Sequence record: LC788705.1 | DNA length: 64,000 nt | Source of the DNA: Escherichia coli phage NG_A1 | Direction: 5' to 3' (one strand) | Made by a program: the position numbers and the translations under genes | The notes under the pieces: generated by a model | The model's database searches: none | What the model was told of the DNA's origin: nothing | Seen by the model: the letters and a program-made list of their open reading frames with translations, nothing else | Shown here: positions 1 through 64,000 of the stretch, one piece after another | Layout of the letters: every line of letters begins with the position of its first letter | How positions within the stretch are numbered: position 1 is the first letter of the stretch

Positions 1-200
1 ATGAGAATGATTCTCATTTAAAAAGCGGAATGAGAATGATAATAATTCGCATTTAAGAATGGAAGTGAGAATTATTCAGGAAGTGAAACGATTCTCATTT
101 AAAAAGCAGAATGATTCTCATTTAGAAAGTGGAACGCAAATAATAGTGATTCGTATTTAAGAACGGAAGTGAGAAACACTATTATTTAAGTTATCCACAG
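1..200. repeat. Cluster of near-palindromic GAGAAT(G/C)ATTCTC units plus a ~55-bp imperfect tandem direct repeat (approx 26-85 and 140-200)
   Basis: Palindrome copies read at 3-15 and 108-120, half-sites at 32-40 and 89-97; two ~55-bp units align at ~80% identity. Confidence 0.7.
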
Positions 201-300
201 ACTTATTAACAGCACGATTTGACTTGACAGAATCCTAGCCATTTTGGGGTGTTATTAACAGACTTATCCACAGCTTATCCTACTGTATAAATATACAGTA
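181..300. repeat. Inverted-repeat arm A (~120 bp) carrying DnaA boxes
   Basis: Reverse complement of 4321-4440 aligns over ~120 bp with scattered mismatches; TTATCCACA at 191-199 and 264-272. Confidence 0.8.
191..272 (+). promoter_or_regulatory. Two consensus DnaA boxes (TTATCCACA) at 191-199 and 264-272
   Basis: Exact 9-mer matches to the E. coli DnaA box consensus TTATNCACA. Confidence 0.6.
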
Positions 301-483
301 TTCCTACGCAGTGAATAATTCTAATATAGCGTTAAAACGTCCTAGATCGCATTCTAACGCGTTTAATTTTGGTGGGGATACTAAAACACGGGCAAAATTG
401 GAGGAGGCTTGAAAATTAGTTAGCTCGCTAACGATCACACAAGGCGACACGTAACACCCTAATCATTAGCAGGCTAACCATCG

Positions 484-530
484 CGGGCGCGGTCAAATGA
501 GAATCATTCTCATTTGAGAATTGGGGGCAC
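484..530 (+). repeat. ~40-bp element CGGGCGCGGTCAAATGAGAATCATTCTCATTTGAG, copy 1
   Basis: Similar element recurs in direct orientation at 10506-10544; contains the GAGAATCATTCTC palindrome. Confidence 0.6.
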
Positions 531-666
531 TTCCCGATAGTTGCGCCCCGTGATTATTATAGTAGCGGGCAACCGTTACGCTTTGCCCACTCCCGCCACT
601 CATCTTGATGCCTAGACTTGCGACGGCGTACTAAAAACCGCTTGTACCAGTGATTAAACCATCGTT

Positions 667-870
667 TCATAAACCCTCCTCCGGTAGTCGATGCGTGATC
701 TTCTCCTCCTCCCCGTAGGAATCCACCAAATACTGATAATAACCATCGTGATCATAAATCACTTTATCATATTCGCCCCGCTCGACCGCTTGCCGATTCT
801 CCGGCGTATCTGGCACGTAAAAAACATCAACCATTGTACTGATTTTGGTTACAATAATTTTATTGCTCAT
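667..870 (-). CDS. Hypothetical pre-early protein (67 aa), last gene of the minus-strand operon
   Basis: ORF with GGAG Shine-Dalgarno (TAACGGAGCGTTATT-ATG). Confidence 0.55.
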   Translation of the reverse strand: MSNKIIVTKISTMVDVFYVPDTPENRQAVERGEYDKVIYDHDGYYQYLVDSYGEEEKITHRLPEEGL

Positions 871-885
871 AATAACGCTCCGTTA

Positions 886-993
886 TTAAAAATTACCATA
901 TATTCCCGGCCAAATTTTACTAGTAACATAAGTTACTATTCCTGCCGTAATTATGCTATAAACTACTAATAAGGTAAACATTAAACCAGACAT
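886..993 (-). CDS. Small hydrophobic peptide (35 aa, MSGLMFTLLVVYSIITAGIVTYVTSKIWPGIYGNF)
   Basis: Hand-translated; AGGAG RBS upstream; predicted single TM helix; below the ORF-track size cutoff. Confidence 0.4.
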   Translation of the reverse strand: MSGLMFTLLVVYSIITAGIVTYVTSKIWPGIYGNF

Positions 994-1001
994 AATAACT
1001 C

Positions 1002-1097
1002 CTAGTAAATATATTTTTGCCAATGGTGGCGAACGTTGTCGCCACCAGCGGAATCATTAGCTGCCTTAACATTACCAACGAAAATATATAATTTCAT
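1002..1097 (-). CDS. Small peptide (31 aa) containing an internal 8-bp-stem hairpin
   Basis: Hand-translated; GGGAG RBS upstream; short, speculative. Confidence 0.3.
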   Translation of the reverse strand: MKLYIFVGNVKAANDSAGGDNVRHHWQKYIY

Positions 1098-1115
1098 AAT
1101 AACTCCCGTTATTAA

Positions 1116-1274
1116 TTATTTGCGTAAATATACGCTTGCTAGTAGTCCGGCTAGAAAGCCCGCTGATACACCAAATGAAGCCACACCGGGAACACTAGCA
1201 CCATGAGCGTATAAAGCCCAGCAAATTACATAAGGCAACAACGGAAACATGCCAGCTATTAAAAACTTTTTCAT
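1116..1274 (-). CDS. Small hydrophobic membrane peptide (52 aa)
   Basis: Hand-translated; ATGA start/stop overlap with upstream gene; AAGGTGG RBS; two hydrophobic stretches. Confidence 0.45.
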   Translation of the reverse strand: MKKFLIAGMFPLLPYVICWALYAHGASVPGVASFGVSAGFLAGLLASVYLRK

Positions 1275-1615
1275 TGCGCCACCTTTCGAAATGCTGTTTC
1301 AATACTATCAGCCGTGGATTGAATATATGCGCCTTTCATTATCAGGCGCTCGGTGCATACCTTGCGGAAAATATTAATAAAATCCTCTTCATTTTCTGCA
1401 ATCAATGCTTCCCCCATGACCTGAATATCACAAGATGCAAAGGTCAAAAATTGAAACGCTAGTTCACGGGCAACGACCGCATTAATTTTATAATGCGCCT
1501 TGCCCTCATAAATATTAACCACGCCTTTATAAACTGGTGAAAGCTGATTTAAATAGCTTGCTAATAATGCCGGACGGCAATTAGCAACAAAACGATTGCC
1601 CTCATAAATTACCAT
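1271..1615 (-). CDS. Hypothetical pre-early protein (114 aa from ATG; track ORF begins at upstream TTG)
   Basis: ORF track 1271..1630; ATG at 1615 overlaps the stop of the upstream small ORF (ATGGTAA). Confidence 0.55.
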   Translation of the reverse strand: MVIYEGNRFVANCRPALLASYLNQLSPVYKGVVNIYEGKAHYKINAVVARELAFQFLTFASCDIQVMGEALIAENEEDFINIFRKVCTERLIMKGAYIQSTADSIETAFRKVAQ

Positions 1616-1734
1616 TGCGACATCCCCCAAATAGTTGCACCGATAAAGATTAGCTGGCTAACGATGATTAACATAAAACCAATTGAAGGCAGGACGCCCC
1701 AATATTGTAACGCCCTTTTAATTTGCTGAATCAT
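1609..1734 (-). CDS. Small hydrophobic peptide (41 aa)
   Basis: Hand-translated; ATGA overlap with stop of 1731..1943 and ATGGTAA overlap with next start. Confidence 0.4.
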   Translation of the reverse strand: MIQQIKRALQYWGVLPSIGFMLIIVSQLIFIGATIWGMSQW

Positions 1735-1943
1735 AATACCCCACGAAATGCAGCGTAAAAGGTGGCAAAATGTTTAACCGTTTCAGCGATCACGTTGCCG
1801 CGCTTGTCAAATTTCTTTTCAGTAACACGAAAGGCATTCTTATTACGTGCTACGTATTCGATTTTACAATCTTCACGCTCAAACGTGTTTACATCCACCA
1901 GCTTAAAGCCTTTCGAACGTGCAAGAGAAACGTTACGAATCAT
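1731..1943 (-). CDS. Hypothetical pre-early protein (70 aa)
   Basis: ORF track; translationally coupled to both neighbours. Confidence 0.5.
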   Translation of the reverse strand: MIRNVSLARSKGFKLVDVNTFEREDCKIEYVARNKNAFRVTEKKFDKRGNVIAETVKHFATFYAAFRGVL

Positions 1944-1945
1944 TT

Positions 1946-2095
1946 TTATTCTCCTTTACCAGTCATGCAGCCTAGCAGATAAGAAAATGCGGCAATTACC
2001 GCGCCAATAGTAACCGCGTGAACACCGAAAGCTATTGCAAACAAAGATAAAATAGCGCCCAAGATACCAGCTAAAATAGCTCGAAAAATAACCAT
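1946..2095 (-). CDS. Small two-helix hydrophobic membrane peptide (49 aa)
   Basis: Hand-translated MVIFRAILAGILGAILSLFAIAFGVHAVTIGAVIAAFSYLLGCMTGKGE; GGGGAG RBS. Confidence 0.45.
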   Translation of the reverse strand: MVIFRAILAGILGAILSLFAIAFGVHAVTIGAVIAAFSYLLGCMTGKGE

Positions 2096-2144
2096 TTGTA
2101 ATACTCCCCTAGTTAGTGGGGCGAAAGTAACGCCCCGTTATTAA

Positions 2145-2375
2145 TTACATTAAAACAATTTTTGCCGCTTGTTTTTTGGTACAGTGTTCCGCTTTCAGCG
2201 TGTCCAGCAAAAAGCCAGCCGTTTGCTGATCGATTTTATCGGCGTTGTATAGTTCTTGAATGGTGTTATAAGTTTTAGCAATGCCGAACTCCTGTACCAT
2301 TTCATGAATGATGACGCGATTAGATACCCAGCCTTGCGCGGTAAACAGATGACTAGCAGAAGAATACGCAACCAT
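2145..2375 (-). CDS. Hypothetical pre-early protein (77 aa from the RBS-supported ATG)
   Basis: ORF track 2145..2408; GGAGG RBS precedes internal ATG at 2375. Confidence 0.5.
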   Translation of the reverse strand: MVAYSSASHLFTAQGWVSNRVIIHEMVQEFGIAKTYNTIQELYNADKIDQQTAGFLLDTLKAEHCTKKQAAKIVLM

Positions 2376-2480
2376 TTTAAGCCTCCAAATTTTTGGGAAA
2401 ATTTTCAACCGTCCTTAAACGGTGTAAAGGCATTATAACAAAAAGGCCACCATAAAAGGCGACCTTTACAAAACTTTACA

Positions 2481-2975
2481 TTAGACTACTTGTAGGGATT
2501 CAATATTGAAACATCGTTTCAATTCGTCATGCAAAACAGCGTATTCCTCCCATCGGGTACTATCAGGAATATAAACAAGCTGTTTTAATCGGTTTGCATA
2601 TATTACCGCTTTGTTATCGACTATCTCGACGCCGCCATATTTAATAATTAATTTCATGACGGAATTAATAGGATCGCCGCCGTTTACATATGTGCCGGAT
2701 TTACTTAACTGATAATGATAAAGGCTTGCGTATACGTTTTCATTTTCATACCATTCGCCAGTATCCTCGTCTTCATAGCCATCGCTACCAAAACGAGAAG
2801 CATTATCAATAGCCATTTCATGAGCGAAAGCGTCCAGATCCGTACCAGCAGGAACAAAGTATTCCTCGGTATTCCCTTCTCCGCAATAGCCAGTATGGCA
2901 ATCGACTAAAATGATCATATCATGTTTAGCCGTGCTCACTTCCCCTAGCGAGAAGCCGTATTTTTCCTCAGCCAT
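2481..2975 (-). CDS. Hypothetical pre-early protein (164 aa), acidic, Cys/His motif CHTGYCGEG
   Basis: ORF track; no domain recognised. Confidence 0.55.
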   Translation of the reverse strand: MAEEKYGFSLGEVSTAKHDMIILVDCHTGYCGEGNTEEYFVPAGTDLDAFAHEMAIDNASRFGSDGYEDEDTGEWYENENVYASLYHYQLSKSGTYVNGGDPINSVMKLIIKYGGVEIVDNKAVIYANRLKQLVYIPDSTRWEEYAVLHDELKRCFNIESLQVV

Positions 2976-3040
2976 TAGTTAGCCTCCTATTAATTAACAA
3001 GGGAATAGTAAAGCGGGGTAACAATCCCCGCTTAATATTA

Positions 3041-4058
3041 TTACTCGCTTTCGGTGTTAGTGGTAAAAGTAGAAATATCGATACCTTTTACCATTTCATC
3101 AATCATTTCAGCGATGTTAAAACTTTGCACCATTTCCAGCATTGCCGCTTCCATAGCCGCCCCTGCTACCGCTTTCGCCTTTTGGTTATTTGGGGCGTAT
3201 TGGTCAACCGCTACACTCAGCAGGTTAGCAATCACTACTCGACCAATAGGCGTATCGATATAACCTTTGATCATGAATGGTGCTTTTTTAGCCGCTACTT
3301 TCGTAATTTGAGTTAATGCAATTTTACCCGCCTCCAGTTTTGCAGCATTTACAACAGCGGATTTATTGGCGGCAACAATGTTAGCAATCTTGGTCATGGT
3401 GTTTTTTCCTTTGTTTTCAGTAGTTTGAGTGTTAACGCTTTGAGTGTTAGAATTTACAGCATGGTTTTCTACGCTGTCAATAATCTGATCTTCATCTTTC
3501 CAGAAAGAAAAACCAGCGCTTTCTATATCCCCATCATAAATATATGGGTATAGCTCCCGTGGTAACAAAAAATTACCGTCGTCATCAAAAGCCATTATAC
3601 CAGTATATTGAGATCCGTCGTTATCCGGCTTATGCCATCCAGCTGGTAAATACTTCCAGATAACATCTAAAAATCCCTCAATACTAGAAAGTCCGTTTAT
3701 CAGATCAAGCCCAATAAGCTCAAAACCATTTATATTAAATGATTGACGGCCTGAATTGCTATGATACGCAACAATATTATTACCCTGCGCAATAATAAAA
3801 TCGGTATCCGGCCCCGCTCCCCTGCCTGTAAAGATATGGCAATCCCGATTATATATATAAAACTAGCGTTGCCCCTTGCTTATATAATGGTAGAAAACTA
3901 TCCATATCATAGGCGTCATAATCATCAAAAAAGTTTTGATGAATAGTTTCAGCCTTGTTAATAAAATGTTTAATGCTGGTTGACTTGCTACCGTCCAGCA
4001 GGTTGCGCAATGCACCTTTTAAAACGGTGGCATTATCAGGTTTATACAGCCTCATTTG
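3041..4058 (-). CDS. Hypothetical pre-early protein, apparently interrupted by a +1 frameshift near 3849-3865 (fused product ~340 aa)
   Basis: Track ORFs 3849..4199 and 3041..3595 are joined by an 89-codon stop-free, start-less stretch (3596-3862) in the frame of the downstream ORF; strong GAGGGAGG RBS before ATG at 4058. Confidence 0.4.
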
Positions 4059-4320
4059 TTCGGCCTCCCTCGTTAATCGGTGAGTGAATGATATAGATAT
4101 TTGTTCACTAGGGGCAAGAAAAAAGAAAATGTTTTTTATTCCTTGCCTAGCGCCTAGTTTTATGCTAACCGCGCAGCGGTACAGTAAAGAGCAAAACACG
4201 GTGAAGCCACCAGGGCGACTGGTGAAGGCTTTACTTTAATATTACCCCACCGCATTTAGCTCGTTAGAAAGCGTTTTAGGCCGCTTAAAATTAATTGCAG
4301 TCGTTAACACTACCTTTCTA

Positions 4321-4440
4321 CCCTGTATATTTATACAGTAGGATAACATGTGGATAAGTCTGTGGATAAGTCCTTATATCGCCGCCTATCGTGTCAAGTT
4401 AATTTACAAAATGTATAAGGCTGTGGATAACTTAAATGAT
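4321..4440. repeat. Inverted-repeat arm B (~120 bp) carrying DnaA boxes
   Basis: Reverse complement matches 181-300; TGTGGATAA at 4349-4357, 4361-4369 and 4422-4430. Confidence 0.8.
4349..4430 (-). promoter_or_regulatory. Three consensus DnaA boxes on the complementary strand (4349-4357, 4361-4369, 4422-4430)
   Basis: Exact reverse-complement matches to TTATCCACA. Confidence 0.6.
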
Positions 4441-4620
4441 AGTGGTTCTCACTAACTAATTTATGCAGTTATTGTATAACAAAATATAGTTAGTTGGCTA
4501 ATAGGATTTTAAAGTGATTATGAGTCTGCTAATTAAACCTGAAAAACTCATTAGGTAGTCTGCTAATGATTTTGATATAATATAATAGAGATTAAATTAA
4601 TAACATAAGGAAACAATTAG

Positions 4621-5139
4621 ATGCCTAAATATAAAGATATAGATTATGACCTTTTTAATAGTTACTTTTATTATGATGAAACAGCGTTATCATTTTTACG
4701 TTGGCGGGAGGATCACGCCGTCGCAGGTGGTTTAAATGGTAATTATTGGCAAGTTGAACTATTAGACATGGGACAATTCAAAGTACATAGAATTATCTTT
4801 TGTATAATGAATGGCGGTATAGATAGCGAGCTAATGATTGATCATATTGATCGTAACACACGTAACAATAACATCTGGAATCTTCGCGCGGTTGATAGTT
4901 CGCAGAATAATTATAATCGTACTCCTAGTGAGTATGAAAACTGTAAGCGTGCTAATGGTATCCCTAGAAACATTTACGTTAATAAAGTTCGCCCCCGTGA
5001 TAGTTTCGGGCGTGATTATTTAACTGCTCAAATTAAGAATCCTATTACTAACAAGCGTGTTAGTAAGTCTGGTTATGATTTACAAGAGTTATTATTATGG
5101 CTTGAAGCTAAAAAAGCTGAATTTGGAATTGTCAATTAA
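4621..5139 (+). CDS. HNH homing endonuclease (HNH_3-type)
   Basis: Motif IDHIDRNTRNNNIWNLR; AT-rich flanks; extended -10 TGATATAAT upstream. Confidence 0.7.
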   Translation: MPKYKDIDYDLFNSYFYYDETALSFLRWREDHAVAGGLNGNYWQVELLDMGQFKVHRIIFCIMNGGIDSELMIDHIDRNTRNNNIWNLRAVDSSQNNYNRTPSEYENCKRANGIPRNIYVNKVRPRDSFGRDYLTAQIKNPITNKRVSKSGYDLQELLLWLEAKKAEFGIVN

Positions 5140-5637
5140 TTAATTTTATAAAATAACTCGTTTAGTCTTGATTTTTAAAAGTCAATATCTTTTACAACTA
5201 TTTTTCAATTTTGCTTTTGTTAAATATTTGTTAAATCGAAAATAAGCCGCCTAAAACGCCCTAGAACGCGATGAAGTTTTTAGCCATGCCATTGCATTGC
5301 CTGCCCTCGTTTATCGCTGCCACGAGCTTTTTAGATTTTGTCAAGTAGGGCAAAGCAAATATAAATGAAAAATTACTTGCCTATCTGCTTTATTTTGTGG
5401 TATTCGCGCGCCCGTTTCTTTTAATTTTAGGCCGTCGCCGCACGGTGTCCGGTGAGTTTTACCTTTACGTTTCTTTACAAAAATAAGGTTGCGCCGTTTT
5501 TAGTATTTGCTATTATTTATCTCGTAGGACGGCAACGGACTACAACGGCGGGAAGTTTACCGCCGCGCTCTTTAAAAATTGGGTACATCTTAAAGCCTAT
5601 CGGCGGTAAACTTATTACATTATAAGGAATCGACGAT

Positions 5638-5841
5638 ATGAAACAAACGCTTTTGATCACTGGCAAGCCTATTAAGGCACTAGATAGCAAAACAAAAAAC
5701 TTGTTGACAGTAGCACAAAGATCAGTAAAATATAGATTCACGCAGTACAAGAAAGGTCGCCAGCAAGGTCTGGAAATGATCTGGCGAAATATTATGATTG
5801 ACCTAAAAGAAAATCATAAAAAATTGCAAAAAATTGTTTGA
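5638..5841 (+). CDS. Small basic protein (67 aa) flanked by a 24-bp inverted repeat
   Basis: ORF track; Lys/Arg-rich; inverted repeat at 5581-5604 and 5859-5882. Confidence 0.4.
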   Translation: MKQTLLITGKPIKALDSKTKNLLTVAQRSVKYRFTQYKKGRQQGLEMIWRNIMIDLKENHKKLQKIV

Positions 5842-6071
5842 CAACCTAGCCGATAGGTTTTAAGATGTACCCAGTTCGATAAGAGCGATAACTTGATAAA
5901 ATTTGACGGTCGGTGCTTACCATAATGCATCCCGCCCCCTAACGGGATATAGCGGCCTACGTGGAGTTCTTTAAAATTGATTATATTGGCGAGCGGATTG
6001 TTACTTATTACCTGCTGTTACTTTCTAGCAGGTAATGCGGAACAATCCCCAAATAACTAGGAGTTTATATT

Positions 6072-6323
6072 ATGCAAAACGTTATTACCGCGCCGAAAGT
6101 TGGTCAATCCGTCTTCATTCCTTTCGTTACTAAAACGGATGAATTAACCGGAAAGGCCGAACGTATTAAAGGTGCGGCGCTTATGCCGTTCGATACAATC
6201 GACGCGGTATACGCTGAAAATGAACGTAGTAACAACGGCAAGCCCGTTTTTAGCGTTCGCGTTAAATCCGGCGATGTTGTAAAGGTTGTTCAACGCAACG
6301 AAAAATGGGAAGCTGTATTGTAA
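6072..6323 (+). CDS. Hypothetical pre-early protein (83 aa)
   Basis: ORF with AGGAG RBS; followed by a stem-loop at 6337-6362. Confidence 0.55.
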   Translation: MQNVITAPKVGQSVFIPFVTKTDELTGKAERIKGAALMPFDTIDAVYAENERSNNGKPVFSVRVKSGDVVKVVQRNEKWEAVL

Positions 6324-6419
6324 ATTAGTGTTAACTTTATATCCCCTTATTTCAGGGGGATATAACGATTAACATTAAGTTAATCTAATCCCTTAAATTA
6401 AACTAATAGGAGTTACATC

Positions 6420-6827
6420 ATGACTAACGCTAAAACCGCAAAATTCGCATGGAATGAAGAAAACACTCAGAAAGCTGTTTCCATGTATCAACAGTTAATT
6501 AATGAAAACGGTTTAGATTTCGCAAATAGCGACGGCCTGAAAGAGATTGCAAAAGCAGTAGGCGCGGCCTCCCCCGTATCCGTTCGCTCAAAATTGACCA
6601 GTGCAAAAGCCTATCAAAAAAGCGATAAGCCGCGTAAAGTTGGCGGCGGTAGCTCTGTGCGTAAAGCTCACTATGTGCGCGTTATCGCTAAACATGCTAT
6701 TGATTCCGGCATTATCAAAGACGCCGATGATTTGGCAAGCCTTGAAAGTGCAAAACTTGAAACGCTGGACGCAGTAGCGCAATTGTTAGGCGTTGCCGAT
6801 GAAGTAAAACAGGCCGCAGGCGAATAA
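6420..6827 (+). CDS. A2: Putative pre-early DNA-binding protein, A2-like (135 aa)
   Basis: Size and position immediately upstream of the A1-like gene; basic C-terminal half; AGGAG RBS; name assigned from memory of T5. Confidence 0.45.
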   Translation: MTNAKTAKFAWNEENTQKAVSMYQQLINENGLDFANSDGLKEIAKAVGAASPVSVRSKLTSAKAYQKSDKPRKVGGGSSVRKAHYVRVIAKHAIDSGIIKDADDLASLESAKLETLDAVAQLLGVADEVKQAAGE

Positions 6828-6917
6828 TAGTTATATCTTGCCCCCTTTTAGTGAGGGGGCAATAATATAACTGTTTAGCGATAGTTATTTTCTTCCCTTA
6901 AATCAGGAGTTTTAAAA

Positions 6918-7115
6918 ATGGTTTTCTCCCCTACTGAATCTTTAATTCTAGGCTTATTTATTATGGCGGCCTCCCTATTATTCGCTTATTTTCAAAATGA
7001 TTTAGATTCGTATTATTTTAAACGTAAATCTAAATTAGCAAAACGTTTAGGTCTGCTTTGTTTTATCGCTGCCGTTGCTTGTGGTGTTAGTTCTAGCCTA
7101 GTGCCTTTAAATTAA
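6918..7115 (+). CDS. Small membrane protein (65 aa, two predicted TM helices)
   Basis: ORF with CAGGAG RBS; hydrophobic stretches LILGLFIMAASLLFAYF and LLCFIAAVACGVSSSLV. Confidence 0.5.
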   Translation: MVFSPTESLILGLFIMAASLLFAYFQNDLDSYYFKRKSKLAKRLGLLCFIAAVACGVSSSLVPLN

Positions 7116-7205
7116 TATTGCAAATTATAACGCCTATTGTTCGAGGCGTTATATTTGGCAATATTGCCGTTACTAACCTAATCCCTTTAATGGAGTTTTA
7201 TTACT

Positions 7206-8876
7206 ATGATTATTTCCGCAGAAAAACAAACCGTTATCCTGAAAATGGCCGCTGACTTTAACTTCTACGGTAAACGCCTGCGCGCCACTAAATTGGAAGT
7301 TTGTGACGATATTTCGAAAGCGGTATACGATACTACTAAACACTCCACCGCCATTTGTGATTGGTTGGAAGCAAATAAACCAGCGAAACCAAAAGCGGCA
7401 AAAGTAGCAAAAGCCATTAAAAACGATGAGCGCCCAGAAGCGGCGGGAATTGTTTCTAGTACGGTTGAGCAATGGGAAGTAAAACAGGGTAAACGCTTTA
7501 TTATTACGTCGATTCAAAATAATACTTTCCCGCATAAAAACTTTTTAGCCTCACTGGAGCAATTTGCTAAATATATCGGTGCTGATTTGCTTGTTTCTAA
7601 GTATATTTATAATAAAAACGGTTTTCAAAATGGGGAAGGTGCGGATGGAATCAAATATGATTCCGCGTTCGATAAATATATTTGCAGCAAAAACGTGTTT
7701 TTAAATAACCGCCGCTTTGCTTTCATGGCTGAAATTAATGTTTTGCCAACCGCAGATTATCCGCTTTCTGGATTCGCCGAGACTGCAACGGCTTTAAATA
7801 TTGAGGGGCTGGCAATTGGTCACGCTAAAATTACCGCTGAAAGCGTGCCAGCTTTAAAAGGTGAAGTAGTGCGCCGTATGTACTCAACCGGAACGGCAAC
7901 GCTCAAAAACTACATTCAGCAGAAAGCAGGACAAAAAGCGGAAGCACTGCATAACTTCGGTGCGCTTATTGTTGAGTTCGACGACGACGGGGAATTTTTT
8001 GTTCGCCAGCTTGAAACAATGGACGAAAGCGGGGTGTTTTATGATCTGAACGTTTGCGCTACTCCTGCCGGATGCTATGAAACAACGGGGCATGTTTTAG
8101 GCTTGCAATATGGCGATATCCACGCCGAGAAATTAGATGAGGAGTGCGCCGCCGCATCTTGGGGGCATGGTGATACTTATGGGCTTGTGGATATTCTTAA
8201 ACCAAAATATCAGTTTGTACATGACGTGCATGATTTTACATCGCGCAACCATCACAACCGCGCATCGGGTGTATTCCTAGCGAAACAGTATGCAGCCGGA
8301 CGTGATAAAGTTCTGGATGATCTTATCGATACGGGGCGCGTACTGGAATCAATGGAGCGCGATTTTAGTCAAACAATCATTGTTGAATCGAATCACGATT
8401 TGGCGCTATCCCGTTGGCTTGATGATCGTAATGCTAACATCAAAGACGATCCAGCAAACGCCGAGTTATATCACCGCCTGAATGCTGCAATTTACGCGGC
8501 AATCGGTGAACACGACGAAACGTTTAACGTGCTAGATTATGCGTTGCGCAAGGTTGCAGGTTGTGAATTTAACGCCATTTTCCTAACGACTGACCAATCT
8601 TTCAAGATTGCAGGTATTGAATGCGGCGTACACGGTCACAATGGCATTAACGGGAGCCGTGGCAATCCGAAACAGTTTAAGAAATTGGGCAAATTAAACA
8701 CGGGGCACACCCATACCGCCAGCATTTACGGCGGCGTTTATACCGCTGGCGTGTCTGGTAGTCTGGACATGGGTTACAACGTTGGCGCGTCAAGCTGGAC
8801 GCAAACGCATGTTATTACCTATGCAAACGGTCAGCGCACTTTGATCGACTTTAAAAACGGTAAATTCTTTGCGTAA
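7206..8876 (+). CDS. A1: Pre-early protein A1, metallophosphoesterase-like (556 aa)
   Basis: Phosphoesterase-like motifs GDIH, GHGDTYG, ESNHD, GVHGHNG; 556 aa matches T5 A1 size as I recall. Confidence 0.75.
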   Translation: MIISAEKQTVILKMAADFNFYGKRLRATKLEVCDDISKAVYDTTKHSTAICDWLEANKPAKPKAAKVAKAIKNDERPEAAGIVSSTVEQWEVKQGKRFIITSIQNNTFPHKNFLASLEQFAKYIGADLLVSKYIYNKNGFQNGEGADGIKYDSAFDKYICSKNVFLNNRRFAFMAEINVLPTADYPLSGFAETATALNIEGLAIGHAKITAESVPALKGEVVRRMYSTGTATLKNYIQQKAGQKAEALHNFGALIVEFDDDGEFFVRQLETMDESGVFYDLNVCATPAGCYETTGHVLGLQYGDIHAEKLDEECAAASWGHGDTYGLVDILKPKYQFVHDVHDFTSRNHHNRASGVFLAKQYAAGRDKVLDDLIDTGRVLESMERDFSQTIIVESNHDLALSRWLDDRNANIKDDPANAELYHRLNAAIYAAIGEHDETFNVLDYALRKVAGCEFNAIFLTTDQSFKIAGIECGVHGHNGINGSRGNPKQFKKLGKLNTGHTHTASIYGGVYTAGVSGSLDMGYNVGASSWTQTHVITYANGQRTLIDFKNGKFFA

Positions 8877-8931
8877 ATAAATTATTTCCCCTAGCGGCTT
8901 GAAATATAGCCGCTATTACAGGAGTCAAAAA

Positions 8932-9189
8932 ATGAAAGTTACATTACCCAAAACATTGGACGAAAAAGTATTCATTTCACCGGATGAAATGGAATCTGAT
9001 AAAGTTTACAGCTTCGGGCCTATCCTAGCCGCCAAAACTAATACGGATGGTATTATTTCCGTCGATTCCCGTGATAACGATATTGTCCCTTTTGATGATG
9101 ATGGCGCTTTTTATGAGTGGCTAAGCGATAATAATTTACCCGTAAACGGTGAATTAACGCCGTACCAGATGCAGATTATTATCAAATAA
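8932..9189 (+). CDS. Hypothetical pre-early protein (85 aa from the RBS-supported ATG)
   Basis: ORF track 8899..9189; AGGAG RBS precedes ATG at 8932. Confidence 0.5.
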   Translation: MKVTLPKTLDEKVFISPDEMESDKVYSFGPILAAKTNTDGIISVDSRDNDIVPFDDDGAFYEWLSDNNLPVNGELTPYQMQIIIK

Positions 9190-9227
9190 ATTAAATCCAT
9201 TATTAAACTAATTGGGGTTTTATAAAT

Positions 9228-9626
9228 ATGAAAAAGCAAAATATTCCATTCGATCGCGCTCAATCTTCTATTGTTCTGGTTTATTCTAATGGCGAACGTT
9301 ACCACGTCGAGGCGGGGCACGTTATTGATGAATTACTAGACTTTAATGACGCTTTGCAGGTTACTACCTTTGCCTATACGCAAGCCCGCGCAAGTAGCTA
9401 CATTAAGGCCGTAGGCGTTTATGTTGACACGGTGAAGCAAGAAACGATTATCATCGACGCAGTAAAATCCGGTCTAGCCTTTGCAGTTGTCGCGCCTTGC
9501 CCCGCTTGCCTCGATGATCAATTGATCAGCGCAAAGGTATATACCTGCGCGGGTATCCGTTCCCATGTATCAGGTGAGGATGTTAGTTTTATCGCTGATG
9601 CGTTGGCTTTTGGTCTGGCGTTCTAA
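9228..9626 (+). CDS. Hypothetical pre-early protein (132 aa)
   Basis: ORF track; followed by a stem-loop at 9640-9668. Confidence 0.5.
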   Translation: MKKQNIPFDRAQSSIVLVYSNGERYHVEAGHVIDELLDFNDALQVTTFAYTQARASSYIKAVGVYVDTVKQETIIIDAVKSGLAFAVVAPCPACLDDQLISAKVYTCAGIRSHVSGEDVSFIADALAFGLAF

Positions 9627-9705
9627 TAGTTAATTTATTATTACCCGCTATTTATAAGCGGGTAATGCTGAATAAACTAAATCCCTTAAATGGAGAACGT
9701 AACAA

Positions 9706-10440
9706 ATGAATAAAGCTATTATTAATTCTTTCCGTAATTTCCCGCATATTTCCCGCGTCATGATTTGGGATTTAGACGGCACTATCATTAATTCTTTCCA
9801 TCGCGTAGCGCCTTGCTTTGATAGCGAGGGCAATTTAGATTTAAATAAGTATAAAAATGAAGCCTGCAAACATCATTTAATAATGCAAGATTCCTTATTG
9901 CCATTGGTTGAATATATGCGCCAGTGCATGAATGACGCAAATACTTTAAACATTATTTGCACCGCTCGACTGATGAGCAAGTCGGACTATTATTATTTGC
10001 GTAAACAAGGGTTGCGCGGTCGTGGCGATAGCAATATCCGCGTGTTTTCTCGCGATACACTGCATAAATATTTTAAAGCTGATAAAGTTAGCGAGATATA
10101 CCACAGCAAAGACGCAGTATATAAATCTTATTACTTTGAATTATTTAAACAATTATATCCGAACGCTGATTTTACAATGATTGATGATCATAAAGGCGTG
10201 CTATCAGCGGCGGCATCATACGGATTTAAAACGCTGGATGCGCAAGCCGTTAATGATATTCTATCAATAGGTGTAACATTAATAGGTGAAACCTTTATTG
10301 ATGAATCGCTCGACGATGATAATGATTATCAATTCCTAGCTGACCGTTTAAAATTATGCTGGGAAGGTATGACCGAGGAAGAACGCGCAGAATATAGTTG
10401 CAGCCCGCAACAATATATTGAGAAATTAAAAGTTGCCTAA
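9706..10440 (+). CDS. dmp: HAD-superfamily phosphatase, T5 dmp-like 5'-deoxyribonucleotidase (244 aa)
   Basis: HAD motif I IWDLDGTII near the N-terminus; TGGAG RBS; position matches the T5 pre-early set. Confidence 0.65.
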   Translation: MNKAIINSFRNFPHISRVMIWDLDGTIINSFHRVAPCFDSEGNLDLNKYKNEACKHHLIMQDSLLPLVEYMRQCMNDANTLNIICTARLMSKSDYYYLRKQGLRGRGDSNIRVFSRDTLHKYFKADKVSEIYHSKDAVYKSYYFELFKQLYPNADFTMIDDHKGVLSAAASYGFKTLDAQAVNDILSIGVTLIGETFIDESLDDDNDYQFLADRLKLCWEGMTEEERAEYSCSPQQYIEKLKVA

Positions 10441-10505
10441 CAATTAAAGTTGAAATAGTCACGGTGTGTAATGATAACATGCCGTGACTATTAGCTTGCT
10501 AAGTA

Positions 10506-10544
10506 CCGGGCGGTAATGAGACTCATTCTCATCTGGAGGGCCAC
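10506..10544 (+). repeat. ~40-bp element CCGGGCGGTAATGAGACTCATTCTCATCTGGAG, copy 2
   Basis: Direct repeat of the element at 484-530, ~10.0 kb downstream, just after the dmp-like gene. Confidence 0.6.
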
Positions 10545-10591
10545 TGGACACACCTCCATGTGTAATCTTATGAAATTTGGCAAAAAGTCAA

Positions 10592-10837
10592 TTAGCGCAT
10601 AGAAGGGTCATCAAAACGATGTTCAGGTTTAAACTCACGAAATCTCTTCCGCGACGCCCGAGATCCATCCGACCATTCTCGCTCAAACTCCGCACGTTTC
10701 TCGTCAAACTTCCGCTCCCTTTCCGCAATCTCCCGCGTCACTCCCGCAATATATTTACGATGCTTGTTGATTGCCGCAGTTGTCCCGAAAACCCCCGCGA
10801 GTATCCCGATAATAAAAGCAATTACAATACTAAACAT
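10592..10837 (-). CDS. Small membrane-anchored protein (81 aa) with charged C-terminal domain
   Basis: N-terminal TM helix FSIVIAFIIGILAGVFGTTAAI followed by an Arg/Glu-rich tail. Confidence 0.5.
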   Translation of the reverse strand: MFSIVIAFIIGILAGVFGTTAAINKHRKYIAGVTREIAERERKFDEKRAEFEREWSDGSRASRKRFREFKPEHRFDDPSMR

Positions 10838-11024
10838 CTAATTCCCTCTCAATTTGCAGAATACGGGTACTATCACAACGTTGCAGTAGTGCTAGCTTTT
10901 CTAGAGTAACTTGTTGTTGTTTTACCTGAGCTTCTAGAGTTTTTAGGCGAACGTACACGGTGTAAGAAATAATGAAAACTGCCCAGACTAGTATTACTGT
11001 TAGTGTAGCTACTACCTCCATCAT
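10830..11024 (-). CDS. Small membrane-anchored coiled-coil protein (64 aa)
   Basis: N-terminal TM helix, then heptad-like LKTLEAQVKQQQVTLEKLALL. Confidence 0.5.
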   Translation of the reverse strand: MMEVVATLTVILVWAVFIISYTVYVRLKTLEAQVKQQQVTLEKLALLQRCDSTRILQIERELDV

Positions 11025-11128
11025 TTACATTTCTCCGATAGTAAGGTTTCGATTCTAGCTAAGTGATTATCTAAGATACATTGCCCCATAATCACAATCC
11101 CTAGTAATGCAATAATTACCCATTCCAT
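11021..11128 (-). CDS. Small membrane peptide (35 aa)
   Basis: Hand-translated MEWVIIALLGIVIMGQCILDNHLARIETLLSEKCK; TAATG and ATGA overlaps with neighbours. Confidence 0.35.
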   Translation of the reverse strand: MEWVIIALLGIVIMGQCILDNHLARIETLLSEKCK

Positions 11129-11256
11129 TAAATCCATCCCGCCATAGCTGCTAACCAAAAACCTACGAAAATAAAGAATAGGATAGTTCCGAATCCAAAG
11201 CTATTAATCCAGCTATCGTACACTTCTCCACGTCTGCTCTTTCTTTTGTTTGACAT
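11128..11256 (-). CDS. Small membrane peptide (42 aa)
   Basis: Hand-translated MSNKRKSRRGEVYDSWINSFGFGTILFFIFVGFWLAAMAGWI; AGGAG RBS. Confidence 0.4.
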   Translation of the reverse strand: MSNKRKSRRGEVYDSWINSFGFGTILFFIFVGFWLAAMAGWI

Positions 11257-11434
11257 ATCTTTCGTGCTCCTATAAATATGGTATTTTAAAATATTTTATA
11301 ATTTGTGTAATAACCAACCATGCTTGTGACTTCCTAGAAGGACTTCTACTTTTCTTACATAGTGGTTTCTGCCAATATACCATCCAAAAAATAAAAAATT
11401 TAGTTTACTTGGATGTCTTTTTGCTTTATACTAA

Positions 11435-11701
11435 TTACAGGTAGTTAGATTGCTCTAGTTTAAATTTACAATCACCGTATTTAAGATCAAACTGACTGAG
11501 ATCCCACCACCCAAACTTAGTACGGAGCTGTACTACTGGGAAGCGATCTCCCTTAATACGAACTTTTTGAATCTTGAGGCCGTAATGTTCTTCTCCCGCA
11601 CCGCCAAAAGATTTTACAAATCCAGTACAAAATGGTTTGGGAGCAGGTGCACAACCAGATAACATAACTGCGGCAACTAGTGCAATCACAAACTTTTTCA
11701 T
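11435..11701 (-). CDS. llp: Lipoprotein Llp-like, candidate receptor-blocking superinfection-exclusion protein (88 aa)
   Basis: Signal peptide with lipobox LSGC; divergent from and adjacent to the receptor-binding protein gene; own TTGCTT-N17-TATAAT promoter. Confidence 0.7.
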   Translation of the reverse strand: MKKFVIALVAAVMLSGCAPAPKPFCTGFVKSFGGAGEEHYGLKIQKVRIKGDRFPVVQLRTKFGWWDLSQFDLKYGDCKFKLEQSNYL

Positions 11702-11732
11702 ATTTATCTCTCCATTTCTAATTTATGAATCT

Positions 11733-11761
11733 ATTATAGCAAAATAGAGGGATGAAAGCAA
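11733..11761 (-). promoter_or_regulatory. Sigma70-type early promoter for llp (TTGCTT-N17-TATAAT)
   Basis: -35 at 11756-11761 and -10 at 11733-11738 on the minus strand, 17-bp spacer. Confidence 0.65.
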
Positions 11762-11786
11762 ATACATTTTTATAATAGGAGATTAT

Positions 11787-13544
11787 ATGGGTTTTTTCGC
11801 TGGAAAATATAGCGATGGTAAGACCGTACTATCCTTAAATACTGAATCTGGTGGTGACATTAATCGTCACTATAGTCCAAATAATAATAGTATTTTTCAT
11901 AGTGATATGCCATTTGTTCTAGTTGATGGTACTTATGAGGTAGGATTAGGTGATGCCGGGAATGGGTTTTTCGTATGTCAGATGCCTCCTGATATAGTAA
12001 ATATTAAATCTAATGATCCTGGTAGAGTTATACTAACTGCTATTGAAATTAACGGCACTCACAGAGCTTTTCTTAATGGTACTCAGAGTAAAGTTGGTCA
12101 AACTATAGTTGCCACTCAAGCAGATCCCTTTAGATCTTTTGCTAGTGTTTCTCAAACCAGTGGATTTGCCTTTGGTAATAGTCTAGCATCCGGCACTTAT
12201 AATTATAATCCCTCTCTAGGGCACGAAGAATCTATCTCTAGGAGTGGTACAGGGGGTACTACGTTACATAGTACCTACCATGGGATAGTTAGGCCCGGTG
12301 CGGGAGCTCCTGTAGGTATTACTGTTGCAGAAGCTTTTGCACAATTAGGTTTTCCTATTAATAGTAGCACAGTACCTATAGATGGCAATAACCCGTACTA
12401 TTGGGATCCTGGATGGATATCACCTCTAGGAGCAGCGCATAGAGGGCATGATTGGTTTTATGTCTGCAATTCTAATATACGTGGATATGGTGGGGTTAGG
12501 CAAGGGCTCCCAGGTAATGTAAATACTATGTACCACGACGGTGGGAACAGATTTGTTTGTAGGGGATCTACTACTAATCTGGCCAACCAGTCTGGCAATC
12601 CTACGGTAATACAGGACTGGTATAATATAACTCCTACTAAGGTTATTTGGTATGTTCTTAATTTAAGGTACTCTAATAGTGGAATGAGTATTTCAGGCAA
12701 CCCCTTTACTGGTTCTGATATTCTTATATCTCCTTCTAATTTCATAATTAAAGGGGTAAGTCTCCCTAATACCGGGTATAAATTTATAAATCAGAATGCT
12801 TTTGGTAACCTAGGTTACCGTCCTGATATGGAGTATATAGGAAATAACGCAGCGTATACCGGGGTTTTTGGGGATACCACGGCAAGGTGTGAACTTGTAG
12901 GGTCTAGTAATGGAGGAGTATGGTCTCCTGTAGACTATGGTGGAGCTAAATCCCAAATTAGCATTTACAAATTCGGAGCTGGTAAGCAATGGTATGTAAA
13001 CTCTAGGGATAATACTATCGGTAATGAACACGGGGTTGTTTGGGGACCATCAGCAGTTCCATTACGACTTTTTGGTGGAAATGTAGGTAGTTCTTATATG
13101 GGAGATGATATTACTCCCAGCTACCCAGGAACGGGTGATAGATACGTTGGTTTATCAACTATTGGGCTAGGTATACCGGGTGGCAATGCTACAGTAATTC
13201 TTACCACTGAAGTTATATCAGGTAACCTTAACTGTGCAGGTGTTCCTGCTAATACATGGAATAACGGTGTGTTTCAAGTGCAAGGAAGAAGAGCATATAG
13301 CTATAGCGGCGGGGATGCAATATTCCACCAGATTTTAACGCTACCTGTGGGCTATCTAGTACCTTTTCATACTACATCTGCTTTTAGATATACACCTAAC
13401 AATGCTCTAAGTAGAAACAGTTTTATATACACTGTTAAAAATTTAGGAAATGGAAATGTAGAGTTAGGAGTAGTTATGCACGTGAGTTTGGGTAGTGCAG
13501 TTTTCCTACCTAGATTAAGAGTAACAGTTCAACGCCTTACCTAA
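11787..13544 (+). CDS. Receptor-binding tail protein, pb5/Oad-like (585 aa)
   Basis: N-terminus [41 protein letters not shown] resembles the T5 pb5 N-terminus as I recall it; divergent pairing with llp; Gly/Asn/Ser-rich. Confidence 0.6.
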
Positions 13545-13554
13545 AGGAGGAAAT

Positions 13555-14037
13555 ATGGCAAATGATGTATTAGTACCAGATCTTATGTCCCCTGAAGGGA
13601 TGGATGTGATTGAAGCTTATTTACAGTGTGGCAGCGATGCGCCTGCCGCAGCACGTAGTCTTGGAATGTCTGAAATTGCTTTCCGAGATATTATGAATCG
13701 TAGTGAAGTTAAGAACTACTTAAATGATATTTTTATGGAGAGTGGATTCCGTAATAGGGATCGTTTGTTTGGTGTTCTAGATGAAGTTATTAAACGTAAA
13801 CTAGAGGAGCTAGAAGAAACCGGCATGGGTTCTGACCAAGATATTATGGATATTCTATGGAAAGCTCACAAAATGAAGATGGAAGAAATGAAAATGATGG
13901 TGGAGTTAGAGAAAGCTAAAGCCGCCGCTCGAGCTCCTGCTAATCAGACCAATATTCAGAATAACATTATTGCTGGAGCTGGGGACCAAAACTACATGGA
14001 CTTAATTACTTCCCTAGCTACTGGAGGTAAGAAGTAA
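13555..14037 (+). CDS. Terminase small subunit (160 aa)
   Basis: N-terminal HTH-like segment [17 protein letters not shown]; directly upstream of the large terminase with abutting stop/start. Confidence 0.55.
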
Positions 14038-15353
14038 TGGAAGTGTCAAGACCCTATGTTAACACAGTAGATGTTATTGATTTCGGTATAGATAAACGTT
14101 TCTTTCGTCTACCTGTTTCTGGAATACTGGCGCAAGAAGGTATTACACCTAATGGTCCTCAAATAGCAATTATCAATGCGCTAGAAGATCCTAGACATCG
14201 TTTTGTAACGGCATGTGTATCGCGCCGTGTAGGTAAATCCTTCATCGCATACACACTTGGGTTCCTAAAATTGCTGGAACCTAATGTGAAAGTGTTAGTA
14301 GTTGCTCCTAACTACTCACTGGCCAACATCGGATGGTCTCAGATTCGTGGCCTTATTAAAAAGTACGGCCTACAGACCGAACGTGAGAACGCTAAAGATA
14401 AAGAGATTGAGTTAGCTAATGGTTCTCTATTTAAACTAGCTTCCGCGGCTCAGGCTGACTCCGCAGTTGGACGTTCATATGATTTTATCATCTTTGATGA
14501 GGCGGCAATTTCCGATGTGGGTGGTGATGCCTTCAGGGTTCAGCTGCGTCCTACCCTAGATAAACCTAATTCTAAGGCTCTATTTATTTCCACCCCTCGT
14601 GGAGGTAACTGGTTTAAAGAGTTTTACGCCTACGGATTTGATGATACGTTGCCTAACTGGGTATCTATTCATGGTACATATCGTGATAACCCACGTGCCG
14701 ACTTGAATGATATTGAGGAAGCACGTCGTACAGTTAGTAAAAACTACTTCCGCCAAGAATACGAGGCTGACTTCTCTGTATTCGAAGGACAGATATTTGA
14801 TACCTTTAATGCTATCGATCATGTTAAAGATCTCAAAGGTATGCGTCACTTCTTTAAAGATGATGAAGCATTCGAAACGTTGCTTGGTATTGACGTTGGT
14901 TATCGTGACCCTACAGCAGTTCTTACTATTAAATATCACTACGATACGGATACTTACTATGTGTTAGAAGAGTACCAGCAGGCGGAAAAAACTACAGCCC
15001 AGCATGCTGCTTATATTCAGCATTGTATAGATCGTTATAAAGTTGATCGTATTTTTGTTGACTCTGCCGCCGCTCAGTTCCGCCAGGACTTAGCTTATGA
15101 GCATGAAATTGCATCGGCTCCAGCTAAAAAATCTGTCCTAGATGGCCTAGCATGTCTGCAGGCATTATTCCAACAGGGTAAAATTATTGTAGATGCCTCA
15201 TGTTCCTCCTTAATTCATGCATTGCAGAACTATAAGTGGGACTTCCAAGAAGGTGAAGAGAAATTATCACGTGAAAAACCACGTCATGATGCTAACTCTC
15301 ACCTTTGTGATGCGCTCCGCTATGGAATTTACTCTATTTCCCGTGGTAAATAA
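14037..15353 (+). CDS. Terminase large subunit (438 aa)
   Basis: Walker A-like SRRVGKS, Walker B FIIFDEAA, C-terminal nuclease-type acidic motifs; GGAGG RBS. Confidence 0.85.
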   Translation: MEVSRPYVNTVDVIDFGIDKRFFRLPVSGILAQEGITPNGPQIAIINALEDPRHRFVTACVSRRVGKSFIAYTLGFLKLLEPNVKVLVVAPNYSLANIGWSQIRGLIKKYGLQTERENAKDKEIELANGSLFKLASAAQADSAVGRSYDFIIFDEAAISDVGGDAFRVQLRPTLDKPNSKALFISTPRGGNWFKEFYAYGFDDTLPNWVSIHGTYRDNPRADLNDIEEARRTVSKNYFRQEYEADFSVFEGQIFDTFNAIDHVKDLKGMRHFFKDDEAFETLLGIDVGYRDPTAVLTIKYHYDTDTYYVLEEYQQAEKTTAQHAAYIQHCIDRYKVDRIFVDSAAAQFRQDLAYEHEIASAPAKKSVLDGLACLQALFQQGKIIVDASCSSLIHALQNYKWDFQEGEEKLSREKPRHDANSHLCDALRYGIYSISRGK

Positions 15354-15362
15354 ATAAGTATA

Positions 15363-15410
15363 GGATGGGATACTACTCAGTTGGTATCCCATTCCTGTAT
15401 TTTAAAATCC
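15363..15410 (+). terminator. Intrinsic terminator after the terminase gene
   Basis: Hairpin GGATGGGATAC...GTATCCCATTCC followed by a T-rich tract. Confidence 0.5.
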
Positions 15411-15524
15411 CCTTTACAAATTCGATACGATTATGTATACTATATTCATTGATCGGGAGAACTTCTCCCATAATAGAACGTAAACAAGAAAAATTAATGC
15501 TCTACATGGGGTGTAGGAGATTCT

Positions 15525-16199
15525 ATGGGTCGACAAAAGCTAACAATAAAAGATATAAATATTAGATTAGCTGATCGTGGAATCCAAATTGTCGGTGAGT
15601 ATGTAAACCAACGTACAAAAACAGTATTTAAATGCCAGAGAGCACATGTTTGGGAAGCAACACCACATTCTATACTCCATATGGGGAGAGGTTGTCCACA
15701 CTGCTCCAATAATACAATATCGTTAGATGAAGTTAATAACAGAATATCTAATATAGGGTATACTCTGTTAAGCAGCTATACTAATGCTAAAACAAAACTA
15801 CATCTACGCTGCAATAAGGGGCATGACTGTTTAATTACCTTAGATGGATTGACTCAAGGTAAGAGATGTCCTTATTGTTCTCTTAAGTGGGAGAATGGCG
15901 GATTCCTCTATATCATGTCCTCCTCTAGTGGTACTAAAGTAGGCATAAGCTTATACCCTGAGAAACGGCTGAATGAAGTTAAAAGAGAATCTGGATTTTC
16001 TGACCTATACTTGTTCACCATGTATCATCTGCCAGATAGAGAGACTGCTTTAGATTTAGAAAAGGAAGTTCACAGAGAATATTATAATAAAAACTGTGGG
16101 TTTTCTAATTTTACAGGAAGCACGGAATTTTTTAATGTTGCTCCTGAGGATATAGTAATCTTTCTAAGTAGCTTTGGATTGGAGGATTATGGCCACTAA
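15525..16199 (+). CDS. T5orf172/GIY-YIG-like domain protein with N-terminal zinc-ribbon repeats, putative homing endonuclease (224 aa)
   Basis: Repeated CPHCS/CPYCS motifs; C-terminal GFLYIMSSSSGTKVGIS resembles the T5orf172 core. Confidence 0.55.
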   Translation: MGRQKLTIKDINIRLADRGIQIVGEYVNQRTKTVFKCQRAHVWEATPHSILHMGRGCPHCSNNTISLDEVNNRISNIGYTLLSSYTNAKTKLHLRCNKGHDCLITLDGLTQGKRCPYCSLKWENGGFLYIMSSSSGTKVGISLYPEKRLNEVKRESGFSDLYLFTMYHLPDRETALDLEKEVHREYYNKNCGFSNFTGSTEFFNVAPEDIVIFLSSFGLEDYGH

Positions 16200-16626
16200 T
16201 ACTAAGTACAAACGTGATGCCATTTCCATAATGAGGGATGGTATAAAATCTAGGTATAGTAAGGATGGTTACTGTGCTATATGTGGTAGTAGTGAAGACC
16301 TAGAACTTCACCATTATCATACTATATCTCAGCTAATAAAAAAATTTGCTAAAGAACTCCAGCTGGATTTCACTGATGAGAATATCGTCCTTTCAAATAG
16401 GGAAGCATTCTACAAGAAATATGAGCATGAGTTAGTTAGGGACGTGGTAACATTGTGCCAGCACCATCACCAATTATTACATAAGGTTTACACAAAAGAA
16501 CCTCCTTTATTTTCTGCTAATAAGCAAAAAGCGTGGGTTCAAAAGCAGAAAGACAAATTACAGAATCCTCAAGAAAAGACACAAGTCAAGACTGAAACAA
16601 AATCAGGATTCGCAAGGTTCTTATAA
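16174..16626 (+). CDS. HNH endonuclease (150 aa; real start may be the internal ATG at 16189)
   Basis: Motifs CAICGSSEDLELHHYH and CQHHHQLLH; stop overlaps the portal start. Confidence 0.7.
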   Translation: MDWRIMATNTKYKRDAISIMRDGIKSRYSKDGYCAICGSSEDLELHHYHTISQLIKKFAKELQLDFTDENIVLSNREAFYKKYEHELVRDVVTLCQHHHQLLHKVYTKEPPLFSANKQKAWVQKQKDKLQNPQEKTQVKTETKSGFARFL

Positions 16627-17843
16627 TGGGTTTAAAAAGCTGGATTACTGAAAAGTTAAATCCGGGTCAACGTATTATAAGAGACATGGAACCAGTTAGT
16701 CATCGCACTAACCGTAAGCCTTTTACCACTGGACAAGCCTACAGTAAAATTGAGATTCTCAATAGAACTGCTAATATGGTTATAGATAGTGCGGCGGAGT
16801 GTTCTTATACTGTCGGAGATAAATATAATATTGTTACGTACGCTAATGGCGTCAAAACAAAGACTCTAGACACTCTCTTAAATGTACGACCTAATCCATT
16901 CATGGATATAAGCACATTCCGTAGACTTGTAGTCACTGACCTACTTTTTGAAGGTTGTGCATACATCTATTGGGATGGCACATCGCTTTACCATGTCCCG
17001 GCTGCTCTTATGCAGGTCGAGGCAGATGCCAATAAGTTTATCAAAAAGTTTATATTTAATAATCAGATAGACTATCGCGTAGATGAGATTATCTTTATAA
17101 AGGATAACAGTTACGTGTGTGGCACAAATTCTCAAATTTCTGGACAATCTCGTGTTGCTACTGTTATTGATTCTCTTGAAAAGCGTTCTAAGATGCTTAA
17201 CTTTAAAGAGAAATTCCTCGATAACGGAACCGTGATTGGTCTTATTCTTGAGACGGATGAAATCCTGAACAAGAAATTGCGTGAGCGTAAACAAGAAGAA
17301 TTACAACTCGATTATAATCCTAGTACGGGTCAGTCTTCTGTCCTGATTCTAGATGGTGGTATGAAAGCTAAACCGTACTCCCAAATATCCTCTTTTAAAG
17401 ATCTAGACTTTAAGGAAGACATCGAAGGATTTAATAAATCTATTTGTCTAGCCTTTGGAGTTCCGCAAGTACTGCTTGATGGTGGTAATAATGCGAATAT
17501 TCGACCAAACATCGAACTGTTCTATTACATGACTATCATCCCTATGCTGAACAAGCTGACTAGTTCTCTTACTTTCTTTTTTGGTTATAAGATTACTCCT
17601 AATACTAAGGAAGTAGCTGCATTAACACCAGATAAAGAATCTGAGGCTAAACATTTAACCTCATTGGTTAATAATGGTATTATAACTGGTAACGAAGCTC
17701 GTTTAGAGCTGAACCTTGAGCCTTTAGATGATGAGCAGATGAATAAGATTCGTATTCCTGCTAACGTCGCTGGTTCTGCAACAGGCGTATCCGGTCAAGA
17801 AGGTGGTAGACCTCAAGGTTCCACCGAGGGAGATAAAGAATGA
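16626..17843 (+). CDS. Portal protein, pb7-like (405 aa)
   Basis: Size and position between terminase and protease/capsid genes. Confidence 0.7.
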   Translation: MGLKSWITEKLNPGQRIIRDMEPVSHRTNRKPFTTGQAYSKIEILNRTANMVIDSAAECSYTVGDKYNIVTYANGVKTKTLDTLLNVRPNPFMDISTFRRLVVTDLLFEGCAYIYWDGTSLYHVPAALMQVEADANKFIKKFIFNNQIDYRVDEIIFIKDNSYVCGTNSQISGQSRVATVIDSLEKRSKMLNFKEKFLDNGTVIGLILETDEILNKKLRERKQEELQLDYNPSTGQSSVLILDGGMKAKPYSQISSFKDLDFKEDIEGFNKSICLAFGVPQVLLDGGNNANIRPNIELFYYMTIIPMLNKLTSSLTFFFGYKITPNTKEVAALTPDKESEAKHLTSLVNNGIITGNEARLELNLEPLDDEQMNKIRIPANVAGSATGVSGQEGGRPQGSTEGDKE

Positions 17844-18328
17844 TTGATTATAGTGGTCTAAAGACCATTTTTGGTGAAAAACTACCAGAATCTCATATCT
17901 TCTTTGCTACGGTTGCTGCGCATAAATATGTTCCTAGCTATGCTTTTCTGCGTAGAGAACTAGGACTTTCATCTGCGCATACTAACCGCAAAGTATGGAA
18001 GAAATTTGCAGAGGCTTACGGTAAGGCTGGTCCAGTAGACGTTGTCCCTGGAGCTCCTACATTGCAAGTAACTCCAGGTGAAAATTCAGTAACTTATACA
18101 ATTACTGATGGTACTAATACTGGCTCACCAATCACCCAGTATAAAGTATACTATACTGATGGGGTTACTCCGAAAACCCACAATTCTGGGTCTTCTAAAA
18201 CAGGTACTATTTCTACCCTAGAAGCAAAAGAGTATACTTTCCAGGCAGTAGCTGTTAATGGGGCGGGAGAATCTCCTAAATCTACAGCAGTAAAAGCTAC
18301 CCCAACTGCACCTGGTGTTGGAGGCTAA
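17840..18328 (+). CDS. Capsid decoration protein with Ig/FN3-like C-terminal domain, pb10-like (162 aa)
   Basis: C-terminal beta-rich segment VTPGENSVTYTITDG...YTFQAVAVNGAGES. Confidence 0.55.
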   Translation: MIDYSGLKTIFGEKLPESHIFFATVAAHKYVPSYAFLRRELGLSSAHTNRKVWKKFAEAYGKAGPVDVVPGAPTLQVTPGENSVTYTITDGTNTGSPITQYKVYYTDGVTPKTHNSGSSKTGTISTLEAKEYTFQAVAVNGAGESPKSTAVKATPTAPGVGG

Positions 18329-18331
18329 TAA

Positions 18332-18964
18332 ATGACACAAGCTGCTATTGACTATAACAAGTTAAAATCAGCACCCGTTCATTTAGATGCTTATATTAAA
18401 TCTATTGATAGCGAATCCAAAGAGGGTGTTGTAAAAATCCGTGGATTCGCTAATACAATTAGCAAAGATCGCGCTGGTGATGTAATCCCTGCTTCTGCAT
18501 GGAAAACATCTAATGCACTTACTAACTACATGAAAAACCCGATTATTCTTTTCGGACACGATCATCGTCGCCCAATCGGTAAGTGTATTGATCTTAACCC
18601 TACTGAAATGGGTCTCGAAATTGAATGTGAGATCTATGAAAGTTCCGATCCGGCTATCTTTTCACTAATTAAAAACGGTGTACTGAAAACTTTTAGTATC
18701 GGATTCCGCTGCCTAGATGCAGAGTGGGATGAAGCTACTGATATATTTATTATTAAAGATTTAGAACTATACGAAGTCTCGGTAGTTTCTGTACCTTGTA
18801 ATCAGGACTCAACATTCAATCTCGCTAAGAGCATGAATGGTCATGATTATACTGAATGGCGTAAATCTTTTACTGCAATAAGTTCTAAAGCTGTCCCAGC
18901 TCAAGAACGTAATCTTTCTGAACTAGAAAAACTTGCGATAGCTTTAGGCTACGTTAAAGAATAA
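18332..18964 (+). CDS. Prohead protease, HK97 family, pb11-like (210 aa)
   Basis: Motifs LFGHD and FSIGF; located immediately upstream of the major capsid gene. Confidence 0.7.
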   Translation: MTQAAIDYNKLKSAPVHLDAYIKSIDSESKEGVVKIRGFANTISKDRAGDVIPASAWKTSNALTNYMKNPIILFGHDHRRPIGKCIDLNPTEMGLEIECEIYESSDPAIFSLIKNGVLKTFSIGFRCLDAEWDEATDIFIIKDLELYEVSVVSVPCNQDSTFNLAKSMNGHDYTEWRKSFTAISSKAVPAQERNLSELEKLAIALGYVKE

Positions 18965-18981
18965 CGGAGAATTATTTAAAA

Positions 18982-20358
18982 ATGACTATTGATATTAATA
19001 AGCTGAAAGAAGAACTTGGTCTGGGTGATCTGGCTAAATCTCTGGAAGGTCTGACCGCTGCTCAGAAAGCTCAGGAAGCTGAACGTATGCGTAAAGAGCA
19101 GGAAGAAAAAGAACTGGCTCGTATGAATGACCTGGTTTCTAAAGCTGTTGGTGAAGACCGTAAGCGTCTGGAAGAGGCTCTGGATCTGGTTAAGTCTCTG
19201 GATGAGAAATCTAAGAAGAGCGCAGAACTGTTTGCACAAACTGTAGAAAAACAACAGGAAACTATTGTTGGTCTTCAGGACGAAATTAAATCTCTGCTAA
19301 CAGCTCGTGAAGGTCGTTCCTTTGTTGGTGATAGTGTTGCTAAAGCACTGTACGGTACTCAGGAAAACTTTGAAGACGAAGTAGAAAAACTGGTTCTGTT
19401 GTCTTACGTAATGGAGAAAGGTGTATTCGAAACCGAACACGGTCAAAAACACCTGAAAGCAGTGAATCAGTCTTCTTCTGTAGAAGTTTCTAGTGAAAGC
19501 TATGAAACTATTTTCTCTCAGCGTATTATCCGTGACCTGCAGAAAGAGCTGGTAGTTGGCGCACTGTTCGAAGAACTGCCGATGTCCAGTAAGATTCTTA
19601 CTATGCTGGTTGAACCGGATGCTGGTAAAGCTACTTGGGTTGCTGCTTCTACTTATGGTACCGGTACAACTACTGGTGAGGAAGTTAAAGGCGCTCTTAA
19701 AGAGATCCACTTCAGTACTTACAAACTGGCTGCTAAGTCCTTCATTACTGATGAAACTGAAGAAGATGCAATCTTCTCCCTGCTGCCACTACTGCGTAAA
19801 CGTCTGATTGAAGCACACGCTGTTTCTATCGAAGAAGCCTTCATGACTGGTGATGGTCCCGGTAAGCCGAAAGGTCTGCTGACTCTTGCTAGTGAAGATA
19901 GTGCTAAAGTTATTACTGAAGCTAAAGCTGATGGTTCCGTACTGGTAACTGCTAAAACTATCTCTAAACTGCGTCGTAAACTGGGCCGTCATGGTCTGAA
20001 ACTGAGCAAACTGGTACTGATAGTATCTATGGATGCTTACTACGATCTGCTGGAAGACGAAGAATGGCAGGATGTTGCACAGGTTGGTAACGATGCTGTT
20101 AAACTGCAAGGTCAGGTTGGTCGTATCTATGGTCTTCCGGTTGTAGTTTCTGAATACTTCCCAGCTAAAGCAGCAGATAAAGAGTTCGCAGTTATTGTTT
20201 ATAAAGATAACTTCGTAATGCCACGCCAGCGTGCTGTTACTGTTGAACGTGAGCGCCAAGCTGGTAAACAGCGTGACGCATACTACGTTACTCAGCGTGT
20301 TAACCTGCAACGTTACTTTGCAAATGGCGTTGTATCTGGTGCTTACGCTGCATCTTAA
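18982..20358 (+). CDS. Major capsid protein precursor, pb8-like (458 aa)
   Basis: Size and position; coiled-coil-rich N-terminal scaffold-like delta domain; strongly E. coli-optimised codon usage; followed by a strong terminator. Confidence 0.85.
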   Translation: MTIDINKLKEELGLGDLAKSLEGLTAAQKAQEAERMRKEQEEKELARMNDLVSKAVGEDRKRLEEALDLVKSLDEKSKKSAELFAQTVEKQQETIVGLQDEIKSLLTAREGRSFVGDSVAKALYGTQENFEDEVEKLVLLSYVMEKGVFETEHGQKHLKAVNQSSSVEVSSESYETIFSQRIIRDLQKELVVGALFEELPMSSKILTMLVEPDAGKATWVAASTYGTGTTTGEEVKGALKEIHFSTYKLAAKSFITDETEEDAIFSLLPLLRKRLIEAHAVSIEEAFMTGDGPGKPKGLLTLASEDSAKVITEAKADGSVLVTAKTISKLRRKLGRHGLKLSKLVLIVSMDAYYDLLEDEEWQDVAQVGNDAVKLQGQVGRIYGLPVVVSEYFPAKAADKEFAVIVYKDNFVMPRQRAVTVERERQAGKQRDAYYVTQRVNLQRYFANGVVSGAYAAS

Positions 20359-20377
20359 TACAGGCTTTTCAGCCGAT

Positions 20378-20406
20378 AAGGAGAGCTTCGGCTCTCCTTT
20401 TTTATT
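20378..20406 (+). terminator. Intrinsic terminator after the major capsid gene
   Basis: Hairpin AAGGAGAGC-TTCG-GCTCTCCTT followed by TTTTTTATT. Confidence 0.8.
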
Positions 20407-20417
20407 GGGAAAAATAA

Positions 20418-20930
20418 ATGCAAATAATCACAGCTGAAGACTATAGATTATATGGCGGGTTAAAACGACCTGAATTAGAATCTGGAGTAGAGATGATGAT
20501 TACTGCTGCCAATGCGCTGATTACTAGCCTTTTAGGTATGGATGATGCTGATGCGGTAGACCAGTTAATCAATACAAAACCTACTCGTAAAAAATACTTC
20601 TTAAGTTCCCCCTCGGCTACTTCAGTAACCAAAATGACTATTAATGATAAGGAGATAGATCCCGAACAGTATAAGTTATACTCTGATGGGGTTATACTTC
20701 TTAAATTTAGTCCTCCAGAAGGTTATATGGATGTAGAGTACACACAAGGTGGATTTAACCCAATTCCTGAAGATCTCAAACTTGCAGCATGTATGCTAGT
20801 AGATCATTGGCATAAACAGGATTACCGTCAAGCTAAAACAATTGGCGGAGAAACAGTTACTTTTAATAATACTAAGTCTGGTATTCCAGAGCATATTCGT
20901 ACTATTATTGAAGTTTACAGGAGAGTATAA
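20418..20930 (+). CDS. Putative head completion/connector protein (170 aa)
   Basis: Position between capsid and tail genes. Confidence 0.4.
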   Translation: MQIITAEDYRLYGGLKRPELESGVEMMITAANALITSLLGMDDADAVDQLINTKPTRKKYFLSSPSATSVTKMTINDKEIDPEQYKLYSDGVILLKFSPPEGYMDVEYTQGGFNPIPEDLKLAACMLVDHWHKQDYRQAKTIGGETVTFNNTKSGIPEHIRTIIEVYRRV

Positions 20931-21697
20931 TGTCTCTTTCTGATTTAGCTACACAAATTATTAAGGAGCAGCTAGATAATGTTGGGCGTTCCGAGAACAA
21001 TAAGAATACTGTTGTATATTCTGTTGAAACAGGACTGAAAGATCCTACTAGAGATGGTACTGTTGCTCAGGTATCTTTTAAATTCTCAAAACCTGTATCC
21101 CAAGATCTCCTTAATGTTAGGACCGCTTCTATTCTAAAAGCAGTTTCTTCTAGCTTAGATCTAACAGGAGATTTAGGTGCTCTAGAGAATTTAATACAAG
21201 CAACCGCTGGTAAAAAATCTGCTGTAGGTAAAAAACGTTCTACTGGTAGAGTTCAAGTAAACTTTGGGGATCCTAGAGACGTAGAAGATGGATATTCTGG
21301 TGCAGTAACAGGTGCTTCTGGTCGTTTTGTATCAAATAGTAATATGAAGGTTATTCTGGAGTTGGTTGCTAAAGAATACTTAATAAAGGATATGAAAAAA
21401 GCAGGAGCTCCACTTAAATTTAGAACAGGTCGTTTTGCAAACTCTCTAAAAGTTAAAGATGTTATGCTTAGAGATGCTGGAACTAGCAAAGGTGCTCCGG
21501 AATTAAACGTTACATATAATTATATGGTACGTCCATATTCAGTATTTAATCCTGCAGTATCTACATATCGAAGATTGTCACTACGACCCTACCCAGGTGC
21601 TAGAAACCCTCAAAGACTAATTGGAGAGGCGATAGCTAAAGCTGCAAGAGACTTAATTCACTCCAGATACAAAATTAAGGTTAATCAAGGAACCTAA
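20930..21697 (+). CDS. Putative neck/tail completion protein (255 aa)
   Basis: Position; abutting start/stop with the upstream gene. Confidence 0.4.
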   Translation: MSLSDLATQIIKEQLDNVGRSENNKNTVVYSVETGLKDPTRDGTVAQVSFKFSKPVSQDLLNVRTASILKAVSSSLDLTGDLGALENLIQATAGKKSAVGKKRSTGRVQVNFGDPRDVEDGYSGAVTGASGRFVSNSNMKVILELVAKEYLIKDMKKAGAPLKFRTGRFANSLKVKDVMLRDAGTSKGAPELNVTYNYMVRPYSVFNPAVSTYRRLSLRPYPGARNPQRLIGEAIAKAARDLIHSRYKIKVNQGT

Positions 21698-21700
21698 TAA

Positions 21701-22186
21701 ATGGATCACAGAACAAGTATAGCACAAGCTCTGGTTGATCGAATAGCCAAACAAATGGATGGCTCTCAACCAGATGAATATTTTAATAACTTGTATGGAA
21801 ACGTCTCACGTCAAACTTATAAGTTTGAGGAGATACGAGAGTTTCCTTATGTTGCAGTTCATATCGGAACTGAAACTGGGCAGTATCTTCCCTCAGGTCA
21901 ACAGTGGATGTTTTTAGAACTTCCTATCCTGGTGTATGATAAAGAGAAAACAGACATTCAAGAGCAACTTGAAAAACTCGTAGCGGATATAAAAACCGTT
22001 ATTGACACAGGTGGAAATTTAGAATATACTGTTAGTAAACCTAATGGATCGACCTTCCCATGTGAGGCGACTGATATGAGCATTACATCAGTTAGTACAG
22101 ATGAGGGTCTACTGGCCCCATATGGTTTAGCAGAAATAAATGTAACAGTGAGGTATCAGCCTCCACGTAGGTCACTTCGCAGATAA
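21701..22186 (+). CDS. Putative tail terminator/completion protein (161 aa)
   Basis: Position immediately upstream of the tail tube gene. Confidence 0.4.
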   Translation: MDHRTSIAQALVDRIAKQMDGSQPDEYFNNLYGNVSRQTYKFEEIREFPYVAVHIGTETGQYLPSGQQWMFLELPILVYDKEKTDIQEQLEKLVADIKTVIDTGGNLEYTVSKPNGSTFPCEATDMSITSVSTDEGLLAPYGLAEINVTVRYQPPRRSLRR

Positions 22187-22212
22187 GTTACAGATTAGGA
22201 GAAAATAATTAA

Positions 22213-23616
22213 ATGTCTTTACAACTATTACGTAATACTCGAATCTTCGTGTCTACGGTTAAGACTGGTCATAATAAGACCAACACGCAAGAGATTCTAG
22301 TTCAGGATGATATTTCTTGGGGTCAGGACAGTAACTCAACAGATATTACTGTTAATGAAGCTGGTCCGCGTCCAACTCGTGGTTCTAAACGTTTTAATGA
22401 CTCTTTAAACGCGGCTGAGTGGAGTTTCTCTACTTATATCCTGCCATATAAAGATAAAACTACTAACAAACAGATTGTCCCTGACTATATGTTATGGCAT
22501 GCTCTTTCTAGCGGTAAAGCTCTTAACTTAGAAGGTGATACAGGAGCACATAATAACGAAACCAATTTTATGGTTAACTTTAAAGATAACGCGTACCACG
22601 AACTGGCAATGCTGCATATCTACATCCTGACTGACAAAGCATGGAGTTACATCGACTCTTGCCAGATCAACCAGGCAGAAGTTAACGTTGATATTGAGGA
22701 TATTGGTCGTGTAACTTGGTCAGGTAATGGTAATCAGCTCATCCCGTTAGATAGCCAACCATTTGACCCAGATGCATTAGGTATTGATGATGAAACCTAT
22801 ATGACTATTCAGAGTTCTTACATTAAGAACAAACTGACTATCCTGAAAATTAAGGATATGGATTCTGGTAAGGCATATGACATTCCTATTACTGGTGGTA
22901 CGTTCACCATTAATAACAACATCACGTACCTAACCCCGAATATTATGTCACGTGTAAATATTCCAATCGGCTCATTTACGGGTGCGTTTGAGTTAACGGG
23001 TTCTTTGACAGCTTACCTTAATGATAAGTCTCTTGGTTCTATGGAACTGTACAAAGATCTGATTAAAACCCTTAAGGTAGTTAACCGTTTTGAAATCGCA
23101 CTTATTTTGGGTGGAGAATATGATGAGCGACCAGCAGCTGTGTTAGTTGCTAAACAGGCGCACGTTAATATTCCTACTATTGAGACTGATGATGTACTTG
23201 GTACTTCAGTAGAGTTTAAGGCTATTCCTACAGATTTGGATACTGGTGACGAAGGATACTTAGGCTTCTCTAACAAGTATACCAAAACTACAATAGCGAA
23301 TCTAATTGCTACCGGAGATGGTGCTAAAACTCCACCAAAACTAGTCGAATCAATCACAGTTAAATCTGCTGCTGATGCTACTTCTGTAACAAATAGTAAT
23401 ACTTTACAGATGTCTGTTGAGGTAACACCTCCAGAAGCTACTAATAAGGCTGTGACTTGGTCTATTTCTAGTGGTAACGCAGCTACAATTGATGCAGAAT
23501 CTGGGTTATTAACAGCTGATGCCTCTAAAACTGGTGCAGTTACTGTGAAGGCTGTAGCTAAAGATGGTTCTGGTGTAGAAGGTACTAAAACTATCACAGT
23601 TAGTGCTGGTGGTTAA
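22213..23616 (+). CDS. Major tail tube protein with C-terminal Ig-like (BIG2-type) domain, pb6-like (467 aa)
   Basis: C-terminal Ig-like segment TNSNTLQMSVEVTPPEATNKAVTWSISSGNAATIDAESGLLTA; AGGAG RBS. Confidence 0.8.
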   Translation: MSLQLLRNTRIFVSTVKTGHNKTNTQEILVQDDISWGQDSNSTDITVNEAGPRPTRGSKRFNDSLNAAEWSFSTYILPYKDKTTNKQIVPDYMLWHALSSGKALNLEGDTGAHNNETNFMVNFKDNAYHELAMLHIYILTDKAWSYIDSCQINQAEVNVDIEDIGRVTWSGNGNQLIPLDSQPFDPDALGIDDETYMTIQSSYIKNKLTILKIKDMDSGKAYDIPITGGTFTINNNITYLTPNIMSRVNIPIGSFTGAFELTGSLTAYLNDKSLGSMELYKDLIKTLKVVNRFEIALILGGEYDERPAAVLVAKQAHVNIPTIETDDVLGTSVEFKAIPTDLDTGDEGYLGFSNKYTKTTIANLIATGDGAKTPPKLVESITVKSAADATSVTNSNTLQMSVEVTPPEATNKAVTWSISSGNAATIDAESGLLTADASKTGAVTVKAVAKDGSGVEGTKTITVSAGG

Positions 23617-23620
23617 ATAA

Positions 23621-24523
23621 ATGTACTACTCTCTAATGCGAGAGTCAAAAGTTATAGTTGAGTATGATGGTAGGGCATTTCATTTTGATGCCCTATCAAA
23701 CTATGATATACAGACTTCCTACGAGGAATTCAAGACTCTTCGTAGGACTGTTCATCGTAGAACTAACTATGCAGACTCTATTATAAATGCTCAAACCCCC
23801 TCTTCTATCTCTCTAGCAATAAATTTCAGTAATACTCTTACAGAGGCTAACTTCTTTGAATGGTTAGGTTTTGATAGAAAAGGTAATACTTTCTTACTCC
23901 CACTATATAGTAGTAATATTGAACCTATTATGTTCAATATCTATATAGTAAATAAAGATAATAACTGTGTATATTTTGAAAACTGTTATGTATCTACGGT
24001 AGATTTTTCTTTAGATAAGAACATACCAATTCTTAATGTTGGTATTGAGTCTGGGAAATTCTCAGAAGTATCTACCTATAGAGAAGCAGCTTCTATTATA
24101 CAGGGTGAAGTAATGTCTTACAGCCCAGTAATAGCTTCTACTAATGGCAGCATCTTACCCGGTCTTATTTCTGCCTCTTTATCTTTCCAACAGCAGTGCT
24201 CCTGGAGAGAGGATAAGAGTGTTTTTGATATAAATAAAATTTATAATAATAAAAGAGCTTATGTAAATGAAATGAATGCTTCGGCAACCATTTCTCTATA
24301 TTACTTAAAACGTTTTGCAGGAGATATGGTTTACAATATCGAACCGGAGACAGATGTACCTTTAAATATAAGAAATAATAATATTTCTATAGATTTTCCT
24401 TCAGCACGTATTACAAAACGCCTAGATTTCTCAGATGTGTATAGAGTTGAGTGGGATATTATACCTACTGCTTCTTCAGACCCAGTGAGAATAGATTTCT
24501 TTGGAGAAATTAAAAATGATTAA
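23621..24523 (+). CDS. Hypothetical structural-module protein (300 aa)
   Basis: ORF track; position between tail tube and tape measure genes. Confidence 0.4.
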   Translation: MYYSLMRESKVIVEYDGRAFHFDALSNYDIQTSYEEFKTLRRTVHRRTNYADSIINAQTPSSISLAINFSNTLTEANFFEWLGFDRKGNTFLLPLYSSNIEPIMFNIYIVNKDNNCVYFENCYVSTVDFSLDKNIPILNVGIESGKFSEVSTYREAASIIQGEVMSYSPVIASTNGSILPGLISASLSFQQQCSWREDKSVFDINKIYNNKRAYVNEMNASATISLYYLKRFAGDMVYNIEPETDVPLNIRNNNISIDFPSARITKRLDFSDVYRVEWDIIPTASSDPVRIDFFGEIKND

Positions 24524-24920
24524 TTTAAAAGATATTACTCTTGATACTCGTACTATTACTCTTTCCTACCCAGGTATGCCGAACTTTAAATTAGAACTTA
24601 ACTATATGTCTCGTGCTACCTCTAAACGTGTTATTTCTTCTGCTAAACGCGATGAATGGGTTAATGGTACTTTGATTCAGGTACAGGATGATGATAAGTT
24701 CATTGAAGCCTTCGTTGACGCAGCTATTAAAGGTTGGACCGGTTTGACTGTAGGTGACGTTGAAAAACTGATGCTGATTGAAACAGATGCTGATCCTGCT
24801 ACTGAAGTTCCTTTTAGCCGCGATAATGCTGTAATGCTCATGCAGAACTCTGCTGCGTTTGATTCTTGGATCAACCAGACAGTGTTCCACTTAGACACTT
24901 TTCGTAGCCCAAAAGCGTAA
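24501..24920 (+). CDS. Putative tail assembly chaperone (139 aa)
   Basis: Position upstream of the tape measure gene; acidic. Confidence 0.4.
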   Translation: MEKLKMINLKDITLDTRTITLSYPGMPNFKLELNYMSRATSKRVISSAKRDEWVNGTLIQVQDDDKFIEAFVDAAIKGWTGLTVGDVEKLMLIETDADPATEVPFSRDNAVMLMQNSAAFDSWINQTVFHLDTFRSPKA

Positions 24921-24981
24921 AGAACTCCTAGATGCTGTTGCTGATTTTGCAGATAAGTGTATTAAAAGCTCAGCATCTAAA

Positions 24982-25350
24982 ATGACTAAACAACAATATT
25001 TAATACTTTGTGAATCAATGGGTATAGAGCCTGATCCTAAGGCCATGCCTGTTGAACTTGAAGACTTTCCACCTATTGTAGCTACTAGTATGAATATTTA
25101 TAACAGTCTAATTGACTGCTTCATACCAGGTGACTTTCCTATCTTTATAGGTAAAGATAAGGCTGCTCTAGGTGTTTTATTTGATATTTATGGGATTACT
25201 GATCCTATAGAGAAAGAATTTGTTCTACACATTATCAATATATTTGATGCTAAAGCTGTAGATGCTGCACGTAAACGTGCTGAGAAGCATAAACCGCAAA
25301 ACGGAAGGATTCCTAACGTTAAGCCACATGCTAGATCTCGTGCACGGTAA
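24982..25350 (+). CDS. Putative tail assembly chaperone (122 aa)
   Basis: Position immediately upstream of the tape measure gene; basic C-terminus. Confidence 0.4.
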   Translation: MTKQQYLILCESMGIEPDPKAMPVELEDFPPIVATSMNIYNSLIDCFIPGDFPIFIGKDKAALGVLFDIYGITDPIEKEFVLHIINIFDAKAVDAARKRAEKHKPQNGRIPNVKPHARSRAR

Positions 25351-25384
25351 AAGTTTCCTCCAATGGGCGTTCCACGATGAGGCT

Positions 25385-25418
25385 TGGCTCTGGGTGATTT
25401 GCCCAGAGCCTTTTTTAT
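25385..25418 (+). terminator. Intrinsic terminator/attenuator before the tape measure gene
   Basis: Hairpin GGCTCTGGG-TGATTT-GCCCAGAGCC followed by TTTTTTATT. Confidence 0.7.
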
Positions 25419-25433
25419 TGGGAAAAATAAAAC

Positions 25434-28400
25434 ATGACTGATAAGCTAATACGAGAATTACTAATAGACGTTAAACAGAAGGGGGCAACTCGTACTGCAA
25501 AGTCTATTGAAAACGTATCTGATGCGTTGGAAAATGCTGCTGCTGCTTCCGAACTGACAAATGAGCAGTTAGGTAAAATGCCCAGAACTCTTTATTCCAT
25601 TGAGAGGGCAGCAGATAGAGCAGCGAAAAGTCTTACTAAAATGCAAGCTAGTAGGGGTATGGCTGGTATCACTAAATCCATTGATGGTATTGGTGATAAG
25701 CTAGACTACCTGGCTATCCAGCTTATTGAAGTAACAGATAAACTAGAAATTGGATTCGATGGAGTTTCTAGATCTGTTAAAACAATGGGTAATGATGTTG
25801 CAGCTGCAACAGAAAAAGTCCAGGATAGATTATATGATACTAATAGAGCATTAGGTGGCACAGCTAGGGGTTTTAATGATACTGCTGGTGCCGCTGGTAG
25901 AGCTTCTAGAGCTATTGGTAATACTTCTGGTTCAGCACGTGGTGCAACTCGTGATTTTGCGGCAATGGCTAAGATCGGTGGTAGTCTACCTATTATGTAC
26001 GCAGCTCTTGCTTCCAACATCTTCGTTTTGCAATCAGCATTTGAACAACTTAAACTAGGTGATCAGCTAAATCGTCTAGAAAAATTTGGTGTTATAGTAG
26101 GTACTCAGACAGGTACTCCTGTTCAGTCCCTTGCTAGATCACTACAAGAGGCAGCTGGCTATGCAATCTCTTTTGAAGAAGCTATGAGGCAAGCATCCTC
26201 AGCGTCCGCTTATGGATTTGACGCCGAACAACTTAATAAATTTGGTTTAGTAGCTCGTCGTGCTGCTGCTGTTCTTGGCGTTGATATGACTGATGCACTT
26301 AACCGTGTAATTAAGGGTGTATCTAAACAAGAAATCGAACTTCTGGATGAACTTGGTGTTACTATTCGTCTTAATGATGCTTATGCTGATTACGTTAAGC
26401 AGTTAAATGCTGCAAACACAGGTATAACATATAATATTAACAGCCTTACTACTTTCCAGAAACAGCAGGCGTATGCTAATGCTGTTATAGCAGAGTCTAC
26501 TAAACGTTTTGGCTACTTAGATGAAGTTTTACGTGCTACTCCGTGGGAGCAATTTGCCGCTAATGCTGATGCCGCACTGAGAAAGATTCAGCAGGCTGCT
26601 GCTAAATACTTAGGGCCCGTAATTGATGCTATCAACACAGTATTTTATACTTCTCAGGCTTCTGTATCTGCTGAAGCAGCTAGAGCTCAAGAAAAAACTA
26701 ATAGACAGATAGATCCTACCAACGTTGGTGCTGTTGCTTTAAGTTTAGCCGCTTCTGAAGAAGGGTATAATAAAGCTCTAGATATGTATAAGGAATCTCT
26801 TGATAAGCGTAATAAGCTAAAATCTGAGTTCGATAAACGAATGGAACAAGCAGATTTCTATACAAAATTAGCTATACGTCAAGTTGGTGAAGGTATTCCT
26901 GTTGGTCTTGCAGCAGCAGGTGCTTCGGAGGCCAATAAGCAATTTGTAGCAGAAACTGCAGCTATGGGTCTACAAGTAACTAGACTTGGTAAGGAAGTAG
27001 AGGATTCTACAGAGAATCTCAATGCTTGGAAATCAGCGTATCAAGCTGCTGGGGCCGCTGCTGCAAAGGCTAGTCCAGAGTTTCAGAAGCAAATTAATCT
27101 ACAGAGAGATACTACTGATCCTGATGCTGTATACGATTTTAACTCTACTGTATTAAAAGGACTAACTGAGCAGCAGAAAGCGTACAATCAGACTAAGAAA
27201 ACGGCTAGTGACTTAGCTAATGACATACAGAACGTTGCTCAGAATACAGATACTGCTGCTAAAACTAGTGCTACTTTAGCAGATGCTATAAAAAACATAG
27301 AATCTCTATCTCTAGGTACTGGTAAGAGTGCTGATGAATATGTTAAAAACCTTAATCTGGGTTATAACACCCTGTCTGAAATGAAAACTGCATCTCAGGC
27401 TCTATCTGAGTATGTTAAACTAACTGGTAATGAAACTAAAAATCAGTTAGCAGTTCAACAGAAGATAGCTGATGTATACAATCAAACTAAGGATAAGGAA
27501 AAGGCTCAGGAAGCTGGTAGACGTTTAGAGTTGCAACAGTTAGAAGAGCAAGAAGCTGCTTTACGCCGTGTTCTTCAAACAAACCAGGGGAATAAAGCTG
27601 TTGAGAAAGAAATTGAAAAAATTCAGCTGGAGAAACTTAAACTTACCAATCAGGGTATGGAGGCCCAGAAGAAGGTTAAGGATTATACAGATAAAATCCT
27701 GGGTGTAGATCGTGAGATAGCTCTCTTAAATAACCGTACTATGACAGATACTCAGTATCGTCTAGCACAGTTAAATCTTGAATTGACCATTGAAAAAGAG
27801 AAGTACGAATGGTATACAAAACAAGCTGATAAACAGAAGGAGGCGGAACAGTCTAGACGTGCTCAAGCCCAAATTGAACGTGAAATCTGGAAATTCCGCC
27901 AAGATCAGATTGCTTCAATGGCTGCTGGTAGAGAGGAAGAACAGCAAAGACAATTTACTACTAAACCATTAATGGGAAATGCGGAGCGCTTACAGGAACA
28001 GCTAAAATTATATGAAGACTTAAAGCAGAAAACATTAGGTAATGCTGCGGCACAAGCGGAGTATAATAAAAAGATAGCTGAAACTAGGGCACAACTAGCA
28101 GGTTTAAGGGCACAGAGAAATGCGGAGATGCAAGCTTCTGTTGGATCTTCTGTAGGTGCTGTATATACTCCTACAACTGGACTATCTGGAGAAGATAAAG
28201 ATTTTGCTGATATGCAAAATAGAATGGCTTCTTATGACCAGGCAATCTCTAAATTATCTGAGCTAAACTCTGAAGCAACCGCTGTGGCTCAAAGTATGGG
28301 TAATCTAACTAATGCCATGATCCAGTTCTCCCAGGGGTCTTTAGATACTACTTCCCTGATTGCTTCTGGTATGCAAACCGTATCTTCTATGATACAGTAT

Positions 28401-29114
28401 AGTACCAACCAGCAGGTTAGTGCAATTGATCAGGCTATTGCAGCAGAGCAGAAACGTGATGGTAAATCAGAAGCATCTAAAGCTAAGTTGAAGAAGTTGG
28501 AAGCTGAAAAGCTGAAGATTCAACAAGACGCAGCTAAGAAGCAGATTATCATCCAAACTGCAGTAGCTGTAATGCAGGCAGCCACCGCTGTTCCATATCC
28601 GTTCTCTATTCCACTAATGGTTGCGGCAGGTTTAGCGGGTGCATTGGCATTAGCACAAGCATCTTCTGCATCTGGTATGTCAAGTATTGCTGATTCTGGA
28701 GCGGATACAACTAGTTACCTAACCTTAGGAGAGCGTCAGAAGAATATAGATGTGTCTATGTCTGCTAATGCTGGTGAATTATCTTATATCCGTGGTGATA
28801 AAGGCATAGGCGGTGCTAACTCTTTCGTTCCTCGTGCTGAGGGTGGTAATATGTACCCTGGGGTTAGCTATCAAATGGGTGAGCATGGTACAGAAGTAGT
28901 TACCCCTATGGTTCCTATGAAAGCTACGCCTAATGATGAGCTAAAAACCTCATCTAACTCAACTTCAGGAAGACCTATCATCTTGAATATTAGTGCTATG
29001 GATGCTGCAAGTTTTAGAGAGTTTGCTTCTAGTAATAGTGGTGCTCTAAGAGACGCAGTAGAATTAGCTCTGAATGAGAACGGTGCTAGTCTGAAAACAT
29101 TAGGAAATTCTTAA
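25434..29114 (+). CDS. Tail tape measure protein, pb2-like (1226 aa)
   Basis: Very long Ala/Gln/Lys-rich coiled-coil protein with hydrophobic segment near the C-terminus; size close to T5 pb2 as I recall. Confidence 0.85.
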   Translation: MTDKLIRELLIDVKQKGATRTAKSIENVSDALENAAAASELTNEQLGKMPRTLYSIERAADRAAKSLTKMQASRGMAGITKSIDGIGDKLDYLAIQLIEVTDKLEIGFDGVSRSVKTMGNDVAAATEKVQDRLYDTNRALGGTARGFNDTAGAAGRASRAIGNTSGSARGATRDFAAMAKIGGSLPIMYAALASNIFVLQSAFEQLKLGDQLNRLEKFGVIVGTQTGTPVQSLARSLQEAAGYAISFEEAMRQASSASAYGFDAEQLNKFGLVARRAAAVLGVDMTDALNRVIKGVSKQEIELLDELGVTIRLNDAYADYVKQLNAANTGITYNINSLTTFQKQQAYANAVIAESTKRFGYLDEVLRATPWEQFAANADAALRKIQQAAAKYLGPVIDAINTVFYTSQASVSAEAARAQEKTNRQIDPTNVGAVALSLAASEEGYNKALDMYKESLDKRNKLKSEFDKRMEQADFYTKLAIRQVGEGIPVGLAAAGASEANKQFVAETAAMGLQVTRLGKEVEDSTENLNAWKSAYQAAGAAAAKASPEFQKQINLQRDTTDPDAVYDFNSTVLKGLTEQQKAYNQTKKTASDLANDIQNVAQNTDTAAKTSATLADAIKNIESLSLGTGKSADEYVKNLNLGYNTLSEMKTASQALSEYVKLTGNETKNQLAVQQKIADVYNQTKDKEKAQEAGRRLELQQLEEQEAALRRVLQTNQGNKAVEKEIEKIQLEKLKLTNQGMEAQKKVKDYTDKILGVDREIALLNNRTMTDTQYRLAQLNLELTIEKEKYEWYTKQADKQKEAEQSRRAQAQIEREIWKFRQDQIASMAAGREEEQQRQFTTKPLMGNAERLQEQLKLYEDLKQKTLGNAAAQAEYNKKIAETRAQLAGLRAQRNAEMQASVGSSVGAVYTPTTGLSGEDKDFADMQNRMASYDQAISKLSELNSEATAVAQSMGNLTNAMIQFSQGSLDTTSLIASGMQTVSSMIQYSTNQQVSAIDQAIAAEQKRDGKSEASKAKLKKLEAEKLKIQQDAAKKQIIIQTAVAVMQAATAVPYPFSIPLMVAAGLAGALALAQASSASGMSSIADSGADTTSYLTLGERQKNIDVSMSANAGELSYIRGDKGIGGANSFVPRAEGGNMYPGVSYQMGEHGTEVVTPMVPMKATPNDELKTSSNSTSGRPIILNISAMDAASFREFASSNSGALRDAVELALNENGASLKTLGNS

Positions 29115-29121
29115 AACTGGA

Positions 29122-29148
29122 GGAGGACTTTGAGTCCTCCTTTTCTTT
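29122..29148 (+). terminator. Intrinsic terminator after the tape measure gene
   Basis: Hairpin GGAGGAC-TTTGA-GTCCTCC followed by TTTTCTTT. Confidence 0.65.
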
Positions 29149-29223
29149 ATGGAAAAATAAAAATTTCTTGATAAAATTTTCTAATACTATTATAATATTG
29201 TTATTAAAGAGGAGAAATTAACT

Positions 29224-29838
29224 ATGAGATTACCAGACCCATACACGAATCCAGAACTTTCAGGCTTAGGATTCGAAAGTGTTAACCTGATTGATAATGA
29301 CCCAGTAATTCGTGATGAGTTACCAAATGGTAAAGTTAACGAAGTTAAGGTATCTGCTCAATACTGGGGTATAAATATTTCTTATCCAGAATTATTTCCA
29401 GATGAATATAGTGTTCTAGATGCTTTTATTCTAGAATACAAAAGGACTGGTGGTTATATAGATGTTATATTACCCCAATACGAAGCTTTTAGAGTTAGAG
29501 GTAATACTAGTCTAGTAAATATACCTGCTGGACAGAAGGGTTCTAATATAACTATGGATACAAAAGGACTTCTTACAGGTACTCCAAAACCGGGGGATCT
29601 ATTTAAGCTGTCTAACCACCCAAAAGTATATAAAATAACATCATTTAACAAATCAGGTAATACATGGTCTATAAACTTATACCCTGATTTATTTATAACT
29701 ACTACTGGAGCGGAGAAGCCAGTATTTAATGGAATACTATTTAGAACAAAACTCATGAATGGTGATGCTTTTGGATCTACACTAAATAATAACGGAACAT
29801 ATTCCAACATCTCATTAAATTTACGGGAAAGTCTATGA
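29224..29838 (+). CDS. Distal tail protein (Dit), pb9-like (204 aa)
   Basis: Size and position directly after the tape measure gene; AAGAGGAG RBS. Confidence 0.65.
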   Translation: MRLPDPYTNPELSGLGFESVNLIDNDPVIRDELPNGKVNEVKVSAQYWGINISYPELFPDEYSVLDAFILEYKRTGGYIDVILPQYEAFRVRGNTSLVNIPAGQKGSNITMDTKGLLTGTPKPGDLFKLSNHPKVYKITSFNKSGNTWSINLYPDLFITTTGAEKPVFNGILFRTKLMNGDAFGSTLNNNGTYSNISLNLRESL

Positions 29839-32684
29839 AAAAAATATTAGATAGTGCTAGAAACTACTTAAAAAATAATAGCAGAATAAAAACTGCTAGT
29901 CTAATTTCTCTAGAATTACCCGGCTCTACTGGTACTAGTACTGCTTTTATTTACTTAACTGACTATTTTAGAGATGTACTATATAATGGTATTTTGTACC
30001 AGGCAGGTAAAGTTAAGTCTATTAGCTCACACAAACAAAATAGAGATTTATCTATTGGTAGTCTATCTTTTACTATTACTGGTACAGCACAAGATGAAGT
30101 ACTAAAACTAGTACAAAATGGTGTATCCTTCTTAGATAGAACAGTATCAATTCATCAAGCAATTATTACTGAGGATGGTTCTATTCTACCAGTAGACCCA
30201 GATACAAATGGTCCTTTACTGTATTTTAGGGGGAGAATTACTGGAGGAGGTATTAAAGATAACATTAGTACCTCTGGAGTAGGAACCTCTACAATTACCT
30301 GGAATTGTTCTAACCAATTCTATGACTTTGATAGAGTTAATGGTAGATATACTGATGACGCTTCCCATAGGGGGCTTGAAGTTGTAGCAGGACAATTAGT
30401 TCCATCTAACGGAGCTAAAAGACCTGAGTACCAAGAAGACTATGGGTTCTTTCATGCTAATAAAAGTATATCTATACTAGCAAAGTACCAAGTACAGGAA
30501 GAAAGGTATAAGCTAAAATCAAAGAAAAAACTATTTGGCTTATCTAGAAGCTATAGCCTTAAAAAGTACTATGAAACTGTTACTAAGGAAGTAGATATAG
30601 ATTTTAACCTTGCTGCTAAATATATACCAGTAGTTTATGGTGTGCAGAAAATACCGGGAATACCTATTTTTGCGGATACAGAACTACACAATCCTAATAT
30701 AGTTTATGTAGTATATGCCTTTGCTGAAGGGGAGATAGACGGTTTTCTTGATTTTTCCTTTGGCGATAACCCTATGATTTGTATGAATGATAATGATAGT
30801 TCTTCCAGAACCTGCTTTGGTGTTAAAAAAGTGGCTGGGGACACCATGCAAAGAATAGCGTCAGGAACACCTTCTAGTAGTCCTTCCGTGCATGGGCAGG
30901 AGTATAAGTATAATGATGGGAATGGTGACATAAGAATTTGGACGTATCATGGAAAACCTGACCAAACGGCTTCTGAAGTACTAGTAGATATAGCTAAAGA
31001 ACGTGGGTTCTACCTTCAGAATATGAATGGCAATGGACCGGAGTACTGGGATGCTAGGTATAAACTACTAGATACTGCATACGCAGTGGTGCGCTTCACT
31101 ATTAATGAAAATAGAACTGAGATTCCTGAAGTTAGTGCTGAAATTCAAGGTAAAAAAGTAAAAGTCTATCATTCTGATGGTAGAGTAACTGCTAATAGTA
31201 CTAGTTTAAATGGTATTTGGCAAACACTTGATTACTTAACCTCTGATAGATATGGCGCTAATATTACCATTGATCAGTTCCCCCTTCAGCAATTAATACA
31301 GGAAGCAGCTATTTTAGATATTATAGATGAATCCTACCAAGTATCTTGGCAGCCATATTGGAGATACGTTGGGTGGACTGATCCACTAGCAGAAAATAGA
31401 CAAATAGTACAAATGAATACTATTCTGGATACATCTGAATCAGTATTTAAAAATGTGCAAGGTTTGTTAGAGTCCTATGGTGGGGCTATTAACAATTTAT
31501 CTGGCCAGTATAGGGTTACTGTAGAAAAATACTCTAATACTCCATTAGAGATTAATTTTCTAGATACTTACGGTGATTTGGAGCTATCTGATACTACTGG
31601 TAGAAATAAATTCAACTCAGTTCAAGCATCTATTGTGGATCCTGCCCTTAGTTGGAAAACTAATGCCATTACATTCTATAACTCCAAGTATAAGGAACAG
31701 GACAAGAACCTAGATAAAAAACTACAACTATCTTTTGCTAATATTACTAATTATTATACTGCAAGAAGTTTTGCGGATAGGGAACTTAAGAAATCCAGAT
31801 ACTCAAGAACACTTTCTTTCTCATTGCCATATCAATTCATTGGTATTGAGCCTAATGATGCTATTGCATTCACGTATGATCGTTATGGATGGAACAAAAA
31901 GTATTTCCTAGTTGATGAGGTTGAAAATTCTAGGGAAGGAAAGATAAATGTTACTCTACAGGAGTATGGAGAAGATGTATTCATCAACTCTGAGCAGGTT
32001 GATAATAGCGGTAATGATATTCCTGATATTAGTAATAATGTCCTTCCTCCTAGAGACTTTAAGTATACCCCTACTCCTGGCGGTTTAGTAGGCTCTATAG
32101 GTAAAAATGGTGAGTTATCCTGGCTTCCGAGTCTAACCAATAATGTAGTTTATTACTCTATTGTACATTCAGGCCATGCCGAACCTTACATAGTACAACA
32201 GTTAGAGACCAACCCTAACGAACGTATGATCCAAGAAATAATTGGAGAACCAGCAGGTCTGGCTATATTTGAGATAAGGGCAGTAGATATTAATGGTAGA
32301 AGAAGTTCCCCGGTGACTCTGTCTATAGAACTTAACTCTGCTAAAAACCTTAGTGTAGTATCCAATTTTAGGGTAATTAATACTGCTTCCGGAGATGTAA
32401 CTGAGTTTGTTGGCCCAGATGTGAAACTAGCCTGGGATAGAATACCTGAAGAAGATATAATAGAGAGTATATTTTATACCCTTGAAATACACGATTCACA
32501 AAATAGGATGTTAAGAAGTGTACGTATTGAAAATCAGTACACTTATGACTATTTATTAACGTATAATAAGGCAGACTTCGCTCTCCAGAACAGCGGTGCT
32601 CTAGGTATAAATAGAAAATTATATTTTCGTATTAGGGCTGAAGGGGATGATGGAGAACAGTCTGTGGAGTGGGCATCCATTTAA
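29835..32684 (+). CDS. Baseplate hub/tail tip protein, pb3-like (949 aa)
   Basis: Size and position; overlapping start/stop with neighbours. Confidence 0.7.
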   Translation: MKKILDSARNYLKNNSRIKTASLISLELPGSTGTSTAFIYLTDYFRDVLYNGILYQAGKVKSISSHKQNRDLSIGSLSFTITGTAQDEVLKLVQNGVSFLDRTVSIHQAIITEDGSILPVDPDTNGPLLYFRGRITGGGIKDNISTSGVGTSTITWNCSNQFYDFDRVNGRYTDDASHRGLEVVAGQLVPSNGAKRPEYQEDYGFFHANKSISILAKYQVQEERYKLKSKKKLFGLSRSYSLKKYYETVTKEVDIDFNLAAKYIPVVYGVQKIPGIPIFADTELHNPNIVYVVYAFAEGEIDGFLDFSFGDNPMICMNDNDSSSRTCFGVKKVAGDTMQRIASGTPSSSPSVHGQEYKYNDGNGDIRIWTYHGKPDQTASEVLVDIAKERGFYLQNMNGNGPEYWDARYKLLDTAYAVVRFTINENRTEIPEVSAEIQGKKVKVYHSDGRVTANSTSLNGIWQTLDYLTSDRYGANITIDQFPLQQLIQEAAILDIIDESYQVSWQPYWRYVGWTDPLAENRQIVQMNTILDTSESVFKNVQGLLESYGGAINNLSGQYRVTVEKYSNTPLEINFLDTYGDLELSDTTGRNKFNSVQASIVDPALSWKTNAITFYNSKYKEQDKNLDKKLQLSFANITNYYTARSFADRELKKSRYSRTLSFSLPYQFIGIEPNDAIAFTYDRYGWNKKYFLVDEVENSREGKINVTLQEYGEDVFINSEQVDNSGNDIPDISNNVLPPRDFKYTPTPGGLVGSIGKNGELSWLPSLTNNVVYYSIVHSGHAEPYIVQQLETNPNERMIQEIIGEPAGLAIFEIRAVDINGRRSSPVTLSIELNSAKNLSVVSNFRVINTASGDVTEFVGPDVKLAWDRIPEEDIIESIFYTLEIHDSQNRMLRSVRIENQYTYDYLLTYNKADFALQNSGALGINRKLYFRIRAEGDDGEQSVEWASI

Positions 32685-34741
32685 TGATTTCAAATAATGC
32701 ACCAGCCAAAATGGTCTTAAATAGTATAATGACTGGATATACTTTGGCTTATGTCCAGCACTCCATCTATACTGATTATGATGTTATTGGTAGATCTTTT
32801 TGGTTAAAAATAGGAGAAAGTATAGATAGACGTGATTACACCGGTATAGATACTTTCTTCGTAATGATTAATAATCTAACCCCCTCTACCTCCTATGAGA
32901 TTCAGGGGGCTTTCTATGACTCAATTATTGACTCAGAGCTTTTAAATGCAAAAATTGGTATCAACCTCTCTAATGAAACTAACTTTAGAACAAAGGAAAA
33001 GCCAATAATTGTTGCAGCAAGATCTGAATCAGAACCCGTCGACGTAGGTGTTGGTGCTCCAATAGTTGTTGTAGATACTACTGGTGAAGCTAGTTACTGC
33101 ACTATTGAATTAAAAAGTACTGCATCAGAAGATAGTGAATGGGTTAAGTATTATATAGGTGCGCTGGGACCTACTATCAAATTTGGTGGTGTTCCTGTTG
33201 GTGACTATAAGATCAGAATATCTGGTCAAGTTACGATGCCAGATGGTGTTACAGTTGACTCATCTGGTTATTATGAATATCCTAGCGTTTTCACTGTAGC
33301 TTATAATTTCGTACCCCCTACTGCACCTACTAACATTGCCTTTAAAGCTGCACGAATTGCAGATGGTAAGGAACGATATGATGTTAGAATAGAATGGGAC
33401 TGGGAACGTGGTGCTGGTGCTAATGTCCGTGAATTTCTGGTTACTTATATAAACTCTGAAGAATATGCCAAGACTGGCTGGGCTAAAGCTCAAAAGATAA
33501 ACGTTGGAGCTGCTAGAGCTGCAACGATTATATCATTCCCATGGAAAGTTGAGCATACTTTTAAGGTATCATCAATTGCCTGGGGACCAAATAAGCAAGA
33601 TATAACAGAATCAGCTCCTGCAACATTTATATTGAATGAAGATACTCCTCTAGACAACAGTTTTGTCAATGAGACGGGTATTGATGTTAATTATGCCTTT
33701 ATTAAGGGCAGCATGAAAGATGGAGAAATCTGGAGACAGACATTCTTAATCGACGCAGCTACTGGTGCTATTAACATTGGTCTGCTAGATGAAGAAGGAA
33801 AAGCACCTATTTCTTTTGACCCTATAAACCGTGTTGTTAACGTTGATGGTAAAGTAATTACTAGAGATATTAATGCTGCGAACTTTATCATGACTAACTT
33901 ATCAGGTAAGGATAATCCAGCAATTTACACTCAAGGTAAATCTTGGGGGGATAATAATTCAGGTATTTGGATGGGTATGGATAATACCTCTGCCAAAGCT
34001 AAACTAGACATTGGTAATGCTACACAATGGATACGTTATGATGGTACTACTTTGCGTATCTCTAGTGGTGTAGTAATTGGAACACCAAATGGTGACGTAG
34101 ATATTGAAACTGGTTTACAAGGTAAACAGACAGTATTTGTTTATAAGTTAGCAACATCTCTACCTGCTAAACCACTAGAACAAGATTATCCGCCTCCTGG
34201 TTGGTCAAAAACTCCACCTAACCGTACAGATATGACACAGAATATCTATGCCACTACAGGTACGCTTGATCCCGTTACTAACAAACTTCTTGAAGGTACT
34301 AGCTGGTCTGATGTAGTTCAGTGGAGTGGTACTGAGGGTACTATAGGACATGATGGACAACGTGGTCCTGGAATGTACTCCTTAGGTATTCCTGGTCTTG
34401 GGGGCTGGGATGATGGGCAGGCTAATGCCTTCTTCCAGAATAACTTTGGTAGTCCTCCTGTTAGATATGATGTATTAACCGAATTTAATAGTAATGCTCC
34501 ACAATCAGCATTTACAAGGCAATGGAATGGGTCTGGTTGGGTTAGCCCTGCAATGGTTCTCCACGGAAACATGATTGTTAATGGGACGGTGACGGCAGAT
34601 AAAATTGTAGCAGGAAATGCTTTCTTATCTCAGATCGGTGTTAACATCATTTATGATAGAAATGCTGCGTTATCCGGGAATCCTGAGGCATACTACAAGA
34701 TGAAGATAGACCTAAATAGTGGGTATATCCATATAAGGTAA
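32669..34741 (+). CDS. Central straight fibre protein, pb4-like (690 aa)
   Basis: Size and position; beta-rich repeats. Confidence 0.65.
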   Translation: MGIHLMISNNAPAKMVLNSIMTGYTLAYVQHSIYTDYDVIGRSFWLKIGESIDRRDYTGIDTFFVMINNLTPSTSYEIQGAFYDSIIDSELLNAKIGINLSNETNFRTKEKPIIVAARSESEPVDVGVGAPIVVVDTTGEASYCTIELKSTASEDSEWVKYYIGALGPTIKFGGVPVGDYKIRISGQVTMPDGVTVDSSGYYEYPSVFTVAYNFVPPTAPTNIAFKAARIADGKERYDVRIEWDWERGAGANVREFLVTYINSEEYAKTGWAKAQKINVGAARAATIISFPWKVEHTFKVSSIAWGPNKQDITESAPATFILNEDTPLDNSFVNETGIDVNYAFIKGSMKDGEIWRQTFLIDAATGAINIGLLDEEGKAPISFDPINRVVNVDGKVITRDINAANFIMTNLSGKDNPAIYTQGKSWGDNNSGIWMGMDNTSAKAKLDIGNATQWIRYDGTTLRISSGVVIGTPNGDVDIETGLQGKQTVFVYKLATSLPAKPLEQDYPPPGWSKTPPNRTDMTQNIYATTGTLDPVTNKLLEGTSWSDVVQWSGTEGTIGHDGQRGPGMYSLGIPGLGGWDDGQANAFFQNNFGSPPVRYDVLTEFNSNAPQSAFTRQWNGSGWVSPAMVLHGNMIVNGTVTADKIVAGNAFLSQIGVNIIYDRNAALSGNPEAYYKMKIDLNSGYIHIR

Positions 34742-34747
34742 TAAATA

Positions 34748-35083
34748 ATGAGTACTGAAAATAGAGTTATAGACTTAGTGATAGATGAGAAAGTACCTTA
34801 TGGTCTAATGATGCAATTCTTAGATGTTGATGATAGTACTTATCCACCTACAAATACCCCTGTTAACTTAACGGGGTATTCTCTAAGGGGTACTATAAAG
34901 GCCGGGCTTGATGAGAATGCGGAAACTTTGGCATCTTTTACTACTAAAATTATTGATGCTGCTCAAGGTGCCATAGCTATAAGTTTACCTGTAGAGGCGG
35001 TAGATAATATTGGTGAAAAAGCTACCAAAGAGAGAGAGATAAGTATAACCCTCGCCAACGTTTTGCAGGATACTATGATATAA
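34748..35083 (+). CDS. Hypothetical tail-associated protein (111 aa)
   Basis: ORF between the pb4-like and tail-fibre genes. Confidence 0.4.
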
Positions 35084-35171
35084 TTATGACACGAGATGTC
35101 ATAGGATCAGCTATTAGCTCTTTTCGTATAATGGAGGGTAAAGTATTTATCAGTGATGGGGTAACTAGATA

Positions 35172-37226
35172 ATGGCAATAACTACTAAGATTATTGTACA
35201 ACAAATATTAAATATTGATGATACTAAAGCTACTGCTAGTAAATTTCCTAGATACACAGTAACTCTTGGAAATTCTATTAGCTCTATTACTGCTAATGAG
35301 TTAGTATCCTCTATAGAGGCCGCTGCTAAATCTGCTGCGGCTGCAAAAGATTCTGAAATAGCTGCTAAAACCTCAGAACTTAATGCTAAGAATTCGGAGC
35401 AGGAAGCTGCTATTTCTGCCGGGGCTTCAGAAGCTTCTGCTACTCAGTCTGCTACATCTGCTACTCAATCTGCTGCATCAGCTGATAAATCTGCAGAATC
35501 AGCCGCAGCAGCTAAAGTATCCGAGACTAATGCGAAGGCTAGTGAAACTAATGCTGCAGGATCTGCAACTTCTGCCAACCAATCTGTAACTACTATTCAA
35601 GGGCTTAAATCAGATGTTGAACAATTAAAATCTGATACCCAGGCCATTAAAAATAGTGCTGTAACAGAGACAGCAGCTTTAAAAGCAGATGTTGAGCAAT
35701 TAAAAACAGATACACAAGGTATTAAGGATAGCACGGTATCTGAGACAACAACTTTAAAAAACCAAGCTGCAACTTCTGCAACTAGTGCTGCTAATTCTGC
35801 TACTGAAGCAGGAAAACAAGCTACTAGTGCTGCCAATAGTGCTAATACTGCTAAAACTGAAGCCGACCGTTCAAAAACTGAGGCTGATAGATCAGAAGCT
35901 GCTGCTAATTCTACCCCCGACATTCAACCTCTTCCAGATGTATGGATACCGTTTAATGATTCTCTAGATATGATCACCGGCTTTGCACCAGGCTATAAAA
36001 AAATAACAGTTGGTGATGAGGAAATAACACTGCCTAGCGACAAGATTGTTAGCTTTACTCGTGCATCAACTGCGACCTATATCAATAAGTCCGGTATATT
36101 GACCATTGCTGAAGTTGACGAACCGCGATTTGAACGTGAAGGTTTGCTGATTGAAGGACAAAGAACTAACCTGCTAATCAATTCAACTGATCCGACTAAA
36201 TGGAACAAGTCATCAAATATGATCTTAGATAGATCAGGTGTAGATGATTTCGGATTCCAGTACGCAAAATTTACATTAAAACCAGAAATGGTAGGGCAAA
36301 CTTCAGCGATTAACATAGTAACCGTTTCCGGCAGCAGAGGTTTTGATGTAACAGGAAATGAAAAGTATGTAACCATATCATGCAGGGCGCAAAGTGGGAC
36401 TCCAAATTTAAGATGCCGATTACGATTTGAAAACTACGATGGATCTGCTTATACATTTTTGGGTGATGCTTACGTAAATCTGACAGATTTATCAATTGAA
36501 AAAACTGGCGGCGCTGCAAATCGTATTACTGCAAGGGCTGTTAAAGATGAAGCAAGCAAATGGATTTTCTTTGAGGCAACAATTAAAGCACTTGATACAG
36601 AAAATATGATCGGTGCAATGGTGCATTATGCACCAGCAAAAGGGGGAGGTACTGGTGTAGATGATTATATTTATATTGCGACCCCTCAAGTTGAAGGTGG
36701 GGCATGTGCTTCATCCTTTATTATTACAGAAGCAACTCCAGTGACAAGGGCTAGTGATATGGTTACAATGCCAATCAAAAACAACCTTTACAATTTGCCG
36801 TTTACAGTACTTGTGGAAGCTAATAAAAACTGGAGTATAACGCCAAATGCTGCGCCTCGTGTTTTCGATACTAGAGGTCATCAATCTGGTGCGGCAATTA
36901 TTCTTGCTTTCGGATCTGCCGAAGGCGATAATGATGGATTCCCTTATTGCGATATAGGTAAATCAAACAGAAGGGTTTACGAGAATGCAAAACTAAAAAA
37001 GATGATTATGGGAATGAGAGTAAAGAGTGATTACAATAATTGCTGTGTAAGTAATGCCAGAATATCAAGCGAAACAAAAACGGAATGGAGATACATACAA
37101 TCAACGGCTACTATAAGGATTGGAGGACAAACAAATACTGGAGAACGACATTTATTTGGCCATATCCGAAACTTTAGAATCTGGCATAAGGAACTAACTG
37201 ATAGACAAATGAAGGAGTATGTATGA
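35172..37226 (+). CDS. L-shaped (side) tail fibre protein, LtfA-like (684 aa)
   Basis: Ala/Ser/Thr-rich N-terminal coiled-coil with repeated KSDVEQLKSDTQAIK units; C-terminal globular domain; no C-terminal chaperone domain. Confidence 0.65.
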   Translation: MAITTKIIVQQILNIDDTKATASKFPRYTVTLGNSISSITANELVSSIEAAAKSAAAAKDSEIAAKTSELNAKNSEQEAAISAGASEASATQSATSATQSAASADKSAESAAAAKVSETNAKASETNAAGSATSANQSVTTIQGLKSDVEQLKSDTQAIKNSAVTETAALKADVEQLKTDTQGIKDSTVSETTTLKNQAATSATSAANSATEAGKQATSAANSANTAKTEADRSKTEADRSEAAANSTPDIQPLPDVWIPFNDSLDMITGFAPGYKKITVGDEEITLPSDKIVSFTRASTATYINKSGILTIAEVDEPRFEREGLLIEGQRTNLLINSTDPTKWNKSSNMILDRSGVDDFGFQYAKFTLKPEMVGQTSAINIVTVSGSRGFDVTGNEKYVTISCRAQSGTPNLRCRLRFENYDGSAYTFLGDAYVNLTDLSIEKTGGAANRITARAVKDEASKWIFFEATIKALDTENMIGAMVHYAPAKGGGTGVDDYIYIATPQVEGGACASSFIITEATPVTRASDMVTMPIKNNLYNLPFTVLVEANKNWSITPNAAPRVFDTRGHQSGAAIILAFGSAEGDNDGFPYCDIGKSNRRVYENAKLKKMIMGMRVKSDYNNCCVSNARISSETKTEWRYIQSTATIRIGGQTNTGERHLFGHIRNFRIWHKELTDRQMKEYV

Positions 37227-37501
37227 GAGATATAATCCTAAAGTTCACAGATAAATCAACATATAAAGATTTTCTCATTCAAATAGGGTGGGATACTAAT
37301 GAAACTTTGCAAAACCAAATAATGCTTGATGAAATTGGCTATACTTATACTGAAATCTCTCCGCTAGGCGATGAGGAGCCTAGATGCATCCGTAATGAAG
37401 GGTATTATGTTAATGTAAGGATTCTTGATGAATCCTTTACTTACGAATACTTCGAGCCTTTTATAGTTCAGCTAGAACAGCCTCTTAGAGTATGGGCATA
37501 A
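37223..37501 (+). CDS. Hypothetical tail-fibre-associated protein (92 aa)
   Basis: ORF overlapping the stop of the upstream fibre gene. Confidence 0.4.
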   Translation: MRDIILKFTDKSTYKDFLIQIGWDTNETLQNQIMLDEIGYTYTEISPLGDEEPRCIRNEGYYVNVRILDESFTYEYFEPFIVQLEQPLRVWA

Positions 37502-37510
37502 GGTTTTATA

Positions 37511-39240
37511 ATGGTAACTAAAACAGTAATTCCTACGGATATTACAAAACTTAAAAATGAGTCACTTAACAAGAATAATAACTTAAGTGACTTAGCAGAC
37601 CGTGCAGCAGCATGGCTAAATGTGCGTCCTATTGGGTCCACCCCTCTTGCGGGGGACCCTGTTGGGGACTACGATGCTGCAACCAAACGTTGGGTAGAGA
37701 ATAAGATTAACACTGGTACAGTCGGCCCCACTATGAATGGTGTTATGAACTACGGCGTTGGTGATTTCCACCTTCGAGATAGTCGTGCATATATTCAACC
37801 ATACGAAGTCGTTTCTGACGGACAGCTTCTTAATAGGGCTGACTGGCCTGAACTTTGGGCGTATGCACAAATGGTTGGGGCTATAGATGATTCAGTTTGG
37901 TTAGGAGATAAATTCCAGCGCGGTAAGTACTCATCAGGTAATGGAACAACAACCTTTCGTGTTCCAGATAAGAATGGGGTGCAGGAGGGATCAATACGCG
38001 CTCTTTATGGCCGTGGAGATGGTGGGAATAGTGGTGCAAATGGGCAACTGTTCGAATCCGCTGCGCCTAATATTACAGGTTTTTCACCACATATGCCTCT
38101 CAAACCTATGCCCAGGCATTAGGACATACAGGTGGTTGCTTTAGTGCAAACAATAATGCGTTTCCTGACGGAAGAGGTGACGGAATCGCTCCAGGGTCTA
38201 CAGCTCTTGCTGGACGTTATAATACCTGCGACTTCAATGCCTCAATATCAAGTCCGATTTACGGGGCATCAACAGATGAGATTCTTACACGAAACTTTGT
38301 CGGCGTCTGGGTAATCCGTGCTTCTGGTGGGTTCGTGGCAGCAAATACATCATGGAGTGTTATTAACGCTGATAAAACAACCCCCGATTCAGGTGTTGTT
38401 GTTTCTGGTGGTAGTGTTAAATCTGAATATAAATCTCCCAGTGCAAGTGTAACAGCGGAACTAAAATCAAGTAAAGTAATTAATGGTGCATGGGGTGTTA
38501 GCTTAACTATAACAGATGATAGAGGGATCCCTGTAAGCATTAAGTATGACAGTAATGGTCAGTTTTCAACATCTCATAGGCCATCTGGAGTCGGTACTGG
38601 GAGTTCCTATACTCATTGCGCTTATCGCGCGCCAGACTGGTGGAATAACACAGCATATAGTGCCTTCGTACCAATTCTTGGAGGTGGTAGCGGTAATTCA
38701 CTAAAGAACTATAGATCTTTTGCTTGTTTTGGACAAATATCTTATCCTGATTCTAGTAATAGTTATCCTAGAGCTGCAATTGCTCAAGTAAGGGATTGGG
38801 CACTACCAGATGGTGAACAAGGTAACGGCAAGAGTATTACCGTGTTTACGTTTATTGATAATTCATTTGACCTTCAATATGGGTACAACGATGGTTCGCT
38901 AAACTATATTTTTTCAAAATCTCCAATTTGTGATGAAAGATTAAAGAAAAATATTGAATCCATTGATACTAATATTGCAATAAGTAATATTAAGCAGATG
39001 TCATATAAATCATACATCTATAAAAATGACGAGAATGAACAGGTGCGCCGTGGTTTTATAGCTCAGGATTTACAGAAAATAGATCCCCAATATGTACGGG
39101 AATATGGAGATCCTGGAAGAGAGAAAACGTTGGCCATTGATGAAAACGTTATGTTGCTTGATTCAGTTGCTGCGGTTAAGTGGCTTATTAATAAAGTTGA
39201 GGAGTTGCAAGAAGAAATAAATGTATTGAAAGCTAAGTAA
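37511..39240 (+). CDS. Second tail fibre protein with tail-collar-like domain and C-terminal intramolecular chaperone (S74-type) domain; reading frame interrupted by an apparent -1 frameshift at ~38070-38122
   Basis: Track ORFs 37511..38122 (frame 2) and 38335..39240 (frame 1); frame 1 is stop-free and start-less from 38071 and reads GASTDEILTRNFVGVWVIRASGG; C-terminal DERLKKNIESID...RRGFIAQDLQKIDPQYV chaperone-like. Confidence 0.5.
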
Positions 39241-39283
39241 AAGAAAACCCCAGAGGGATATCCCTCTGGGGTTTATTATTATT
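39241..39283. terminator. Bidirectional intrinsic terminator between convergent late and early modules
   Basis: 10-bp GC-rich stem CCCCAGAGGG-ATAT-CCCTCTGGGG flanked by an A-tract upstream and T-tract downstream. Confidence 0.85.
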
Positions 39284-39301
39284 ATTTATTTGATACGTAG
39301 A

Positions 39302-39748
39302 TTATTTACTTCCTGAGCTTCCAAAGCCGCCTTCTCCACGATTAGTCTCCCCTAGTTCGTCAACGATTTCAAAATTATGGGTTGAATAGTGGGGTAGTAC
39401 CACTAGCTGACAAAGTCTTTCAAAATTTTCCAAAGTTTGAATTTCAGAACCATAGTTGAACAGGTTCATCTTAATAGTTCCACGATAGTCTGAGTCGATC
39501 ACTCCTGCAGTATTTGCAATCATCAGATGGCGTTTACCTAAAGAGCTGCGTGGAACTACCAAACCGAACCAACCTCGCGGAATTTCCACCGCGACACCGG
39601 TGTCAATCATTAAGGATTTGCCTGGTGCAATAGCGCGTAAGTCTGCGGCAGGGTTAGTACCAAAGAATGCTCGCAGATCCATACCTGCGGCATCTTCGGA
39701 ACCAATCTTAGGCATACAATCTGGATGAGTTAATTTAATTTTAATCAT
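39302..39748 (-). CDS. dut: dUTPase (148 aa)
   Basis: Motifs AGMDLRA, PRSSLGKRH, GVIDSDYRG. Confidence 0.85.
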   Translation of the reverse strand: MIKIKLTHPDCMPKIGSEDAAGMDLRAFFGTNPAADLRAIAPGKSLMIDTGVAVEIPRGWFGLVVPRSSLGKRHLMIANTAGVIDSDYRGTIKMNLFNYGSEIQTLENFERLCQLVVLPHYSTHNFEIVDELGETNRGEGGFGSSGSK

Positions 39749-40620
39749 TGTTCTGCAATCTCCAAAATATCTTTTGTAAACTTATCTAATACATCTTGAC
39801 CTACAGCAGCAATAGCATCCACACAGTAGGTAGGTAAATCAACCAGAATTAGGTTTCGATAAAGCAATTCTTCCGAAGCATTTAAATTCTGTATATATTT
39901 CTGTTTTCCAGGCAGTGGAAGCTGCTCAATAATATCCAGAACGTTACCAAATTCACGAATAATGTTATACCCGCGTTTTGCCCCAATACCTTCAACACCA
40001 CGGATATTATCCCCTAAATCACCCATAATTGCTTTTAGAGAGATAAACTGCTCTACATCATCAACATTATGATGCTCATACATATCACGAAGATGGTATT
40101 CACGACGTGTTGTGAAAGAGAAACGAGAAACTTTATCTGTTAATAAAGTATCCCAGTCACCGTCTGTAGAGATTAACCAAACATGATCATATAGATGCCC
40201 GATCAGCTTAACAATATAAGCCGCCATATCATCTGCTTCTACACCACGAATAGTGAAAGTTGGGAATGTAGTTTCACACAATTCGAAAGCATCTTTCAAA
40301 TACTCGAAGAACTGCTCATCTAGTGCTTTCTCCTCTTCCGTACGCTGCGAGTATTTCTCATCTCGATTCCCCTTATACTCAGGGAGATGCTCTAAGCGGA
40401 ATGCAGACTTCCCTTTATCCCCTAAAACTATTGTAGTTCTAGCAGAATAAGATTTTGCTAGAGACTGAATAGTGGAAACATAACTTGAGGCAAATGGTTT
40501 TTTACTGTTGTTATGTTTGAAGCGAAAGCCTAAGTTAGTTCCATCGACAATCATTAGATTACGACGGGAAGCCATTTCAGCTTCCTCTTCTTCAATAAAT
40601 TTTCCCCAGGATTTACTCAT
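39745..40620 (-). CDS. Flap endonuclease / 5'-3' exonuclease, T5 D15-like (291 aa)
   Basis: N-terminal MIVDGTNLGFRF and acidic metal-binding motifs typical of FEN-family nucleases; 291 aa as for T5 exonuclease. Confidence 0.85.
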   Translation of the reverse strand: MSKSWGKFIEEEEAEMASRRNLMIVDGTNLGFRFKHNNSKKPFASSYVSTIQSLAKSYSARTTIVLGDKGKSAFRLEHLPEYKGNRDEKYSQRTEEEKALDEQFFEYLKDAFELCETTFPTFTIRGVEADDMAAYIVKLIGHLYDHVWLISTDGDWDTLLTDKVSRFSFTTRREYHLRDMYEHHNVDDVEQFISLKAIMGDLGDNIRGVEGIGAKRGYNIIREFGNVLDIIEQLPLPGKQKYIQNLNASEELLYRNLILVDLPTYCVDAIAAVGQDVLDKFTKDILEIAEQ

Positions 40621-41102
40621 TATTTAATTAAGTCCTCAACAGATGCATGATGTAGCCACGGCTCAAATAAACCAATTACGATTTCCATGTCTTTCTTATT
40701 TAACACCATATGGGTACGACTCATTAAGTTGTCAACCATCTGGTCTGAGCTATCCAAAGCTATTAACCACTGTCCTCTGTCTTTCTTGAATATTAATGCA
40801 GGTTTGGAGTTCATCTGCTCACCTTCACGTGAGCACTGCTGCCACCACTTCTCTAGAGTGGATTCACCAACATTAAATAAATTACTTGATAATGCGTCAT
40901 CTTTATACCACTTAACTTCGAAGCAGTATTTACTAATGTGTCCACTTTGTGGTGGAAGGTAGATGTCACCCTTCAATCCGTGGCTCTGGCCAAAAGCACC
41001 AGAACCAGGAACACGTTCCCACTCAAGACCCGTACGTTCACGTAAAATATCTCTTACCTGATATTCACCACGTTTACCTTTCTCTCTACTATCTACAGCC
41101 AT
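40620..41102 (-). CDS. Putative PD-(D/E)XK nuclease, Hjc/Holliday-junction-resolvase-like (160 aa)
   Basis: GKRGEYQVRDILR N-terminal helix followed by GDIYL...FEVKWYK (D...E.K pattern). Confidence 0.4.
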   Translation of the reverse strand: MAVDSREKGKRGEYQVRDILRERTGLEWERVPGSGAFGQSHGLKGDIYLPPQSGHISKYCFEVKWYKDDALSSNLFNVGESTLEKWWQQCSREGEQMNSKPALIFKKDRGQWLIALDSSDQMVDNLMSRTHMVLNKKDMEIVIGLFEPWLHHASVEDLIK

Positions 41103-41105
41103 GTT

Positions 41106-42944
41106 TTATTCTAAGTAGGAAAATCCTTCTGCATCTTTTTTGACAGTAATCTTATGAGCTAATGGATGCGTATGCCCATGAGAAACAATGATAGAATTTA
41201 GACTTTCTTCCTCATTTAATAGCTCAACGAGAGTATCAAGTCCTTTCGTATCAATAAAGCTAATTACTTCATCAAGGAATAGAAGATTAATATTAACTTT
41301 ACTAATAGATGTTAACAGCATCCGAATAGCTAACAGGGTTGCTAGATTAATTCGACTTTGCTGACCAGTAGAGCAGTTTTCCATACTGGTACGGTTTCCA
41401 TCATTGAAGATTACTACTTGTAATTTAGTTTCATCTAGTTCAAATCCAAGTGCGAATTTACCGCCAGTCATAATAGAAAGATATTTATTAATTAGCTCTT
41501 CAAATACTTTCACACTATGCTCTAGTTTATATCCAACCAGATTTTTCAATGCAGCAATTAGAATATCGAGATCAGCAACAGCTTCTGATACTCCATCCAG
41601 TTTGGAAGTAATCTCAGACATTTCTGCCTCAGCTTTCTCAATCTGTTCTAGTTTCGCCTTATATTTTGCATTGGCTAACTCAATATTTGCATTATGTTCT
41701 TTAGCAATTGCAACCTTAGAACGTCCATCAGCTATTTCCTGTTCTAATTGTCGGATTTGCACCTGTAGGATTTGCACATTGAGTTCTTCAAAAGAAGCAT
41801 CACTCATTGAATTTTTGAACTCGTCTCTAGCTACCACTGCCTTATCCAAAGCATCCTTTGCTCTAGTATACGCAACGTACTCAAGTTGTTCCTTCTTCAA
41901 CTGTTCTAGCTTAGCTTCAAGAGATTGCTTCTCTTTGAACAGAGGATCATATTCTACTCTAGCCATATCCATTGCTTTTTGAGCAGTAGTTGTATCCAGG
42001 TGAGTACCACAAGTAGGGCATTCAGTATTTGAAGCCTCTTGCTTGAACTTCTGATAACGTTTCTTAACTTCGCTCGCACGTGAGGTCACAATCGTTAGGT
42101 CACGCGTAACACTCGAGATCTCTTCATTTTGGTCGGTGGGCGCGGGCAAATTTTTGAAAGGTTCGAAAGATTGTTCGGCAACTTGTACAGCTTTGTCCAA
42201 ATTACGCAACTTAGTAATATTAGCCTCTTGAGACTTGGCTAATGCCGCCTTAATTTTCGATTCAGTAAGTTCTTGTGCTAATGGCTCTTCATCAAACTCC
42301 GGTACTTCTACAGGTTCCTGCAAAGTTCCTAGATTATTTTTCCCATTAAGGATTTTCGTAATTACAGCCATCTGGCCCTGCAAATTATTTAAGGTATTTG
42401 CTATTTCTTTACGGTCGGCCTTAATAGTTTCCGACATTTCTTTGTATTGCTCTTGATTGAACAAGTTAACAAGAAACGCTTTACGTGTTGCATCCGTTGC
42501 TTTTAGAAAGTCTAGGTTGGAACCCACTGATTGATAAATCAGTTTGGTGAATGTTTGAAAGTCACCACCCATAATCTCTTCAATCATCTTGTATGTTTGG
42601 GTTGCAGTATGCCCGCTAATATCTTCCCCATTCTTAATCAACGTTACTTTAGCAGTTGACTTGACAACTTTATGCAGCTCATACTCATCATCATCTTTTG
42701 AAAAGTAAGCGTGCATATCGTATTCTTTCTTGGGGGCATTCCAAGAGAATAATGCATCTTTCTTAATACCACGTGAGTTCTTGTTATAAAACAATTCCTC
42801 GATAACCGTAGCGATGGTGGATTTCCCTAGCCCATTGCCACCAATTAGTTGAGTAACGGGATTCTTATCGAAATGAATTACGATGTCCTTACCGTAAGAC
42901 ATAACGTTACTAAATTTTAGTGTCTTAATTGTAATCTTTGACAT
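41106..42944 (-). CDS. SbcC/Rad50-like ATPase (613 aa from ATG; track ORF extends to a GTG at 43025)
   Basis: N-terminal Walker A GGNGLGKST, long coiled-coil, C-terminal LFLDEVISFID Walker B. Confidence 0.8.
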   Translation of the reverse strand: MSKITIKTLKFSNVMSYGKDIVIHFDKNPVTQLIGGNGLGKSTIATVIEELFYNKNSRGIKKDALFSWNAPKKEYDMHAYFSKDDDEYELHKVVKSTAKVTLIKNGEDISGHTATQTYKMIEEIMGGDFQTFTKLIYQSVGSNLDFLKATDATRKAFLVNLFNQEQYKEMSETIKADRKEIANTLNNLQGQMAVITKILNGKNNLGTLQEPVEVPEFDEEPLAQELTESKIKAALAKSQEANITKLRNLDKAVQVAEQSFEPFKNLPAPTDQNEEISSVTRDLTIVTSRASEVKKRYQKFKQEASNTECPTCGTHLDTTTAQKAMDMARVEYDPLFKEKQSLEAKLEQLKKEQLEYVAYTRAKDALDKAVVARDEFKNSMSDASFEELNVQILQVQIRQLEQEIADGRSKVAIAKEHNANIELANAKYKAKLEQIEKAEAEMSEITSKLDGVSEAVADLDILIAALKNLVGYKLEHSVKVFEELINKYLSIMTGGKFALGFELDETKLQVVIFNDGNRTSMENCSTGQQSRINLATLLAIRMLLTSISKVNINLLFLDEVISFIDTKGLDTLVELLNEEESLNSIIVSHGHTHPLAHKITVKKDAEGFSYLE

Positions 42945-43902
42945 ATTTCGCAGCTCTAGCCAAGATTCTATCAATGTCGCCTTGAGATAGCTTCTCGACT
43001 TCACGGAAGTAAAGTTCAAGTTCACCTAACATATCAAGATCAACAAGATTTAACTTAGCGTCTTTAGTAACTCGATGGTTAATCTTCTTATCTAATAAAT
43101 CAGAGTCTTTGATAGACTTTAATTGAACAACGTCACCAGTAACTTCGTAGACTACACGATCATAATCACTAGGTTCCATCTCTTCACCAGCTCCGATTGT
43201 TTTACGAATCAGTTGTGGTAAATCACCTAGTTCAATCCATTCTACTTTTAATGTGTCGGTATCAATGATAAAGCAACCATTTGTACCTTTTGTGCGTTCT
43301 CTATGGAACGATGTAGTTAATGGAGATCCTGGGTAGAGAAGTCTAGTAGATCCGATAGTCTGGCTATTAGTATAAGAATGTAAATCGCCAGCAATTACAG
43401 TATCATAACAGTTGTACTTAGTTAGATCAATTTCTGGTTTTACATGTGGAGGGATTTCACCACGAACATGCGTGAAACATAGTTTTGATTCAGCAGGTTT
43501 CCACTTGGGTTTATGAATCTCATCATATGGGACAATATCAAATTCAGGGGAACGATATGGTTTGGTAATTACTTCCCATTTCCCACTAGTTACTTTATTA
43601 ATAACCCCCGCATAATGATATAGACATGAAATGGTTTTAGTTAACATTTCATGATTTCCAGTAAAGATTTTACCTGGATGGTCAAGTCTTGACATGAACT
43701 GTTCAAGCAGTTCTATTTCTTCTGACGACGGGTCGGCAACATCAAGTATATCACCACCAGCAATATGAAGATCACAGTTATGATTATGGAATATATCATT
43801 TAACCGTTCTCCTAGCATCAGGAAGCGACGCTTCTGCCATTCCTTTGGAACTTTATCTTGTCCTAGTTTGATATGATGATCAGCACTAAATAATATTCTC
43901 AT
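42925..43902 (-). CDS. SbcD/Mre11-like nuclease (325 aa)
   Basis: Calcineurin-like phosphoesterase motifs ADHH, GGDILD, GNHE. Confidence 0.8.
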   Translation of the reverse strand: MRILFSADHHIKLGQDKVPKEWQKRRFLMLGERLNDIFHNHNCDLHIAGGDILDVADPSSEEIELLEQFMSRLDHPGKIFTGNHEMLTKTISCLYHYAGVINKVTSGKWEVITKPYRSPEFDIVPYDEIHKPKWKPAESKLCFTHVRGEIPPHVKPEIDLTKYNCYDTVIAGDLHSYTNSQTIGSTRLLYPGSPLTTSFHRERTKGTNGCFIIDTDTLKVEWIELGDLPQLIRKTIGAGEEMEPSDYDRVVYEVTGDVVQLKSIKDSDLLDKKINHRVTKDAKLNLVDLDMLGELELYFREVEKLSQGDIDRILARAAKYVKDYN

Positions 43903-43938
43903 ATGTTAAAAAGAAAGGGGCCGAAGCCCCTCTATTTA

Positions 43939-44712
43939 TTAGTCGTCCAGATCACTTGCAGCTTCTTGGTCAATACCTTTCTGGGAGCCAGCATTGCTGT
44001 TACCAGATTTGGCATCATCATCTTTATTCTCACGACCTTCCATGAAGGCTTGAATTGCTTCTTTCTGCTCTTCATAGGTAGGAACCGGATAGGTTTGTTC
44101 CAGAGAAGGGACTTTCTCAAACTTAATGATGTCGCCATCTTCATCACACATAGCTTCACCAATCAGATCTACATCTGCAGCATATTGCTTAGATTCTGCA
44201 CTGTTAGGATCTTGCAGCTTAATCTGGAACTGCATAGCAGCAATCTGCTGTACATCATACTCAGTATCGAAACCTTTGCCTTTTTTCTCGATAGAAATAT
44301 CAATATCAAACGGAGTTGCCAGATTCAGCTGCTTCATGATAGACTGGATGCCTTTCAGAATAGTAGCTTTGACTTCCATTACTTTCAGTTTGTTATCAGA
44401 ACGGTCGATAACAAAAGCGATATAGTTTTTCTTCGGTTTCAGCGGAACGCGATTGCCATCTTTATCCAGCTCTTTCTCAAAGAAGCCCATCTCATGAACC
44501 GGATCAGCTTTACCACGAACAAAGCTCTCTTTGTCGCGGTTAAAACGGAGACATTCGAAAGGAGCTACGCTACCTTCTTTATTAGTCAGCCAATAGACAT
44601 AACGTGGAAGAACACCAGAAACGATACGAACACGAGTGATACCGTTGTTGAACTTCAGGAATTCGATTTTATCGTTAGAACCGCCAGTAGTTTCGCCCCA
44701 AGACTTAGCCAT
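43939..44712 (-). CDS. Putative ssDNA-binding/recombination protein with acidic C-terminal tail (257 aa)
   Basis: Highly expressed-type codon usage; C-terminal acidic tail ending DQEAASDLDD; function inferred. Confidence 0.4.
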   Translation of the reverse strand: MAKSWGETTGGSNDKIEFLKFNNGITRVRIVSGVLPRYVYWLTNKEGSVAPFECLRFNRDKESFVRGKADPVHEMGFFEKELDKDGNRVPLKPKKNYIAFVIDRSDNKLKVMEVKATILKGIQSIMKQLNLATPFDIDISIEKKGKGFDTEYDVQQIAAMQFQIKLQDPNSAESKQYAADVDLIGEAMCDEDGDIIKFEKVPSLEQTYPVPTYEEQKEAIQAFMEGRENKDDDAKSGNSNAGSQKGIDQEAASDLDD

Positions 44713-44989
44713 ATTTTATTTCCTCTTTAAAGATTAATTTCGATTTGTTAATTGCGATTAGTGGGTTAGTGTCGATTACTAAACGTGGTATCCATACTGG
44801 AACATATTGTATGTCCAAACTAGGATCGTTTGTAAACTTGTATTCGGCATAATTTCGTAGACTTAAAATTCCTAGATATTCTGCCAGTTGTCTATTAGAC
44901 AATTTATTTGGATTATCAATTATTGTTGATTCATTCAAAATGAATGAGGAACCGACCAATAATTGGTGAGCATCAGGCTCTGTAAGCAT
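44705..44989 (-). CDS. Hypothetical early protein (94 aa)
   Basis: ORF downstream of tandem early promoters. Confidence 0.45.
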   Translation of the reverse strand: MLTEPDAHQLLVGSSFILNESTIIDNPNKLSNRQLAEYLGILSLRNYAEYKFTNDPSLDIQYVPVWIPRLVIDTNPLIAINKSKLIFKEEIKYG

Positions 44990-45093
44990 TCTTTTGAATA
45001 GCTTAATAATTAGGTCGGAATTTCCTCTAGCTAGTAAGTATAGCTTTTCATAATCGAAGAATTTAATTTTTGTTTTCTCCTCGAATTTATGTA

Positions 45094-45123
45094 TATATTA
45101 TACTAGATTTCGAGAGAATTTAG
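45094..45123 (-). promoter_or_regulatory. Early sigma70-type promoter (TTGCTA-N18-TATAAT)
   Basis: -35 at 45118-45123, -10 at 45094-45099 on the minus strand. Confidence 0.6.
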
Positions 45124-45194
45124 CAACTAAAATTTTTATTTTTCTGCTTCGGACTTTCTTATCAATCCGAAACTTTCTCTCTCAAATTTATGTA

Positions 45195-45223
45195 TATATT
45201 ATACATCATTTATGAGCTGTTGC
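45195..45223 (-). promoter_or_regulatory. Early sigma70-type promoter (TTGGCA-N17-TATAAT), tandem with the promoter at 45094
   Basis: -35 at 45218-45223, -10 at 45195-45200 on the minus strand. Confidence 0.55.
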
Positions 45224-46562
45224 CAAATGCAATTTTAGCTAATTGAACTGCTTTCTCCGGAGTCATAGTAATAGTTTTCCACCCGTTGTTACGATACACT
45301 GCCATACGTCCAGAAGCCTGTCTTAGTCCAGTGCCACCTTTCATAATTAGATCTACAACAATAGGGTCGAGTTTGCCCTCGACAATACGTTGAACACGGC
45401 CTGCAAGCTGTTCAATGAGAGATTCATTATTAATGAGGCTTCCCATTATTAAACAAGACAGCTCATTAAGGGAAATGCCTTCAGAGAAGATACTTTGAGC
45501 TGCTGCAAGTACACAAGGCCCACCTTTTGCTATATCTTCCTGAATTTTTAATCGATCATCAAGTGGGGTTGCGCCAATAATCTCATAGATTATGACTCCT
45601 CGCTGAGATAATGCTTCTAGTACTGTTTGGATTAACTCTGTTCTATCACTTACAATGAGTACTTTATGTCCCATATTCACATATAAATGTGCTAGGTTTA
45701 TAATAGTCTCTCGATATTCGGGATGGTTATACACATCATTAGCACGTAATGCCCACGGTACGTTTTGGTTTCCTGATAGCTCAACAGGCACGGAGTACCT
45801 ATGGATTGTAGGTGCAACAGTATTATTAACCGGTGGGCTAAATATCTTATATCCAAAGAAATCTTTGAACATAACTTGTAAACCATCTTTTCGTTTTAGC
45901 GTACCGGATAGTCCAATTTTATAGCGAGCACATGATATTTCTAGGAAGTTAGTGAAAGTTGTAGCCACACAATGGTGAACTTCATCAACTATAACAGTAC
46001 CGAATACTTTAGAAAGATTATTCGCATGTTTATTCACTGTTTGAATATTACTGACCACAATTGGTGGATCAATATTGTATTTTCCAGAACCTATGATACC
46101 TGGTTCAAACCCAAACCATTTACGAACTTCTGCCGCCCACATTTCACGAATAGATGTGTTGGTACAAATTACCAAAGTTTTCTGGCCAAATTTATACGCA
46201 AGTGCCAGGGCTAGGATAGTTTTGCCAAATCCAGGCTTACCATTAATAATACAGGTATCATCGCACTCTTCATATATTGGGAGCTGGTCTTCTTCACGCA
46301 GCTTGAACTTAGGTCTTGGTATATCTACTGGAGCTAATGTGCGTTTATCGACTAATTCGTATTTTACTCCTTTAGCATCTAGTAAATCCAGACGCGTGAT
46401 AGGAATCCACTTAATCTCTTTGGCAACAACACCACTATTCTTATACATAATAGGGTATTTACTAGTCATTGTCTCAATGTGATAAGTGGTTTGTTTACTA
46501 CAATAATCCCAAAGTTCATCATCGGGCTTGAAATAGGCTTTATTAGATATAACAACCTTCAT
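45210..46562 (-). CDS. SF2 DEAD/DEAH-box DNA helicase, T5 D10-like (450 aa)
   Basis: Walker A GKPGFGKT, DEVH box VIVDEVHH, motif III SGT. Confidence 0.8.
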   Translation of the reverse strand: MKVVISNKAYFKPDDELWDYCSKQTTYHIETMTSKYPIMYKNSGVVAKEIKWIPITRLDLLDAKGVKYELVDKRTLAPVDIPRPKFKLREEDQLPIYEECDDTCIINGKPGFGKTILALALAYKFGQKTLVICTNTSIREMWAAEVRKWFGFEPGIIGSGKYNIDPPIVVSNIQTVNKHANNLSKVFGTVIVDEVHHCVATTFTNFLEISCARYKIGLSGTLKRKDGLQVMFKDFFGYKIFSPPVNNTVAPTIHRYSVPVELSGNQNVPWALRANDVYNHPEYRETIINLAHLYVNMGHKVLIVSDRTELIQTVLEALSQRGVIIYEIIGATPLDDRLKIQEDIAKGGPCVLAAAQSIFSEGISLNELSCLIMGSLINNESLIEQLAGRVQRIVEGKLDPIVVDLIMKGGTGLRQASGRMAVYRNNGWKTITMTPEKAVQLAKIAFGNSS

Positions 46563-47056
46563 AATTTTATTCTAAGTCTAGGAATTTCAGGCTCCTCTTG
46601 ATGGACTTGGTAAATAACAGGGCTATTATTTACCAGAATATAGCTTATATAAGCTGGAACATAGGATAATACAAATGGATATGGAACTTTAGCTACATAG
46701 CATTGGTATTTTCCGTTGTAAATTCTAGCTGAATGCAAAACTTTAGAGGTGACAACATCATAAAACGTAGTTTTCTTCCAGTTAATAAGATTTCCATCAG
46801 AATCTATAAATTGGCTACGCTTTGACCCAACTAATTGAGACAACATGGATATTCTGCCCCTAATAGGATAGAGCTTATATGGTAATTCTTTCCGTTTCTC
46901 AAATAGAATAAGCCTACGTTGAGAAAAAGTGCCAGGCAACTTCCTGTTATCTAGTACATATTTATTATATCTTGTTGTAATTACGGAATAATCACCTTCT
47001 TGCTCAATTGATACAAAAGCCCGTAAAGCATATACGGGCAATTTGAAATCAAGCAC
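46559..47056 (-). CDS. Hypothetical early protein (165 aa)
   Basis: ORF with overlapping stop/start between helicase and polymerase genes. Confidence 0.45.
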   Translation of the reverse strand: MLDFKLPVYALRAFVSIEQEGDYSVITTRYNKYVLDNRKLPGTFSQRRLILFEKRKELPYKLYPIRGRISMLSQLVGSKRSQFIDSDGNLINWKKTTFYDVVTSKVLHSARIYNGKYQCYVAKVPYPFVLSYVPAYISYILVNNSPVIYQVHQEEPEIPRLRIKL

Positions 47057-49616
47057 CGAGAATCCTTCTCACGTTATCCAAATCTTTACATACAGCAATA
47101 AACTTATCATCCTTGTATTTGCTATGATCTGGATGCTCTTTATCCATTGCAGCTAGTTTCTTATACTCGAATTCTGCATCAAGTAATACACCCTTGACAT
47201 AACGAGTATATTCATCATCATCAATACAAGCGATTGATGGGTGCTGTTTCTTCATCTTACCACAAGAGTAGTCGCGAGAACCTCCAGCTTCAGAATCTGA
47301 ATCAATACCAATCGGACAGCCAGGAATACTAATACCGCGGTCTTTCTGAATATTACGAATCAGGATTTCATTGTATTGGTCGATCAAATCCTCACGAACA
47401 ATAGCAACTACGGAGTCGTGAACCAGCATAACAATCTTCATCTCTTGTTCTAGGCCAAGAGAAATGATCTCATTATCTGCATCTACAGCACCTAAAAGGA
47501 GACTATCAGAAGAAGCAGACTGAATGATTGCGTTAAATCCAGAACGGATTTCTTCACCTTGAACACCACGGTCTTCGGAGTGGATATTATGCAGACGACG
47601 TTTACGACCAAAGTGACTATAGATAAATCCATGATTCTTGATCTGATCATGGCACTTATCAATCCAACGCTTAAGCTGCGGGAACTGACCGAAGTAAGTT
47701 TCTATATACTCTTTAGCATCTGCAACCGTACACTCTACAAACGGTTCGCCTGTCTTAGCAGCCTGTTCCAGAAGAGCTTCGTTAACAGAATGAGCTACTT
47801 TAGCTGGGCCAGAACCATACAGAATACCAAAGGTGATTGCTTTAGCTGCTTGACGCAGAGCTGGGAATAACTTTTTAACATCACGAGGCTCGCATTGGAG
47901 CTTAAATACCATGTGTGCGATGTTAGAGTGGAAGTCGGGGTATTTATCTGGTTCATTTCTCATGTTGATAAATACTTGTTGCATATTTCTATCACCAGAT
48001 AGAACAGCAGCATAATAAACTTCCGCAGTTGTTAAGTCCCATGCAATTACACGATACCCGGGAGGAGCTACTACACAACCCTTGATAATAGATTCATCAC
48101 GAGGTAACTGTTGCAGGTTCAGTTTACCAGAAGAACTCAGACGACCAGAAGTAGTCATATGTTCATGGAAACCAGTACGAATGCAACCATCTGCATCAAT
48201 ACTCAGAAGAATCTTCTCAACATAAGTAGAGATCAGCTTAGTCAGCTTACGAATCTCTAGTAGAGTCTTAGCAATTGGATGCTGCGTAGACAATTCGTTC
48301 AGAGCTTCTGCATCTGTAGAGTCTGCTCCAGTATCCGTCAATTTACCTGTTGGAGTTAAGCCAACATAATCAAATAGAAGAACACGGAGTTGTTTAACAG
48401 AGTTTGGGTTAAACGCTTCGTTCTGATCTTTCTCTAGCTGAACGACTTCTGGATAAGTATACAGTTTTTCACGAGCTTTATTCAGATTATGGGTTAACTG
48501 GTACTGAGCTTCTTTTAAACGATCAATAGAAATAGGTACACCACGATCCTCAACACGCTGGAGAAATACACAACCAGGCATTAGGACATCATAATACAGA
48601 CTACAAAGTTTTTCATTCTTCTCAATTTTTGGTAAGAAGAAGTTGTGCAAACGTATGGTAGCATCGGTATCTTTCGCAGCGTAAGGCCACATAATATCAA
48701 ACGGAATTAAATCATAGGTGAAATCTTCTTTCTTGATTTTATGTGCTTTGCAGTAATCCTCTTTGAACTTATCTAGTTCGAAGTCATAGTCACCCATATC
48801 GGTATACTTCATTGCTAGAGATTTCAAGCCATGAGTACCACGACGTTCATCTAGAACATAATGCTGCAACATAGTATCATGGAGCCTGCGTTCTTTATGC
48901 GCTTTATCAAAAGTAAGTCCCAGATGGTACTTATAAAAGTGCATATCAAACTTCAGGTTGTGAAAAACAATAGTGTGGTTTTCACTATCCAGAATTTTCT
49001 GGAGATAATATACTGCAACCTCTGTGAGACAATCAGAATCGATATATACACCCTGATACTCTTGGTGAGACATAGAAACACCAAGCAGATAACCATCTCG
49101 ACAGTATAGTGCTGAGGTTTCGGAGTCGAATGCGACAGGTCCGATAACCATATTATACACCATCTTGATATATTCTTCCGCCTCGTCAGGGTCAGTAATA
49201 GGACGGTAATCACCAGCTTTTGCAACCTTCTCACGACCATTGATAATATCGTGGATATTTTCTACTGTTGCATCGAAAACTGGTTTCATTTCAGGTTTAA
49301 AGTGTAACTGGGCTGGGCTGATACTCGCAATCCAGTTAGCATATCCATTATACTCTACACGTTTACCAGTATAGTCACCAATGCCTTTCTTACCTGCGAA
49401 ATACAGGAAAGGTTCAGCACCTACTAGTATAACAAAATCGTAATCATTCGGATCAAATGGGTTTTCTGGTGTTCCAATAGTAATGTGCTTTTTAAGCAAA
49501 CGACCAGATAACTTCTCATTACACATATGGAATACATCAACTTCCTCGCCGTATAGCTGGAAATGTTTATCGTAACGAGTGTTGTTTAGGGCTTTATCAA
49601 CTACTGCGATTTTCAA
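47049..49616 (-). CDS. DNA polymerase, family A with 3'-5' exonuclease domain (855 aa)
   Basis: Exo motif VAFDSETSAL; polymerase motif B KAITFGILYGSG; motif C LVHDSVV. Confidence 0.85.
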   Translation of the reverse strand: MKIAVVDKALNNTRYDKHFQLYGEEVDVFHMCNEKLSGRLLKKHITIGTPENPFDPNDYDFVILVGAEPFLYFAGKKGIGDYTGKRVEYNGYANWIASISPAQLHFKPEMKPVFDATVENIHDIINGREKVAKAGDYRPITDPDEAEEYIKMVYNMVIGPVAFDSETSALYCRDGYLLGVSMSHQEYQGVYIDSDCLTEVAVYYLQKILDSENHTIVFHNLKFDMHFYKYHLGLTFDKAHKERRLHDTMLQHYVLDERRGTHGLKSLAMKYTDMGDYDFELDKFKEDYCKAHKIKKEDFTYDLIPFDIMWPYAAKDTDATIRLHNFFLPKIEKNEKLCSLYYDVLMPGCVFLQRVEDRGVPISIDRLKEAQYQLTHNLNKAREKLYTYPEVVQLEKDQNEAFNPNSVKQLRVLLFDYVGLTPTGKLTDTGADSTDAEALNELSTQHPIAKTLLEIRKLTKLISTYVEKILLSIDADGCIRTGFHEHMTTSGRLSSSGKLNLQQLPRDESIIKGCVVAPPGYRVIAWDLTTAEVYYAAVLSGDRNMQQVFINMRNEPDKYPDFHSNIAHMVFKLQCEPRDVKKLFPALRQAAKAITFGILYGSGPAKVAHSVNEALLEQAAKTGEPFVECTVADAKEYIETYFGQFPQLKRWIDKCHDQIKNHGFIYSHFGRKRRLHNIHSEDRGVQGEEIRSGFNAIIQSASSDSLLLGAVDADNEIISLGLEQEMKIVMLVHDSVVAIVREDLIDQYNEILIRNIQKDRGISIPGCPIGIDSDSEAGGSRDYSCGKMKKQHPSIACIDDDEYTRYVKGVLLDAEFEYKKLAAMDKEHPDHSKYKDDKFIAVCKDLDNVRRILGA

Positions 49617-49678
49617 ATTTAATCTCCTCTTGGTAAGTAAGTATAACTTCAGTGTTTCTTCTCTAACTTACCAATATA

Positions 49679-50569
49679 TTATACCAAATCTTTAAGCGAT
49701 TCAGCAACTAAAATTTCAATACGTTTTGCTAACATATCAATTTCTTCTTTATTTAAGTCACCGGGGTCTTTACCTTCGGGTAGAAGAAAGTTAGCAACTA
49801 CAGGTGTTAAACGCGTTTTTGTACGAATTAACTTGGCCAATGCTTGTGCAGCCTTATTACCAGAAGCATCATTATCTAGTAAGATAACAACAACTTTTAC
49901 ACCAGCAATAATATAAGGGCTGAACTTATCTGCAATATTATCCGAGGTAAACTGATGTGTACCAAAGCAACAAGAAGCATAGTCTATACCATTATCCTCT
50001 AGGTTCAGCATATCAAAGATACCTTCAACTAGAATAAGAACTGGAGTATTATATCGTACAGGGAAAATCGGTGGTGAAACTTGTTTTGGTTTTACTAAGT
50101 ATTTAGGAGGGGCAGAACTGTTTATAGAACGACCCAAAAATAGGATATTGCGTCCAACAGCATCTGTGATTGGGAATACAATTCTGCCTTCCCAGTCTGC
50201 TTGGTGTTGGAAAGCAAAATATTTCTTCAAGGTCTTAGAACTTATACCTCGGAAATCACCTTCGAAAAGGTAAGCAGATTCAGGAATTGCAAGATTTGTA
50301 GATCCATTCCTAATCTCTGAAATCTTTTTACGTACCTGCGATAGTCTTGGAGACTGTCGGTACTGAGTCTCATTAAAATAATGGTAAATGCTCGGTATAC
50401 CTTTACCGAAGCCACAACTCAAGCAGTGCATAATACCTGTTTCAGGATCAATACGCAAACTTGGATGTTTATCGTCATGATCTGGATTTAAGCAACAGAT
50501 TAAAATATCTCCACCAGTATCTTTATACTCAATTCCCTTAAGATCAAGTAATTCTGTTATTCGACTCAT
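49679..50569 (-). CDS. DnaG-type DNA primase (296 aa)
   Basis: Zinc-binding CCLNPDHDDKHPS...HCLSCG; TOPRIM motifs EGIFD and LDNDASG. Confidence 0.75.
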   Translation of the reverse strand: MSRITELLDLKGIEYKDTGGDILICCLNPDHDDKHPSLRIDPETGIMHCLSCGFGKGIPSIYHYFNETQYRQSPRLSQVRKKISEIRNGSTNLAIPESAYLFEGDFRGISSKTLKKYFAFQHQADWEGRIVFPITDAVGRNILFLGRSINSSAPPKYLVKPKQVSPPIFPVRYNTPVLILVEGIFDMLNLEDNGIDYASCCFGTHQFTSDNIADKFSPYIIAGVKVVVILLDNDASGNKAAQALAKLIRTKTRLTPVVANFLLPEGKDPGDLNKEEIDMLAKRIEILVAESLKDLV

Positions 50570-51087
50570 GAATTTAACTCCTCCAGTGAAGGATACTTAG
50601 TTGGATCAAAAATCTCTTGAACAGCATTTTCTCCATGTAATTGTAGACGTAGTTCATTGGCTTTAGTGACTGCAAGCTTTAGATCTGCATAATTAAAGAG
50701 CCCACCGTGAACTTTTTCTCCCATAGAATTTACTACTCTTACATGCCATTTGTGATCCCGCTTAAACCAGAAAACTCCCAAGTACCCAGATTTACTTCTA
50801 GCTGTTTTATTTCTGCTATTTTCTTGCCGGGTGGATGGCCTAATATTAATCCATCTATTATCCCAAGTAATTCGATTAATATGGTCTACTTCCCCTGGCA
50901 TATATCCTTCCATATATAGGAAGGCTAGTTGGTGTGCAAAGTATAATTTTCTATCTACCTTTATCCGTATGTATCCACTATCTAGAGTACCCGCAATACT
51001 ACCAGCTTTCTGATTGCCTCTAGATACTTTTCTAGTAAACTCCCCAGTCTCTGGGGAGTAGTCAAATAGTTCTGTTATTCTACTCAT
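50566..51087 (-). CDS. HNH homing endonuclease with AP2-like DNA-binding domain (173 aa)
   Basis: HNH_3 motif VDHINRITWDNRWINIR; AP2-like KSGYLGVFWFKRDHKWHVRV; ATGA overlaps at both ends. Confidence 0.75.
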   Translation of the reverse strand: MSRITELFDYSPETGEFTRKVSRGNQKAGSIAGTLDSGYIRIKVDRKLYFAHQLAFLYMEGYMPGEVDHINRITWDNRWINIRPSTRQENSRNKTARSKSGYLGVFWFKRDHKWHVRVVNSMGEKVHGGLFNYADLKLAVTKANELRLQLHGENAVQEIFDPTKYPSLEELNS

Positions 51088-52556
51088 ATATCGCTGGCCT
51101 GTTCACCTGTTGAATTTTCAGCTTTGTCTTTCTTAGCACGTTTAGATTGAGCCGGCTTATCCTTCTCAATAGGGATAACGAACTCAGCTTCCATTTGAGA
51201 TATATCTTCCATTGCTAGATTGGTAGTGTTATCCATCCGCAGGGTTTCCCAGTTCATTTTAGGCATAAACTTCACGCTATCAGAAGAACGAGTCTTAACG
51301 AAGTCAAACATAATAGCACCTTGACCATTATCAGCTTTTGCAGCATTAAGATTAGCAGCCATGTCTGCGGAATCAAGAATCCCCTTTGACATACGTGTTC
51401 TACCATCTTGATCGATCTGGTAAGGAGCTACGCCAGCCACGTTATGTTTCTGGCAGATGGATTTGAAAGACGAGCTAACAACCATCTGTTCTTTCCAGTC
51501 ATACATATCAATGGTTTTAGAATCTGGAAGTCGGGTTTGGTTAATATAGTCCAGTAAAGCTACTGTAACTTTATCACCATATCTAGCAACTAATTTATTT
51601 AATTCTACGTCAACTGTTGTAATGGACAGTTCAGGGTCATAAACGATAATCATAGGAGTATGTAGTTCATACCCTTCTATTAGCTTACTCTCCATATCGT
51701 AGAAATCACTCATCTTAGCCATTGTATACTGTTTAACGAAGTTATCGAAAAGCTCTTCACCACCGTTGAACATTCTAGCTCTAGTTCTGGCTAATCTCAA
51801 TAGAGCTGCACCTTCTAGAGTATTATTACGCATTGCTAGTGCTGATACCCCGGCTAACATGGCTAGATTACGTCTAAATACTTCATGTTCTTTCATCTCA
51901 ATTGAGAAGTATGGAGCAATATCTCCATTCAAATATTGCTGAACCTGTATGTTTGAACAGATAATGGATTTACCAGTACCACGCCAACCACCAAGCAGTA
52001 ACGTTTCTGTGCGAGCTAAACCAATTTGAGCGTCGAACTCATTACAAATACCAAGAGCGATTAAGTTCAGTTTGGTATCTTCTTCTCTCTGGAAAATACG
52101 CATGTTATCTGCGTTGAATACTTTTCCAGTATTCGTTACTTTCTCTTCTAATTTTAAGTGAAGGGAGGCAACTCGGTTGAGAATTTCTCCCTGATCCAGC
52201 ATTGTTAAATCTTGAAGCACGTCTGTTTCTAGAAGCTTCAGGAATAAATCCTGTGTATATTCAGCCTCTAGGACTTCAAGTGCCTGTTCCATGCTCACTT
52301 CTGGAATTTGAGTGTTAGCTAAGACGACTAGAGCTTGAGAAAGGCGGGCGTTCCTATTAGCTTCAAGCATAAGTGCGTCAATGGACGGCATTGTGTTATA
52401 TTTTTTATAATAATTCTGGACGGCTTGGTAAATTGAGGAGAAAGCGTCATTAAAATGATCTTTATGCAGTTTTGAGAATGTTTCCAATGCTATTTGCTTC
52501 TGTTCGGAAGCTAGAAGCATCTTCAACACTACAGCTTGCACGTTAAACAAGGTCAT
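51084..52556 (-). CDS. DnaB-like replicative helicase (490 aa from the RBS-supported ATG)
   Basis: Walker A GGWRGTGKS; AAAGGAGA RBS before ATG at 52556; track ORF starts at an upstream alternative codon. Confidence 0.7.
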   Translation of the reverse strand: MTLFNVQAVVLKMLLASEQKQIALETFSKLHKDHFNDAFSSIYQAVQNYYKKYNTMPSIDALMLEANRNARLSQALVVLANTQIPEVSMEQALEVLEAEYTQDLFLKLLETDVLQDLTMLDQGEILNRVASLHLKLEEKVTNTGKVFNADNMRIFQREEDTKLNLIALGICNEFDAQIGLARTETLLLGGWRGTGKSIICSNIQVQQYLNGDIAPYFSIEMKEHEVFRRNLAMLAGVSALAMRNNTLEGAALLRLARTRARMFNGGEELFDNFVKQYTMAKMSDFYDMESKLIEGYELHTPMIIVYDPELSITTVDVELNKLVARYGDKVTVALLDYINQTRLPDSKTIDMYDWKEQMVVSSSFKSICQKHNVAGVAPYQIDQDGRTRMSKGILDSADMAANLNAAKADNGQGAIMFDFVKTRSSDSVKFMPKMNWETLRMDNTTNLAMEDISQMEAEFVIPIEKDKPAQSKRAKKDKAENSTGEQASDI

Positions 52557-52586
52557 TCTCCTTTGCACGCTTTCGTGCCTTCTAAA

Positions 52587-52620
52587 TGCAAAAAGGGGAA
52601 GGAGCATAGCCCCCTCCCCT
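52587..52620 (-). terminator. Intrinsic terminator on the minus strand
   Basis: 11-bp G/C-rich stem with two G-U pairs followed by UUUUU on the minus strand. Confidence 0.6.
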
Positions 52621-52638
52621 TAGGTTTAATTTACCAGA

Positions 52639-53406
52639 TTATTCAGCAGCCGCAGCTTTTGCATCCAGTTTAGCACGCTTAGCGGCACCATCATAGTCCT
52701 TAGCAACCAGACCACGACGAGACAGCATAGATTTAACACCGCGCTCAGACTTACCAGTTTTCTCAGCGATCTCAGCAACAGTCATGTTAACCAGATCCAG
52801 ACCTTCTAACAGATCTTCACGAGTTTTAGCACTTGAGGTTTCCTGTACCGGCATAGCAGCGATACGACCTTCACGAAGCAGGCTCAGAGCTTTACCGCGG
52901 ATCTGCTTAATATTACGACCGAAGTGAGCAGCGATAGCTTCAATAGTAGCACCAGCAACAACCTGATTAACAAAATCAGTTTCTTCATCTGGAGTGAAGG
53001 AACGAACAGCAGCAGCTTTTTCGGTTGGCTTAACAGAAGCGGTCATTTCCAGACTCAGAATCTTACCCTGTACCTGCTTAGCACCGAACTGACCACCAGC
53101 CACAGCAGCAGCGATTTCAGCATAGGTATACTGACCAGCATGAGCGTTCAGGAAATCAACCAGTTCAGCTTCCTGCTCAGGAGTCCACGGGGATTTCTGT
53201 ACTTCGTTAGCTTTCTGTACTTCAAAACCTTCTTTACGCAGTTTAGAGCCAACAGAGCGAGCGGTAACATCTTTGCCAGTTTCAGCGGCCAGTTCAGCAG
53301 CGATAGCAGCTACTTGTTCTTGAGAGATTACAGCAACACCCAGAGCAGTGGCTTTTGCTTTCAGAGACTCGGTTACACCTTCTACGTTCCAGTTCAGTTT
53401 AGACAT
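52639..53406 (-). CDS. DNA-binding protein with three tandem HTH-like repeats, T5 D5-like (255 aa)
   Basis: Three repeats of the type T(I/V)AEIA...G...VK..LS; E. coli-optimised codon usage. Confidence 0.5.
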   Translation of the reverse strand: MSKLNWNVEGVTESLKAKATALGVAVISQEQVAAIAAELAAETGKDVTARSVGSKLRKEGFEVQKANEVQKSPWTPEQEAELVDFLNAHAGQYTYAEIAAAVAGGQFGAKQVQGKILSLEMTASVKPTEKAAAVRSFTPDEETDFVNQVVAGATIEAIAAHFGRNIKQIRGKALSLLREGRIAAMPVQETSSAKTREDLLEGLDLVNMTVAEIAEKTGKSERGVKSMLSRRGLVAKDYDGAAKRAKLDAKAAAAE

Positions 53407-54172
53407 TATTATTTTTCTCCAATAGTTCTTTAATCGACAGGATTTCTATCCCATTCGTTTCGGCTTTCTTATAAGATGAGGAAGAACGTTTTGATTCATC
53501 CTCACAGATTAGGTATTTGACGTCTTTGGTAACGGATTTCTTAACCGTGTATCCTAGACCTTCTAAGTAGTTTGTTGCATCCGTTCGATTTGCAAAATCT
53601 TGCAAAGATCCGGTAATACATACCGCGATTCCATTTGGCTGGGCAACTAAATCATCAGTAACGACGGTTTTAGCTTTAGCACCAGTTGAGAATTTCCACG
53701 GTAATTCGATAACATCCTTGCCTTGTGGGGAATTTAGCCAGGCTTTATAATTTTCTCCAGCCTTGCCGTCAGCCTTCACATCATGGAAGCTAGTGCAATT
53801 TTGGGATAATTTCTTTGCTGCAACCTCTCCAATTAGAGGGATTCCTAAAGAACCGAGAACTGAACCAAAGTCAATGTCTCCGCGAACTTTAGTATTTAAT
53901 TCGCTAATTAACTTAGCGGCAACCTTGCTACCCACGGCTCTAACCAAATCTTCTTCGGTTAGGTAAAAGAGTTCTGAAATCTTCGTCAGCTCCAGCTTCT
54001 CAATAGTTTTCGGGCCAAAGCCCTTTAACTTCATTTTTGAACAGAAGTTCTCAATTAACTTACTTGATTGCGCTGGACAGTTGGACTTATTCCGACAGAA
54101 TAATTGTCCGTTGACAAGATCTAGCTTAGAACCACAAGAGGGACATTGTGTTGGAATTTCGATTTTCATCAA
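53399..54172 (-). CDS. NAD-dependent DNA ligase, C-terminal fragment (zinc finger, HhH, BRCT) (257 aa)
   Basis: Zinc finger CPSCGSKLDLVNGQLFCRNKSNCPAQ; HhH GFGPKTIEKL; BRCT-like C-terminus. Confidence 0.75.
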   Translation of the reverse strand: MMKIEIPTQCPSCGSKLDLVNGQLFCRNKSNCPAQSSKLIENFCSKMKLKGFGPKTIEKLELTKISELFYLTEEDLVRAVGSKVAAKLISELNTKVRGDIDFGSVLGSLGIPLIGEVAAKKLSQNCTSFHDVKADGKAGENYKAWLNSPQGKDVIELPWKFSTGAKAKTVVTDDLVAQPNGIAVCITGSLQDFANRTDATNYLEGLGYTVKKSVTKDVKYLICEDESKRSSSSYKKAETNGIEILSIKELLEKNNNV

Positions 54173-54199
54173 ATTTCTTCCTTATCAATTTATATAAAT

Positions 54200-54228
54200 A
54201 TTATAGCAAGTATTTAAGCATTTAGCAA
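54200..54228 (-). promoter_or_regulatory. Early sigma70-type promoter (TTGCTA-N17-TATAAT) inside the gap between the ligase fragments
   Basis: -35 at 54223-54228, -10 at 54200-54205 on the minus strand. Confidence 0.6.
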
Positions 54229-54371
54229 CTACAATTTTAACTAACTTTGCTTACCCTCGCCATAACTTTCTATCCCTCAACTGAATGATAATAGTATATA
54301 CCTAAGCGGCGAAAATGTCAATAACCACTTTATAATTCCGATATGGTAGATGGGTAGCAAAGGGTTATGTA

Positions 54372-55343
54372 TTAATCGTATACTCGCTCTACTATGCACG
54401 GGATTACACCACCAGCACGAATCACTCGAATTTGGCAACCGATCTCTAGATCAAGAGAGTTAATATAATCAACGTTATTAAGAGTCGCTTTAACAATTGT
54501 AGCATCATCAATAATTACCGGTTCGAAATAACCAACTGGAGTTACTTTACCAGAAGCCCCTACCTGCCATTCAACTTTAGTAAGAGTTGTAATCTCACCT
54601 TCTTCATCCTCTTTAATAGCGAATGCTCCACGAGGGAATTTATTAGTCCAGCCTTCTCGGAAGAACTTGTTGTTGTCGTTAATACGAACAACTTTACCGT
54701 CCGTCGGAATCCATTTAAAGAAGGAACGCACATTAACAACTGTTAAGAAGTTCTCATTCTCTAGCCAAAGCATATCTTTTAAATACGCTTCTGTAATACC
54801 TACAGATTCAGCAGAACACTGGATACCATATGCAACGAAGATTAAACCACCTTCCCCGATACGTTGTACAAAATCATCACTATCTTTGAGGTTAATAGCA
54901 CCAGAGGCAAAGTTACGTTTATTTTCTACTTCTTTTGTAATTAGAACTTCACCAGTGATTTGAGTAGGTACTTTTTGGGAAATCTTTTTAGGGATGTTCA
55001 GCAATCTTACGTTGCTTGTGACATCATTCCCTAGAATACCATTACCACGAGTTAGTGCTTGAACAAATTCGCCATTAATATATAACAGAGAAATCGCACA
55101 ACCATCTAACTTATCAGTTTCTACTTGACCTAACGGGTTAAATGGGGGTTTATCTCCACGATTATAATAAACTTTCTGTAAAGAATACATACGATACAGA
55201 TGTGGAATATCACCCTTAGGTCCGATCTCTTCTTCTAACGGGAAGCGTTTTACCAGGCAATCATACTCCTCATCTGAGATTAAAGACATACCTTGATAAT
55301 ATGCTTCTTGGCAACGTTTAATAAAGTCTTTTACATTGGTCAT
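54372..55343 (-). CDS. NAD-dependent DNA ligase, N-terminal fragment (adenylation and OB domains) (323 aa)
   Basis: Adenylation motif I TDKLDGCAISLLY (KxDG). Confidence 0.75.
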   Translation of the reverse strand: MTNVKDFIKRCQEAYYQGMSLISDEEYDCLVKRFPLEEEIGPKGDIPHLYRMYSLQKVYYNRGDKPPFNPLGQVETDKLDGCAISLLYINGEFVQALTRGNGILGNDVTSNVRLLNIPKKISQKVPTQITGEVLITKEVENKRNFASGAINLKDSDDFVQRIGEGGLIFVAYGIQCSAESVGITEAYLKDMLWLENENFLTVVNVRSFFKWIPTDGKVVRINDNNKFFREGWTNKFPRGAFAIKEDEEGEITTLTKVEWQVGASGKVTPVGYFEPVIIDDATIVKATLNNVDYINSLDLEIGCQIRVIRAGGVIPCIVERVYD

Positions 55344-55616
55344 TTATTCTGCCTCATAGTATGTGGGTTGTCTAGTGGATCCGTGCCATGTATAATTTTT
55401 GCAAAGATGCAAATATGTAGTTTTTACTAGCCTATCTGACAACGGAGAGTATATTTCAGCTACTAATACTTCTTTTTCGTAATGAAGTGAAATCAGCTTA
55501 TACCCACTTCTAGTTTTAGTATACTTTTCTCCATTAATCTTCTCCTCCCACATAAGTATAAGAGGCTGTCCGATGTACGGGAAAGGTTTAAGTGTACTTA
55601 TACTTATCTTTTTCAC
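55344..55616 (-). CDS. Hypothetical early protein (90 aa)
   Basis: ORF downstream of the promoter at 55647-55675. Confidence 0.45.
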   Translation of the reverse strand: MKKISISTLKPFPYIGQPLILMWEEKINGEKYTKTRSGYKLISLHYEKEVLVAEIYSPLSDRLVKTTYLHLCKNYTWHGSTRQPTYYEAE

Positions 55617-55646
55617 TTTGCAACCCTCTCATTAATTTATATAAAT

Positions 55647-55675
55647 ATTATATAACAAAACTGAGTTGAAAGCAA
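55647..55675 (-). promoter_or_regulatory. Early sigma70-type promoter (TTGCTT-N17-TATAAT)
   Basis: -35 at 55670-55675, -10 at 55647-55652 on the minus strand. Confidence 0.6.
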
Positions 55676-55702
55676 GTACATTTATAAAGAAAAAGCCAAG
55701 AA

Positions 55703-56011
55703 CTAGGCATTCTTGGCTTTGAGTTCTTCAGCTCGTTTCTGTACTTCATGTAAAACCTCAGATTCGCTAAGAATCTGTGTAAACGCATAGAAAAGCTGTG
55801 ATGTTGTTTCTAGGGTGTAAGGAAAAGAGAAGCCAGATTTCGTTGGAAACCATTCATCATTAATATCAAGAAGCCAGTAACGAATACCCATGTATAGATT
55901 CCCACGAAATTCAGATACTGTTAATCTTACTTGTTCCCCCTCCTTCTCCCAAAGTATGATGGACTGGTCATCAACGTGTCCTTCATAGTTTTGATTTACC
56001 TGTTCGCTCAT
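55703..56011 (-). CDS. PC4-like ssDNA-binding protein (102 aa)
   Basis: LTVSEFRGNLYMGIRYW...FPTKSGFSF resembles the PC4/p15 fold signature; a PC4 homologue has been reported in T5. Confidence 0.55.
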   Translation of the reverse strand: MSEQVNQNYEGHVDDQSIILWEKEGEQVRLTVSEFRGNLYMGIRYWLLDINDEWFPTKSGFSFPYTLETTSQLFYAFTQILSESEVLHEVQKRAEELKAKNA

Positions 56012-56061
56012 TTACATATCCCAAATACACAAAAAGCCCCATATAGGGGCTAATTGGTTTC

Positions 56062-56358
56062 TTATCGGCCTACTGGAGAAGCACGATCTAACTCTGATTG
56101 GAGGCTAGTCACACGACGGACTTTCTCGACAGGAATAAAACGGAAGCTATCATTAGTACGAGAGAAGACAAGGATCTCATCATCTTTCGCTTTACGAATA
56201 CGTTCACGTTTAATACGCTCAGCCAGATATTTATCTTGGGCTGGATCAAATTCCATCGTACCCTGAAGGTACGTGGTTCCTTTCTGACGAAGTTTCTCGT
56301 AATGAAGATAAAACTCACCAAATTTTTCACATTGTGCGATAATTTCAGCTTTGGTCAT
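56062..56358 (-). CDS. Hypothetical early protein (98 aa)
   Basis: ORF track. Confidence 0.45.
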   Translation of the reverse strand: MTKAEIIAQCEKFGEFYLHYEKLRQKGTTYLQGTMEFDPAQDKYLAERIKRERIRKAKDDEILVFSRTNDSFRFIPVEKVRRVTSLQSELDRASPVGR

Positions 56359-56394
56359 AACTGTGTTCCTTTTGTTGGTGGATTTATCTAAAAA

Positions 56395-56805
56395 TTACTT
56401 AGTGATAGCTCGGATTGCTTCTGCCAGATGAGCAGCCGCTTTACCGGTCAGTTTGTCGATAATTGCATCATCCAGAAAATCTGGTGCTAGGCCAGCATCA
56501 GAGAATGCTGAACGAAGATCGGCATGAGCTTGGGCTTTGGAAGTGCGAGAACCACCAGAAGCTTTTTCTCCAGTAGATGCACTAGATTTAGAAGCAGAGC
56601 CAGCAGCTTTCTTGATATATACACCTGCTTTGGTCAACTTCATACGAAAACCGTTCGGAGTTACACCATTTTCCTGAGCAATTTCGCTAACAATTTCCAT
56701 GCTAACACCCGGACGTTCATCCTCTGGGAATTGCTCCATACGAGCAACGTATTCGGAAGACATTTTTTCGAACAGTTCATCAGTCCACTGAGTTGGAGTA
56801 GTCAT
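56395..56805 (-). CDS. HTH-repeat DNA-binding protein, paralogue of the D5-like protein (136 aa)
   Basis: Segment VSMEIVSEIAQENGVTPNGFRMKLTKAG matches the repeat unit of 52639..53406. Confidence 0.45.
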   Translation of the reverse strand: MTTPTQWTDELFEKMSSEYVARMEQFPEDERPGVSMEIVSEIAQENGVTPNGFRMKLTKAGVYIKKAAGSASKSSASTGEKASGGSRTSKAQAHADLRSAFSDAGLAPDFLDDAIIDKLTGKAAAHLAEAIRAITK

Positions 56806-56862
56806 ATTTTATATTTCCTTAATTAAGAATTAAACAGAATAGTTCTTTCAAACTATGAGAAT

Positions 56863-56891
56863 ATTATATCAAGAATTATAGGATTAAGCAA
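56863..56891 (-). promoter_or_regulatory. Early sigma70-type promoter (TTGCTT-N17-TATAAT)
   Basis: -35 at 56886-56891, -10 at 56863-56868 on the minus strand. Confidence 0.6.
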
Positions 56892-56908
56892 CTGAAATTT
56901 TTCTGTAG

Positions 56909-57184
56909 TTACTCCACCAGGCCAACAGCAAGCATATCATCAATGCTGGCAATCTCCCAATCGTCAGCAATAGCTTCGCATACTGTTAACGTAACAACCT
57001 CACTATAGGGATAATTACCAGCTACCCAGGTATGTTGGGTAACTACATCTGAGTCAGCGTCTAAAGTTAGTAACACTAAGCCATTATTGTCATTATCCCA
57101 GCTTCTACGATATAGAGTTTTTACTTCCCCATCTTTAAGCAAATCTGTTAGCTTACTCACGGCGTTTTCCTTTTTCTTTATCAA
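56909..57184 (-). CDS. Hypothetical early protein (91 aa)
   Basis: ORF track. Confidence 0.45.
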   Translation of the reverse strand: MIKKKENAVSKLTDLLKDGEVKTLYRRSWDNDNNGLVLLTLDADSDVVTQHTWVAGNYPYSEVVTLTVCEAIADDWEIASIDDMLAVGLVE

Positions 57185-57857
57185 GTTTCAGGGCAGCCTT
57201 AGCAGCTTCGTTAATCAACGTAATAATTTCTTCACGAGTCCACTTATATCCTAGAGATTTTACGTCTACCCCTAACTTTTCCAGATGTTTAACAGAAGCC
57301 AGCTCGTAATTCATATAATGAACGTTCTGTTGTTTGCCTTCTGATAGAAGCCATACACGGTAACAACCAACAGGGTTATCCATTGCTTTTTTGATTTCAC
57401 CGATACACTGGTATCCAGGAACCCAAACAAGCTCACCAACTGCAAATTCTTCTGCTACAGCATCATCAGGAATAATTGGAGGATTCAATGGATCTACAAT
57501 ATCATTCAAACGAAGCAGAGCACCATATCGTTCCAGAACAGATTTAACCATTGCTACAGAGCGGTAATTACGATCGGCAATCTCTTCGAAAGAATCACCA
57601 GATAAATACTGCTCAATAACGTTAGCTAACTCAATGCCTTCAATGAGTGTGCCACGTTTCTTTTTCTTCATTTCGGCAACTTGAATCTGGCGGTCTTGCC
57701 ATTCTTCAATCATCCTTTCCATAGTTGTGTTGGATGATACGCCAAGCATTTCACATGCTGCTTTCTTAGTACCACCGTTCTCTAGATGCTCTATAACTTT
57801 TTTAAAGACTTCATCAGGGATTTCATGGATATGTTTCTTTCTGCGAGAACCAGCCAT
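57153..57857 (-). CDS. Putative HTH DNA-binding/regulatory protein, first gene downstream of the PN25-type promoter (234 aa)
   Basis: N-terminal HTH-like KKAACEMLGVSSNTTMERMIEEW; GAGGAG RBS. Confidence 0.5.
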   Translation of the reverse strand: MAGSRRKKHIHEIPDEVFKKVIEHLENGGTKKAACEMLGVSSNTTMERMIEEWQDRQIQVAEMKKKKRGTLIEGIELANVIEQYLSGDSFEEIADRNYRSVAMVKSVLERYGALLRLNDIVDPLNPPIIPDDAVAEEFAVGELVWVPGYQCIGEIKKAMDNPVGCYRVWLLSEGKQQNVHYMNYELASVKHLEKLGVDVKSLGYKWTREEIITLINEAAKAALKLDKEKGKRRE

Positions 57858-57888
57858 ATTTAAACTCCTCTCTCAAATTTATGAATCT

Positions 57889-57917
57889 ATTATACAGAAA
57901 AATTTTCCTGAAAGCAA
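57889..57917 (-). promoter_or_regulatory. T5 PN25-type early promoter
   Basis: Minus strand reads AAATTTATTTGCTTTCAGGAAAATTTTTCTGTATAATAGATTCATAAATTTGAGAGAGGAGTT, matching the classical T5 PN25 sequence as I recall it. Confidence 0.85.
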
Positions 57918-57925
57918 ATAAATTT

Positions 57926-58384
57926 TTAATTTGGATAGAGTTCGGACTTAAAATTAGCCCTAACTTTTTTAGCCTCTTCTATAGTATTGCACTGCTGGTA
58001 CTTACGAATAGACCCTTTCTGCATTAGCACACAGTATTTATCGCCCCTCATGTAGATATTAGGCTCGCCCAACTTATTGTCTTTACGTACATTAATATTG
58101 TGCATTTGCTTAGATCTATTGGAGTCTTCTAAATTCTCTATAAAGTTGCAATCTTTAATCCTGTTTTTGTGGTCTATCTCTTCTGGTATATACCCCTTAT
58201 GATATAAGAATACCAGCTGATGCTCTCCCCAGTGCCTACGCTTAAACCCTATTCTTATATACCCTTTATGTTTACCCCCGGCAAACTTACCTACTAGACT
58301 CTTCTGTCTTGTTTTCTTCCATTTAAGATGGCCTGTTTCAGGATCATACTCAAAAGCCTCCCTAACCTCTTCCTGTGTTATCAT
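57926..58384 (-). CDS. HNH homing endonuclease with AP2-like domain (152 aa)
   Basis: HNH_3 motif IDHKNRIKDCNFIENL; paralogue of the HNH at 50566..51087. Confidence 0.7.
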   Translation of the reverse strand: MITQEEVREAFEYDPETGHLKWKKTRQKSLVGKFAGGKHKGYIRIGFKRRHWGEHQLVFLYHKGYIPEEIDHKNRIKDCNFIENLEDSNRSKQMHNINVRKDNKLGEPNIYMRGDKYCVLMQKGSIRKYQQCNTIEEAKKVRANFKSELYPN

Positions 58385-58613
58385 TTTCTTTAATCAATTC
58401 TCCCAATTCTCTATAGATTTGATCTAACTCAAAAGATATACGTAATGATATACTTTGCTTTCTCTGCTTTAGCAACCATGCGCCTATACCATTTATGGAT
58501 GCTAGTCTAGCAGGAACCACCCTACATAGCTTTTCCGAAGTATCATAAACAGGAACTTTACGTTCTTTTACTGGAAACTTCCTTGTTTCCCATTTTTTAT
58601 TCTTCACTGTCAT
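58362..58613 (-). CDS. Hypothetical small basic protein (83 aa from ATG)
   Basis: Track ORF 58362..58622 starts at GTG; basic; overlaps neighbours; weak support. Confidence 0.3.
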   Translation of the reverse strand: MTVKNKKWETRKFPVKERKVPVYDTSEKLCRVVPARLASINGIGAWLLKQRKQSISLRISFELDQIYRELGELIKENDNTGRG

Positions 58614-61386
58614 TTCTAGCACCTAGCTCTGACATTGCTTCATCGTGCATATGTTTTTCCTCGTCAGTCATGAACTTATAAGGAATCGGCATACATTCGA
58701 TTTTACAATAGGTTCTGTACCAGTCTACTATATTTTCAGTGTTCATATCCTTACCAATACCCATCATACCAAGATACATTCTTGCATATTTTGGATTAGC
58801 ACTCTGACCTGTTTTAAGGAAGAAGTCCTTCTTCTTACCTTTCAGAGCTTCTATGAATGGTTTAATGGTCACATTTGAACACTTCTTAATATCTTCCCAG
58901 AACATCTCGTGCATCTTATGAAAGAATGCAGCTCGATCATTTGGTTTATCTTTGATATATTGTTCAACATGCTCAACTGTTACATCTTTAATAGACTCAA
59001 GATGATAATAGCGAACAAGAAGTAGTTTAGCTTCATACGCATCTGCATGACGTGGGGCACAGTAATCCGGAGTTGAATGTAGGATAGCTTTGATTCGCTC
59101 TTCTGTATATTCTTTGCCTGCACCTTCGATAGTTCCCCAGCTTTCACTGAAAATATCAATAGTTGCACCCTGATCAAGCAAGTAATAACGTAAGGTACTA
59201 GTATAGTTCCTAGATTCCAGCTCCCTACGACGTGCGTATAATTGCTGTGCTAACTCCAGCCAACCCTCATCAATATTATATTGTTCAGAACCTGCGGAGA
59301 ATCCACTCGTAGATTTATCAATAAAGTAATAAATGTTCTGAGCACCACGGTCGCGCCTGATTGCTTGGAAACGCATGTTTGGCGCTTGGTTGCTGGTTCT
59401 AGTAATAACGAATACGTTATCAAAATAGTTGAAGTCAACGCCACTTGTTACGGATGGACTACATAATAAGCAATCAATTTGTTGGTCAATTAGCTCATTA
59501 GTTGTGTAATCCAGAATACGTCGAATATCTACATCGGATGTAGAATTTGAGTGGATTTCCTTAACTAACGCACCCGTATTACGACGCAATGCCATGCCCT
59601 TCTCATTCAGTTCATCCGGTCCACAGTCAGATACTAGGATAGATTTCTCACCCATCTCTAGAGAAGTCTGAAGTGCAACCCAAATACTGGATTCATCAGG
59701 GAACTCATAAGCATGAGCTTTTGACAGCATTTTACGGTGATGATTATAAAATGCAACTGGTTTATCAAACTCAATCAAAGAACCATATGCTTCAATTGTT
59801 TCTGCACTAATATCCCCATCAGATAATATAATGATTTTTGCAGTTGCAAGAATATCCCGAAGAACCTGAATACATTCACGACGTTGTTTAACAACCGGGG
59901 CGAATAATAGGTCGTTCATTACTGCATCACATTCATCGATAAAGATTGCATCAATTTGACCAATAAAACTCTTGAACTTATGCAAAGAGTGAATAGTTGT
60001 GGACATACGGTCAATAGCACCACGCTTAAAATTAAGCATATCTACAGACTTATCGTATTGTCCTGCACTAAATTTCTTAGCATTTGAAGATACCAGTGCT
60101 CTAGTATTGGTAATTGCTAAAAAATTACCTTTAATAACTCCTGAATCTAACCAACGCACAACCGCCGTGGTTTTACCTGTGCCTAAACTCGCTTTTACAA
60201 AAGTCATATAACCTTCTGGTGGCACAGTATTTAGTTTCAAGAAATTATCAGTTTCTAGAGAATTAGTTTCTAGCTTTTTAAGTGGAATACCTTTTAAAAT
60301 ATCGGGTATATCGCGTTTAGAATTATTAACAAACGCTTTCAGAGCCTGCTTACGACCGTTATTAAAATAATCTTGAATATTACGACTGTTATCTTTAGTT
60401 GCGATATATTCTGATAAGGCTGGACGGATTTCTTTTTCTAGCCATGCAAAATCAACACCATCCTCTAATGCTCTATGGTATAGTTTGGGGATAATACGCA
60501 AGTACACCCCATCCTCAGCTTCTTCTAGTTCGCTGATAGTTTCCTCTACTTTATCAGAGGCAGCTTTTTTACCTTTAATTTGATCGAGTAAAGAGTAAAA
60601 CTCCTCCTTAAACTCACCTCTAGTTGTTTCATAGTCAACCAGATTATTTGGTAAATTTACTTTAGAACCTTTAACAAATACCAGACGTGAAGCACCCTCC
60701 GCTTTAAACGGATCTACTATACCATCGGTAAATAACGGATCTGCAAAATAATGGAGCTGTACGGAAGAGTAATAAGCTAAGTCGGCAATATCAAAGCCGT
60801 ACTTTTGTCTACTACTTTCATTGATAGATGTAAATAAGAATTTGATTTGACCCTGAGTTACTTTAACATTAGATTCTAGTATTAAGTGCATTCGGATACC
60901 TGGTTTTAGCCCAGCCGAAGACGATGCATGAGCGATAAACCCTGCATCAAGAGGAAACATATCCTCACTAATACTATTTAACATCCTAATAATATGTCGA
61001 GCCATGCCAACAAGATCAAACTTGTTACAACCACCTGTATCTACAATACCATCCACGTCCATTGCAATTATATGACTTGGGTTAGATACATTAAAGTTGC
61101 CCTTCTTACGTCGCACATTATTTTTAGGTGCAAGACATCGACCTCGTACCGCAACGATATGAGGGTCAGACGTTAAACGTCTCATAAGAGGAAGCATTTC
61201 TACTAGGGTTTGAGGATCAACTTCATCAATTACATCAAACTTGAAGGGCATTGAGGCTGGTTTACCTTCAGGATGCTTTGAGGAAAATCTTTTAGCAAAA
61301 AGATAGTCTTCTGCTTTAACTTCTCGCCAATTGCCTGTGGCTAAATCGCGATGAAATCCTGCATGACCTTGTAGGATTGAGAACAT
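58597..61386 (-). CDS. Putative SF2 replication helicase/ATPase (929 aa from the RBS-supported ATG)
   Basis: Walker A SLGTGKTT, Walker B IFIDECD, motif VI-like QAIRRDRGA; AGGAG RBS before ATG at 61386. Confidence 0.55.
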   Translation of the reverse strand: MFSILQGHAGFHRDLATGNWREVKAEDYLFAKRFSSKHPEGKPASMPFKFDVIDEVDPQTLVEMLPLMRRLTSDPHIVAVRGRCLAPKNNVRRKKGNFNVSNPSHIIAMDVDGIVDTGGCNKFDLVGMARHIIRMLNSISEDMFPLDAGFIAHASSSAGLKPGIRMHLILESNVKVTQGQIKFLFTSINESSRQKYGFDIADLAYYSSVQLHYFADPLFTDGIVDPFKAEGASRLVFVKGSKVNLPNNLVDYETTRGEFKEEFYSLLDQIKGKKAASDKVEETISELEEAEDGVYLRIIPKLYHRALEDGVDFAWLEKEIRPALSEYIATKDNSRNIQDYFNNGRKQALKAFVNNSKRDIPDILKGIPLKKLETNSLETDNFLKLNTVPPEGYMTFVKASLGTGKTTAVVRWLDSGVIKGNFLAITNTRALVSSNAKKFSAGQYDKSVDMLNFKRGAIDRMSTTIHSLHKFKSFIGQIDAIFIDECDAVMNDLLFAPVVKQRRECIQVLRDILATAKIIILSDGDISAETIEAYGSLIEFDKPVAFYNHHRKMLSKAHAYEFPDESSIWVALQTSLEMGEKSILVSDCGPDELNEKGMALRRNTGALVKEIHSNSTSDVDIRRILDYTTNELIDQQIDCLLCSPSVTSGVDFNYFDNVFVITRTSNQAPNMRFQAIRRDRGAQNIYYFIDKSTSGFSAGSEQYNIDEGWLELAQQLYARRRELESRNYTSTLRYYLLDQGATIDIFSESWGTIEGAGKEYTEERIKAILHSTPDYCAPRHADAYEAKLLLVRYYHLESIKDVTVEHVEQYIKDKPNDRAAFFHKMHEMFWEDIKKCSNVTIKPFIEALKGKKKDFFLKTGQSANPKYARMYLGMMGIGKDMNTENIVDWYRTYCKIECMPIPYKFMTDEEKHMHDEAMSELGARNDSEE

Positions 61387-61885
61387 AACAATACTCCTGT
61401 GTTGGAAATAAAATAAGTTTTCTTTAGGACTATTCAGAAAGAATAGAACAACTGTTACTGTCAATTTCTCAACAAATTAATCGCAAATACTGAAGTGGGG
61501 TGGCAACTTCCACTTTCACGCTGCGCTGCTGCTTTGCTATATCGCACAAATCCTTGAGGATGGCCGCTAAGCCAGATTTGCTCACCTAATGCTTCATATA
61601 CTAGCTCATACTAGATGCAATATAACTTACAGAATCACGTCTCGGAGTTTTTCACTCCTCCCATCTCACTTCACAACCACCTCATACTAGGTTGCTTCGA
61701 GGCCTTACCAGGGTTCCTATGGGACGCAGATCGCTAAGTATTCTATTAACTATTTGTTTAAAAACTAACACGTAACAGTTAAAACAACCCTTAATGGGGC
61801 AGCCTAACTGTTCCGTATCGCGGATTGTAAACAAGAAAAATTAGCAAAATCAATTTTTACTAATGTCTCTCAATTCAATATAAAT

Positions 61886-61914
61886 ATTATATCAAGATTT
61901 TGGGCATCCTGCAA
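61886..61914 (-). promoter_or_regulatory. Early sigma70-type promoter (TTGCAG-N17-TATAAT)
   Basis: -35 at 61909-61914, -10 at 61886-61891 on the minus strand; ~500 nt upstream of the next start. Confidence 0.5.
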
Positions 61915-62005
61915 GTAAAATTTTCCGGATGGTGCTATCATTGGTCTTGAGTACGGATAAAACCGAGCCAAAATGACTCGGTAATCAGAGTTCAGCTAAT
62001 AAAAA

Positions 62006-62398
62006 TCATTCATCATTTAAGCCTGGAACATAAATCCCAACACGGTTTAATTGTTCTTTAGCTTCTTTGAGAATATCTGGAGTGTACTCCCAAATATCAT
62101 CTTCCACCTGTAAAAGATGGGGCGAACAACCATCATCCGACACACGACATATGGCCAAACCACGTGGGTGGAACAAAGAGAAATTTAGGGCAACAATTAA
62201 ACCCATAGCAGACAACTCATTCCAATCCAACTCCCATTCCCCCGCGTAGCCGGATAGGAAAACACCAACACAGGGATCATCTATTTGCTGCTCCGGAAAA
62301 GTGAAGGAGGCTTGTCTTACCCCCAACCAACGTTGCAGCAGCTTCTCCCCACGTTTCACCAAACTAGGATCAATCTGACGCCAATATACTTGTTCCAT
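62006..62398 (-). CDS. Hypothetical protein, tandem paralogue A (130 aa)
   Basis: Shares DDPCVGVFL...MGLIVALNFSLFHP...YVPGLN blocks with the adjacent 142-aa ORF. Confidence 0.5.
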   Translation of the reverse strand: MEQVYWRQIDPSLVKRGEKLLQRWLGVRQASFTFPEQQIDDPCVGVFLSGYAGEWELDWNELSAMGLIVALNFSLFHPRGLAICRVSDDGCSPHLLQVEDDIWEYTPDILKEAKEQLNRVGIYVPGLNDE

Positions 62399-62407
62399 TC
62401 TGCCTCC

Positions 62408-62836
62408 TTAAGCAGTTAAACCTGGGATCATATACCCGAAACGTCGAAGTTTCTGAATCCCCTCATTTACTTCTTCCGGTGAGTAAGACCAACCATAACG
62501 TTCATTAACCTGAAAACCAGGAGATTCACTAGTTTTATAGTTAACAACAAGGCGATGCTTAGCAGGCATAAACAGCTTATAATTTAACGCAAAAACTAAG
62601 CCCATTTCGTCTAACTCTTTCCAGCCCACAATCTCTTCAAGACCCTCCTCTACCTGCACAATTAAACCAATACAGGGAGCCTCATCAATATCATCTTTAA
62701 AAGCAAAGGAGATTTCGTTATTCTCACACCATATTTTCAAAGAGTTAATAGCCTCATTATACAGGCTAGCTGGGAGAGTACGCCAAAAGTTAGCCAAAAT
62801 TGGGTTAGCTTTTTTAGAGAATACATTATTGAACAT
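62408..62836 (-). CDS. Hypothetical protein, tandem paralogue B (142 aa)
   Basis: Alignable with 62006..62398 across the core. Confidence 0.5.
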   Translation of the reverse strand: MFNNVFSKKANPILANFWRTLPASLYNEAINSLKIWCENNEISFAFKDDIDEAPCIGLIVQVEEGLEEIVGWKELDEMGLVFALNYKLFMPAKHRLVVNYKTSESPGFQVNERYGWSYSPEEVNEGIQKLRRFGYMIPGLTA

Positions 62837-62838
62837 AT

Positions 62839-63345
62839 TTACACCTTAAATTGTTGCAAGGATTTACACATTTCAAGATCTGGGCTAAATTCTAGCATAT
62901 AGCTAACAGCTTTTAAATCTTGAAGATTTATCCCAGTCCTACCATTGACTATAACCGTTGGATACTGGTACATCATAGCACCAGCGTCATCCAGAACACA
63001 CCAATGTTTGAGCTTATGCTTTTCAACGAAGCGAAGAACAGAATTACCCCTAGATAATCCACCCCCAGTAAAATCCGTTGTACCAAGAAAACGATCGATA
63101 AGACCTAATCCGGTCATAATCTGAACGTTCTCCATCTCATTCCTGACAGAGAACCATGAGGATACTCCAACAATCATTATCGGAGAAGGACGAATAAAGT
63201 CCTGAAAAGCCTTGAGAAGCGGTTTGAAAACCCAATCACTTCCAAAGAAAATCTTTTCGTCATCAGGTGCATGATGGTGGGAGATGCTCGAATTGAGCAC
63301 CCCATCAATATCTAGAAAAATAATTGGAGTATTACTTATTTCCAT
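62839..63345 (-). CDS. HAD-like phosphatase (168 aa)
   Basis: N-terminal motif IIFLDIDGVLNS (DxDGV). Confidence 0.55.
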   Translation of the reverse strand: MEISNTPIIFLDIDGVLNSSISHHHAPDDEKIFFGSDWVFKPLLKAFQDFIRPSPIMIVGVSSWFSVRNEMENVQIMTGLGLIDRFLGTTDFTGGGLSRGNSVLRFVEKHKLKHWCVLDDAGAMMYQYPTVIVNGRTGINLQDLKAVSYMLEFSPDLEMCKSLQQFKV

Positions 63346-63541
63346 TTTTGTTCCTTTCTAAGAACCTATCATACTCAACCGTATCAACATATATAACACC
63401 ATAGTCATCGGATTTATAGTCCATCTCCCACAGCTCACAGCGATAGCACCAACTACCATCCGCCCATACAAATATATCATCGGGGTGTGTATACACAGAT
63501 TTAACTATGGACATACCTGTTTCCCTTGCTTCTCGACACAT
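63332..63541 (-). CDS. Hypothetical small protein (69 aa)
   Basis: ORF track; overlaps both neighbours. Confidence 0.35.
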   Translation of the reverse strand: MCREARETGMSIVKSVYTHPDDIFVWADGSWCYRCELWEMDYKSDDYGVIYVDTVEYDRFLERNKNGNK

Positions 63542-63845
63542 AAGGTCTACCCTCTAAATGAGCTTCTACACGAGCAATAAAATCAGGATCACTAAAAGCA
63601 TCTACCGCACCTTTACTCCAGTAAGGGACACCACGTTCTTCCAGCTGGTACATCTCACTACGAGTCATACCTTGATAGCCCGGTTCCGCCGCGAGGGCAC
63701 TATCATAGTAGTTAACTACCATAAATTTCGCAGCAGTCCTATTAAGAACAGGAAATAATTCCCAGTAGAAGTTAATTACTTGGTTAGAGCAACCAACCAC
63801 AATGATCATATCTTGACTGGTAATACCATCAAAAACATTATACAT
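63501..63845 (-). CDS. Hypothetical early protein (114 aa)
   Basis: ORF track. Confidence 0.4.
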   Translation of the reverse strand: MYNVFDGITSQDMIIVVGCSNQVINFYWELFPVLNRTAAKFMVVNYYDSALAAEPGYQGMTRSEMYQLEERGVPYWSKGAVDAFSDPDFIARVEAHLEGRPYVSRSKGNRYVHS

Positions 63846-64000
63846 TTCTGCGTATGCAGGAGCATGCTCTCCAAAGAAGATTACATTAGGTTTAACCCAT
63901 TTATAATCATCTGGATCAATAGAATTGTATCCTACATCAATAATCCGTTTATTGCTACTATTGTAGCTATCAGCTACAACAACCTCTTTTAAATATCCGT

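What the first reader, a model, noticed from the sequence alone, without database searches (positions are those of the whole stretch)
61387..62005. About 600 bp without a called ORF between a promoter and the large helicase gene
The promoter at 61886-61914 lies ~500 nt upstream of the helicase start (61386), and no ORF of 60 aa or more or tRNA-like structure is evident on either strand. The leader contains several short hairpins. It could encode an ncRNA, a long regulated leader, or unannotated micro-ORFs.
Basis: seen in the sequence. Interest (0 to 1): 0.35.

Follow-up and report, generated by a model that had tools for sequence, protein, structure and literature searches.

The report
Conserved structured RNA upstream of helicase
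The 600-base "empty" stretch in front of the replication-initiator helicase gene of this T5-like phage is transcribed from a strong early promoter into a roughly 490-base RNA leader whose elaborate fold is conserved across several genera of T5-family phages and matches no catalogued RNA family, but what it does is not yet known.

Summary
Window 61387-62005 is the largest internal ORF-free stretch. It lies between a terminator/early-promoter pair, which the T5 reference record also annotates, and the ATG (61386) of the UL9-like "origin-binding" helicase (D2 of Wong 2013). It has no tRNA, no Rfam match and no conserved micro-ORF. The predicted transcript (TSS ~61879, minus strand, ~493 nt) is a conserved structured RNA. 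Its parts are a 5' hairpin, a ~37-bp composite long-range stem enclosing ~270 nt, and a three-way junction displaying an invariant GCUUAGCGGC loop. Base pairs are kept by compensatory changes (55 of 106 pairs; 91% paired against 40-47% in slid controls). A covariance model trained on three lineages recovered the junction domain at the syntenic site in two lineages it had not seen (T5-type allele, Providencia phages), with 8-13 double changes each. Excess G-U pairs and folding energies point to the helicase-sense strand. A long promoter-led non-coding region precedes this gene in every Demerecviridae genus examined. Function is inferred only. The likeliest is a cis-acting leader controlling initiator expression (~0.5). 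Rivals are an excised trans-acting RNA and a transcription-primed origin. It appears to be a new RNA family of moderate interest.

The parts
61955..61982 (-). Intrinsic terminator closing the upstream operon (DUF7415 paralogues). The 9-bp stem ACCGAGUCA/UGGCUCGGU spans 61982-61962 and is followed by UUUUAU.
   Evidence: Fold energy -13.2 kcal/mol, z = -4.0. Annotated as a rho-independent terminator at the homologous place in T5 AY543070 (58952-58976).
61886..61926 (-). T5 early-class sigma-70 promoter: A/T-rich upstream tract, -35 TTGCAG (61914-61909), 17-nt spacer, extended -10 TGaTATAAT (61894-61886), ATATT discriminator. Predicted TSS is about A61879.
   Evidence: Sequence. T5 reference annotation of a promoter here. 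The same -10/discriminator occurs at three other early-promoter sites in the window. ATATT hallmark reported in PMC7472727. At least 0.89 mean identity over 33 phages. An equivalent strong promoter opens the gap in all genera examined.
61387..61879 (-). Whole predicted leader RNA, about 493 nt from the TSS to the base before the ATG.
   Evidence: MFE -135.2 kcal/mol, z = -2.6, against -105.9 for the opposite strand. Consensus structure of 106 pairs, 55 with compensatory changes. Leader length is 468-493 nt in Tequinta-, Epseptima-, Sugarland-, Hongcheon- and Myunavirus-type phages.
61833..61871 (-). 5'-proximal hairpin H1 (GAGAGA.AUUAGUAAAA/UUUUGCUAAU.UUUCUU), starting 9 nt after the TSS.
   Evidence: Fold energy -12.3 kcal/mol, z = -3.5. 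A hairpin sits at the same place in Klebsiella, Pectobacterium and Providencia phages with different stem sequences. It is nearly invariant within Tequinta/Epseptimavirus.
61794..61818 (-). Most widely conserved sequence island, AUACGGAACAGUUAGGCUGCCCCAU, with a small hairpin CAGU-UAG-GCUG.
   Evidence: Identical or nearly identical in T5-like, Pectobacterium (DU_PP_V, My1) and Klebsiella phages. Its pairs never vary, so the hairpin itself is neither supported nor refuted.
61724..61781 (-). 5' arm of the long composite closing stem (helices 3-7 of the consensus).
   Evidence: Pairs with 61449-61526. There are 37 pairs in five segments, 21 of them with compensatory changes. In Epseptimavirus AACUGUUAC becomes AACUAUUAC on both arms. 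Providencia, Pectobacterium and Aeromonas phages have different-sequence long-range inverted repeats at the same place.
61449..61526 (-). 3' arm of the long composite closing stem.
   Evidence: As for the 5' arm. Many G-U pairs occur in this stem, so it is selected at the RNA level and not as a DNA cruciform.
61644..61723 (-). Inner domain A: helices 8-12, including the hairpin GGAGU-GAAAA-ACUCC and the G-rich island GAUGGGAGG.
   Evidence: Compensatory changes occur even between close relatives, for example G-C to A-U in the GGAGU hairpin in L015.
61536..61626 (-). Three-way-junction domain: outer helix 61626-61619/61543-61536, hairpin 61617-61583, and a hairpin 61581-61546 capped by the invariant GGCUUAGCGGCC (61573-61562).
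   Evidence: Covariance model R1, trained on win-type, Klebsiella and Pectobacterium sequences, finds this domain at the syntenic site in the T5-type allele and in Providencia phages (E 0.003-0.06). There 22-25 of 23-28 pairs are canonical and 8-13 are changed on both sides. In the 11-sequence alignment all 8 of 8 pairs of the outer helix and of the loop-bearing helix show compensatory changes.
61496..61512 (-). Hairpin carrying the conserved GUUGCCACCCC island (61507-61497).
   Evidence: Conserved in win-type, Pectobacterium and Klebsiella phages, with a U-A to G-C compensatory change in L015. In the T5-type allele a different hairpin sits at the same position.
61430..61446 (-). 3' hairpin CUAUUC-UUUCU-GAAUAG between the closing stem and the ribosome-binding site. 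Its pyrimidine arm can alternatively pair with the Shine-Dalgarno region.
   Evidence: Fold z = -6.5. The hairpin is kept with other sequences in Klebsiella (CUAUC/GAUAG), Pectobacterium (CUUUCC/GGAAAG) and Providencia (CCUG/CAGG). RNAalifold instead pairs 61445-61439 with 61398-61392, with 3 of 7 pairs compensatory. Accessibility predictions are ambiguous.
61384..61398 (-). Shine-Dalgarno AGGAG (61398-61394) and start codon ATG (61386-61384) of the origin-binding-protein/D2 helicase gene.
   Evidence: Sequence. The start and the MFSIL N-terminus are conserved in all relatives. Pfam Herpes_ori_bp and PHROG 'replication origin binding' match the protein.

Best explanation
The interval is the transcribed 5' leader of the mRNA for the phage's UL9-like replication-initiator helicase. 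Host RNA polymerase starts at a strong T5 early promoter (TSS ~61879, minus strand) just after the terminator of the preceding operon. It makes about 493 nt of untranslated RNA before the ATG at 61386. This RNA folds into a defined architecture. That architecture comprises a 5' hairpin, a conserved single-stranded/hairpin island, and a ~37-bp interrupted long-range stem that closes a ~270-nt core. The core contains a multi-helix domain and a three-way junction that presents an invariant GCUUAGCGGC loop. A small hairpin lies next to the ribosome-binding site. SHOWN: the fold is under purifying selection at the RNA level, on the helicase-sense strand, in at least five genus-level lineages, and it belongs to no Rfam family. 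INFERRED: it acts in cis on production of the initiator helicase. The most plausible route is that the long double-stranded stem and the conserved loops serve as a processing and/or factor-binding platform. Candidates are RNase III-type cleavage, or binding of the helicase itself or another early protein. Either would set the stability and translation of the downstream message, with the pyrimidine arm of the 3' hairpin able to mask the Shine-Dalgarno sequence.
For: Promoter, terminator and gene arrangement. Non-coding. Positional conservation: a promoter-led stretch of 480-1300 nt without credible genes precedes the OBP gene in Tequinta-, Epseptima-, Sugarland-, Hongcheon-, Priuna-, Thalassa- and Shenzhenvirus-type phages. 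Sequence conservation exceeds that of the flanking genes over 61926-61787. Structure: RNAalifold gives 106 pairs, 55 with compensatory change. Of all cells, 90.9% are paired against 40-47% when partners are slid, and 0 of 500 shuffles reach the observed values. Independent lineages: a model trained without them finds the junction domain in the T5-type allele and in Providencia phages with pairs kept through 8-13 double changes. The T5-type allele, about 50% identical in the core, folds by itself into the same order of helices at nearly the same coordinates. Strand specificity: 127 G-U against 13 A-C cells, alifold energy -149 against -120 kcal/mol, and single-sequence energy -135 against -106. 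An optional 97-nt self-folding module is inserted after the 5' hairpin in four phages, as is typical for modular RNAs. Cis-action: the RNA is always co-oriented with and immediately 5' of the OBP gene. Expression-platform-like elements differ by lineage: a hairpin/anti-SD next to the RBS in T5-likes, and intrinsic terminators 85-130 nt before the ATG in Vibrio phage D145.
Against: There are no transcript data. The TSS, the transcript's extent and any processing are all predictions. The consensus structure was derived from the alignment on which it was first scored, only about 6-7 independent lineages exist, and E-values in the unseen lineages are modest (0.003-0.06). Predicted Shine-Dalgarno accessibility is not consistently lower with the full leader than without it. 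The 5'-end/start-codon pairing shows no covariation. A Proteus-type phage has a second perfect consensus promoter 36 nt before the OBP start, and Vibrio and Aeromonas phages have terminators between the RNA and the gene. The RNA may therefore function independently of the helicase mRNA. Base pairing alone does not explain the near-invariance of the first ~110 nt, including the promoter, across two genera. No ligand, protein partner or cleavage site is identified.
Confidence: 0.5

Rival explanations
1. A stand-alone, trans-acting non-coding RNA gene. The ~270-400-nt structured core is released from the primary transcript, for example by cleavage in the long stem, much as rRNAs are cut from their flanking stems. 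It then acts on something other than the helicase mRNA, such as a host or phage protein, RNA polymerase or a defence system. Its position next to the OBP gene would be historical.
For: The size and complexity (19 helices, conserved loops) exceed what simple translational operators need. The core is enclosed by a ~37-bp stem suited to excision. A second consensus promoter lies directly before OBP in a Proteus-type phage. Terminators separate the RNA region from OBP in Vibrio D145 and Aeromonas TS3. A strong early promoter drives it.
Against: In T5-like, Klebsiella and Pectobacterium phages there is no terminator between the structure and the ATG, and no promoter for OBP other than the one at the start of the leader. 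The adjacency and co-orientation with OBP are invariant in all genera examined. No complementarity to other parts of the window or to E. coli genomes was found.
Confidence: 0.2
2. A transcription-dependent origin of replication. The early promoter fires into the region next to the initiator gene and the transcript acts as a pre-primer or R-loop former, analogous to ColE1 RNA II, T4 oriF/oriG or the T7 primary origin. The origin-binding helicase would load there.
For: The element sits immediately upstream of the gene for the only UL9-like origin-binding helicase (PMC3632103), as origins often sit next to initiator genes. The promoter-to-gene distance is strikingly constant at 468-493 nt, as is the promoter-to-origin distance in ColE1. 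The promoter and first ~110 bp are more conserved at the DNA level than the coding flanks, and include an AT-rich palindrome. The locus lies at about 48.6% of the T5 genome. From memory only, the 1976 electron-microscopy study placed an early origin near the middle of the genome; that paper could not be read here. No T5 origin has been mapped to sequence.
Against: Recombitron editing of T5 shows one strand preference across the genome. [quoted passage not shown] No iterons were found: the repeats in the gap are the arms of RNA helices, and CTTAGCG is not enriched in the window. The inverted repeats tolerate G-U but not A-C, so they are selected as RNA and not as DNA. No antisense promoter of the RNA I type was found. 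GC skew changes with transcription direction near 40 kb, not at this locus.
Confidence: 0.15
3. Unannotated small protein genes (micro-ORFs). Some GenBank records do call three CDSs of 33-60 aa in the gap.
For: Automatic annotations of Salmonella phage WP85, Klebsiella phage DevonBitter and Vibrio phage D145 place tiny CDSs here. A 50-aa TTG ORF overlaps the conserved island.
Against: No ORF is conserved. The +46 TTG ORF is 50 aa in this phage, 21 aa in T5, absent in the Klebsiella phage and read in another frame in DU_PP_V. Indels are not multiples of three, no Shine-Dalgarno precedes the ORFs, and no PHROG family matches. Substitutions come in compensating pairs, not at third codon positions.
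Confidence: 0.03
4. A functionless spacer or a decayed gene remnant whose apparent structure is a by-product of alignment and relatedness.
For: The core differs by about 50% between two alleles within one genus. The shuffle controls of the pair-count tool can be exceeded by related sequences without any structure (caveat stated in the tool description).
Against: Phage genomes are compact (92% of this window is covered by ORFs), yet the gap is kept at similar length in genera whose helicases are only 57-74% identical. Slid-partner controls, which preserve relatedness, give 14-18 compensatory pairs against 55 observed. The two divergent alleles keep the same helices. Parts are more conserved than the neighbouring genes.
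Confidence: 0.05

Closest known systems
RNase III-processed phage leaders (lambda N-gene leader; T7 early-mRNA R sites)
   Same: A long untranslated leader is made by host polymerase from a strong early promoter. A long interrupted double-stranded stem lies upstream of the ribosome-binding site. A plausible consequence is control of translation and stability of the downstream early gene.
   Different: No sequence or model similarity, and cleavage is untested. The stem here encloses a ~270-nt conserved multi-domain core rather than being a simple hairpin. The element is about 490 nt long and conserved across genera with invariant loops.
Large cis-regulatory leaders (riboswitches, T-boxes, ribosomal-protein and T4 gene 32/43-type autoregulatory operators)
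   Same: It is located between promoter and start codon. The fold is conserved with covariation. Lineage-specific 'expression platforms' are possible: a hairpin/anti-SD in T5-likes and terminators in Vibrio phages.
   Different: It matches none of 4227 Rfam models. It is 2-4 times larger than typical aptamers. No ligand or protein partner is known, and the switch helices are not demonstrated.
ColE1 RNA II pre-primer and the transcription-primed origins of T4 (oriF/oriG) and T7
   Same: A strong promoter lies about 500 nt upstream of a replication function. The structured transcript has a constant length, and the locus is adjacent to replication genes.
   Different: There is no antisense RNA I-type promoter and no mapped RNA-DNA transition. 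Published strand-bias data argue against a dominant central origin in T5. T4 and T7 origins need no conserved RNA fold.
Large ornate phage-associated ncRNAs (GOLLD, ROOL, HEARO and similar)
   Same: It is a large, multi-helix RNA conserved by covariation and carried by tailed-phage genomes, with unknown function.
   Different: It does not match their Rfam models. It is always fused to the 5' end of one specific gene, rather than lying near tRNA genes or being free-standing. So far it is restricted to Demerecviridae.

Membership tests
Any Rfam 15 family (including riboswitches, GOLLD/ROOL, 6S, group I/II introns, small ribozymes) | Covariance-model score at or near the family's gathering threshold | tested here: not met
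   Best hits in window 61000-62500 have E = 4-10 and 13-15 bits against thresholds of 34-43. Seven homologous or analogous loci from other genera gave only one chance-level hit.
tRNA / tmRNA / tRNA-like element | Cloverleaf detected by ARAGORN | tested here: not met
   No genes found in the whole 64-kb window.
Cis-regulatory structured 5' leader (generic class) | Lies between a promoter and the start codon of the regulated gene, on the sense strand | tested here: met
   Promoter 61914-61886, ATG 61386, same strand, no intervening gene or terminator. The strand is confirmed by G-U asymmetry and folding energies.
Cis-regulatory structured 5' leader (generic class) | Secondary structure conserved through compensatory substitutions | tested here: met
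   55 of 106 pairs have double changes, and 91% of cells are paired against 40-47% in slid controls. The domain is recovered in lineages the model had not seen.
Cis-regulatory structured 5' leader (generic class) | Expression platform: alternative pairing that masks the SD/AUG or forms a terminator | tested here: inconclusive
   An anti-SD helix is predicted with 3 of 7 compensatory pairs, but a competing local hairpin is also conserved. Accessibility calculations are ambiguous. Terminators occur before OBP only in Vibrio and Aeromonas phages.
Cis-regulatory structured 5' leader (generic class) | Effector (ligand or protein) changes expression of the downstream gene | not testable with these tools
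   This needs reporter fusions, in-line probing and binding assays.
RNase III-processed leader | About two turns or more of (interrupted) double-stranded RNA | tested here: met
   The composite stem 61781-61724 / 61526-61449 has 37 pairs in five segments, 21 of them covarying.
RNase III-processed leader | Cleavage in vivo that depends on rnc | not testable with these tools
   This needs 5'-end mapping in wild-type and rnc hosts.
ColE1 RNA II-type pre-primer / R-loop origin | Antisense regulator RNA promoter opposite the 5' part of the transcript | tested here: not met
   No plus-strand promoter-like site occurs within 61760-61900. The only plus-strand sites are at 60847 and 61385.
ColE1 RNA II-type pre-primer / R-loop origin | RNA-DNA hybrid and RNA-to-DNA transition at a fixed site | not testable with these tools
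   This needs DRIP or RNase H mapping and origin mapping. Indirect published evidence weighs against a central dominant origin.
Iteron / UL9-box type DNA origin | Several copies of a protein-binding repeat flanking an AT-rich unwinding element | tested here: not met
   Only two-copy short repeats occur. AACTGTTMC is enriched (3 of 6 window copies lie in the gap), but the copies are the arms of the RNA stems, and two of them changed together in Epseptimavirus to keep their pairing while the third did not. CTTAGCG is not enriched in the window.
Protein-coding micro-ORFs | Reading frame, start and length conserved among relatives; family match | tested here: not met

The most novel reading that the evidence does not exclude
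The RNA is part of the replication-initiation machinery of T5-family phages. It would be either the structured pre-primer/R-loop transcript that defines the long-sought T5 origin beside its UL9-like initiator gene, or an RNA cofactor that the initiator helicase binds through the invariant GCUUAGCGGC and GGAACAGUUnGGCUGCCCC elements. That would be an RNA-dependent initiation mechanism not described for tailed phages that use host RNA polymerase.
Probability: 0.15. Interest if true: 0.8.

Novelty: new variant of a known kind. Interest (0 to 1): 0.55.

Why it matters
T5 is a classic model phage, yet neither its replication origin nor the control of its initiator helicase is known. T5-like phages are also widely used in phage therapy and in defence-system research. 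A ~490-nt RNA whose fold is conserved across genera, driven by one of the strong early promoters and fused to the initiator gene, is a concrete and testable handle on that problem. It would also add a large new family to the short list of ornate phage RNAs. In practice, many GenBank records wrongly call tiny CDSs in this interval, or extend the helicase ORF into it, and these could be corrected.

Tried and rejected
1. Rfam searches of the window and of seven related loci found nothing. ARAGORN also found nothing.
2. Micro-ORFs were rejected: no conserved frame and no PHROG hit.
3. Iterons and DNA repeats were rejected. The repeats are helix arms, and the motif counts are explained by pairing.
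4. An early attenuator was considered: the local hairpin 61816-61805/61781-61770 followed by a U-run. It was rejected because the Epseptimavirus G-to-A change in the shared arm is compensated in the distal partner (61458-61450), not in the local one, and because the hairpin is absent in Pectobacterium and Klebsiella phages.
5. GC skew gives no origin signal, as it follows transcription direction.
6. A metagenome scan with ATACRGAACAGTNNGGCTGC gave 26 stretches. Only the 10 T5-like or Klebsiella-phage contigs are real; the rest are chance.
7. A genome-contig scan with a gapped two-island pattern was too loose. It gave more than 120 chance matches, and none scored with model R2. The viral-contig scan returned the known phages plus chance hits.
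8. Adding the T5-type allele to a plain MAFFT alignment destroyed the alignment. This was solved by searching with the covariance model instead.
9. Model R2 with filters off found no convincing homologue in Vibrio or Aeromonas phage loci. Whether their long upstream regions are homologous remains open.
10. No similarity to E. coli genomes was found.
11. Shine-Dalgarno accessibility calculations were uninformative.
12. Literature searches for a described T5 RNA, a transcriptome map or an origin at this locus found nothing. The 1976 origin-mapping paper is not held.
Full report
CONTEXT

The window is a T5-like phage (Tequintavirus). Region 61300-62100 is 99.8% identical to Escherichia phages T5_ev212 and EC148, and 535 phage records share the interval. 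It is not T5 itself: the first 300 residues of the helicase are 90% identical to those of T5 (locus L034). All genes here lie on the minus strand.

The finding's interval is the gap between a 130-aa DUF7415 gene (62006-62398) and the 929-aa gene 58597-61386. That gene is annotated "replication origin binding protein" and matches Pfam Herpes_ori_bp at residues 394-533 and PHROG 3712. Its only solved relatives are herpesvirus UL9 proteins. It corresponds to the bipolar helicase that Wong et al. call D2 (PMC3632103).

THE OBSERVATION

- No ORF of 60 aa or more lies inside 61387-62005; the longest are 50, 40 and 38 aa.
- There is no tRNA or tmRNA in the whole window and no Rfam match better than E = 4.
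- The stretch is the largest internal ORF-free region of the window, which is otherwise 92% covered by ORFs.
- The mechanical helicase ORF extends to a TTG at 61464. The real start is ATG 61386, preceded by AGGAG (61398-61394), and the N-terminus MFSIL is conserved in every relative.

On the minus strand it reads -35 TTGCAG (61914-61909), 17 nt, TGaTATAAT (61894-61886). It is preceded by an A/T tract and by a good intrinsic terminator: a 9-bp stem at 61982-61962 followed by UUUUAU, at -13.2 kcal/mol and z = -4.0. The consensus scanner missed the promoter only because TTGCAG scores 3 of 6.

The T5 reference record annotates a terminator (58952-58976) and a promoter (58999-59073) at exactly the homologous places, followed by about 470 nt and then T5.108. 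The -10/discriminator string recurs at window 54192, 55639 and 56860. By synteny these are the T5 early promoters P-K28, the ligA-upstream promoter and P-N26. The string contains the ATATT that Klimuk et al. report for all T5 early promoters (PMC7472727). The predicted start is about A61879, giving a 493-nt leader.

COMPARATIVE ANATOMY

A promoter-led stretch without credible genes precedes the OBP gene in every Demerecviridae lineage examined.

| Lineage | Length of the stretch |
|---|---|
| T5 | 617 bp |
| Epseptimavirus | 538 and 616 bp as annotated (those records start the OBP gene 96 nt further upstream) |
| Pectobacterium DU_PP_V | 600 bp |
| Klebsiella DevonBitter | 598 bp, three 30-40-aa CDSs called automatically |
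| Providencia PSTCR5 | 711 bp |
| Vibrio Chester | ~630-710 bp |
| Vibrio D145 | 728 bp |
| Aeromonas TS3 | 1590 bp |

Each stretch opens with a strong sigma-70 promoter of the same TTGCA-N17-TATAATAT type. The distance from promoter to ATG is remarkably constant. It is 490-493 nt in Tequinta- and Epseptimavirus, 481 nt in the Klebsiella phage and DU_PP_V, and 468 nt in My1. Providencia (609-613 nt) and a Proteus-type phage (761 nt) have longer versions.

In an alignment of 33 distinct upstream sequences, the best-conserved part of the 890 nt analysed is not a gene. It is 61926-61787, the promoter plus the first ~90 transcribed bases, at a mean identity of at least 0.89 against 0.56-0.86 in the coding flanks. 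A second conserved block lies at 61470-61387.

The centre (61770-61480) exists as two alleles that are only ~55% identical. One is the allele of this window; the other is that of T5 and Epseptimavirus. Even so, islands such as GGCUUAGCGGCC are invariant in both.

EVIDENCE FOR RNA STRUCTURE

Long-range repeats. The gap contains a long-range inverted repeat, AACTGTTAC at 61772-61780 and 61450-61458. In Epseptimavirus both arms have changed to AACTATTAC. Providencia, Pectobacterium and Aeromonas phages carry unrelated long-range inverted repeats at the same relative position.

Consensus fold. RNAalifold was run on seven leaders: four of the window's allele, a Klebsiella phage, DU_PP_V and My1. 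It gives 106 pairs in 19 helices. On that alignment:
- 90.9% of cells are standard pairs, against 40-47% when the 3' partners are slid by 1-3 columns.
- 55 pairs have changes on both sides, against 14-18 in the slid controls and 22 +/- 3 in shuffles.
- 0 of 500 shuffles reach the observed values.

Close relatives. Compensatory changes appear even between near-identical phages. In L015, G-C becomes A-U in the GGAGU hairpin and U-A becomes G-C in the GUGG/CCAC hairpin.

Test on unseen lineages. The structure was derived from the same alignment on which it was scored, so an independent check was needed. Covariance model R1 was built from six sequences of three lineages, covering leader +237 to +386. 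It found the three-way-junction domain at the syntenic position in lineages it had not seen. These were the T5-type allele (E about 0.003-0.009) and two Providencia phages (E 0.003-0.06). In those sequences 22-25 of 23-28 pairs are canonical, and 8-13 pairs differ on both sides from this window.

In the resulting 11-sequence alignment, all 8 of 8 pairs of the outer junction helix show compensatory changes. The same is true of the helix bearing the GCUUAGCGGC loop. Overall 90% of cells are paired, against 37-48% in slid controls. This alignment was fitted to the model, so it leans towards the structure.

The T5-type allele, folded on its own (14 sequences), gives the same order of elements at nearly the same coordinates. 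These are the 5' hairpin at 9-47, the conserved hairpin, the long closing stem, the CUGYG...CRCAG helix, a three-way junction with the GGCUUAGCGGCC loop, a hairpin at ~365-386, and the 3' hairpin.

Strand. The signal is strand-specific:
- 127 G-U cells against 13 A-C cells.
- 91% of cells canonical on the helicase-sense strand against 75% on the other strand.
- alifold energy -149 against -120 kcal/mol.
- Single-sequence energy -135 against -106 kcal/mol.

This pattern indicates selection on an RNA and not on a DNA cruciform. In addition, four phages carry an optional 97-nt insertion after the 5' hairpin. It folds on itself and occurs nowhere else in the loci held here, which is typical of a modular RNA.

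ARCHITECTURE (WINDOW COORDINATES, MINUS STRAND)

- 5' hairpin, 61871-61833.
- Conserved island AUACGGAACAGUUAGGCUGCCCCAU, 61818-61794.
- Composite closing stem, 61781-61724 with 61526-61449: 37 pairs, 21 of them covarying.
- Inner domain, 61723-61644.
- Three-way junction, 61626-61536, with the invariant loop at 61573-61562.
- Hairpin with GUUGCCACCCC, 61512-61496.
- 3' hairpin, 61446-61430.
- SD at 61398-61394 and ATG at 61386.

WHAT IT IS NOT

- Not protein-coding. No ORF is conserved in frame or length among lineages, and the peptides match no PHROG family.
- Not any Rfam family, in this window or in seven related loci.
- Not similar to E. coli DNA.
- Not detected outside Demerecviridae. 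The metagenome scan with the best island returned only T5-like and Klebsiella-phage contigs plus chance hits. Looser pattern hits in bacterial genomes and other viral contigs do not score with the model.
- Homology of the long upstream regions of Vibrio and Aeromonas phages could not be shown. The Aeromonas regions do contain several UUAGCGG hairpin loops.

MECHANISM

Mechanism is inferred, not shown. The invariant position and orientation directly 5' of the initiator-helicase gene favour a cis-acting leader. So does the absence of any other promoter or terminator before the ATG in T5-like, Klebsiella and Pectobacterium phages.

The ~37-bp interrupted stem is the kind of substrate RNase III processes in lambda and T7 early leaders (established knowledge; untested here). 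The small hairpin next to the RBS has a pyrimidine arm that RNAalifold alternatively pairs with the SD, with 3 of 7 pairs compensatory. However, thermodynamic accessibility estimates are ambiguous.

Three observations caution against a purely cis model:
- A Proteus-type phage has a second perfect consensus promoter 36 nt before the OBP start.
- Vibrio D145 has two terminators 85-130 nt before the ATG.
- Aeromonas TS3 has a strong terminator hairpin seen by eye.

The RNA may therefore be a separate product in some lineages.

The attractive idea that this is the unmapped T5 origin rests on three points. These are its adjacency to the initiator gene, the DNA-level ultra-conservation of the promoter-proximal 150 bp, and the constant promoter-to-gene distance. 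Against it stand the lack of iterons, the RNA-type asymmetry of the repeats, the absence of an antisense promoter, and published recombitron data. [quoted passage not shown]

I put the three readings as follows:
- cis-regulatory or processed leader: about 0.5;
- excised trans-acting RNA: about 0.2;
- origin or pre-primer: about 0.15.

The statement that a conserved structured RNA exists here deserves about 0.85-0.9.

VERDICT

It is a previously uncatalogued, covariation-supported leader RNA of about 490 nt in front of the replication-initiator helicase, found in enterobacterial T5-family phages. I found no description of it in Rfam 15 or in the literature available here. That is absence of evidence, not proof of novelty. 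Structured leaders are a known kind of element; this one is a new, unusually large family of unknown function.

Noticed in passing
L023:1950-2046, L045:1949-2045, L036:1952-2048, L007:1951-2047 (insertion point corresponds to window ~61840): Four T5-like/Epseptimavirus phages carry a 97-nt insertion right after the 5' hairpin of the leader. It is flanked by a TTTTTCT(T) direct repeat and folds on itself (-20 kcal/mol). It is found only at this site in the loci held here, so it is more likely an optional RNA module than a mobile element.
   Followed up: partly
L006:1949-1979 (Salmonella phage oselot; homologous to window ~61850-61842): The 3' arm of the 5' hairpin is triplicated as a 9-nt tandem repeat (ATTTTGCTA x3). 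The record annotates this as a repeat_region, and it lengthens the hairpin region.
   Followed up: no
L049:1705-1733 and L049:2435-2464 (Proteus-type phage contig, OBP ATG at 2501): There are two perfect 12/12 consensus sigma-70 promoters. One opens the ~760-nt structured region and the other lies only 36 nt before the helicase start. In this lineage the helicase can therefore be expressed without the leader.
   Followed up: partly
L008:3470-4029 (Klebsiella phage IME260): A second ~560-bp stretch with no annotated gene lies between the SSB gene and a 'DNA helicase' gene. At one end it carries a sequence 85% identical to the promoter of the window's gap (window 61864-61924). Klebsiella phage records show two such places each.
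   Followed up: no
window 62006-62398 and 62408-62836: The two genes upstream of the gap are tandem paralogues, both with two DUF7415 repeats (PHROG 2502). Public records variously label them 'tail tube protein', 'phage exonuclease' or hypothetical. The next gene (62839-63345) has the HAD domain of 'Swiss Army Knife' RNA-repair proteins.
   Followed up: partly
window 58597-61464; L006, L007: Mechanical ORF calling, and some GenBank records (oselot, vB_EcoS-26175III, Vibrio phage Chester), extend the helicase ORF upstream into the leader by 26-32 codons. The conserved start is the ATG/GTG giving MFSIL (or MLTFIEG in the Vibrio phages), preceded by a Shine-Dalgarno sequence.
   Followed up: partly
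window 60487-61386 (helicase residues ~105-170): The N-terminal ~390 residues of the helicase match no Pfam family. They contain invariant motifs (IAMDVDG; ASSSAG.KPG.R.H) that resemble, from memory, the DxD and sxH motifs of archaeo-eukaryotic primases, and some annotators call the gene 'DNA primase C'. If confirmed, the protein would be a primase-helicase initiator.
   Followed up: no
window 4200-4620, 5140-5516, 970-1270: These are further ORF-free stretches of 300-420 bp near the start of the window. They were not examined.
   Followed up: no
L014:1190-1215, 1435-1460, 2010-2030; L063:1135-1160, 1400-1425: The 1.3-kb non-coding region before the helicase gene of Aeromonas phages contains two or three hairpins whose loops read UUAGCGG. 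This is the same motif as the invariant loop of the T5-type RNA, although the covariance model finds no full domain there.
   Followed up: partly

Follow-up and report, generated by a model that had tools for sequence, protein, structure and literature searches.

Two small open reading frames (ORFs) lie side by side at positions 62006-62836 of the window, i.e. the whole 64,000-nt stretch of Escherichia coli phage NG_A1 DNA (LC788705.1) that was analyzed, and they raise the question of what kind of gene pair this is. An earlier note, made from the sequence alone, had described them as tandem, diverged paralogues of unknown function, and had likened them to proteins that target variable host factors. 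The descriptive part of this note was borne out. Both ORFs, called A (130 aa) and B (142 aa) hereafter, were confirmed at these coordinates on the minus strand, and the motifs quoted as their common core were found in each of them (DPCVGV, MGLIVALNF and VPGL in A; APCIGL, MGLVFALNY and IPGL in B). BLASTP aligned the two proteins over 124 residues with one gap, at 31% identity (67.8 bits, E = 2e-20), while their Smith-Waterman score of 164 was far above the maximum of 60 reached by 2000 shuffled controls (27.5 +/- 4.6, z = 29.6), so that the pair passes the control which the note itself had named as decisive against paralogy. No DNA-level repeat between the two genes was detected by a repeat scan, as expected from 31% protein identity. 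Both proteins matched the Pfam family DUF7415 (PF24187, gathering cut-off 27 bits) with 101.8 bits for A and 122.1 bits for B, in two matched stretches each, as well as the 134-position PHROG profile phrog_2502, which describes the two-domain T5-type protein (A, residues 1-129, E 6.5e-60; B, residues 11-142, E 1e-62). These two families, together with phrog_3954, phrog_33705 and phrog_1812, which contain single-core relatives, are all annotated as being of 'unknown function', in agreement with the earlier note on this point.

The window belongs to a Tequintavirus, and the 2.5 kb surrounding the pair share 99.2% identity with Escherichia phage EC148 and 98.7% with T5_ev212. Phage T5 itself (NC_005859) is more distant and has two copies of the neighboring T5.103/T5.104 family where this phage has one, but B and A are 91% and 95% identical, respectively, to the T5 proteins T5.106 (YP_006934) and T5.107 (YP_006935), both recorded there as 'hypothetical protein'. 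Lengths, gene order, operon and terminator match, and nothing essential differs. The genes are thus already catalogued, as T5.106/T5.107, DUF7415 and phrog_2502, so that no new entity is revealed here. By contrast, the DUF7415 and PHROG entries hold no record of the split between a canonical and a remodelled T5 gene, nor of the domain contexts and fusions described below. The labels 'Phage exonuclease (ACLAME 70)', 'tail tube protein' and 'tail protein', carried by GenBank records, found no support, as no nuclease or tail-tube domain or fold was found. Searches of the literature for DUF7415, for the names T5.106 and T5.107 and for the accessions returned no main-text mention, the genes appearing only in the supplement of PMC11879866.

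The pair closes an operon of the T5 early region, transcribed from the minus strand in the tightly packed order Sir2-like gene, small ORF (63332..63541), HAD gene, B, A and terminator (Table 1). B and A are separated by 9 nt and lie in the same frame. The hairpin found 24 nt past the stop codon of A, at the end of the operon, matches in position the terminator given in the T5 and BF23 annotations. All Demerecviridae lineages examined have a Sir2-family gene upstream of their one or two DUF7415 genes. Sugarlandvirus, Slocum and Eos lack the HAD gene, which is therefore no obligate partner of the DUF7415 pair; on this ground, the idea that HAD and DUF7415 are functionally linked was rejected. 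In phage records, the T5.105-type HAD gene is often labelled 'Sir2 (NAD-dependent deacetylase)' via phrog_18062, without having any Sir2 domain, and in a few cases 'RNA repair protein'; DT57C retains just its last ~40 residues.

Table 1. Coordinates of the DUF7415 gene pair, of its domains and of the surrounding operon elements in the window, listed in the direction of transcription.
Feature	Position	Strand	Characteristics
Sir2-family (CobB-like) gene, T5.102 orthologue	63501..64000, past window end	minus	intact gene
HAD_SAK_2 phosphatase-like gene (T5.105)	62839..63345	minus	stop 2 nt from the start of B
Gene B	62408..62836	minus	142 aa, ATG start; T5.106 orthologue; two-domain DUF7415, core remodelled; pI 4.95, net charge -5
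B N-terminal domain, residues 16-65	62642..62791	minus	Pfam DUF7415 on isolated half, E 9.7e-20; AF2 strand-helix-strand-strand
B remodelled core, residues 68-128 (GWKELDEMGLVFALNYKLFMPAKHRLVVNY..SES..WSY)	62453..62635	minus	16.9 bits vs single-domain HMM; motif table
Shine-Dalgarno AAGGAGG of A	62403..62409	minus	overlaps the TAA stop of B (62408-62410); read from sequence
Gene A	62006..62398	minus	130 aa, ATG start; T5.107 orthologue; two-domain DUF7415, canonical core kept; pI 4.5, net charge -10
A N-terminal domain, residues 3-54	62237..62392	minus	Pfam DUF7415 on isolated half, E 2.7e-14
A canonical core, residues 57-115 (DWNELSAMGLIVALNFSLFHPRGLAICR..GCS..WEY)	62054..62230	minus	61.3 bits vs single-domain HMM; Pfam on isolated half, E 1.2e-13
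Intrinsic-terminator-like hairpin ACCGAGUCA-UUU-UGGCUCGGU, then UUUUAU	61958..61982	minus	fold -14.8 kcal/mol, z -2.3

The pair is an old, stabilized and asymmetric duplication, and not a family with fast turnover. When B was queried by tblastn against 50,697 phage records, it was matched at 1038 places in 525 records (~500 Demerecviridae genomes), i.e. two per genome, in Tequintavirus, Epseptimavirus and Klebsiella Sugarlandvirus. A remodelled copy upstream and a canonical copy downstream were found in this same order in four lineages, Tequintavirus, Epseptimavirus, phage Eos and Sugarlandvirus. The adjacent pair lies between a Sir2-family or Sir2-annotated gene upstream and the origin-binding protein downstream in Sugarlandvirus, Eos, beppo, phiR2-01 and BF23, while Serratia phage Slocum has one two-domain gene at the same site, with a canonical core. 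Orthologues are 67-99% identical across genera, and both genes are under purifying selection: pairwise dN/dS (NG86) was 0.08-0.13 for B and 0.10-0.24 for A in measurably diverged comparisons, the values of 0.02 (B) and 0.37 (A) coming from a near-identical T5/BF23 pair with very few substitutions. In a rough neighbor-joining tree, the B-type clade stands apart from the A-type, with the upstream and downstream genes of Sugarlandvirus on opposite sides; this distance tree is indicative of a duplication that would be older than the split of these genera. Profile searches with the pair profile gave matches limited to close T5-like contigs, and those with the distant-homologue profile gave no related loci.

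The asymmetry of the pair resides in the C-terminal core. It was evaluated with an HMM built from stand-alone members of 60-100 aa only, with no T5-like sequences, and scored on both paralogue types. A-type orthologues reached 58-81 bits (mean 66.9, n = 21), and B-type orthologues 10.5-23.7 bits (mean 19.5, n = 23), the two genes of this window behaving likewise (Table 1). Upstream and downstream copies scored 16 and 60 bits in Eos, 4 and 46 bits in Sugarlandvirus, 24 and 68 bits in beppo, and 24 and 76 bits in phiR2-01, while the single-copy protein of Slocum reached 49 bits. At the residue level, the canonical pattern N..H-P-x-G-L-A..R..G-x-S is present in A (HPRGLAICR and GCS), whereas B reads MPAKHRLVVNY where the motif should be, having lost the consensus His, Gly-Leu-Ala and Arg. 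Across the alignment, A-type proteins have FHPxGxAxxR...GxS, and B-type proteins FMPAKHRLVVNY, LLRESYIPV or LYPRHSQISLDW. The remodelled core is as conserved as the canonical one, with a mean identity among orthologues of 77% in B and 78% in A, and the best-conserved segment of both proteins is the C-terminal helix with its invariant PGL tail (85% in B and 81% in A). The idea of B as a decaying copy was ruled out by this core identity of 77% and by its dN/dS of 0.08-0.13. A has thus kept the ancestral core, whereas B has exchanged key polar positions (His, Gly-Leu-Ala, Arg) and yet is equally constrained. Such a situation, in which one copy keeps the site and the other loses it under selection, both being co-expressed, is also that of enzyme/pseudo-enzyme or canonical/degenerate paralogue pairs; the likeness is an analogy of evolutionary pattern only and not a family assignment.

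The core, rather than the whole protein, is what other phages have. From 1.84 billion representative proteins, a profile that combined the two paralogue groups retrieved 158 (E <= 1e-3); apart from ~20 two-domain ones of 130-160 aa, nearly all of these match positions ~55-110 only. This core of ~50-55 residues (DWNxLSxxGLIxRINxEILHPLGLAxxRDPxTGxSxGxLVxxDGxWEY) occurs mostly in stand-alone proteins of 60-110 aa, from P2-like, T4-like and T5-like phages. Although the 81 single-domain proteins compared have a mean identity of just 38%, conservation reaches 90% or more at 24 positions. The family is acidic, with a median pI of 4.85 and 94% of the single-domain members below pI 6, which favors protein binding over nucleic-acid binding. 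The core, predicted as helix, helix and beta-hairpin, is confidently modelled as a fold that has no match in the PDB. When A, B and two family profiles served as sequence queries, no match was obtained among all PDB chains. Foldseek against BFVD returned family members only, and no match was found in NCBIfam, nor with the 5027 PADLOC models for A, B and three single-domain relatives.

With regard to the N-terminal half, the 53-position Pfam model matches the N- and C-terminal halves of A and B when these are submitted alone (E 1e-13 to 1e-19), according to which each protein would be an internal duplication. In the AF2 model, the order of elements is broadly similar in the two halves (strand, helix, strand, strand), with the C-terminal helical segment split in two. 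Direct comparisons of N- with C-terminal halves gave no homology, with an hhalign probability of 1-10%, E > 0.1 for the core HMM against the N halves, and pairwise Smith-Waterman scores at shuffle level.

The contexts in which the DUF7415 core occurs offer indications on its role. In P2-like phages and prophages, the DUF7415 gene closes the early operon, where it immediately follows the gpA replication nickase, and in many cases it is fused to an ASCH/DUF3850 ORF or overlaps one. These ASCH/DUF3850-DUF7415 proteins, which are relatives of P2 Orf91, share with the T5 proteins the core, the early location and the adjacency of replication genes; they differ in having one core fused or adjacent to ASCH, the T5 proteins being two-domain. 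In one P2-like prophage, however, the DUF7415 gene lies in a late operon, within the gpL-gpX interval, which counts against a role in replication. In the T4-like Jiaodavirus (Klebsiella phage JD18, L004 4001-4219), a DUF7415 gene of 72 aa overlaps the nrdD end on one side and the nrdG start on the other, an arrangement suggestive of translational coupling within the anaerobic ribonucleotide reductase operon. In the T4-like Slopekvirus and Pseudotevenvirus, it is found two genes after a nudix hydrolase. Elsewhere, it lies beside a PurA/PurZ-like gene and an NAD ligase, or among small unannotated early genes. Out of 44 longer family proteins, only ~9 have a recognizable fusion partner and the rest none; the partners are PF04447 (dATP/dGTP pyrophosphohydrolase), ASCH/DUF3850 and DUF551, twice each, and thymidylate kinase, PGDYG and a ClpX-type zinc finger, once each. 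Taken together, these contexts point to early replication and nucleotide metabolism, by guilt by association and not by a statistical test; the neighborhood signal is weak, because early regions of large phages are rich in nucleotide genes anyway. As a separate observation, nrdD lies just upstream of the Sir2/DUF7415 operon in T5-like phages, and no nrdG was seen among T5.100-T5.104.

P2 itself deserves a remark, since the annotation of T5.106 cites a similarity to P2 Orf91. Orf91 is composed of ASCH/DUF3850 only (core HMM, E 0.14) and has no domain in common with T5.106; the similarity was rejected for Orf91, and holds for those Orf91 relatives which retain the DUF7415 part. When Orf91 (L019 3317-3646) is compared with ASCH-DUF7415 proteins (L013/L014 4874-5321), ASCH is common to both and divergence begins right after DWLEDYVLL. 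This point is precisely that at which a DUF7415 part would start, and the tin/old defence cargo comes immediately after it; the DUF7415 part thus appears to have been lost from P2 at the hotspot boundary.

The results may be brought together in an explanation with two parts. The descriptive part, namely ancient two-domain DUF7415 duplicates, fixed at two copies, co-transcribed at the 3' end of an early Sir2-like/HAD operon and maintained by purifying selection, is one that we hold with high confidence. The mechanistic part, which we prefer over its rivals but at low confidence, is that of a co-expressed protein-binding pair, one member canonical and the other degenerate, acting in early replication or nucleotide supply; it is possible but rather unlikely to be right as it stands. 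The whole explanation, description and mechanism together, we consider plausible but short of probable. From a mechanistic point of view, the core would be a compact, acidic module for binding a protein or a ligand, engaged in early DNA replication and nucleotide supply. A would bear the ancestral binding surface, and B may be a specialized, non-redundant partner, in the simplest case a putative hetero-oligomer partner that would mimic the homodimer presumed for the single-domain relatives. The C-terminal helix and (I/V)PGL tail, confined to two-domain proteins, may serve as a second docking element.

Published fitness data bear on the two genes. In the supplementary data of a CRISPRi-ART screen of T5, T5.107 is listed as 'Fit' (-2.90, K-S P 0.0215), one of 17 Fit T5 genes, and T5.106 as 'Not Fit' (-3.28, P 0.167), the T5 threshold being FC > -3 (PMC11879866). 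At face value, this part of the published data agrees with the canonical copy A as the functionally dominant one. The call for T5.107 is the weakest of the Fit calls in this supplement and is individually unvalidated. The origin-binding protein T5.108 is also listed there as 'Not Fit' (PMC11879866), which indicates a low sensitivity of the screen.

The density of invariant polar residues in the core (Asn, His, Arg, Ser, Glu, Asp) counts against the reading as a binding module, as it fits a catalytic or small-molecule site equally well. The core could accordingly be seen as a miniature oligomeric enzyme, or as a sensor of nucleotides, NAD or ADP-ribose, that would partner the nucleotide enzymes nearby or fused to it, A being active and B a pseudo-enzyme or regulatory subunit. 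Conservation of 90% or more at each of Asn7, Ser10, Arg17, Asn19, Glu21, His24, Arg32, Ser39, Asp47 and Tyr52 is exceptional for 50 residues, and it is precisely the His and Arg positions that B lacks, a loss common in pseudo-enzymes. The fusions to dATP/dGTP pyrophosphohydrolase and thymidylate kinase, like the neighboring Sir2 (in all Demerecviridae examined), nudix, NrdD/NrdG and PurA/PurZ-like genes, also favor this alternative, which we regard as unlikely overall. In its most far-reaching form, it would make the core an unrecognized fold, a minimal enzyme or a nucleotide/NAD/ADP-ribose switch tuning nucleotide and NAD metabolism at the onset of replication in P2-, T4- and T5-like phages, with T5.107 as the active subunit and T5.106 as a pseudo-subunit, alongside the adjacent phage sirtuin; such a scheme is speculative and distinctly improbable.

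The small size, acidity and early expression of A and B would also suit inhibitors of host functions, involved in counter-defence or host takeover and blocking a conserved host nuclease, dNTPase or NAD-depleting effector, for example. The wide distribution of the family in unrelated phage groups of Proteobacteria, the NAD-related neighbors in T5-like phages and the location on the edge of the P2 defence hotspot fit this possibility, as does the marginal fitness effect listed for T5.107, but the latter was obtained in laboratory E. coli with few defence systems. Moreover, it would be unusual for inhibitors engaged in an arms race to be so extremely conserved, under purifying selection and constant in copy number, and the known defence and anti-defence models searched, those of PADLOC only, gave no match. 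This alternative thus seems quite unlikely. A winged-helix-like nucleic-acid-binding domain, acting as a regulator of transcription or replication, is very improbable; a comparison with winged helix-turn-helix DNA-binding domains, judged by structural similarity at a significant level and by the presence of a basic surface, was negative. Lastly, rapidly diversifying paralogues that track variable host factors, as the earlier note had proposed, are suggested by the tandem arrangement of copies just 31% identical, and by the adjacent T5.103/T5.104 small-gene family, which varies in copy number, but this reading is largely refuted and scarcely credible in view of two copies in nearly all of the 525 records, an order and polarity kept in four lineages, low dN/dS values and well-conserved orthologues.

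Returning to the gene pair, the present analysis narrows down an uncharacterized and very widespread phage module, found in three major lineages near replication and nucleotide genes. Comparison of A with B (T5.107 with T5.106), or the use of point mutants at His and Arg positions, offers a built-in contrast for the search for partners or ligands. A delimited core unit, the availability of canonical and remodelled copies, the lack of a solved fold and a published fitness hint make the family experimentally tractable.

The neighborhood of the pair deserves further remarks. The T5.103/T5.104 family indeed has different copy numbers in T5 and in this phage. T5 has two adjacent small phrog_5116 paralogues, T5.103 and T5.104 (L003 5244-5602), which have the motif DIFxxxxGxWCYR in common, and this phage has, at 63332-63541 on the minus strand, the T5.104 copy alone, with 58 of 60 residues identical. 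An in-frame lead of nine codons (MCREARETG) in this ORF resembles the N-terminus of T5.103, as if T5.103 had been deleted.

Downstream of the operon, a segment at 61864-61924 (minus strand) displays, over 40-60 nt, 87-97% identity to Klebsiella T5-like phages, in some records twice. The slightly longer segment at 61860-61934 (minus) corresponds to an early promoter of 75 nt (TTGCAG-N17-TATAAT) that the T5 annotation places past the T5.107 terminator, and looks like a conserved early promoter module of the T5 type. It is followed at 61465-61860 (minus) by an untranslated leader of ~400-470 nt, running from the promoter to the origin-binding-protein gene; the sole ORF within this leader has 50 aa and a TTG start (61682..61834). 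This leader had no Rfam match at E <= 1, and Rfam, tRNA and repeat scans of 61.0-64.0 kb gave nothing relevant. Finally, the origin-binding/helicase ORF at 58597-61464 (minus) extends to 955 aa when read from the TTG at 61464, against ~929 aa (2790 nt) in related records, and translation probably starts at the downstream ATG (61386) rather than at this TTG.
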